Virus genome (UHGV): UHGV-1692207
DNA length: 14,343 nt
Reading direction: 5' to 3' (one strand)
DNA from: a virus
This document shows positions 1 through 14,343 of the stretch, piece after piece. The first letter of the stretch is position 1, and each line of letters opens with the position of its first letter. The translations under genes were made by a program, and so were the position numbers. The notes beneath the pieces are model-generated. The model ran no database searches. It saw only the letters and a list, made by a program, of their open reading frames with translations, and was not told the origin of the DNA.

Positions 1-2
1 AC

Positions 3-188
3 CGGGAAATCTTCAGGGAGTTTAACGGACGCAACCACCACGAACTGGCCCGCAAGTTTGGTGTTTCGCTTCAGTGGGTCTACAGCGTGGTTAAGCGGGT
101 CAGAAAAGAAGAACTGGATCGGATGCAGGGCAGGTTGTTTGATGAAGATCTGCCAGAGGAGACGAAAGACGTTAACAAATCCAGATAA
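3..188 (+). CDS. Mor/C-family phage transcriptional activator, C-terminal fragment (5' end outside window)
   Basis: Open frame from the window edge to TAA at 186-188 (missed by the ORF track, which needs a Met). Translation ...EIFREFNGRNHHELARKFGVSLQWVYSVVKRVRKEELDRMQGRLFDEDLPEETKDVNKSR matches from memory the C-terminal helix-turn-helix region of Mu Mor (dFNGRN..EL...yGV....vY...rR.R pattern). An intrinsic terminator follows. Confidence 0.55.
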   Translation, partial: REIFREFNGRNHHELARKFGVSLQWVYSVVKRVRKEELDRMQGRLFDEDLPEETKDVNKSR

Positions 189-232
189 TTCCTGCTTGTT
201 AAAGTCCTTTCAAAAATCTCCTTATTGTATAA

Positions 233-264
233 AAGCACGGTAGACCCCTTACCGTGCTTTTTTT
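233..264 (+). terminator. Rho-independent terminator downstream of the Mor/C-like gene
   Basis: Perfect 9-bp stem AGCACGGTA (234-242) / TACCGTGCT (250-258), 7-nt loop, followed directly by a run of six T (259-264). Confidence 0.6.
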
Positions 265-302
265 ATGCTCTCTCTTTAGTATTCAGGATGCAGGGAGAAA
301 AT

Positions 303-935
303 ATGTTTGACGTTTCGTTGTTAAATCTGCCATGGGCAACACTGGTGACCCTGACCAGTGGCTATATTGGGTATTTTATTGCGAATGTGGGACTGAAGGA
401 TCACCACAAGCCCATTGAGGTGACTTTTTCTTCGCTGATTTTTGGCCTGACAGCAATGATGGCTTACCAGGCTGTTATGTGGGCAGGTCTGAATGCCTGG
501 CTGGCAACACCACCAGCACTTCTGTGTGCCGTTACATGCGGTGCGTGGTGGCGCAGGTACGGTCGCAAATGGATGTACAGATTACTGTGGAATAATGATG
601 TTTCATGGTCTGACGATACCAGCTCAGCATGGCAGGCAATGTTTGATCAAACAGGCTTCAGCGTTACCGAGGTCAGAGTGATTCTTCGCGATGGTTCCGG
701 TATGATGTCACGGCTGCCAGGGAACTTTGAAGAGTGGCCTAACGGTCCGTTTACCCTGGGGAATAAAGGCGATATGGTTCTTTACGTCACGCACAGCAGC
801 CCTTCAGGCAGTAACGAATGGGAAGAGTATAAAGGCGTGGTTGATAAGTACTGGGGAGCTCTGGCAACCTATATTCCAGCAGATCAGATTGCCAGAGTGG
901 AGATCAGGCGCGTTCGTGCAACGAACGATGAATGA
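303..935 (+). CDS. Hypothetical inner-membrane protein: three predicted N-terminal transmembrane helices plus a ~125-aa soluble C-terminal domain; function unknown (candidate phage moron)
   Basis: ATG at 303 preceded by AGGGAG (292-297) with 5-nt spacing; the longer ORF-track start at 225 would begin inside the upstream terminator. Hydrophobic stretches at about residues 9-31, 36-61 and 65-83, followed by a positively charged RRYGRKWMYR segment, then a hydrophilic domain. I recognise no family by eye. Confidence 0.7.
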   Translation: MFDVSLLNLPWATLVTLTSGYIGYFIANVGLKDHHKPIEVTFSSLIFGLTAMMAYQAVMWAGLNAWLATPPALLCAVTCGAWWRRYGRKWMYRLLWNNDVSWSDDTSSAWQAMFDQTGFSVTEVRVILRDGSGMMSRLPGNFEEWPNGPFTLGNKGDMVLYVTHSSPSGSNEWEEYKGVVDKYWGALATYIPADQIARVEIRRVRATNDE

Positions 936-938
936 TGT

Positions 939-1100
939 TTATTTTTTCCCTGGGGCAGGGGCTGCCGGCATAGTGGTTTTATTGGCAGAGGAAGACGATT
1001 CTCCTTTTCTACCGGAATCGCGCTCGAACGTCACGATGTGCTTGCTTTTGGGCTTTTCTGAGTAATCCAGGCTATCATGCTTATTGTTTTGAGTAGTCAT
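939..1100 (-). CDS. Small hypothetical hydrophilic protein (53 aa, Lys/Ser/Thr-rich), convergent with the membrane protein gene
   Basis: Minus-strand ORF, ATG at 1100 to TAA at 941-939, translating MTTQNNKHDSLDYSEKPKSKHIVTFERDSGRKGESSSANKTTMPAAPAPGKK. AAGGA Shine-Dalgarno 8 nt upstream of the ATG; sigma70-like promoter about 40 bp further upstream. Below the 60-aa ORF-track cut-off. An in-frame alternative ATG at 1109 has a poorly spaced SD. Confidence 0.35.
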   Translation of the reverse strand: MTTQNNKHDSLDYSEKPKSKHIVTFERDSGRKGESSSSANKTTMPAAPAPGKK

Positions 1101-1143
1101 TGGAATCATCCTTTTTGTTGCGGGTCATGTTTCAGCAAACTCG

Positions 1144-1173
1144 ATTCTAAGTTGCCAGGAAGGATGATTTCAA
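1144..1173 (-). promoter_or_regulatory. Putative sigma70 promoter for the small minus-strand ORF
   Basis: On the minus strand: -35 TTGAAA (complement of 1168-1173), 18-bp spacer, -10 TAGAAT (complement of 1144-1149). Each hexamer matches consensus at 5 of 6 positions. Predicted start near 1137, giving a ~37-nt leader. Confidence 0.3.
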
Positions 1174-1317
1174 TGCCCGACTTATCTATCGTATAGCGGA
1201 AAAGAATTTCAGTTCTGTTCACCAGAACCCATGTTAACCCACTCCAATTCGTTATTTATCTCACGGATCCCCCTTCATTTATCTCATGTCTGATCACTCA
1301 CCCTGCTGAAAGATGAA

Positions 1318-2121
1318 GTGGTGATGCGCCAGGAAGCCACGGTGATCACCGTTGGTGGTTCCGACTACAAAAAACTGGTGAATCTGGGCGGCACGGCTTC
1401 CGGATGGGTTGGCGAGACTGACGCGCGCTCCCAGACTGCCACCTCAAAACTGGGCCTGATTGAACCTTTCATGGGGGAAATCTACGGTAACCCGCAGGCC
1501 ACCCAGAAAATGCTGGATGATGCCTTTTTCAACGTGGAAGCATGGATCAACAGCGAGCTGGCAACCGAATTTGCCGAACAGGAAGAAATTGCCTTTACCA
1601 CCGGCGATGGTACCAAGAAGCCGAAAGGGTTCCTGGCGTATGAATCCACTGATGAAACCGATAAGGTCCGGGCGTTCGGCAAACTTCAGCATATTGTATC
1701 CGGCGAAGCGACGGCGGTGACCGCAGACGCCATTATCAAACTGATTTACACGCTGCGTAAGGCACACCGCACTGGCGCGAAGTTCATGATGAACAACAAC
1801 AGCCTGTTTGCCATCCGTCTGCTTAAAGACAGCGAGGGTAACTATCTGTGGCGTCCGGGGCTGGAACTGGGGCAGCCGTCCTCTCTGGCGGGTTACGGTA
1901 TCGCTGAAAACGAACAGATGCCGGATATCGCCGCTGATGCGAAAGCCATTGCATTTGGTAACTTCAAACGGGGTTACACCATCGTTGACCGTATCGGCAC
2001 CCGCATTCTGCGTGACCCGTACACCAATAAACCGTTTGTCGGTTTTTATACCACCAAGCGCACCGGCGGGATGCTGGTCGATTCGCAGGCCATCAAACTG
2101 CTGAAGATTGCAGCGGCGTAA
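1318..2121 (+). CDS. Major capsid protein, HK97 family, C-terminal ~2/3 only; probable 5'-truncated remnant
   Basis: C-terminal region (GYGIAENEQMPD...FGNFKRGYTIVDRIGTRILRDPYTNKPFVGFYTTKRTGGMLVDSQAIKLLKIA) resembles the HK97 gp5 A-domain/C-terminus as I recall it; a TGDGT motif sits near residue 97. The frame is open only from the TGA at 1291-1293. Only a GTG (1318) or an ATG (1324) without a convincing SD is available as start. The ~130 aa that would carry the delta domain and N-arm are absent, and upstream sequence is non-coding. Confidence 0.7.
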   Translation: MVMRQEATVITVGGSDYKKLVNLGGTASGWVGETDARSQTATSKLGLIEPFMGEIYGNPQATQKMLDDAFFNVEAWINSELATEFAEQEEIAFTTGDGTKKPKGFLAYESTDETDKVRAFGKLQHIVSGEATAVTADAIIKLIYTLRKAHRTGAKFMMNNNSLFAIRLLKDSEGNYLWRPGLELGQPSSLAGYGIAENEQMPDIAADAKAIAFGNFKRGYTIVDRIGTRILRDPYTNKPFVGFYTTKRTGGMLVDSQAIKLLKIAAA

Positions 2122-2127
2122 TCACTC

Positions 2128-2150
2128 AGGGGCGCGGAACCGCGCCCCCT
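2128..2150 (+). terminator. GC-rich hairpin after the capsid gene (attenuator or partial terminator)
   Basis: GGGGCGC (2129-2135) pairs with GCGCCCC (2142-2148) around a GGAACC/GAAC loop. The downstream tract CTGTTCTG is only weakly T-rich, so readthrough is likely. Position after the major capsid gene is typical for stoichiometry control. Confidence 0.4.
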
Positions 2151-2170
2151 GTTCTGACGGGTGAAGAATC

Positions 2171-2371
2171 ATGATCCTGAAACAAGATCTGAAATGGTCA
2201 CCGGACGGTATGCGTGTTGAGGTCATTCGGGCCGGTGAGTATGACGATGGGGCGCTTCCTGCCCGGGTGCAGGAGATTGCACTTCAGGCCGGGTTAGCAG
2301 AGCGCGGAATCAGTGCAAAAAGCAGTAAAGCGGCAAAAGAGAAAAAAGCCACGACCAGTAAAGAGGGCTGA
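2171..2371 (+). CDS. Hypothetical small head-module protein (66 aa)
   Basis: ORF between the capsid and connector genes. Its stop (2369-2371) lies 3 nt before the next start. Lys-rich C-terminus. No family recognised. Confidence 0.45.
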   Translation: MILKQDLKWSPDGMRVEVIRAGEYDDGALPARVQEIALQAGLAERGISAKSSKAAKEKKATTSKEG

Positions 2372-2373
2372 GT

Positions 2374-2697
2374 ATGCTTCTGACAATGGAAGAGATTAAA
2401 GCCCAACTCCGGCTGGATGAGGATTTCGATGCTGATGACCGCCATCTGCAACTGCTGGCCTGTGCGGCACAAAAGCGGACGGAAACGTATCTGAACCGGA
2501 AGCTCTATGCACCGGATGAAACCATTCCGGACAGCGATCCGGACGGGCTGCACCTGCCGGATGATATTCGTCTGGGGATGCTGATGCTTATCAGCCATTT
2601 TTACGAAAACCGCTCGTCGGTTACGGAAGTGGAGAAACTCGACATGCCGCAGAGTTTTGGCTGGCTTGTCGGCCCGTACAGGTACTTTCCGCAATGA
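2374..2697 (+). CDS. Head-tail connector protein (phage gp6-like)
   Basis: 107 aa, MLLTMEEIKAQLRLDEDFDADDRHLQLLACAAQKRTETYL... resembles gp6-type connector N-termini. SD GAGGG precedes the ATG. Its TGA overlaps the next start as ATGA. Confidence 0.7.
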   Translation: MLLTMEEIKAQLRLDEDFDADDRHLQLLACAAQKRTETYLNRKLYAPDETIPDSDPDGLHLPDDIRLGMLMLISHFYENRSSVTEVEKLDMPQSFGWLVGPYRYFPQ

Positions 2698-3104
2698 AAA
2701 TTCGTCAGGCGCAGACCAGCGCAACCTACATTCTGCCGGACCCCGGTGAACTGAATAAACGCGTCCTGATCCGCCTGCGGGTGGATATGCCCGCGGATAA
2801 CTTTGGCGTGGAGCCTCAATACCTGATTACGTTCCGGACATGGGCGAAGGTTATCCAGACCAGTGCCACCACCTGGCAGGAAACCGCGCAGACCGGGGAC
2901 GCCATCACCCATTACATCACCATTCGTTACCGCCGGGGGATTACCGCTGATTATGAGGTGGTCTGCGGTGACAGTGTGTACCGGGTGAAACGTCAGCGCG
3001 ATCTGAACGGGGCGCGGCGCTTTCTGCTGCTGGAGTGTACGGAGCTGGGCGAATGTAGGCAGAGTCACGGAGGCAACAATGACGACTTCCTTTTTGCACG
3101 TTGA
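2694..3104 (+). CDS. Head-tail adaptor / head closure protein (lambda gpFII / HK97 gp8-like)
   Basis: 136 aa with the GEL..RV.I...........G.....T....WA.V......E......TH.ITIRYRRGIT pattern of the head-tail joining family. Start overlaps the upstream stop (ATGA). Confidence 0.7.
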   Translation: MKIRQAQTSATYILPDPGELNKRVLIRLRVDMPADNFGVEPQYLITFRTWAKVIQTSATTWQETAQTGDAITHYITIRYRRGITADYEVVCGDSVYRVKRQRDLNGARRFLLLECTELGECRQSHGGNNDDFLFAR

Positions 3105-3585
3105 TTTTCAGCAGCCCGCGGAGATGCGCTTTAACCGCGCCCGTGTCCGGCGGGCGTTTGTCACGATTGGTCAGCGTCATATGCGTGATGCCCGTCGGCT
3201 GGTGATGCGCCGTGCGCGGTCGGCACCGGGTGAAAACCCCGGTTATCAGACCGGACGCCTGGCTCGTTCGATTGGTTACATGGTACCCAGAGCCAGTAAA
3301 CATCGCCCTGGTTTTATGGCACGTATAGCCCCTAACCAGCGTAATGGAGAGGGAAACCGCCGTATCACCGGTGATTTTTATCCGGCTTTTTTGTTCTATG
3401 GCGTGAGGCGAGGGGCAAAGCGTCGTCGCAGCCATCATCGTGGTGCATCCGGTGGCAGCGGCTGGCGACTGGCTCCACGTAATAACTTTATGGTGGAAAC
3501 GCTTGAAAAGAACCGCAGCTGGACACGCTATTTTCTGGCGCGGGAATTACGTAAATCACTGAAGCCGGAGCGACGACGCAGATGA
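3079..3585 (+). CDS. Tail-component / neck protein, HK97 gp10-like
   Basis: 168 aa, Arg-rich, with GRLARSIGY and YPAFLFYG motifs that resemble HK97 gp10-family proteins. Strong SD GGAGG (3069-3073) 5 nt before the ATG at 3079. Overlaps the 3' end of the previous gene by 26 nt. Confidence 0.6.
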   Translation: MTTSFLHVDFQQPAEMRFNRARVRRAFVTIGQRHMRDARRLVMRRARSAPGENPGYQTGRLARSIGYMVPRASKHRPGFMARIAPNQRNGEGNRRITGDFYPAFLFYGVRRGAKRRRSHHRGASGGSGWRLAPRNNFMVETLEKNRSWTRYFLARELRKSLKPERRRR

Positions 3586-4142
3586 AACTGACGCCTGTTA
3601 TTGCTGCGCTGCGTGCCCGCTGCCCGTATTTTGAAAACCGGGTGGCAGGCGCGGCACAGTTCAAAAATCTGCCGGAGGTCGGAAAGCTGAGACTCCCGGC
3701 GGCATATGTGGTACCGGGTGATGACTCTCCGGGAGAAAACAAAAGCCAGACCGACTACTGGCAGGAGCTGAAAGAGGGCTTCTCCGTGGTTGTCATACTG
3801 AGTAACGGACGTGATGAGCGCGGTCAGTTTGCCTCGTATGATGTGGTGGACGATGTCCGGCAGATGCTCTTTAAGGCCCTGCTGGGCTGGAACCCGGAAG
3901 CGTGCGGTAACCCGATTACCTATGACGGCGGCACGCTGCTGGATCTGAATCGTCATGAGCTGATTTATCAGTTCGATTTTTCGGTCATCAGAGAGCTGAC
4001 CGAAGACGATACCCGCCAGCAGGATGACCTGAACAGTCTGGATGAACTGCGAACGCTGGCGATTGATGTTGATTATCTCGATCCCGGTAACGGGTCTGAC
4101 GGCGATATCGAACATCACACCGAAATACCCCTTCCTTCCTGA
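3582..4142 (+). CDS. Putative tail completion / tail terminator protein (precedes sheath)
   Basis: 186 aa. ATG overlaps the upstream stop (ATGA at 3582-3585). Acidic C-terminus. Its position directly before the sheath gene matches Mu/SfV-type tail modules. The 196-aa antisense ORF at 3528-4118 is treated as a shadow. Confidence 0.55.
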   Translation: MKLTPVIAALRARCPYFENRVAGAAQFKNLPEVGKLRLPAAYVVPGDDSPGENKSQTDYWQELKEGFSVVVILSNGRDERGQFASYDVVDDVRQMLFKALLGWNPEACGNPITYDGGTLLDLNRHELIYQFDFSVIRELTEDDTRQQDDLNSLDELRTLAIDVDYLDPGNGSDGDIEHHTEIPLPS

Positions 4143-4150
4143 GGATCATT

Positions 4151-4321
4151 ATGTTTGTGAAACCTGTTAAAGGGCGGTCAGTGCCTGACCCTGCCCGCGG
4201 CGACCTTTTGCCCGCCGAAGGGCGAAATGTTGATGAGAACAACTACTGGCTGCGCCGTGAAGCAGCGGGTGATATCCGGCGCGTGAATAAAAAGGTGAAC
4301 ACCGATGACGATAAGCTTTAA
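4151..4321 (+). CDS. Small hypothetical protein (56 aa) upstream of the sheath gene
   Basis: Not in the ORF track (<60 aa). ATG at 4151 with SD GAGGA (4141-4145) at 5-nt spacing. Translates MFVKPVKGRSVPDPARGDLLPAEGRNVDENNYWLRREAAGDIRRVNKKVNTDDDKL. Fills the only gap in the operon and its 3' end overlaps the sheath start. Confidence 0.4.
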   Translation: MFVKPVKGRSVPDPARGDLLPAEGRNVDENNYWLRREAAGDIRRVNKKVNTDDDKL

Positions 4322-5801
4322 CACCATTCCGTCGAATACGCTGGTTCCGCTGTTTTATGCGGAAATGGATAACCAGGCTGCGAATACTGCACAGGACAGC
4401 GGAGCATCGCTGCTGATTGGTCATGCCAATAACGGTGCAGAGATTGTTGCCAACAGTCTGGTACTGATGCCGTCGGCAGACTATGCACGCCAGATTTGTG
4501 GTGCGGGAAGTCAGCTGGCGCGTATGGTCGAGGCTTATCGCCAGACTGACCCGTTTGGCGAGCTGTATGTGATTGCCGTTCCTGAATCCACAGGCGCGGC
4601 GGCAACGGTTACGCTGACGGTGACCGGGGCGGCAACCGAAACCGGCACGGTGAATGTGTATGTGGGACGTACCCGCGTGCAGGTACCGGTGACTAACGGC
4701 GATAACGTTACGATGATTGCCAGCAGTATCCAGGATGCCATCAATGCCGTTCCGACCCTGCCGTTTACGGCTTCATCTTCGGCAGGCGTGGTCACACTGA
4801 CCGCGCGTCATAAGGGGCTTTGCGGGAATGAAATTCCTGTCAGCCTCAATTACTACGGCTTTGGTGGGGGCGAAGTGCTGCCAGCGGGCGTACAGATTGC
4901 CGTGGTGACGGGTACCGCCGGAACGGGTGCTCCGGTTCTCACCGGCGCTGTGGCTGCAATGGCGGATGAGCCGTTTGATTATATCGGCCTGCCGTTCAAC
5001 GACACGGCCTCCGTTAACACGCTGGTGACCGAGATGAACGATACCAGCGGTCGCTGGAGCTATGCGCGTCAGCTGTATGGTCATGTGTATACGGCAAAGA
5101 CCGGCACGCTGTCAGAACTGGTGACCGCAGGTGACCAGTTTAACCAGCAGCACATTACCCTGGCGGGGTACGAAAAAGACACCCAGACGCCTGCCGACGA
5201 GCTGGCGGCAAGCCGTACCGCCCGCGCAGCGGTGTTTATCCGCAACGATCCGGCACGTCCCACGCAGACCGGTGAGCTGGTGGGTATGCTGCCTGCGCCG
5301 AAGGGGAAACGGTTCACGATGACCGAACAAAAGACCCTGCTGTCTCATGGCGTGGCAACGGCGTATGTCGAAAGCGGGGTACTGCGCATTCAGCGTGATG
5401 TCACCACGTACAGGAAAAACGCTTACGGGGTTGCGGATAACAGCTACCTCGACAGCGAGACGCTGCATACCAGTGCGTATGTACTGCGCAAACTGAAATC
5501 CGTCATTACCAGTAAGTACGGGCGTCACAAGCTTGCCAGCGACGGTACCCGCTTTGGTCCCGGTCAGGCGATTGTCACCCCGGCGGTGATCAAAGGGGAA
5601 CTGCTGGCAACCTACCGTCAGCTTGAGCGTGCGGGGATCGTGGAAAACTACGAACTTTTTAAGCAGTACCTGGTTGTGGAGCGTGATGCCAGCGATCCGA
5701 ACCGCCTGAACACGCTGTTCCCGCCTGACTATGTTAACCAGTTGCGTGTCTTTGCCGTGGTTAACCAGTTCCGTCTTCAGTATTCAGAGGAGTCCGCATA
5801 A
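4305..5801 (+). CDS. Contractile tail sheath protein (Mu gpL-like)
   Basis: 498 aa. N-terminus MTISFNTIPSNTLVPLFYAEMDN resembles Mu L (ISFN.IPS...VPL.Y.E.DN) as I recall it. SD AAGGTGA precedes the ATG. Size and position fit a sheath. Confidence 0.9.
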   Translation: MTISFNTIPSNTLVPLFYAEMDNQAANTAQDSGASLLIGHANNGAEIVANSLVLMPSADYARQICGAGSQLARMVEAYRQTDPFGELYVIAVPESTGAAATVTLTVTGAATETGTVNVYVGRTRVQVPVTNGDNVTMIASSIQDAINAVPTLPFTASSSAGVVTLTARHKGLCGNEIPVSLNYYGFGGGEVLPAGVQIAVVTGTAGTGAPVLTGAVAAMADEPFDYIGLPFNDTASVNTLVTEMNDTSGRWSYARQLYGHVYTAKTGTLSELVTAGDQFNQQHITLAGYEKDTQTPADELAASRTARAAVFIRNDPARPTQTGELVGMLPAPKGKRFTMTEQKTLLSHGVATAYVESGVLRIQRDVTTYRKNAYGVADNSYLDSETLHTSAYVLRKLKSVITSKYGRHKLASDGTRFGPGQAIVTPAVIKGELLATYRQLERAGIVENYELFKQYLVVERDASDPNRLNTLFPPDYVNQLRVFAVVNQFRLQYSEESA

Positions 5802-6157
5802 TGGCCCGTATCGGGGGAACCTGTTATTTCAAAATTGACGGTCAGCAGCTATCGCTGACCGGCGGCATTGAGGTGCCCATGAACAGGACGGTCAATGATG
5901 ACATCATCGGCCTGGACGGTTCAGTGGACCGCAAGGAAACTCACCGTGCGCCTTATGTTAAAGGGACCTTCAAGGTGCCGAAGAATTTTCCGGTGAGCAA
6001 AATCACCTCGTCTGATGAGATGACCATCACTGCCGAGCTGGCGAACGGTCAGGTCTATGTACTGTCGTCTGCCTGGCTGCACGGCGAAGCGAACCATAAT
6101 GCCGAAGAAGGGACGGTTGATCTTGAGTTCCACGGTGAAGAAGGGGATTACCAGTAA
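5801..6157 (+). CDS. Tail tube protein (Mu gpM-like)
   Basis: 118 aa immediately after the sheath gene. Start overlaps the sheath stop (TAATG). SD GGAG at 5789-5792. Confidence 0.8.
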   Translation: MARIGGTCYFKIDGQQLSLTGGIEVPMNRTVNDDIIGLDGSVDRKETHRAPYVKGTFKVPKNFPVSKITSSDEMTITAELANGQVYVLSSAWLHGEANHNAEEGTVDLEFHGEEGDYQ

Positions 6158-6426
6158 TGAAAGAGCTTGAGTTAAAGAAACCGATTACCGCTCATGGCGA
6201 GACACTCTCCGTACTGGAGTTTGATGAGCCCACCGGGAAAGATGTCCGCGAGCTGGGGTATCCCTACCAGATGAATCAGGATGAGTCCGTCAGACTTCTG
6301 GCGCATGTGGTATCGAAATACATTGTGCGGCTGGCGAAAGTGCCGCAAAACTCTGTCGACCAGATGTCTCCGGCAGACCTGAATGCTGCGGCGTGGCTTG
6401 TGGCTGGTTTTTTCCTCCAGGCCTGA
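6157..6426 (+). CDS. Tail assembly chaperone (lambda G / P2 E analogue), short form
   Basis: 89 aa between the tube and tape measure genes. Start overlaps the tube stop (TAATG). A slippery heptamer lies near its 3' end. Confidence 0.7.
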   Translation: MKELELKKPITAHGETLSVLEFDEPTGKDVRELGYPYQMNQDESVRLLAHVVSKYIVRLAKVPQNSVDQMSPADLNAAAWLVAGFFLQA

Positions 6427-6575
6427 CGGCTGAATACCTCACTGATCGCTTCTTTGACTGCGCCAGCTACTGGCGCATTAATCCCTTCGAATTGCTGAAT
6501 ATGCCGATCAGTGAAATTCCCTTGCTGGTCAGTCAGGCAAACAGGATAGAGCAGGAGAAACGCACACATGGCTGA
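6157..6575 (+). CDS. Tail assembly chaperone, long form made by programmed -1 frameshift (G-T / E-E' analogue)
   Basis: Slippery heptamer T_TTT_TTC at 6408-6414 in the zero frame. The -1 frame is open from there to TGA at 6573-6575 (...FFPPGLTAEYLTDRFFDCASYWRINPFELLNMPISEIPLLVSQANRIEQEKRTHG), ending inside the tape measure start. Confidence 0.55.
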
Positions 6576-8403
6576 ATTTGAGCTTAAGGCGTTGATCACC
6601 GGTGTCGACAGGCTTTCTCCCGCGCTGTCGAAAATGCAAAAGAAAATCCGGGGATTTAAACGCCAGGCGGAAGAAGCGTCACAGGGTGGGCTGGCGCTTG
6701 GTGGCGGACTGGCTGCGGGTCTGACGCTTTCCCTGAAATCTTATGCCGATCAGGAAAACGCCGCCACCGGGCTGAAAGTTGCCATGATGGATGCGAACGG
6801 TGAGGTCGGAAAGCGCTTTCAGGACATCAATAAACTGGCTATTGGTCTGGGTAACCAGCTACCCGGTACAACGGCTGATTTCCAGAACATGATGCAGATG
6901 CTGGTGCGTCAGGGGATCCCGGCAGAAAACATTCTTGGCGGTGTGGGTAAAGCGACAGCTTATCTTGCGGTACAACTGAAAAAAACACCGGAAGCGGCTG
7001 CCGAGTTTGCCGCAAAGATGCAGGATGCTACCGGAACGGCGTCAGAAGACATGATGGGGCTGTTCGACACTATCCAGAAGGCGTTTTATCTGGGCGTTGA
7101 CGATACCAACATGTTGTCCTTCTTCACTAAAACCAGCTCTGTTCTGAAGATGGTGAACAAGGACGGTCTTCAGGCTGCACAGAGCCTTGCCCCCATCAGC
7201 GTCATGATGGATCAGATGGGGATGAACGGGGAGTCGGCAGGTAACGCCCTGCGAAAAGTTATCCAGTCCGGATTAAGCGTTAAGAAAATCAGGGACGTCA
7301 ATAAAGTCATGGCCCGCCAGAAACTCGGGGTACAGCTCGATTTTACTGACGGCAAAGGGAGTTTTGGCGGTCTTGATAACATGTTCAGGCAACTGGCAAA
7401 GCTGCGAAAACTGACCGACGTTAAGCGAACTGGTGTACTTAAGGCAATATTTGGTGATGATGCCGAAACCCTTCAGGTGGTCAATGCACTAATCGATAAA
7501 GGAAAGGATGGCTACGACCAGATCCAGCAGAAGATGAATAAACAGGCCAGTCTGAATAAACGTGTTCAGGCACAGCTTGGTACGCTGTCCAACCTGTGGG
7601 AGGCAATGACAGGGACCGCAACTAACGGCCTTGCGGCTATTGGCGGCGCATTTTCTGGTGACGCTAAAAATATCACGCAATGGCTGGGGGAGTTGGGGGA
7701 GAAATTCACGAAGTTTGCGGATGAAAATCCCCGGGTTATTCGCGGCGTCGTCGGGCTTGCTGCCGGTCTTGCGATTCTGAAACTGGGATTGATGGGCGTT
7801 GGCGGTGCCATCAGTATTGTCAGCAGGATCATGTCGATGACGCCGATTGGCATGATTGCGACGGCGATAGCCCTGGCTGCGGGATTAATTATCACTAACT
7901 GGGATGTTGTCGGACCTTATTTCAAGAAGCTCTGGGAAACCATTGGTCCTTATTTTGAGGCTGGCCGGGAACTTCTGAAGAAGGTTTTTGCCTGGTCGCC
8001 GCTGGGGATGGTAATCAATAACTGGGGACCGGTTGTTAAGTGGTTTCAGGATATGTGGGACAAGCTGAAGCCAATTATTGAGTGGTTTACCGACAGTTCC
8101 GGTGACACGGTCGATGCCATTAACTCTGCGCAGTGGGGCGCGGGTGCTTATGATGCTTATGGGACGGGAATACCGGCACGGGGATACACACCTTATCAGG
8201 CGGTGGATCCGGCTCAGTCAAACAACGCCTCCGGTGCCACAGGCCCGAATCCCTTCATGATTAACAAAGCTTCTGCGCCAAAAGTTGATGGTGAGATCAA
8301 GGTCTCTTTTGTGAATTCACCTCCGGGTATGCGGGTTATGGAAACGCGATCCAGCGGTTTTGATGTCAGCCATGATGTTGGCTATACGCGCTTTGGCAGG
8401 TAA
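6568..8403 (+). CDS. Tail tape measure protein
   Basis: 611 aa with Gly/Ala-rich hydrophobic segments and a position right after the chaperone frameshift pair. SD AGGAGA at 6552-6557. Confidence 0.85.
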   Translation: MAEFELKALITGVDRLSPALSKMQKKIRGFKRQAEEASQGGLALGGGLAAGLTLSLKSYADQENAATGLKVAMMDANGEVGKRFQDINKLAIGLGNQLPGTTADFQNMMQMLVRQGIPAENILGGVGKATAYLAVQLKKTPEAAAEFAAKMQDATGTASEDMMGLFDTIQKAFYLGVDDTNMLSFFTKTSSVLKMVNKDGLQAAQSLAPISVMMDQMGMNGESAGNALRKVIQSGLSVKKIRDVNKVMARQKLGVQLDFTDGKGSFGGLDNMFRQLAKLRKLTDVKRTGVLKAIFGDDAETLQVVNALIDKGKDGYDQIQQKMNKQASLNKRVQAQLGTLSNLWEAMTGTATNGLAAIGGAFSGDAKNITQWLGELGEKFTKFADENPRVIRGVVGLAAGLAILKLGLMGVGGAISIVSRIMSMTPIGMIATAIALAAGLIITNWDVVGPYFKKLWETIGPYFEAGRELLKKVFAWSPLGMVINNWGPVVKWFQDMWDKLKPIIEWFTDSSGDTVDAINSAQWGAGAYDAYGTGIPARGYTPYQAVDPAQSNNASGATGPNPFMINKASAPKVDGEIKVSFVNSPPGMRVMETRSSGFDVSHDVGYTRFGR

Positions 8404-8426
8404 TGAAAAATTAATCTGTTAATGAG

Positions 8427-8450
8427 TCCCACTCCGGTGGGATTTTTTAT
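8427..8450 (+). terminator. Intra-operon hairpin plus T-tract (attenuator or terminator) between the tape measure and N-like genes
   Basis: Stem TCCCAC (8427-8432) / GTGGGA (8437-8442), loop TCCG, then TTTTTTAT (8443-8450). Confidence 0.45.
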
Positions 8451-8463
8451 GTACGGAGTTTAT

Positions 8464-9792
8464 ATGACGTGGAAAGACAGACTTCAGGACGCGTCATTTC
8501 GCGGTGTGCCGTTTAAGGTTGAAGAAGAAAGTGCGGGAACCGGTCGTCGTGTGGAAACGCACGAATACCCGAACCGCGACAAACCCTATACCGAAGACCT
8601 GGGGAAAATCACTTTCCGCCCGTCCATCACAGCTTATGTGGTGGGAGATGACTGCTTTGACCAGCGCGATCGCCTGATTGACGCGCTGAATAAACCCGGT
8701 CCCGGCACGCTTGTCCATCCGACTTACGGTGAGCTGAAAGTCTGTGTTGACGGGGAAGTTCGGGTCAGCACATCGAAGAGTGAAGGGCGTATTGTCCGCT
8801 TTGACCTGAAGTTTGTCGAAGCGGGAGAACTCTCTTACCCCACTTCAGGTGCGGCGACGGCGCAGACGCTGATGTCATCCTGTTCTGCACTGGATGACTG
8901 CATCAGTGACAGCTTCAGTGGTTTCAGTATCGATGGCGTGGCAGATTTTGTGCAGAACGACGTCGTCGGTAATGCCAGCACAATGCTTGGGTATGTTTCT
9001 GATGCGATGAAAGTGGTGGATTCTGCCGTATCGGATGCCGCCAGGCTGTTGCAGGGGGATATCTCGGTACTTCTGCCGCCGCCATCGTCAGGCAAAAATT
9101 TCGTTGAGCAGGTGCAGAAAATGTGGCGTACCGGGAAACGCCTTTATGGTAACGCCAGCGACCTGGTCACCATGATCAAAACGCTTTCCGGTGTCAGCCT
9201 CGGCAGCGATCTGCAACCGCGCGGCGTCTGGAAAACGGACAGTAAAACCACCGCCACGGCGACGCAGCAGCGTAACGTGGTTGCCAGCACCCTTCGTACG
9301 ACCGCAATCAGCGAAGCGGCGTATGCCGTCACACGATTGCCTGCGCCCACAACTTCCGCGGTGATGCAGAATGCCACAGTGGGGCAGTCAACAACACCCG
9401 CGCAGAGCACCGGCTGGCCTTCTGTCACGCATCCGGCACTGAACAATGCACCGGCGGTGAAAAACACGGTTGACCTGCCAACGTGGGAAGAACTGACCGA
9501 CATTCGCGACACACTGAATACGGCAATTGATAAGGAGTTGTCCCGTACAACCAGTGATGTGCTGTTTCTGGCGCTGCGCCGGGTGAAAGCAGATCTGAAT
9601 GCGGATATCAACACGCGCCTTGAACAGTCTGCACGGATCATTCAGCGCACACCGGATGAGGTTTTACCCGCGCTGGTGCTGGCGGCGACCTGGTTTGATA
9701 ACGCGGCGCGTGACGCGGACATTATCCGGCGTAATGCCATTACGCATCCCGGCTTTGTGCCGGTGATCCCTCTGAAGGTGCCAGTGCAATGA
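8464..9792 (+). CDS. Mu gpN-like tail protein (DNA circularisation protein N family)
   Basis: N-terminus MTWKDRLQDASFRGVPFKV...GRRVETHEYPNRDKPYTEDLGK matches the Mu N signature as I recall it. I place the start at ATG 8464 (GGAG at 8455-8458, 5-nt spacing) rather than the ORF-track 8422, which would translate through the hairpin. Confidence 0.85.
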   Translation: MTWKDRLQDASFRGVPFKVEEESAGTGRRVETHEYPNRDKPYTEDLGKITFRPSITAYVVGDDCFDQRDRLIDALNKPGPGTLVHPTYGELKVCVDGEVRVSTSKSEGRIVRFDLKFVEAGELSYPTSGAATAQTLMSSCSALDDCISDSFSGFSIDGVADFVQNDVVGNASTMLGYVSDAMKVVDSAVSDAARLLQGDISVLLPPPSSGKNFVEQVQKMWRTGKRLYGNASDLVTMIKTLSGVSLGSDLQPRGVWKTDSKTTATATQQRNVVASTLRTTAISEAAYAVTRLPAPTTSAVMQNATVGQSTTPAQSTGWPSVTHPALNNAPAVKNTVDLPTWEELTDIRDTLNTAIDKELSRTTSDVLFLALRRVKADLNADINTRLEQSARIIQRTPDEVLPALVLAATWFDNAARDADIIRRNAITHPGFVPVIPLKVPVQ

Positions 9793-10868
9793 ACGATAAC
9801 GTCACGCTACGGGTAAATGGCCGGGAGTGGAATGGCTGGACATCGGTGCGCATCGGTGCCGGTATTGAACGGCTGGCGCGGGATTTCAGTGTGGAGATCA
9901 CCCGCCAGTGGCCGGGTGATGAGGGTATCACCACGCTTCAGCCGCGCATTAAAAACGGTTCAAAAGTGGAGGTGCTGATTGGTGATGAGCTGGTGATCAC
10001 CGGCTGGGTGGAGGCGACGCCCGTTCGTTACGATGCCCGTTCGGTCAGCACCGGTATTGCCGGACGCAGTCTGACCGCTGACCTGATTGACTGTGCAGCC
10101 GAACCGACACAGTTTAACGGACGATCGCTGGTACAGATTGCGCAGGCGCTTGCTGCGCCTTTCGGCATTGAGGTGGTGAACAACGGTGCGCCGTCGGGTG
10201 TTATTCCTGACGTCCAGCCCGATCACGGTGAAACGGTGATTGAGGTAATCAACAAAATACTCGGTCAGCAGCAGGCACTGGCTTACGACGACCCACACGG
10301 CAGGCTGGTGATTGGCGGTATTGGCTCAACGCGGGCACATACTGCGCTGGTACTCGGGGAAAACATCCTTTCCTGCGATACGGAGAAGAGTATCCGGGAG
10401 CGGTTTTCTGTTTACCAGGTGGCGGGGCAGCGTGCTGGAAACGACGATGATTTCGGTGAGGCCACCACCAGCGCGCTGCGGGCCCGCACAGAGGACGCAT
10501 TTATTGCCCGTTACCGTCCGATGTATATCAGGCAGACAGGGCAGGCTACGGGGGCAGGCTGTATTGCGCGTGCTGACTTTGAAGCCCGACAACGGGCGGC
10601 GCGGACGGATGAAACCACCTATGTGGTGCAGGGCTGGCGACAGGGTAACGGTACGCTGTGGCAGCCCAACCAGCGGGTGATTGTCTTCGATCCGGTCTGT
10701 GGTTTCGACAATACCGAACTGCTTGTCTCGGAAGTCACGTTTACTCAGGACCAGAACGGCACCCTGACGGAAATCCGTGTCGGCCCACCTGATGCTTATC
10801 TGCCTGAACCCGAAGCCCCCGGCGCGCGGAAAAAGAAAAAAGCCAGAGTACAGGAGGACCCGTTCTGA
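9789..10868 (+). CDS. Mu gpP-like baseplate hub / tail protein (P2 gpD-like)
   Basis: 359 aa. N-terminus ...LRVNGREWNGWTSVRIGAGIERLARDFSVEIT fits the gpD/Mu P family pattern. Start overlaps the upstream stop (ATGA). Confidence 0.8.
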   Translation: MNDNVTLRVNGREWNGWTSVRIGAGIERLARDFSVEITRQWPGDEGITTLQPRIKNGSKVEVLIGDELVITGWVEATPVRYDARSVSTGIAGRSLTADLIDCAAEPTQFNGRSLVQIAQALAAPFGIEVVNNGAPSGVIPDVQPDHGETVIEVINKILGQQQALAYDDPHGRLVIGGIGSTRAHTALVLGENILSCDTEKSIRERFSVYQVAGQRAGNDDDFGEATTSALRARTEDAFIARYRPMYIRQTGQATGAGCIARADFEARQRAARTDETTYVVQGWRQGNGTLWQPNQRVIVFDPVCGFDNTELLVSEVTFTQDQNGTLTEIRVGPPDAYLPEPEAPGARKKKKARVQEDPF

Positions 10869-11416
10869 TGAGTACGATTGAAGCCATGCAGCGACAACTC
10901 CTCGGCCTGATTGGGCGGGCAGTGGTGAAAAGCATCAGTGCCGCCACGAAATGTCAGACCGTGGATGTGTCCCTGATTGCCGGTGAACCCAAAGCCGGGG
11001 TTGAACATCTTGAACCCTACGGTTTTACCGCAAGGGCAAACAGCGGTGCGGAAGCGGTGGTGTTGTTTCCGGATGGTGACCGTTCTCATGCGGTGGTTGT
11101 TACGGTGTCGGACCGGCGCTACCGCCTGAAAGGGCTGCAGACGGGTGAGGTGGCGGTCTATGACGATCAGGGGCAGTCTGTGACGCTGACCCGGGAGGGG
11201 ATCGTGGTGGACGGTGCAGGTAAAACGATCACGTTTCGCAATGCACCTGAAGCACGTTTTGAAATGGACCTGGAAGTGACAGGACAGGTGAAAGACCTGT
11301 GCGACTCCAGCGGCACCACCATGTCAGCGATGCGGCTTGCCTATAACGGGCATCGTCACAGAGAGAACGGTCAGGGCAGTAACACCGACAAACCTGATAA
11401 AGCGATGGAGGCATGA
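10868..11416 (+). CDS. Baseplate assembly protein V-like (Mu gp45-like spike)
   Basis: 182 aa. Start overlaps the upstream stop (TGATG). Position after the P-like gene. Confidence 0.7.
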   Translation: MSTIEAMQRQLLGLIGRAVVKSISAATKCQTVDVSLIAGEPKAGVEHLEPYGFTARANSGAEAVVLFPDGDRSHAVVVTVSDRRYRLKGLQTGEVAVYDDQGQSVTLTREGIVVDGAGKTITFRNAPEARFEMDLEVTGQVKDLCDSSGTTMSAMRLAYNGHRHRENGQGSNTDKPDKAMEA

Positions 11417-11841
11417 TGGAACTGTGGCTGACGGTGAACGGTAAACGCACCTGCGCCAGCGCACCGCTGGATCCGCTGACCCGCGCCGTGGTGATTTCCC
11501 TGTTTACCTGGCGGCGGGCGGAGCCTGATGACAACGCCGACGTCCCGATGGGATGGTGGGGGGATACCTGGCCTGCGGTACAGAATGACCGTTACGGCTC
11601 CCGACTGTGGCTGCTTCAGCGCAGCAAACTGACCAATCAGCTGGTGCAGACGGTAAGGGGGTATATCCGCGAATGCCTGCAATGGATGATTGATGACGGC
11701 GTGGTGTCCCGTATTGATCTGGATATCCTCCGCACCGGGATTAATGAACTGGGTAACAGTATCACTCTCTGGCGTCGTGACGGACCGGTAATGATTTCTT
11801 TAGATGATCTGTGGAGTGCGATAACGCATGGCGGACAGTGA
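11413..11841 (+). CDS. Baseplate protein, Mu gp46 / GPW (gp25-like) family
   Basis: 142 aa, in conserved order after the V-like gene. Start is ATG 11413 or the adjacent 11416; GGAGG at 11406-11410 favours 11416. Confidence 0.7.
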   Translation: MMELWLTVNGKRTCASAPLDPLTRAVVISLFTWRRAEPDDNADVPMGWWGDTWPAVQNDRYGSRLWLLQRSKLTNQLVQTVRGYIRECLQWMIDDGVVSRIDLDILRTGINELGNSITLWRRDGPVMISLDDLWSAITHGGQ

Positions 11842-12886
11842 ATTTCAGCGCCCGACGCTGGCAGAAAATATCAGTATGCTCCGTAACGATTTATTCGCCA
11901 GGCTGGACGTCAGCGACACGCTCCGGCGCATGGATGAAGACGTGCGGGCAAAGGTGTATGCGGCGGCGCTGCATACGGTTTACGGGTACATCGATTATCT
12001 GGCAATGAACATGCTGCCTGACCTGTGCGATGAGTCCTGGCTGGCGCGACATGCTGCGATGAAACGGTGTCCGCGCAAGGGGGCCACGACTGCCAGCGGG
12101 TATATGCGCTGGGAAGGCGTCAGCGATGGCCTGAAGGTGACCGCCGGGAGTGTTATTCAGCGCGATGACCTGATTCAGTACACGGCAACTGCCGATGCAA
12201 CCAGCGCCGGTGGTGTCCTGCGCGTGCCGATCGCCTGCTCAAGTGCAGGCGCGGTCGGTAACGCTGACGACGGTACGTCATTAATCCTGGTCACGCCGGT
12301 TAATGGTCTGCCGTCTTCCGGCGTGGCAGACACTCTGACAGGTGGATTTGATACTGAAGAGCTGGAAACGTGGCGCGCCCGCGTCATTGAGCGGTATTAC
12401 TGGACGCCTCAGGGCGGGGCTGACGGGGACTATGTTGTCTGGGCTAAAGAATTGCCCGGCATTACCCGCGCATGGGCATACCGTCACTGGATGGGAACGG
12501 GGACTGTCGGTGTGATGATTGCCAGCAGTGACCTGATTAATCCCATTCCGGAAGAATCAACGGAAACGGCGGCAAGACAACATATCGGGCCACTGGCCCC
12601 GGTGGCAGGCTCTGATTTGTATGTGTTCAGGCCGGTGGCGCATACGGTGGATTTTCATATCCGTGTGACGCCGGATACACCGGAAATACGGGCTGCCATC
12701 ACCGCGGAGTTGCGTTCGTTCCTGCTGCGTGATGGTTATCCGCAGGGAGAACTGAAGGTGTCGCGTATCAGTGAAGCGATTTCCGGTGCGAACGGGGAAT
12801 ACAGCCATCAATTGCTTGCACCGGCGGAAAATATCTCCATTGCAAAAAATGAACTGGCGGTTCTGGGGACGATTTCATGGGCGTGA
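11828..12886 (+). CDS. Baseplate J-like protein (Mu gp47-like)
   Basis: 352 aa, in conserved position. Overlaps the upstream gene by 14 nt and the downstream gene by 10 nt. Confidence 0.8.
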
Positions 12887-13461
12887 CAAACGATGATTAC
12901 ATCCGTCTGTTGTCGGCACTGCTGCCGCCCGGTCCGGCGTGGTCAGCCAGCGATCCGGCGATTGCCGGTGCGGCACAGTCATTAACCCGCGTTCATCAGC
13001 GTGCGGATGCCCTGATGCGGGAGCTGGATCCGCGCACCACCACCGAACTGATAAATCGCTGGGAGCGTCTGTGCGGCCTGCCGGATGAATGTATTCCCGC
13101 AGGAACACAGACCCTTCGCCAGCGTCAGCAACGACTGGATGCGAAGGTTAACCTGGCGGGCGGCATCAATGAGGATTTTTACCTTGCACAGCTTGCTGCC
13201 CTGGGCAGACCAGACGCCACCATCACGCGATACGACAAAAGCACGTTCACCTGCTCATCGGCCTGTACTGACGCGGTGAATGCGCCGGAATGGCGGTATT
13301 ACTGGCAGGTCAACATGCCAGCCGCCACCAACAGCACCTGGATGACATGTGGCGATCCCTGTGATTCCGCGCTGCGTATCTGGGGCGACACCGTCGTCGA
13401 ATGTGTGCTTAACAAACTCTGCCCTTCGCATACCTACGTAATTTTTAAATATCCGGAGTAA
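12877..13461 (+). CDS. Mu gp48-like tail protein (DUF2313 / YmfQ-like)
   Basis: 194 aa immediately upstream of the tail fibre gene, as in Mu-like baseplate modules. Cys-rich C-terminus. Confidence 0.7.
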
Positions 13462-13464
13462 TCC

Positions 13465-14232
13465 ATGCATCGTATAGACACGAAAACCGCGCAGAAGGAT
13501 AAGTTCGGCGCGGGTAAGAACGGTTTTACCCGTGGTAACCCCCAGACAGGCACGCCTGCCACCGATCTGGATGATGAGTACTTTGACATGTTGCAGGAAG
13601 AACTCTGCAGCGTGGTGGAGGCATCCGGTGCCAGTCTGGAGAAGGCGCGGCACGACCAGCTGCTTACCGCGCTTCGTGCGCTGCTGTTAAGCCGCAAGAA
13701 TCCGTTTAGCGATATCAAATCGGACGGCACGGTGAAAACGGCTCTCGAAAACCTTGGTTTGGGGGAAGGCTCTGCATTGCCTGTTGGTGTACCGGTTCCA
13801 TGGCCCACCGCCACACCGCCAGCAGGCTGGTTAAAGTGCGACGGGCGCGCCTTTACAAAAGAACAATATCCTGTTCTGGCCAGAGTCTACCCGACCCTCC
13901 GTCTTCCTGATTTACGCGGTGAGTTTATCCGTGGATGGGACGACGGGCGCAAGATTGACGAGGGGCGTAAGTTGCTTTCATGGCAGAAAGGTACACTGGT
14001 CGGCGGTCATGACGATAACGATTCTTCGCTGGATATCTCGTACATGAGTAACGGAAATAATATTGACTATGGCGGCGATAAGGTGTTTGCGGGGAATTAC
14101 CGTAGCGATTATTTGTGGTACGCAATTCTGGGTGGAACAAACAGTCGCGCAAAAGCCGAATTAAACGGAGCATTCTTTAACATAACCCGCCCCCGCAATA
14201 TCGCGTTTAACTATATCGTGAGGGCGGCGTGA
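13465..14232 (+). CDS. Tail fibre protein: conserved N-terminal baseplate-attachment part fused at an invertase crossover site to a variable C-terminal part with a tail-collar domain
   Basis: 255 aa. SD GGAG (13455-13458) 6 nt before the ATG. Collar-like motif PVGVPVPWP...[17 protein letters not shown]-terminus [11 protein letters not shown] is nearly identical to the lambda Stf C-terminus ([11 protein letters not shown]) as I recall it. Residues ALENLGL are encoded by the hix/gix-like site. Confidence 0.8.
13742..13767. other. Putative 26-bp crossover site for a Hin/Gin/Cin/Pin-family serine DNA invertase (left boundary of an invertible tail-fibre segment)
   Basis: CTCTCGAAAACC-TT-GGTTTGGGGGAA: imperfect dyad around a central TT. 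The left half matches the hixL half-site TTCTTGAAAACC at 10 of 12 positions. It sits in the tail fibre gene where constant and variable parts join. Confidence 0.5.
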
Positions 14233-14238
14233 TACCGT

Positions 14239-14343
14239 TCAGCTGGCAAGTGCCAGTGGCGCTTCCGGCCAGCTGATTTCAGGTGCCGTGCTGATATCCA
14301 GTGCGTTCAGCTCGTCGATATAATCCAGCACGGCGTTCAGTTT
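14239..14343 (-). CDS. Tail fibre assembly protein (Tfa-like), C-terminal fragment; 5' end beyond window
   Basis: Minus-strand frame open from the window edge to TGA (complement of 14239-14241). Translation ...KLNAVLDYIDELNALDISTAPEISWPEAPLALAS resembles the lambda Tfa C-terminus (...RVDTSTAPDIEWPAVP...) as I recall it. Convergent with the tail fibre gene, 6 nt between stops. Confidence 0.5.
   Translation of the reverse strand, partial: KLNAVLDYIDELNALDISTAPEISWPEAPLALAS

Follow-up and report, generated by a model that had tools for sequence, protein, structure and literature searches.

A portable two-gene cassette for a predicted three-helix membrane protein and a proline-rich mini-protein at the right end of a transposable prophage

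The DNA analysed here (the window, a stretch of 14,343 nucleotides from the virus genome UHGV-1692207) carries at approximately 262..1180 an apparently autonomous two-gene cargo cassette, or moron, which lies between the terminator that follows a Mor-family activator gene and the right terminus (attR) of a transposable phage. The initial annotation had treated the larger gene, of 210 codons, as a single accessory effector, a reading that has to be abandoned, because a convergent 53-aa partner gene is conserved alongside it and the unit is thus a two-gene cassette. The surroundings of the cassette are defined by the following features:

3..188, plus strand: 3' end of the Mor-family activator gene (RefSeq annotation of identical DNA in strain KE50)
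231..268, strand not assigned: GC-rich hairpin flanked by an A-run (5') and a T-run (3') (terminator scan; 13 pairs and then the T-run, 231-261)
1211..1229, minus strand: terminator-like hairpin that points inward from the end of the phage (consensus match only)
1254..1296, plus strand: right terminus (attR) of the transposable phage (direct repeats, identity boundary)
1297..2121, plus strand: 3' two-thirds of an HK97-type major capsid gene (Pfam Phage_capsid, E 1e-73)

Positions 1..1296 form the right end of a BcepMu-like phage that inserts at random, and this prophage sits inside the capsid gene of a second prophage. The gene order of the transposable element is transposase, MuB-like, Gam, gp16, Mor, cargo and end, and the annotation of locus L001 names a transposase with an rve domain, an ExeA-like ATPase, Gam, gp16 and Mor. 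The Mor gene, the frame of which is 3..188 and not 1..186, with a translated C-terminus that reads ...DVNKSR*, is the final gene in the early operon of this prophage. The identity of the window with more than 100 E. coli genomes ends at 1296-1302, beyond which the flanks are unrelated, being fliC, yfaV, flgA, clbG, malZ and others according to the genome. The attR contains two copies of the direct repeat ATTTATCTCA, 23 nt apart, which are candidate transposase-binding motifs, and the phage ends in ...TGATCA at 1291-1296, i.e., with a terminal CA-3', a terminus that is also seen in L003 and EC958.

The capsid fragment at 1297..2121 is that of the other prophage and lies outside the cassette; the intact gene has 1206 nt in ATCC 11775, and window position 1297 aligns with its nucleotide 382. 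An accessory island of approximately 1.1 kb had been described between the regulator and the capsid remnant, and an interval from 188 to 1296 does exist, but Mor and the capsid gene belong to different prophages, and there is no single island because the transposable prophage interrupts the capsid gene of the other one. The corrected map of the window is that of a prophage inserted in a prophage, not one prophage with an island.

The Mor gene was correctly described as terminated, given the strong hairpin and T-run at 231-261, and the hairpin at 231..268 is the predicted intrinsic terminator of the early operon and the left border of the cargo, possibly acting in both directions and also ending the antisense transcript of the mini-protein gene. 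A hairpin of the same structure, in the same position at 35-45 nt before the 210-aa gene and with a different sequence, is found in the window and in 10 other enterobacterial loci (L003, L004, L045, L011, L042, L017, L012, L013, L014 and L016).

The gene pair is found in about 30 lineages, mainly of Enterobacterales and Alphaproteobacteria, together with one cyanophage. In the BcepMu-like phages, the transposases of which are only 49-100% identical, the pair lies downstream of Mor; in two HK97-like phages (L067 and L074) it lies between the head-tail connector and head-closure genes, in L075 within a siphovirus tail module, in L077 beside a gene for a Dam methylase, not far from a putative prophage end, and in the cyanophage close to an integrase gene, with three tandem mini-ORFs. 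The cassette is also widespread in soil and symbiotic Alphaproteobacteria, and some of the pairs are in chromosomal islands around which no phage genes are called. Where the context is readable, most of the loci belong to temperate phages, with the cassette at a classic moron site.

The variable presence of the gene, which had been put forward as a check, is confirmed by closely related prophages that lack it and end 150-270 nt after Mor. The cassette is present in 132 of 5426 E. coli genomes, as against 640 with a related Mor, and four sister prophages (EC958, FAM21845, G5 and DFS.1) have no gene annotated past Mor, with host or other non-phage genes starting 150-270 nt after it; in EC958, the phage terminus is 163 nt past the Mor stop. 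The base composition of the cargo is likewise deviant, with 48.5% GC and a GC3 of 0.52, compared with 54-58% and 0.64-0.65 in the Mu-like carrier phage. The remark that the 210-aa gene is richer in AT holds, because its GC (50.1%, GC3 0.52) is below both that of the tail and capsid part of the window (55.8%) and that of the carrier phage.

The larger gene comprises two features:

303..935, plus strand: gene for the 210-aa inner-membrane protein (ATG start, TGA stop)
293..297, plus strand: Shine-Dalgarno sequence GGGAG of this gene (direct sequence reading, 5 nt before the ATG)

The gene is real and has its own Shine-Dalgarno sequence, as initially annotated, and the open reading frame is not due to chance, because it matches PHROG 12870 (E 7.6e-134, residues 1-210 of 210) and has 72 homologues at E<=1e-3 and 522 profile-matching clusters at 50% identity, almost all of which are proteins of 185-250 aa that align end to end. 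The AlphaFold2 model (pLDDT 83) places helices at 11-28, 37-60 and 65-97, followed by a beta-rich domain up to residue 205, and in this model residues 1-97 would form three transmembrane (TM) helices and residues ~98-205 a small beta-barrel of the Sm/SH3-like type. Lysine and arginine number 0 at the N-terminus, 2 in loop 1, 0 in loop 2 and 5 after TM3, and the soluble domain is predicted to be cytoplasmic because hydropathy and the K/R distribution predict an N-out/C-in topology, so that the earlier description of three N-terminal helices and a cytoplasmic soluble domain is upheld as a prediction.

Across the wide family, the near-invariant positions are glycines, aromatics, prolines, plus a single Asp and a single Arg at the membrane border, and conserved polar residues are present within the TM helices. 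An enzymatic reading of S101, D104, H35 and H164, which are kept in the close homologues, was rejected, given that these residues vary across the wide family, which has no conserved catalytic constellation.

No confident match to a lysis, structural, housekeeping or known defence family was found for the 210-aa protein, which had been said to belong to no recognised structural family. This stands for those classes, although the protein does belong to PHROG 12870, listed as "unknown function", and is a borderline relative of DUF6338 (PF19865). There is no Pfam match at E<=1 (and hence none to a superinfection-exclusion family), neither protein of the cassette has any match in Pfam, NCBIfam or PADLOC, with no defence family at E<=1 in PADLOC-DB v2, and no bacteriocin, immunity or transporter family is matched in Pfam or NCBIfam. 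Profile searches of PDB sequences returned noise (RRP4 and ATP synthase c, E about 0.6-0.8), Foldseek found no significant match in the PDB, and searches of the literature for the RefSeq protein accessions, the PHROG identifiers and Mu-like exclusion genes found nothing specific. Relatives 54-57% identical to the window protein score 23.9-28.5 bits against DUF6338, the gathering cut-off of which is 26.5 bits and is not reached by the window protein itself, and matches at E<0.01 are obtained by 13 of 30 close and 5 of 26 distant homologues. Borderline as these scores are, they suggest that the 210-aa protein may be a divergent relative, in a sister group of DUF6338.

The second gene, on the opposite strand, has the following features:

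939..1100, minus strand: gene for the 53-aa mini-protein (PHROG 15726 match, RefSeq annotation)
C-terminal peptide of the mini-protein: TTMPAAPAPGKK
1109..1113, minus strand: Shine-Dalgarno sequence AAGGA (direct sequence reading)
1144..1173, minus strand: sigma-70 promoter (TTGAAA, 18 nt, TAGAAT; predicted by scan)
1098..1175, minus strand: inverted repeat (arms 1098-1113 and 1160-1175)

The mini-protein gene is arranged tail-to-tail with the 210-aa gene, with 3 nt separating the stop codons, and its product, MTTQNNKHDSLDYSEKPKSKHIVTFERDSGRKGESSSSANKTTMPAAPAPGKK, is hydrophilic, rich in proline and serine, and matches PHROG 15726 (E 1.2e-41, residues 1-53 of 53), which is likewise listed as "unknown function". 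Selection on the gene (dN/dS 0.05-0.25, with dS saturated) points to a real protein. The N-termini of the mini-proteins vary and the extreme C-terminal tail is conserved, the motifs kept being [DE][YF][ST]ExPK / NYxPxT and a C-terminal PPxPKK. This proline-rich, basic C-terminus is PAPGKK in the window and PPPSPKKK or PPPPKK elsewhere, the window tail (PAAPAPGKK) matching the PxxPxK consensus only loosely.

The link between the two genes is at the protein level and goes beyond antisense RNA, and the mini-protein is an obligate-looking partner of the membrane protein. The number of mini-gene copies per locus varies from 1 to 3, and their orientation to the partner gene is convergent in the window and co-directional in Pseudomonas stutzeri. 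The divergence of the mini-protein follows that of the barrel (r 0.54) more closely than that of the TM part (r 0.20). A search for natural fusions of the two proteins gave none, and no family member of greater length ends in a polyproline/Lys tail. The mini-gene is retained beside a broken big gene in L022, L023 and L025, and the big gene is intact with no recognisable mini-gene in three lineages (L015/16/52, L050 and L055), patterns that are ambiguous as a toxin-antitoxin signature.

Proline-rich mini-proteins have been seen once by proteomics, when they were described as species-specific (PMC10433244). Those of P. stutzeri, which end in PPPPKK and lie next to a DUF6338 gene with which their three genes run co-directionally, were detected with 44-114 spectra and are abundant in uninfected cells, and the authors raised an antimicrobial-peptide reading (PMC10433244). 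Such an abundant product, in 1-3 tandem copies and with a conserved tail that looks like a recognition tag behind variable N-termini, might be an effector, either ribosome- or chaperone-targeting, or secreted and competitive, with the membrane protein, given the conserved polar residues of its TM helices, as its exporter, receptor or immunity factor. This is regarded as very unlikely, however, given that the mini-proteins have no signal peptide, double-glycine leader, Cys or lipobox, that neither protein resembles a known bacteriocin, immunity or transporter family, that the barrel is predicted to face the cytoplasm, and that a three-TM protein is unlikely to be an exporter when the cassette supplies neither an ATPase nor any other energy-coupling partner.

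The expression of the pair looks asymmetric from the sequence, with a conserved promoter for the small gene and none recognised for the big one, given that no sigma-70 promoter is conserved in the interval between the hairpin and the ATG of the 210-aa gene. The predicted mini-gene promoter matches 10 of 12 consensus positions and takes the form TTGAAA-N17/18-TAGAAT across loci, both hexamers being kept and the spacer diverged in the window, L003, L011, L017, L012, L013 and L053, with variants in L014 (-10 TAGAGT) and L056 (-35 TTGTAA). The inverted repeat pairs the -35/spacer region with the Shine-Dalgarno sequence and AUG of the mini-protein gene, and is present in six diverged loci, with compensatory changes in one pair. 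Only transcripts that enter from beyond the phage end could hide the ribosome-binding site in this way, because the complement of the Shine-Dalgarno sequence and AUG sits upstream of the transcription start, and the repeat appears to insulate the mini-gene from read-in transcription.

This apparent insulation suggests that fine control of dosage matters, which would suit a factor of lysogenic conversion outside phage conflict, one that alters the envelope or physiology of the host (stress tolerance, transport or signalling), with the mini-protein as a dosage regulator. The wide occurrence in Alphaproteobacteria of soil and of symbioses, as well as in chromosomal islands, and the absence of a match in the defence library, also favour such a role, although no transporter or sensor similarity rises above noise and the carrier is mostly a temperate phage with the cassette at classic moron sites, and the explanation is judged to be quite unlikely.

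The big gene is co-oriented with the surrounding operon in every phage examined, the small gene always being antisense, and in L050, L051 and L053 the start codon of the big gene overlaps the stop codon of an ORF that lies upstream and follows Mor (TGAATG). The start overlap and the co-orientation with the operon fit equally well a role in the lytic cycle of the phage itself.

In such a role, the cassette would be a lytic accessory, either a holin- or antiholin-like factor or an exclusion factor confined to lytic growth, in which the transcription of the phage operon switches the protein on and the mini-protein and the antisense transcript silence it in the lysogen. The predicted N-out/C-in three-TM topology is that of class I holins, and LydA-type holins are the best Foldseek matches of the TM part in BFVD (E 0.02-0.5), although this likeness, with a TM-score of about 0.3 on the query, is weak and expected of any three-helix membrane bundle. 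Most of the closely related E. coli prophages lack the gene, the carrier phage already has a putative holin/transglycosylase cassette of its own elsewhere (in L001, the lysis genes are ~12 kb from the 210-aa gene), and the timing of expression is not conserved, because the cassette lies in an early operon in the Mu-like phages and in late operons in the HK97-like ones. Its presence in islands with no phage genes nearby, and the abundance of the P. stutzeri mini-proteins in uninfected cells, also argue against this explanation, which is considered unlikely.

The reading preferred here is that of a candidate conflict cassette that acts at the membrane, in exclusion, in abortive infection or in the manner of a toxin-antitoxin pair, and in which the mini-protein would regulate its partner by docking on the barrel. 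This proposal, derived from the sequence, is put forward tentatively, with somewhat less than an even chance of being right. In the lysogen, the mini-protein, presumably a disordered regulator, would be made constitutively and in excess, and the membrane protein at a low level, through read-through of the terminator or from the operon of the resident phage. The polyproline/Lys tail would dock on the beta-barrel and hold the three-TM module inactive until the ratio of the two products shifts, for instance when an infecting phage shuts off transcription in the host, or under strong converging phage transcription. The freed module may then act on the inner membrane, by permeabilising it in a holin-like way or by blocking the entry of DNA, and the outcome would be exclusion, abortive infection, or a post-segregational (toxin-antitoxin-like) stabilisation.

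A broader formulation, which is possible and remains rather doubtful, is that DUF6338-like proteins with three TM helices and a small beta-barrel would constitute, together with 1-3 polyproline mini-proteins, a new two-component exclusion, abortive-infection or addiction module. The mini-proteins, disordered and with a C-terminal PPxPK(K/R) tail, would here be EF-P-dependent and would gate an effector resembling a holin or a channel by way of an SH3/Sm-type docking site, and the module would have been spread by temperate phages over at least the Gamma- and Alphaproteobacteria and a cyanophage.

In place of a lone hypothetical gene, there is now a portable unit of two genes that is well defined, its borders being clear and its promoter and peptide motif conserved, and that lends itself directly to cloning and testing. 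The unit connects the uncharacterised DUF6338 and its relatives (>500 clusters at 50% identity) with proline-rich mini-proteins as a class. Should the cassette prove to protect lysogens or to stabilise prophages, it would represent a new membrane-acting mechanism in the conflict between phage and host, and, if the proposed docking is true, a bacterial example of a polyproline tail that docks on a small beta-barrel.

Among known systems, the closest parallel is provided by DUF6338 proteins such as Pstu14405_RS12030 of P. stutzeri ATCC 14405, which likewise have ~200 aa, N-terminal TM helices and a soluble C-terminal part, and the model of which aligns co-linearly, at positions 54-144, with the relatives of the window protein. 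As in the cassette, proline-rich mini-proteins, here ending in PPPPKK, are encoded beside the P. stutzeri gene, although there they are three and co-directional, whereas the window has a single, convergent one.

HK97 gp15, P22 SieA/SieB and lambda RexB are inner-membrane exclusion proteins encoded by morons of temperate phages. The cassette resembles these morons as a small, apparently autonomous operon insertion that is variably present, deviates in base composition and encodes an inner-membrane protein, but their products have no sequence or profile similarity to the window protein, and the cassette, unlike them, has a proline-rich second component and a predicted folded cytoplasmic beta-barrel. 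Class I holins (lambda S, P1 LydA) share the number of TM helices and the topology predicted for the 210-aa protein, which is, in contrast, twice their size (~70-150 aa), has no Pfam holin match, carries a predicted 110-residue barrel, and is encoded outside the lysis cassette.

MscS-type channels have three TM helices, with the N-terminus outside, followed by a cytoplasmic Sm-like beta domain, of a kind that typically assembles into rings. The 210-aa protein is predicted to have its modules in this order too, but membership of the MscS-like channels was rejected, with neither an HMM nor a structural match.

The toxin-antitoxin and abortive-infection pairs (type I hok/sok-like, Panacea-type) also combine a membrane protein with a small constitutive neighbour, as proposed here, and share with the cassette the antisense overlap, the mobile carrier and the occasional decay of the big gene. 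The cassette differs from these pairs in that its small gene encodes a conserved protein, its orientation varies, and it matches no known toxin-antitoxin or defence model.

Finally, IS10 and IS50 inhibit read-in transcripts by folding back, with the complement of the Shine-Dalgarno sequence and AUG upstream of their own transcription start, an arrangement that is also found in the cassette, where the putative fold-back structure is supported by a single compensatory pair. In IS10 and IS50, the structure protects the transposase gene, whereas in the cassette it would protect the mini-protein gene, located at the terminus of a transposable phage.

The following two genes, lying tail to tail, form the unit considered here, hereafter the cassette:

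303..935, + strand: the larger gene, from ATG to TGA, encoding a 210-aa membrane protein, with a GGGAG Shine-Dalgarno motif 5 nt upstream of the ATG
939..1100, − strand: the smaller gene, annotated in RefSeq and encoding a 53-aa mini-protein, with 3 nt between the two stop codons

The initial annotation had described the larger gene as a 210-aa gene with a strong Shine-Dalgarno sequence of its own, and the reading frame, start codon, GGGAG motif and stop codon are all present. PHROG 12870 matches the entire protein (E 8e-134), 72 homologues at E<=1e-3 were found among the 5.8 billion proteins searched, and a profile built from 30 homologues matches 522 clusters at 50% identity, nearly all of 185-250 aa and matched from end to end; judging by these matches and counts, the gene is real. 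The proposed three N-terminal transmembrane (TM) helices and probably cytoplasmic soluble domain agree both with the AlphaFold2 model (mean pLDDT 83), which places helices at residues 11-28, 37-60 and 65-97 and then a beta-rich domain (the barrel) up to residue 205, and with the distribution of Lys and Arg (none at the N-terminus, two in loop 1, none in loop 2 and five just after TM3), from which an N-out/C-in topology, and therefore a cytoplasmic soluble domain, is predicted. The AT-richer composition is also borne out, with 50.1% GC and a GC3 of 0.52 versus 55.8% and 0.65 in the capsid/tail part of the window.

The profile search that had been proposed for known families returned no match to the protein of the window in Pfam, NCBIfam or PADLOC. 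A co-linear match to Pfam DUF6338 (model positions 54-144 of 205) is seen in homologues sharing 54-57% identity with it, at 23.9-28.5 bits against a cut-off of 26.5, and DUF6338 is found at E<0.01 in 13 of 30 close and 5 of 26 distant homologues. Given these near-cut-off scores and matches, the protein is treated as a borderline sister of DUF6338, itself a family without an assigned function. The near-invariant positions across the wide family are Gly, aromatic residues and Pro, together with a single Asp and a single Arg at the border of the membrane with the cytoplasm; such a set favours a structural, binding or pore-forming role and speaks against an enzyme. Among predicted viral structures, one full-length uncharacterised relative was found, after which the TM part weakly resembles three-TM holins of the LydA type (E 0.02-0.5); a holin-like accessory of the lytic cycle is one rival explanation of the cassette.

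The product of the smaller gene, MTTQNNKHDSLDYSEKPKSKHIVTFERDSGRKGESSSSANKTTMPAAPAPGKK, matches PHROG 15726. Across 16 genome loci, 39 viral contigs and further contigs from exact protein look-up, an equivalent hydrophilic ORF of 33-66 aa abuts or slightly overlaps the 3' end of the larger gene in some 30 distinct lineages, including Escherichia, Citrobacter, Salmonella, Serratia, Symbiopectobacterium, Bradyrhizobium, Afipia, Devosia, Ochrobactrum, Ensifer-type phages, Rhizobiaceae and Allosphingosinicella; among the surveyed loci, it is absent only from three of insect symbionts (L015, L016 and L052) and from L050 and L055. The mini-proteins can be aligned, with a common N-terminal M[TS]xKxN, a motif that reads [DE][YF][ST]ExPK in enterics and NYxPxT, in 1-3 copies, in alphaproteobacteria, and an extreme C-terminus that is proline-rich and basic (PAPGKK, PPAPLGKK, PPLPLKKK, PPPSPKKK, PPPPKK or PPKPKK). 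Pairwise dN/dS of the small ORF is 0.05-0.25, with synonymous sites saturated, so that it is under purifying selection at the protein level. A profile search with the mini-proteins recovered 28 database proteins, all labelled "hypothetical" and none with a Pfam domain.

The only paper mentioning DUF6338 in the literature searched is a proteogenomic study of Pseudomonas stutzeri ATCC 14405, in which digest-free mass spectrometry detected three novel proline-rich proteins whose genes immediately follow the DUF6338 gene Pstu14405_RS12030, two of them being MVSSPGSGVQTNGANPPAPANVRPAMAPTAPPPPKK and MTKKIGGNPGSPVQGGVNKETTSQRPSAPPSAPPPPPKKGG, and whose authors considered these proteins not conserved beyond P. 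stutzeri (PMC10433244). Both sequences have the same C-terminal tail as the mini-proteins surveyed here, and the surveyed loci show that proteins of this type are conserved beyond P. stutzeri at the level of motifs. In the Synechococcus phage Ssp-JY41, a homologue of the larger gene lies at one end of the record (744..1), and the partner genes are as follows:

L072 425-854 (record 19924-20353): three tandem, unannotated mini-ORFs, convergent with the homologue across the ends of the linear record and ending in PPPPKPKR, PPPPKPKR and PPPPKR

The mini-genes thus vary in copy number (1-3) and in orientation (convergent or co-directional) while their association with the larger gene holds, which indicates a functional link between the proteins and not only an antisense RNA. 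In P. stutzeri, some 14 kb away from the DUF6338 gene and its mini-genes, there is a DUF1156 adenine methylase with an SNF2-helicase/PLD gene pair (CP036186.1 2646334-2667116; PMC10433244 supplement). This P. stutzeri region may be a defence island. We take the methylase and the SNF2-helicase/PLD pair to resemble a DISARM-type defence locus.

The genomic context of the cassette differs from that initially annotated, in which an accessory island was placed between the regulator and the capsid remnant of one prophage, given that the window joins two prophages. In a megablast of positions 1..1400 against 5426 complete E. coli genomes, more than 100 match from position 1 to 1296-1302 at 99-100% identity, and beyond this boundary the flanks differ (fliC, yfaV, flgA, clbG, yeiB, rstB and others); such a sharp shared boundary with differing flanks marks the end of a randomly inserting element:

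1291-1296: phage terminus, ...TGATCA, preceded by two ATTTATCTCA repeats 23 nt apart

An identical terminus occurs in two other insertions. In strain KE50, lysis and head genes on the opposite strand and then an HTH repressor lie to the left of the DNA seen in the window, followed rightward by an rve-domain transposase, an ExeA-like (MuB-type) ATPase, Gam, DUF2786, gp16, Mor, the 210-aa gene, the oppositely oriented 53-aa gene and finally the terminus of the element, an order that corresponds to the BcepMu-type arrangement of transposable phages. The sequence from position 1297 onwards matches a second, common prophage, which has a contractile tail and an HK97-type capsid, at 100% identity; E. 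coli ATCC 11775 has an uninterrupted copy of its capsid gene (1206 nt), position 1297 aligning with nt 382 of that copy. Given the element end at 1296 and this intact gene, the "truncated capsid" results from insertion of a Mu-like phage into another prophage, and the "1.1 kb island" is the terminal cargo of the Mu-like phage plus attR. At the junction (1291-1297), the BcepMu-like end abuts nt 382 of the major capsid gene, which is thereby inactivated; among the best-matching complete E. coli genomes listed, no match spans the junction, all stopping at 1296-1302. Many E. coli chromosomes and large plasmids also contain an unannotated copy, 88-90% identical, of a 145-nt attR-proximal piece (1143-1287); the copy in plasmid p1ColV5155 (L073 3501-3644) is flanked by an IS3 remnant and a truncated LysR gene, which suggests that it is what remains of the end of a related transposable phage.

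Comparison with related prophages upholds the claim of an accessory gene, which is variably present: 132 of the 5426 E. coli genomes carry it and 640 a related Mor gene, and EC958, FAM21845, G5 and DFS.1 have no annotated gene after Mor, with host or other non-phage genes 150-270 nt downstream and, in the EC958 sequence, a terminus of the same type 163 nt past the Mor stop. The cargo (262..1140) has 48.5% GC, versus 54% in the early and 58% in the late region of the phage. Some sister prophages have an extra hypothetical gene of 77-78 aa between Mor and the cassette (L003 1894-2127; L004 3194-3430), so that presence or absence of the cassette is not the only variation in the cargo region after Mor. 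Alleles of the larger gene that are truncated or frameshifted recur in E. coli (P0004, P0020, P0056, P0061, P0064 and P0065), one example being a 125-aa form on 20 contigs, and may mean that the gene is costly to carry or simply that the prophages are decaying.

The Enterobacterales loci all have the pair 94-750 nt downstream of Mor, in BcepMu-like phages whose transposases share only 49-100% identity. Elsewhere, it occupies the textbook moron position between the head-tail connector and head-closure genes of HK97-like siphophages (L067 4001-4766, from an unidentified metagenome sample, and L074 7001-7766, from Ochrobactrum), the tail-tip region of another siphophage (L075), a site that looks like a prophage end, adjoining a Dam methylase and four small ORFs away from a host tRNA-synthetase gene (L077), and chromosomal islands in Bradyrhizobium and Allosphingosinicella, in the latter near a DUF4411/M78-peptidase pair. 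Given this recurrence at differing sites across phage types and islands, the cassette behaves as a moron; a lysogenic-conversion factor unrelated to phage conflict is a second rival explanation. The enteric alleles of the larger gene are mosaic (TM versus barrel identities, r 0.10), and the divergence of the mini-protein tracks the barrel (r 0.54) more than the TM part (r 0.20), which is expected from physical linkage and is also consistent with the barrel and the mini-protein being one functional unit.

The signals around the two genes are the following:

231-261: hairpin and T-run upstream of the larger gene
1173..1144, − strand: promoter of the smaller gene, TTGAAA-18-TAGAAT, 10/12 consensus positions
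1098-1175, − strand: 16-nt inverted repeat pairing the -35/spacer of this promoter with the Shine-Dalgarno sequence and AUG

Both promoter hexamers are kept in the window and in L003, L011, L012, L013, L017 and L053 while the spacer and leader diverge, with deviations in L014 (-10 TAGAGT) and L056 (-35 TTGTAA). The hairpin is conserved in structure and position, not in sequence, in the window and ten enteric loci (L003, L004, L011-L014, L016, L017, L042 and L045), with stems such as GCACGGT/ACCGTGC, GCGCAA/TTGCGC and CACAGTGG/CCACTGTG, and the A-run 5' of it and the T-run 3' of it point to a terminator working in both directions, which would also stop the antisense transcript of the smaller gene. 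No conserved sigma-70 promoter lies between the hairpin and the ATG of the larger gene in the window and enteric loci, and in L050, L051 and L053 this ATG overlaps the stop of an ORF upstream, after Mor. In every phage context, the larger gene runs along the surrounding operon and the smaller one against it. On this layout, the small product would be constitutive and abundant and the large one scarce, rising only if the surrounding operon fires or expression of the smaller gene fails.

The cassette would thus pair a three-TM module bearing a predicted cytoplasmic small beta-barrel with a disordered mini-protein, presumably abundant, whose conserved feature is found at the extreme C-terminus, where Lys/Arg follows a polyproline stretch. 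Several tails (PPPSPK, PPLPLK and PPPPKK) fit the pattern of class II SH3 ligands, PxxPx[KR], to which the tail of the window (PAAPAPGKK) conforms more loosely. The tail may dock on the barrel and hold the membrane module inactive, so that loss of the mini-protein, or an excess of the membrane protein, would free a membrane activity, for example one that permeabilises the membrane or blocks DNA entry. Many temperate phages carry the cassette as a moron, and on that ground its likeliest role, offered tentatively and at somewhat under an even chance, is to exclude competing phages or abort their infection, or to act in stabilisation much as toxin-antitoxin systems do. The decay pattern is ambiguous as a toxin-antitoxin signature, with three loci having a broken larger gene and an intact smaller one and three lineages the reverse; in a third rival explanation, the mini-proteins are the effectors and the membrane protein their exporter or immunity factor.

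Finally, the larger gene belongs to a family that is known but uncharacterised, and nothing in the carrier, the corrected context or the moron status goes beyond ordinary phage biology. With the exception of the proteomic hint from the one species P. stutzeri, the two-gene unit is not described in the literature searched, and what appears to be undescribed is the conserved unit of a DUF6338-like membrane protein and one or more PPxPKK-tailed mini-proteins, broadly distributed on temperate phages with a conserved regulatory layout; it would rank among phage morons or small membrane-acting conflict modules. The inverted repeat at the smaller gene is kept in six diverged enteric loci, with a single compensatory pair as thin covariation support, and can fold back only in transcripts started outside the phage end; it resembles the IS10 fold-back inhibition that controls read-in transcripts, and by this analogy translation of the mini-protein would not depend on where the phage has inserted.

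Follow-up and report, generated by a model that had tools for sequence, protein, structure and literature searches.

The capsid gene near the left end of the viral DNA analysed here (UHGV virus genome UHGV-1692207; 14,343 nt, hereafter the window) was very probably split by a BcepMu-like transposable prophage of about 38 kb that inserted in a resident SfV-like prophage, and we assign this reading a probability of about 0.93. The Mor gene on the one hand and the capsid and tail genes on the other belong to two different phages, and the head and packaging module of the resident phage is displaced, not lost. The element would have transposed into codons 128-129 of the resident capsid gene. Of the two junctions, the window includes the right one only; it contains, in order, the last 1296 bp of the element, a duplicated CTCACC, codons 128-401 of the capsid gene and the operon for head completion and tail, which is untouched. 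A preliminary description of the window had assumed that Mor and the capsid gene were parts of one phage and had therefore expected lysis, terminase, portal and protease genes in the space between the two; this expectation falls away, because Mor belongs to the inserted element.

The 3′ fragment of an HK97-family major capsid gene occupies positions 1297-2121 on the plus strand, comprises codons 128-401 and the stop codon of the resident gene, and has no start of its own. The in-frame TGA at 1291-1293 leaves the frame open from 1294, and the earliest candidate starts are GTG 1318 (267 aa), GTG 1321 and ATG 1324 (265 aa); direct reading of the sequence revealed no convincing ribosome-binding site at any of the three. 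The preliminary description had reported a frame opening only at 1294 without credible initiation and a loss of about 130 residues, and both observations were borne out. Ungapped comparison places window position 1297 at nucleotide 382 (codon 128) of the intact UTI89 capsid gene, so that 127 of the 401 codons of this homologue are absent, and the fragment is 100% identical to UTI89 WP_000257492.1 from nucleotide 382. The window product belongs to the HK97-fold major capsid protein family PF05065 (Phage_capsid; E = 3.1e-73, 247 bits, cutoff 24.2). The match covers profile positions 23-280 only, and the intact UTI89 protein matches positions 1-280 at residues 115-398. The N-terminal delta-like scaffolding region, profile positions 1-22 and a start codon are all missing from the window product.

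Could the window represent a single Mu-like phage with an odd gene order and a naturally short, delta-less capsid? Such a phage would agree with the Mu-like character of the tail genes (Mu Gp45, GP46 and DNA circularization families) and with Mor as a Mu-type regulator, but the in-frame stop at 1291-1293 and the absent profile positions argue against it, as does the size of the relatives. The nearest solved structure to the intact homologue is the RcGTA capsid 6TB9 (386 aa, E = 5.9e-75), and the alignments of the intact protein with 6TB9 and with the major head protein 9GYI (385 aa) start at about residue 31-47. Since the full-length relatives measure about 385-401 aa and their alignment starts in the N-terminal region, the window product does not represent a naturally short subfamily; the alignment check raised in the preliminary description, which could have identified a complete delta-less capsid, thus gave the opposite answer. 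In addition, the two halves of the window are never contiguous in the complete genomes searched, and the element to which Mor belongs carries a complete set of head genes and P2-like tail genes of its own on the opposite strand. We consider the single-phage explanation hardly credible.

The resident part of the window is almost identical to intact prophages. The head-tail joining, sheath, tube, tape-measure and baseplate genes (2171-13577, plus strand) are intact according to the UTI89 annotation and the Pfam assignments on contig L003, in agreement with the preliminary description. The reference was the UTI89 prophage (NC_007946.1, about 2,904,590-2,934,393), and ungapped comparison of window 1297-13577 with it (12.3 kb) gave one mismatch, at window position 4150. 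Window 1297-3100 is 100% identical to the interior of the annotated capsid gene and the DNA downstream in UTI89, APEC O1, S88, IHE3034, ATCC 11775 and many others. The gene order in UTI89 is lysis, HNH, TerS, TerL, portal, HK97-family protease, 401-aa capsid, head-tail connector, sheath, tube, tape measure and baseplate. In UTI89, APEC O1, S88, IHE3034 and ATCC 11775 the capsid gene is whole (401 aa) and comes directly after the protease, portal, TerL, TerS and HNH genes. In the resident phage, an early region of lambdoid type is combined with an HK97-type head and a contractile tail resembling that of Mu. At window 13578-14343 the identity with UTI89 breaks down within a tail-fibre gene, and this fits a variable or invertible fibre segment.

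As the preliminary description had stated, no terminase, portal or protease is encoded between the Mor stop codon (186-188) and position 1297. This interval contains a terminator-like hairpin, a 210-aa ORF, an opposite-strand 53-aa ORF and about 200 bp of non-coding terminal DNA. The absence of head and packaging genes upstream of a cut capsid gene, yet with intact tail genes downstream, had led to the proposal that lysis, terminase, portal, protease and the 5′ part of the capsid gene were lost by deletion or replacement, leaving a decaying prophage or a tailocin-like tail element. A single mismatch in 12.3 kb against the intact prophage argues against long decay, and this one-base difference from the intact copies implies a recent event. 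The DNA to the left of 1297 argues against deletion as well, as it is the terminus of a transposable phage, with TG...CA ends and binding-site repeats. The earlier placement of a junction within 1100-1300 was correct, and it lies between 1296 and 1297; its interpretation as a deletion or replacement scar was not, because it is the right terminus of a transposable prophage.

Positions 1-1296 (plus strand) are the right-terminal 1296 bp of this prophage, which has a length of about 38 kb and ends in ...TGATCA-3′ at 1296. The 3′ end of the element gene mor, encoding a Mor-family late-transcription activator, lies at 3-188 on the plus strand (last 61 codons and stop) and matches Pfam PF08765 (E = 2.5e-17, profile positions 63-107 of 107); the RefSeq annotation is "Mor family protein" in all matches listed. 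Directly 3′ of mor, a terminator-like hairpin (231-261) with a 13-pair stem is followed by the T-run TTTATGCTCT (231-271 in total, plus strand), and its match to the consensus suggests a putative terminator. The 210-aa ORF (303-935, plus strand) matches phrog_12870 over its full length (E = 7.6e-134) and corresponds to the KE50 hypothetical protein WP_000460690.1; the N-terminal half of its product is hydrophobic. The 53-aa ORF (939-1100, minus strand) matches phrog_15726 over its full length (E = 9.9e-42; RefSeq WP_001571575.1) and is preceded by a promoter-like site (TTGAAA-18-TAGAAT, 1173-1144, minus strand). No match for either ORF was obtained with Pfam and PADLOC. The two ORFs are convergent and are located between the hairpin after mor and the right end, a position typical of accessory (moron) cargo. 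Two subterminal ATTTATC repeats at 1254-1260 and 1277-1283 (minus strand; GATAAAT in the inward direction from the end) are candidate binding sites R2 and R1 for the transposase.

Megablast of window 1-1296 against deposited phage genomes returned matches only in the mor part (1-148), in PhiKM and Phi06_2974 B, and for window 189-1296, which includes both small ORFs and the end, megablast found nothing similar in PhiKM or any other deposited phage genome. The right-end cargo (189-1296) is thus a variant known only from prophages, with no counterpart in a sequenced virion. The last ~145 bp with both ATTTATC sites (window 1143-1287) recur at 89.7% identity on APEC plasmids of 185-190 kb, for example at 4001-4144 of contig L018 (NZ_CP126929.1), and one chromosome also has a copy. 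These 145-bp copies are unannotated and adjoin IS1 and IS3 fragments; what they represent is apparently a terminus left stranded by a related element.

Complete copies of the element are present elsewhere. The copy in KE50 is 38,007 bp long and splits fliC, and that in CU39ES-1 is 38,341 bp long and splits flgA, the halves of which are annotated as pseudogene fragments, one on each side of the element. Both copies start with TGATG and finish with TGATCA, giving TG...CA bounds, and they are flanked by 6-bp direct repeats (CTCAGA in fliC of KE50, CCGCAC in flgA of CU39ES-1). The element ends form imperfect inverted repeats in which 16 of the first 23 nt are common to both, and GATAAAT sits 13 and 36 nt from the tip at both ends, where it would be bound by the transposase. 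A Gin-like invertase is encoded on one strand of the element, together with P2-like tail genes, lysis genes and head genes of Mu-like type (virion morphogenesis, minor head protein, DUF935 portal and terminase). The other strand, read toward the right end, carries a repressor region and the genes for an rve transposase, an AAA+ protein (ExeA/AAA_22), Gam, GemA/gp16 and Mor. The corresponding families (PF00665, PF13401, PF07352, PF06252 and PF08765) were found among the element genes of contig L003, which is identical to the window in the overlap.

The transposase is 98.6% identical to that of Escherichia phage PhiKM (PQ738613.1), 93.5% to that of Klebsiella phage KP12 and 68.5-69.4% to those of the Burkholderia phages BcepMu and phiE255. 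One published account describes BcepMu-related prophages as characterised by TG...CA termini and a Tn552-related rve transposase (PMC2628397). The element examined here shows the TG...CA termini, inverted repeats with subterminal sites, 6-bp duplications, many insertion sites and the gene set by which a BcepMu-like element is recognised. The literature consulted contained no usable statement on PhiKM or on the length of the BcepMu duplication. A match of 1300 nt in KE50 runs 4 nt beyond the true end, but only by coincidence: the fliC target (L007 6240-6290, L001 21290-21300) by chance contains TGATCACTCA, which resembles the element tip and lengthens the apparent match to window position 1300.

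The two sides of the junction were never found together in complete genomes. Two queries, one of 2.4 kb that crosses the junction and one of 801 bp with the junction at its centre, were compared with 5,426 complete E. coli genomes. None of the 1,785 records matching the 2.4-kb query covered both sides, and none of the 1,265 records for the 801-bp query spanned the junction; the latter matches stopped at query positions 597-603 or started at 598-604. On the window scale, matches end at 1296-1302 or begin at 1297-1303. The best 30 of the 1,785 records all stop at window 1296-1302 with 99.7-100% identity and adjoin varied genes, at least 14 distinct ones among the 30 genomes listed; the neighbours of the right end include fliC, yfaV, flgA, clbG, yeiB, rstB, fadM, kefF, a terminase and a late control D gene. 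A 37-nt junction string had no match in GTDB species representatives, IMG/VR or JGI metagenome contigs.

The junction was located only through exact-protein look-ups of both capsid fragments. The 265-aa capsid product is listed on 35 contigs, and independent assemblies in Logan and ENA, built from different runs (including ERR9629649 and SRR13172306), contain the right junction with 0 mismatches to the window over 12,121 nt. In these assemblies, the 10 kb upstream of the right junction encode the repressor, rve transposase, AAA+, Gam, GemA and Mor genes and are 99.26% identical to KE50. The junction marks a rare lineage, which has been encountered to date in no assemblies other than those of Logan and ENA. 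Its absence from the complete genomes and the three large collections would also be expected of an assembly chimera, that is, two unrelated prophages misjoined at a junction that exists in no real genome. The recurrence of the identical junction and of the 265-aa product across these independent assemblies argues against a chimera, as do the position of the break exactly at the natural terminus of the element and the existence of a reciprocal junction whose 6-bp duplication has the length observed at two other insertions. A chimera has practically negligible probability.

The reciprocal junction was identified from its predicted product. The intact UTI89 capsid gene has a single CTCACC at the target, and transposition predicts a duplication of CTCACC together with capsid codons 1-129 stopped by the terminal TGA of the element, which gives a 129-aa product. 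Exactly this N-terminal product exists in public protein data (P0055; NCBI, Logan and ENA). The predicted junction strings are ...AACATTCTCACC/TGATGCGCC... on the left and ...TGATCA/CTCACCCTGCTG... on the right (the slash marks the junction), and the uninterrupted target is AACATTCTCACCCTGCTG. Six contigs (L009, L010 and L013-L016) carry the left junction. It reads ...AACATT CTCACC/TGATGCGCC... or, with a stretch of different length, ...AACATT CTCACC/TGATGCGCCGCGCGATAAATGCAC..., and CTCACC/TGATGCGCCGCGCGATAAATG is the join of capsid codons 1-129 to the element in all six. The right junction in the window reads ...TGATCA/CTCACC CTGCTG, in longer form ...CATGTCTGATCA/CTCACC CTGCTG..., where the CTCACC at 1297-1302 (plus strand; capsid codons 128-129, Leu-Thr) is the right-hand copy of the 6-bp target-site duplication.

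The left-junction contigs carry the lysis genes, HNH, TerS, TerL (577 aa), portal (413 aa), protease (216 aa) and capsid codons 1-129, and the lengths of TerL, portal and protease equal those in UTI89. The 129-aa fragment is followed by the resolvase/invertase gene of the element on the opposite strand. In the longest of these contigs (L009), the 10,387 nt that precede the junction match UTI89 at 99.96% identity, and this alignment ends at the last base of CTCACC, and the 3 kb downstream are 98.9% identical to the left end of the KE50 element; the contig runs on into tail-fibre genes resembling the left end of the element. The terminal TGA of the element serves as the stop at both junctions, for the 129-aa fragment (L009 10391-10393) and in the capsid frame of the window (1291-1293).

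The target duplication measured 6 bp at all three insertions examined (CTCAGA, CCGCAC and CTCACC), with the CTCACC junctions lying on separate contigs. The left- and right-junction contigs listed belong to different sample accessions; given their orientation and the complementary duplication of 6 bp, both junctions would be expected together in one genome. The element is not covered by any single contig, since short-read assemblies are interrupted in the tail-fibre/invertible region. Three further contigs (L011, L012 and L017), which end within a base of the junction, were considered as mixed alleles; this reading was rejected, because the look-up with the 129-aa product selects partial genes at contig ends. 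Their last bases follow the intact gene, and L017 has the target variant CTTACC.

One left-junction contig has an unusual structure. L010 (Logan SRR29061811_77) contains positions 7374-14006 of a UTI89-type prophage, the left junction and about 1 kb of the left end of the element, and then passes through a shared tail-fibre stretch of about 245 bp into the far right end of the prophage (tfa, GmrSD). It represents either a real deletion of about 50 kb between tail-fibre/invertible regions or a jump in the k-mer graph. If real, this contig, which joins the left ~1 kb of the element to the far right end of the prophage, would be a large deletion derivative and would lend support to a deletion. 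L010 lacks the window junction, however, and its join falls within the ~245 bp common to two tail-fibre genes, as expected of a k-mer-graph jump. The six contigs in which the reciprocal junction and the same 6-bp duplication accompany an intact module for head and packaging weigh heavily against the deletion hypothesis, which we regard as very unlikely. A tailocin element lacks capsid, portal, protease and terminase genes, and here the head and packaging genes are found on the left-junction contigs. The decaying prophage or tailocin of the preliminary description is thus replaced by a newly disrupted prophage with its head module kept across the insert; "defective" applies only in the sense that it presumably makes no heads.

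Insertion of the transposable prophage would have proceeded as follows. The DDE (rve) transposase would bind the repeated GATAAAT-containing sites at both ends of the element, the 3′-CA ends would be joined to target cuts staggered by 6 bp, and gap repair would duplicate CTCACC. This chemistry is deduced from the end structure, the duplication and established knowledge of the transposase class. Capsid codons 1-129 and the protease, portal, terminase, HNH and lysis genes would then lie about 38 kb upstream, beyond the insert, and translation of the capsid 5′ fragment would end at the TGA contributed by the element. The resident prophage is presumably unable to make capsids, and with 38 kb of foreign DNA in between, its late transcripts would probably fail to reach the tail genes.

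The element resembles BcepMu, phiE255, PhiKM and KP12 in its rve transposase, AAA+ partner, Gam, GemA, Mor and TG...CA termini, and it shares with BcepMu-type phages an early region divergent from a late region that contains Mu-like head and P2-like tail genes. It is unlike PhiKM and other deposited phages in its last ~1.1 kb. As in coliphage Mu, insertion into genes is near-random, both halves of the target gene are kept, the target duplication is short and transposase-binding repeats are subterminal. Target duplications of Mu are 5 bp long, and Tn552-type transposases give duplications of 6-7 bp; unlike Mu, the element makes 6-bp duplications, which fit a Tn552-type transposase for this reason, and its early operon reads outward to the right end. 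The resident prophage has the same capsid-to-baseplate gene order as the prophage in UTI89, APEC O1, S88, IHE3034 and ATCC 11775, but differs from UTI89-type prophages in that 38 kb of a foreign prophage separate codon 129 from codon 128 of the duplicated target. Within the window, the contractile-tail block without an adjoining functional capsid gene is reminiscent of R-type tailocins. Tailocin loci have no head or packaging genes at all and possess their own regulation and lysis cassette; here, in contrast, the head and packaging module is intact across the insert, and the tail genes simply belong to a prophage that was disrupted recently.

On induction of the transposable phage, read-through from its rightward early-middle operon via mor could conceivably transcribe the resident tail genes, so that the insertion would have rewired the orphaned operon for head completion and tail. 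This idea derives from gene orientation, and a terminator-like hairpin follows mor; no outward promoter was detected, and we consider such read-through highly improbable. If it did occur, the products might be tails without heads, as in a nascent tailocin, or tails that another phage could use.

The event is a classic outcome of Mu-type insertional mutagenesis; its mechanism is already known, and both phages are represented in databases. For annotation, the case illustrates that a truncated head module beside Mor can mimic decay or tailocin domestication when it is actually the edge of a second prophage. For the biology of E. coli prophages, the finding documents a widespread BcepMu-like prophage with 6-bp duplications, TGATG...TGATCA ends and paired GATAAAT sites, and its ability to knock out a resident prophage through insertion in the capsid gene.

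Follow-up and report, generated by a model that had tools for sequence, protein, structure and literature searches.

Phage morons, such as HK97 gp15 and lambda lom and bor, are autonomous accessory genes that carry their own promoter and lie between conserved phage modules. Convergent sense/antisense control is known from sieB/sas of P22, oop/cII of lambda, pR/pL of coliphage 186, and par of pAD1. Fold-back inhibition of transposase mRNAs was reportedly described for IS10 and IS50 by Davis, Simons and Kleckner in 1985 and by the Reznikoff laboratory, and to our knowledge IS transposases are the case for which such shielding has been described to date. Here, we compare with these systems a convergent pair of genes at the end of a prophage, one for an inner-membrane protein and one for a 53-aa hydrophilic protein.

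The pair has the traits of a moron, namely a predicted promoter of its own, a composition distinct from and lower in GC than that of the host phage, a position at a module boundary or genome end, and a presence at varied positions in unrelated phage backbones. One of its products is, like HK97 gp15, an inner-membrane protein. Whereas morons are single genes, the cassette is a fixed convergent two-gene unit whose small gene lacks its own terminator. As in P22 sieB/sas-type systems and type I toxin-antitoxin loci, its convergent promoters have no terminator between them, and one partner is a possibly harmful or phage-excluding membrane protein. It differs from them in that its short transcript codes for a conserved protein, transcript overlap is a prediction, and the membrane protein is 210 aa long with a folded cytoplasmic domain. 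With IS10 and IS50 the locus shares the geometry of the fold-back, the 5′ arm lying ahead of the gene's own transcription start and the 3′ arm on the ribosome-binding site. The small gene likewise reads inward from the end of a transposable element, and transcripts reading through from the flanking host DNA are likewise predicted, here from sequence alone, to be untranslatable. IS10 and IS50 protect a transposase, whereas here it would be a 53-aa cargo protein of a transposable phage that is protected; moreover, unlike in those elements, the 5′ arm coincides with the −35 hexamer itself.

What was already known is the annotation of the small ORF as hypothetical and the existence, as kinds, of moron-like cassettes and of fold-back insulation. 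What appears to be new is the evidence for a genuine family of genes, the obligate pairing of its members, in convergent orientation, with a DUF6338-like membrane protein in different bacterial orders and phage types, the terminal position in a Mu-like prophage, and a covarying fold-back.

Results

The small gene lies at the end of a Mu-like prophage

The window, by which we mean the whole 14,343-nt stretch of the virus genome UHGV-1692207 that was analysed, begins with the right end of a Mu-like transposable prophage (positions 1 to 1296), which is inserted in the capsid gene of another prophage. This assignment follows from the point at which homology ends, from terminal repeats, and from the left end and target duplication of a related insertion. 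By megablast against 5,426 complete E. coli genomes, homology to positions 150–1300 stops at about 1296 in more than 100 genomes, and the DNA beyond that point differs among them (fliC, yfaV, flgA, clbG, yeiB, rstB, fadM, xylR, and others). Nearly the whole block is carried by 118 of the 5,426 (about 2%), including clinical ExPEC/ST131 isolates. Past 1296, the window continues into a different myovirus prophage, present in 1,338 of these genomes, with a major capsid gene that is truncated and with tail genes. The terminus contains two putative transposase-binding repeats (Table 1). The prophage of strain KE50 has two copies of GCGATAAAT, in inverted orientation, at its left end; it sits in fliC, flanked by a 6-bp duplication, CTCAGA.

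The KE50 prophage is about 38 kb long and consists of two divergent arms, a layout that we take to resemble that of BcepMu. The late arm contains holin, SLT, terminase, portal, and tail genes and an invertase, and the early arm contains HTH regulators, an rve-type transposase, an ExeA/MuB-like ATPase, Gam, gp16/GemA, and Mor. The order at the end concerned is Mor, membrane-protein gene, small gene, prophage end; the small gene is the terminal gene of the prophage and reads inward. That the gene ends a Mu-like transposable prophage, at 1296, had escaped the original prediction.

Table 1. Coordinates of features at the right end of the Mu-like prophage, in window positions
Feature	Position	Strand	Basis or remark
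Strong hairpin with A-run and T-run flanks, between Mor and the membrane-protein gene	231..261		13-bp stem
Gene for 210-aa inner-membrane protein with three TM helices and a C-terminal Sm/SH3-like beta-barrel	303..935	+	Distant DUF6338 relative
Small-protein gene	939..1100	-	ORF, RefSeq CDS WP_001571575.1, phrog_15726, dN/dS, positional homologues
Fold-back 3′ arm, AAGGAUGAUUCCAAUG	1098..1113	-	Spans Shine-Dalgarno and AUG
Shine-Dalgarno AAGGA	1109..1113	-	8 nt 5′ of the ATG at 1100
Predicted sigma-70-type promoter: TTGAAA (1173..1168), 18 nt, TAGAAT (1149..1144)	1144..1173	-	Consensus scan and conservation
Fold-back 5′ arm, CAUUGAAAUCAUCCUU	1160..1175	-	Overlaps −35 hexamer and spacer; 5′ of the predicted own transcription start
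Inward-facing terminator-like hairpin between terminus and promoter	1211..1229	-	Scan; weak
Mu-like prophage right terminus …TGATCA, end at 1296	1254..1296	-	Homology break and terminal repeats
Two putative transposase-binding repeats, G(A)TGAGATAAAT	1287..1277, 1264..1254	-	Repeat search

The 53-codon frame is conserved in diverged loci

The minus-strand ORF running from 1100 to the TAA at 941..939, read from the sequence and from the ORF listing, encodes 53 aa (MTTQNNKHDSLDYSEKPKSKHIVTFERDSGRKGESSSSANKTTMPAAPAPGKK). It had been described as a hydrophilic ORF with a well-spaced AAGGA, and both the start and the Shine-Dalgarno sequence are kept in relatives. A mechanical ORF list begins the frame at an ATG at 1109, giving 56 aa; the ATG at 1100 is the RefSeq start in identical prophages (WP_001571575.1, "hypothetical protein") and the sole start conserved in relatives, where the ATG at 1109 is absent. 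AAGGA is invariant in seven E. coli-type loci, and relatives carry Shine-Dalgarno sequences of the AGGA or GAGG type. The stop of the convergent membrane gene, a TGA at 933–935, lies 3 nt away (936–938), as originally reported.

Several observations point to selection on the protein. Among E. coli alleles with dS of 0.2–0.6, dN/dS in the annotated frame is 0.07–0.56, the lowest of the six frames and similar to that of the membrane gene (0.08–0.28). Judged by this synonymous bias, which had been proposed as a check, the small-gene frame is under purifying selection. The gene had also been staked on conservation of its frame in homologous loci, and the frame is kept open in positional homologues at about 25 distinct loci, over which the partner protein falls to about 30–40% identity. 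At one of them (L003, NZ_CP158426), the small ORF has 46% DNA identity to that of the window, yet it is intact, with 50 aa and the same ATG, and small proteins of this type are called on 362 contigs (P0082). A single-sequence query of databases retrieves 6 clusters of small-protein relatives and a profile query retrieves 22. In a profile search of 1.84 billion representatives, 16 of the 19 matches at E ≤ 0.001 are small proteins of the family. A blastn search of the region against 50,697 phage records gave no match.

The proteins retain a recognizable design. Gammaproteobacterial members share the pattern M(T/S)xxNN…D(Y/F)SE(N/K)PK…VTFE… followed by a proline-rich end (PAPGKK, PAPLGKK, IRPKK, SPKR, or PLKKK). 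In alphaproteobacterial members, the (N/S)Y.P.T motif occurs once or twice and the C-terminus is PPPSPKKK, PPPPKK, or PPNPRKD; sphingomonad-like contigs encode a form of 33 aa with PPPPAPSRK at its end. Of all features, the proline-rich C-terminus, usually followed by basic residues, is the one kept most widely, and some relatives have acidic ends (APPPRD, PFPSEE, APLDND). The E. coli protein, which ends in PAAPAPGKK, is basic and very hydrophilic (5.8 kDa, pI 9.7, GRAVY −1.4). An AF2 model of the protein alone contains no secondary structure (pTM 0.14) and is informative only as a sign of disorder; we predict the protein to be intrinsically disordered. It matches phrog_15726, a family of unknown function, with E of 1e-41. 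Neither the small gene nor its region has a match in Pfam, PADLOC, or Rfam, the four Rfam matches, all far below gathering scores, being located on the terminator hairpin. A literature search found no mention of WP_001571575 or phrog_15726, and nothing useful under DUF6338, the protein accessions, or the PHROG identifiers, DUF6338 being named only in passing.

These data also bear on the idea that the minus-strand transcript is a non-coding antisense RNA against the membrane-protein mRNA and the ORF fortuitous, to which the expected overlap, with no terminator ahead of the membrane gene, would lend itself. We regard this as extremely improbable: the frame is open in all those diverged loci, with Shine-Dalgarno sequence, start, and C-terminal motif conserved and dN/dS low; the coding part diverges faster than antisense pairing to a conserved protein gene would permit; and in most loci the small ORF does not overlap the membrane-protein coding sequence.

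The two genes form a conserved tail-to-tail cassette

Diverged loci were retrieved with the membrane protein as anchor, from species-representative genomes (L010–L020), IMG/VR (L021–L058), and metagenome contigs (L062–L064). Wherever downstream DNA suffices, the membrane gene is followed by a convergent hydrophilic ORF of 33–62 aa, with the exception of one lineage described in the Discussion. The gap between the end of the small ORF and the membrane-gene stop is −20 to +12 nt and, in one locus, +43 nt. Pairs occur in Enterobacterales, Rhizobiales, and a sphingomonad-like lineage; the loci include Citrobacter, Serratia, Salmonella, Symbiopectobacterium, Rhizobiaceae, Pseudochrobactrum, and Bradyrhizobium, and also IMG/VR prophage contigs and sphingomonad-like metagenome contigs. 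In enterics, the pair sits at the end of a Mu-like prophage; in a Rhizobiaceae prophage (L017), it is placed after a D12 methylase; and in HK97-type prophages of the Pseudochrobactrum type (L018 and L064), it lies between the gp6-like connector and head-completion genes. Its GC content is 47–50%, against 54–58% in the prophage arms. Across the genomes compared, the pair thus appears as a tail-to-tail, moron-like accessory cassette whose two genes travel together among gamma- and alphaproteobacterial temperate phages, and we hold it very probable that the ORF at 1100..939 is a real gene forming a conserved cassette with the membrane gene.

Across 15 gammaproteobacterial loci, small-protein identity tracks that of the barrel domain of the membrane protein (rho 0.71) and not that of its TM domain (rho −0.01), a correlation that physical linkage, with a hotspot for recombination between the two domains, could also explain. 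In L003, the barrel and the small ORF have been exchanged exactly as one block.

The simplest reading offered originally was that of an independent small gene, in which a real protein is encoded by a functionally unrelated moron that happens to be a neighbour at the prophage end. The separate promoters on opposite strands agree with it, as does the fact that no known domain connects the two products. It is nonetheless disfavoured by the conservation of the pairing. The nearly gapless tail-to-tail arrangement has been kept while the proteins diverged by 30–70%, it recurs in several bacterial orders and in three or more genomic contexts that are unrelated, and the small protein co-varies with a single domain of the membrane protein. 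We regard an unrelated neighbour as distinctly unlikely.

The promoter region forms an inverted repeat with the ribosome-binding site

The promoter originally proposed for the small gene is present, with its hexamers conserved across genera, and a transcription start is predicted near 1137. In the consensus scan the site scores 10 of 12 matches, which by itself is not significant (2 sites in 2.4 kb against 1.7 expected). Because the match alone is not above chance, the credibility of the promoter rests on its conservation. In the seven E. coli-type loci, both hexamers are invariant, and there is almost no variation between the −35 hexamer and the ATG. Citrobacter, Serratia, Symbiopectobacterium, and Salmonella diarizonae share TTGAAA, TAGAAT, and their spacing with these loci but differ in the 3′ half of the spacer. 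The block of promoter and untranslated region is 93–96% identical where the adjoining coding DNA is 46–88% identical (46% in L003).

The sequence CATTGAAATCATCCTT (1175..1160), comprising the −35 hexamer and half the spacer, is the reverse complement of AAGGATGATTCCAATG (1113..1098), comprising the Shine-Dalgarno sequence and ATG. This relation of the promoter region to the ribosome-binding site was missed in the original prediction. In minimum free energy folds of a hypothetical read-through RNA, the two arms pair in 10 gammaproteobacterial loci despite differing sequences; in L049, for example, TTGTAA pairs with TTACAA. Within a 19-pair helix, 80.5% of the cells are paired, against 29–53% when the partner is slid by 1–3 columns; 7 of the 19 pairs have changed on both sides, and none of 500 shuffles reaches the observed values, in a test on nine related sequences of a structure derived from those same sequences. 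The arm geometry of IS10 and IS50 is matched, with compensatory pairing in these nine sequences, and the inverted repeat is conserved with what the alignment indicates are compensatory changes. The read-through RNA of the window has a minimum free energy of −22.9 kcal/mol (z −2.55), and the RNA beginning at the predicted start near 1137 is unstructured (−3.2 kcal/mol), leaving the Shine-Dalgarno sequence free. We consider it probable that the small gene has its own promoter with fold-back insulation.

The same conservation could instead reflect DNA sites acting in cis. The block at 1100–1200 and its inverted repeat would then be binding sites for transposase, IHF, or a repressor, and the promoter and fold-back would be by-products. 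The attL of Mu spans about 180 bp, and the block, 120–200 bp away from the terminus, exceeds the flanking coding DNA in conservation; the insignificance of the promoter scan by itself would also fit. However, the recognizable terminal repeats, GAGATAAAT, are limited to the last 45 bp, and in L002 and L009 the segment from the terminal repeats to the −35 hexamer has been replaced while the block was retained. Furthermore, the changes in the two arms compensate each other as in RNA pairing, and the 3′ arm coincides exactly with the Shine-Dalgarno sequence plus the AUG. A purely cis-acting role is, in our estimate, very unlikely.

Convergent transcription is predicted to overlap

The absence of a terminator between the convergent genes, noted originally, is borne out by a scan, which finds no terminator-like site between the two stops or on the minus strand within the membrane gene. 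Canonical intrinsic terminators were sought for both the small gene and the membrane gene, and none was found. A hairpin at 912–928 was rejected as a terminator, its T-run being 11 nt away and on the plus strand only. Since no terminator separates the genes, overlapping antisense 3′ ends of the two transcripts are a reasonable prediction.

The hairpin between Mor and the membrane gene is structurally conserved in relatives. Its stem is followed by TTTTTTT on the plus strand and by TTTTATAC on the minus strand, features by which we assign it as the terminator of the early/middle operon and as the first terminator-like structure that the small-gene transcript would meet. A scan and inspection by eye of positions 189–302 found no conserved promoter for the membrane gene. 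Lying behind this strong terminator, the membrane gene is probably expressed by read-through in lytic development. The weak hairpin on the terminal side of the small-gene promoter is present in the window, L003, and L005–7 and replaced in L002 and L009; it is possibly, on weak grounds, an extra barrier to outside transcription.

The partner is a three-TM protein with an Sm-like domain

The membrane protein matches phrog_12870, also a family of unknown function, and its C-terminal domain has an Sm-like fold. With 72 clusters of relatives, it is far more widespread than the small protein. These relatives match, weakly, the uncharacterised membrane-protein family DUF6338 (PF19865): 16 of 28 do so at E ≤ 0.1 (best 8.5e-6), and five database relatives carry a precomputed PF19865 match, whereas the protein of the window has no Pfam match to the family at E 0.1. 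The TM part has weak BFVD matches to LydA-type holins (E 0.02–0.9), and the annotated holin/SLT cassette of the prophage lies about 13 kb from the membrane gene, away from the location expected of a holin. Three relatives have marginal matches to the Pfam family Cpta_toxin (E 0.037), and the PADLOC defence models gave no match. A tblastn search with the membrane protein returned one distant cyanophage and nothing else. Three proline-rich ORFs at the other end of that cyanophage record were considered as homologues of the small protein and set aside as an analogy, with an hhalign probability of only 12.7%.

Discussion

The disorder predicted for the small protein, its co-variation with the barrel, and the movement of the pair as a unit lead us to favour, tentatively, a role for the small protein as partner or antagonist of the membrane protein. 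We envisage that its own sigma-70 promoter transcribes the small gene constitutively, independently of the repressed early operon and of its position, and that the leader so produced would be unstructured and translatable. Read-through transcripts from the host gene at the insertion site would carry the 5′ arm, fold over the Shine-Dalgarno sequence and AUG, and stay untranslated. The PxxP-x-K/R-like tail of the protein may dock on the Sm/SH3-like cytoplasmic barrel, and the unterminated small-gene transcript may run antisense through the membrane gene, adding pressure on it. Taken together, a possibly holin-like membrane effector would be kept quiet in the lysogen, and candidate roles for the module include superinfection exclusion, abortive infection, lysis modulation, and addiction. 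We give this whole chain, from gene and cassette through promoter and fold-back to partner or antagonist, an even chance of being right. PAAPAPGKK, the tail of the E. coli protein, fits a PxxPx+ motif only loosely.

A more specific version, which we regard as rather unlikely, is a previously unrecognised two-component phage system: a disordered mini-protein, plugging the barrel with its proline-rich basic tail, would gate a holin-like three-TM effector. Convergent antisense and fold-back would then form a built-in switch, and the effector would be freed only when early/middle phage transcription or an incoming phage overcame the small gene. If true, such a gated effector would represent a new class of exclusion, abortive-infection, or lysis-timing module across Proteobacteria.

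Small proteins are systematically missed or left "hypothetical," and the comparative data make this 53-codon ORF a well-supported family. The pair makes a well-delimited cassette of two genes, suitable for cloning and for assays of phage exclusion, toxicity, or lysis control. Fold-back insulation would be of advantage to a phage that integrates randomly within transcribed genes, and the fold-back predicted here would clearly exemplify how a transposable phage can protect a cargo gene against host transcription at its landing site.

The suggestion that the small gene is a regulator or partner of the membrane protein, possibly antitoxin-like, survives in part: conserved pairing across orders and phage contexts argues for a partner, whereas the expectations for type I and type II antitoxins fail. 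In a toxin-antitoxin or addiction module, a membrane toxin would be paired with a labile disordered antitoxin of type II-like character, or with an antisense antidote of type I- or III-like character, and would stabilise the prophage. A small, disordered, constitutively promoted product beside a weakly holin-like TM protein is what such a module might look like, and the predicted convergent unterminated transcription and tight expression insulation, together with the three marginal Cpta_toxin matches, are consistent with it. However, the genes are convergent rather than in an operon, and the small protein has neither a predicted fold nor a DNA-binding antitoxin domain, as a type II antitoxin would. 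Nor does the pair fit type I, in that the supposed toxin is a 210-aa protein with a folded domain and not a small hydrophobic peptide, while the short gene is protein-coding, hydrophilic, and under selection at the protein level. No toxin-antitoxin or defence profile in Pfam or PADLOC matches, and a replicatively transposing prophage has little to gain from addiction. We consider addiction unlikely.

The one lineage without a pair speaks against the partner or antagonist that we favour. In Arsenophonus, "Ca. Pantoea persica," and a related viral contig (L014, L015, and L044), the small gene has been deleted. The ORF, the untranslated region, and the −10 hexamer are gone, and the −35 arm and the phage end remain. 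That this symbiont lineage retains an intact membrane gene argues against a toxin-antitoxin pair, and because the membrane gene persists there after the loss, the small protein is not strictly required for its tolerance in this lineage.

A Mu-like prophage inserted in a second prophage

The right end of a transposable, Mu-like prophage some 38 kb long occupies the first 1296 nt of the window and carries Mor, the membrane gene, the small gene, two GAGATAAAT repeats and the terminal …TGATCA. Other E. coli genomes carry this prophage in a wide variety of genes; strain KE50, for example, has it in fliC, flanked by a 6-bp target duplication (CTCAGA). The remainder of the window (1297-14343) belongs to a different, myovirus-type prophage, found in 1,338 of 5,426 complete E. 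coli genomes, and the Mu-like prophage sits in its major capsid gene. This insertion of one phage into another should have inactivated the target prophage.

Features of the Mu-like right end, its target and related loci
Feature	Coordinates	Strand	Remark
Hairpin	231-261		13-bp stem, A-run and T-run flanks; between Mor and membrane gene
Perfect 9-bp inverted repeat, CTCTGGCAA…TTGCCAGAG	861-899	+	within membrane gene
Putative transposase-site repeats	1254-1264 and 1277-1287		two copies of GAGATAAAT
Prophage terminus	1296		…TGATCA
Truncated capsid ORF	1318-2121		C-terminal 267 codons, all that is left on this side
Plasmid copy of Mu-like end	L004 3001-3144		plasmid pSA186_2; ~100 other plasmids likewise
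Ssp-JY41 loci	L061 425-854 (record end) with L060 2483-3226		membrane-protein homologue and small ORFs

Potential RNA structures around the membrane gene

The hairpin upstream of the membrane gene looks like a bidirectional terminator, at which transcription of the early/middle operon would end, as would any long antisense RNA started at the promoter of the small gene. The inverted repeat inside the membrane gene lies 35-75 nt past the stop of the small gene on the minus strand, in codons for ALAT…IARV that include a rare AGA arginine codon. It is retained in many enteric relatives, and one relative locus, L037, carries a paired change in both arms (L to M and R to M; ATGGCAA/TTGCCAT). The repeat may stabilize an RNA 3′-end or serve as a processing site, or it may be a coincidence.

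Replacement and loss of the small gene in relatives

Compared with window positions 650-1095, the locus L003 (NZ_CP158426) is a mosaic allele in which the β-barrel half of the membrane gene and the small ORF, unannotated there by RefSeq, have been exchanged for a divergent block with identities of 64% and 46%, respectively, whereas identity stays at 85-97% in the transmembrane half, in the promoter/UTR and at the phage end. In three symbiont-type Mu-like prophages (L014, 3134-3330; L015; L044), deletion has removed the small ORF, its UTR and the −10 hexamer but spared the −35 arm and the phage end, and the membrane gene is intact; the hosts are Arsenophonus and 'Ca. Pantoea persica', the third case being a related viral contig. 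A 145-bp fragment of a related Mu-like end, approximately 90% identical to window 1143-1287, also lies unannotated in numerous large plasmids of E. coli from birds and humans. Starting at the −10 hexamer and reaching outward as far as the terminal repeats, it lacks the small ORF and the final 9 bp of the phage end, adjoins IS remnants in pSA186_2 and is probably the relic of an old insertion.

A possible cyanophage counterpart

Synechococcus phage Ssp-JY41 is the only sequenced phage with a homologue of the membrane protein (29% identity). Three tandem small ORFs lie at the other end of its linear record; on a circularly permuted genome, they would lie in convergent orientation to the membrane gene. 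They bear a weak profile resemblance to the small-protein family (hhalign probability 12.7%), and their C-termini read PPPPKPKR, PPPPKPKR and PPPPKR.

Follow-up and report, generated by a model that had tools for sequence, protein, structure and literature searches.

The stretch of DNA analysed here (the window; 14,343 nt of the virus genome UHGV-1692207) is a prophage late region in which the head genes are followed by a Mu-type contractile tail and baseplate. The genes of the tail and baseplate found in the window are those of the sheath, the tube, the tape measure, the DNA circularisation protein and the gp44-48 homologues. The source of the window is an ENA metagenome contig (ERZ19695073, k141_10750) of 14,604 nt, which ends 175 nt beyond the window. 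The coordinates of the features described below are presented in Table 1. The tail-fibre gene is located directly 3' of the Mu gp48/YmfQ baseplate gene, and the C-terminal part of its product contains a Pfam Collar domain (aa 108-155, E 6.7e-16). A second gene, on the minus strand, converges on the fibre gene; its stop codon (14239-14241) is found 6 nt past the fibre stop. The C-terminal end of its product is ...KLNAVLDYIDELNALDISTAPEISWPEAPLALAS* (also given as ...AVLDYIDELNALDISTAPEISWPEAPLALAS), and the 92-aa fragment encoded on the source contig matches Pfam Caudo_TAP (E 2.8e-21), as expected from a reading of the sequence alone (hereafter the sequence-only reading), which had described a Tfa-like gene converging on the fibre straight after its stop.

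At the other end of the window, positions 1-1296 (end of the portal gene, prohead protease and start of the capsid gene) have no alignment to the B2 e14-like prophage, which matches positions 1297-13767 almost perfectly; another mosaic joint is thus located in the head region.

Table 1. Features of the fibre region. Coordinates refer to the window unless a locus is named.
Feature	Coordinates	Strand	Basis and remarks
YmfQ / Mu gp48 baseplate gene	12877..13461	+	Pfam Phage_Mu_Gp48, E 1.4e-26; ymfQ in the annotation of relatives
Tail-fibre gene, 255 aa	13465..14232	+	ORF and translation; e14/SfV-type constant N-terminus, variable C-terminus
Constant fibre part (Sc), e14-like backbone	13465..13753	+	Near-identity to B2 e14-like prophages
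Pin-type crossover site, 26 bp	13742..13767	none	CTCTCGAAAACC left half, TT core (13754-13755), GGTTTGGGGGAA right half
Left arm of inverted repeat, ~230 nt	13749..13979	none	Repeat common to both alternative C-termini; right arm inferred from relatives
Variable fibre C-terminus (Sv), first gene of the cassette, currently joined to Sc	13756..14232	+	100% identical to N61
tfa, 3' end including stop codon	14239..14343	-	Translation; gene continues past the ends of the window and of the source contig
pin remnant, 41 codons, in B2 e14-like prophages	L009 8950-9072; L004 8450-8572; L010 8856-8978		

The crossover site in the fibre gene

The site consists of two 12-bp imperfect inverted half-sites, which flank a 2-bp core, and the core palindrome AAACCTTGGTTT has one occurrence in the window. 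The reverse complement of the site, TTCCCCCAAACCAAGGTTTTCGAGAG, shares 25 of its 26 bases with the published pixL site of e14 (TTCTCCCAAACC AA GGTTTTCGAGAG; PMC3241671, Table 3). The same agreement (25/26) is seen with the left pix site of the K-12 e14 prophage as read from NC_000913, while the sites of E. coli 85.0412 and 2022E04-002 are identical to it (26/26); the identical site occurs in complete E. coli genomes which have an inverted partner site and pinE. Based on a search allowing up to three mismatches, the window contains a single match, at these positions, and none was found in the 200 shuffled controls (0/200). These results bear out the half-site and spacer architecture of hix, gix, cix and pix sites which the sequence-only reading had recognised here. 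A second (partner) site is absent from the window and also from the 175 nt by which the source contig extends past it.

The codons from 13741 read A-L-E-N-L-G-L-G-E through the site, in frame with the fibre ORF. The homology to SfV, SfI, SfII and SfIV extends from ymfQ to 13768 and ends there, the homology to K-12 e14 ends at 13769, and the homology to other cassettes begins at 13749-13751. As the breakpoints of SfV-, K-12- and cassette-type homology are all found at 13749-13769, the site is the boundary between the constant and the variable part of the fibre, and the earlier proposal that it encodes an ALENLGL join of these two parts holds. Positions 13742-13767 are a genuine Pin-family DNA-invertase crossover site within a prophage tail-fibre gene.

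The cassette in related prophages and its two orientations

From 13751 to the end of the source contig, the sequence is identical (768/768) to the fibre cassette of a P2-like prophage in E. coli N61 (NZ_CM165883.1; locus L008). The order in N61 is: constant part, site, Sv (plus strand), tfa of 204 aa (minus strand), Sv' of 170 aa (minus strand), inverted site and a recombinase of 190 aa, which has 76% identity to PinE. Sv' is an alternative collar-type fibre C-terminus (170-172 aa in relatives), and the inverted second site, TTCCCCCAAACC AA CGTTTATCTCTC, is located at L008 6378-6403. In E. coli 85.0412 (L001) the cassette is found at ~96-98% identity behind a DUF2612-type baseplate. It also contains the full-length tfa (204 aa) and is followed by a recombinase with 96% identity to PinE and the Pfam domains Resolvase and HTH_7; a recombinase of the cassette relatives matches Resolvase with E 1.4e-51. 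Inverted second sites are present in L001, L002 and the metagenome contig L011 as well. The N61-type cassette is common in sequenced E. coli, being found in about 195 complete genomes, and its recombinase is routinely annotated pinE. The window-type Sv/tfa junction is present in 198 E. coli records (the whole 1.6-kb segment in 195-197), and the same cassette occurs behind at least four different tail backbones.

The two alternative C-termini have in common an inverted repeat which starts in the site. Its arms comprise 231 nt in 85.0412 (230/231 complementary on direct recount, 100% by the repeat finder) and ~229 nt in N61 (96% complementary), with 229 nt and 87% complementarity in phage 503046. 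The left arm of the window is 91-96% identical to the distal arms of the relatives. A patch of ~30 nt within the arms (13829-13860 and the equivalent positions of L001, L002, L008 and L011) exists in two versions, which are spread over the arms without pattern and independently of the tip that follows; this is probably due to gene conversion between repeat arms.

No sigma-70-like promoter was found in the N61 cassette, which is consistent with promoterless alternative ends. Also, a TAATG overlap couples Sv' translationally to the single tfa (L001 6543-7164; L008 5253-5874, window-equivalent 14232-14853), while the window-type Sv has no co-oriented tfa; one state of the switch is linked to the chaperone and the other is not. 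Concerning the annotation of these genes, PGAP (RefSeq) calls fibre parts beside invertible segments 'incomplete' pseudogenes (L001 5728-6289 and 7164-7682; L010 6666-6984). These labels are an annotation artefact of the constant/variable architecture. The end of the source contig inside tfa was considered as a sign of inversion and rejected, tfa being a widespread repeat (624 matching records).

Both orientations of the segment occur in near-identical prophages, here among relatives and not within the source population. Over 1901 nt, the sequences of 85.0412 and ECE170 agree at 99.9-100%, save for the inversion of the 1627-nt segment between the sites; the crossover could fall anywhere in the 231-nt repeat, and for that pair the inversion may have been RecA-mediated. 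In phage 503046 and the metagenome contig L011, the window-type tip is the silent one, and N61 has the opposite orientation. Orientation counts based on a query coverage of at least 80% are uninformative, as the segment makes up 86% of the query, and full-length top matches were used. An exact search of metagenome contigs with a 90-nt junction matched one contig, L011, in which the cassette is flipped and the backbone is of L001 type.

The Mu G (Gin) and P1 C (Cin) segments are switched by serine invertases at 26-bp sites with a 2-bp core in the fibre gene, and their alternative C-termini alter the host range. The window cassette shares this logic of serine invertase and 26-bp site, although the Mu gix and P1 cix sequences differ from the window site. 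Also, each orientation of Mu G and P1 C provides a fibre end with its own assembly gene (S-U / S'-U'), whereas the window cassette has a tfa in one orientation only. The e14 P segment of K-12 (PinE) resembles the window in the position of the site in a StfP-type fibre after ymfQ, in the site itself (25/26 to pixL), in its backbone (95.5% identity over 12965-13769) and in a constant N-terminus which is joined to invertible C-termini. However, it is 1797 bp long and has short repeats (~21-26 bp) and two tfa genes (tfaP and tfaE), whereas the window cassette has two collar-type tips, a single tfa, repeats of ~230 nt and an origin in a P2-like prophage lineage. The comparison with the Mu G, P1 C and e14 P segments made in the sequence-only reading is thus appropriate for the switch logic and does not extend to the single tfa and the long inverted repeats. 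In p15B Min, several mix half-sites are identical to the cassette-side half-site TTCCCCCAAACC (site table of PMC3241671), but this system has six sites and many segments, whereas the relatives of the window cassette have two sites. Inversions in the tail fibres of E. coli prophages have been described before (PMC4272514, PMC9881135), and in every property of Din (Hin/Gin/Cin/Pin) segments which the available sequence allows to be tested, the cassette agrees with the family.

A different view of the locus is that the site and the partial cassette are a frozen relic of a past recombination, with no functional invertase and with the fibre fixed as in SfV. SfV orf21/orf22 (and likewise SfI, SfII and SfIV) shares the Mu-type tail module of the window (97.5% identity up to 13768) and has kept the site (25/26), yet its tfa is co-oriented, with a terminator and the gtr/int genes behind it, and SfV lacks both a second site and an invertase, so that the fibre is fixed. 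As SfV keeps the site without a partner or an invertase, the site alone is insufficient proof of a switch. Also, in the closest backbone relatives, B2 e14-like prophages which are identical to the window backbone, pin breaks off after 41 codons and a DUF262 gene comes next. The window, unlike SfV, has a convergent tfa and a cassette which is 100% identical to one beside an intact recombinase, and these two traits set it apart from the SfV relic. Moreover, the P segment is found in opposite orientations in SF-166 and PA45B despite the pin remnant, which points to inversion before the truncation of pin or by a trans-acting invertase. Inversion of the e14 P segment at these repeats by PinE has been demonstrated experimentally (PMC12529663, PMC4272514), and Pin paralogues acting in trans also invert e14, as PinQ of the Qin prophage does with the P segment (PMC12529663). 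Given the action of PinQ and the states of SF-166 and PA45B, the lack of a cis invertase would not preclude switching, and we consider a frozen relic unlikely.

The joint between the e14-like and the P2-like parts

Over positions 10800-13767, the window has at most one mismatch (13764) to the e14-like prophages of B2 E. coli (SF-166, PA45B, 2022E04-002 and others). It is exactly identical to SF-166 up to 13763 and exactly identical to N61 from 13751. The two parental tracts overlap in 13 nt, ACCTTGGTTTGGG (13751-13763), which contain the core TT; the 2-bp core is the position of strand exchange by Din recombinases (PMC3241671). N61 and the window have the same Sv tip and the same convergent tfa, whereas 5' of 13751 the N61 fibre is unrelated to the window: as the constant part, N61 has a P2 H-type fibre of 530 aa (left half-site TCCTCAATTACC), and the window has the e14-type N-terminus of 92 aa (left half-site CTCTCGAAAACC). 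The reading frame is kept across the joint (LENLGLGE in the window, LNYLGLGE in N61). Judged by these identities, the window site is a hybrid of an e14-type left half-site and a cassette-type right half-site. Since the left half-site and everything upstream are e14-like, and the right half-site and everything downstream are those of the N61 cassette, the hybrid is what site-specific exchange between the fibre sites of two prophages would be expected to yield.

Ordinary homologous recombination in the conserved collar-domain region, with an accidental coincidence with the site, would also give a hybrid. The alternative tips have ~230 nt of near-identical sequence in common, and the ~30-nt patch is distributed among the repeat arms as if by gene conversion, both of which agree with such an origin. 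However, out of the ~230 nt of possible homology, the joint is limited to 13 nt at the 2-bp core, the parents offer homology on the downstream side only, being unrelated on the other, and several independent mosaics break in the same 26 bp. For these reasons we regard an origin by ordinary homologous recombination as quite improbable. That the assembler misjoined an e14-like prophage and a P2-like cassette at a common sequence is highly improbable: the source is a short-read, MEGAHIT-style contig (k141) which ends in the repeated tfa gene, and the hybrid combination is absent from complete E. coli genomes, but at the joint the parental tracts have 13 identical bases in common, far short of the 140-nt overlap required by a k=141 graph, the identical contig is recorded in three samples, and in E. 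coli 2022E04-002, a complete genome, this backbone and this hybrid site recur with a different P2-like cassette attached.

The exact hybrid fibre is found in one contig only, recorded in those three samples, and in 0 of 5,426 complete E. coli genomes, so that its downstream context has no direct precedent. The e14 hybrid is also absent from the metagenome contigs matched by the exact 90-nt junction search, L011 being the only one matched.

In 2022E04-002 (L012, NZ_CM132301.1 1530000-1579900, ~28200-32100; equal to L005 6166-10066), the e14-like tail module, which up to 13767 is identical to the window, meets a P2-like late region head-on. The latter is on the opposite strand (H, I, J, W, V...), and the linking region has four pix-like sites. 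No invertase is found in this four-site invertible region between the e14-like and the P2-like modules, and P2 sheath, tube, tape-measure and int genes are absent from it. The arrangement looks like an inter-prophage inversion at fibre crossover sites.

Proposed mechanism and its meaning

Taken together with what is seen in its relatives, the end of the window likely lies within an invertible host-range cassette of the Pin family (Hin/Gin/Cin/Pin, 'Din') in an e14/SfV-like prophage of E. coli. The interpretation as an invertible host-range switch, which the sequence-only reading had put forward together with a second site, an alternative fibre end and an invertase gene just past the window end, is supported through these relatives. 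For this genome we infer three things: the remainder of the cassette follows, an active invertase is present in cis or in trans, and site-specific, not homologous, recombination gave rise to the hybrid.

The rest of tfa, the alternative fibre end and the inverted second site very probably follow downstream, and by equivalence with N61 the second site is predicted at about window-equivalent 15357-15382. That an intact invertase comes directly after the window end is likely rather than assured; it is less certain because the backbone relatives keep only the 41-codon pin and 2022E04-002 has none between its modules. Concerning the downstream context, an N61-like arrangement with an intact recombinase ~1.1 kb past the window end would have slightly less than an even chance. 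A convergent P2-like tail module, or a cassette swap with the truncated e14 pin, may follow instead, each of the two being rather unlikely and to about the same degree. In the known systems, a Fis-dependent recombinational enhancer is located in the 5' part of the invertase gene, a position which here falls outside the window.

According to the proposed mechanism, a serine invertase would cut at the central TT (13754-13755) and at the inverted partner site ~1.6 kb downstream, and the segment between the two sites would then flip. In the present state the constant fibre part (aa 1-~96) would be fused to the collar-type tip Sv, and in the other state to Sv', whose gene would be translationally coupled to the single tfa. 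The two states may confer two receptor specificities, either on virions or on a prophage-encoded surface protein. The hybrid copy would have arisen when two different prophages, one e14-like and the other P2-like as in N61, exchanged strands at the core of their fibre sites; the reciprocal junction of such an inter-prophage exchange would be the P2-type half-site TCCTCAATTACC-TT-GGTTTGGGAGAA, followed by the e14-type tip.

We tentatively suggest, as a possibility of somewhat less than even standing, that two co-resident prophages, an e14-like one at icd and a P2-like one elsewhere in the chromosome, exchanged DNA at their fibre sites by the action of Pin, and that the window contains the product. 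If this is true, a large chromosomal inversion would hand a host-range cassette, and possibly the sole intact invertase, from one prophage to another.

This type of switch is already known, invertible fibre cassettes being textbook biology, so that one more of them contributes little, and what novelty there is, of a modest degree, lies in the hybrid joint alone. The window offers a base-resolution example of a serine-invertase site as a portable joint, at which receptor-binding modules are traded in frame among unrelated prophages. Where a chromosome contains several prophages, this trade may also rearrange it. The finding has implications for the prediction of phage host range from genomes, for fibre genes that are wrongly assembled or annotated, and for the role in defence recently reported for inversion of the e14 P segment.
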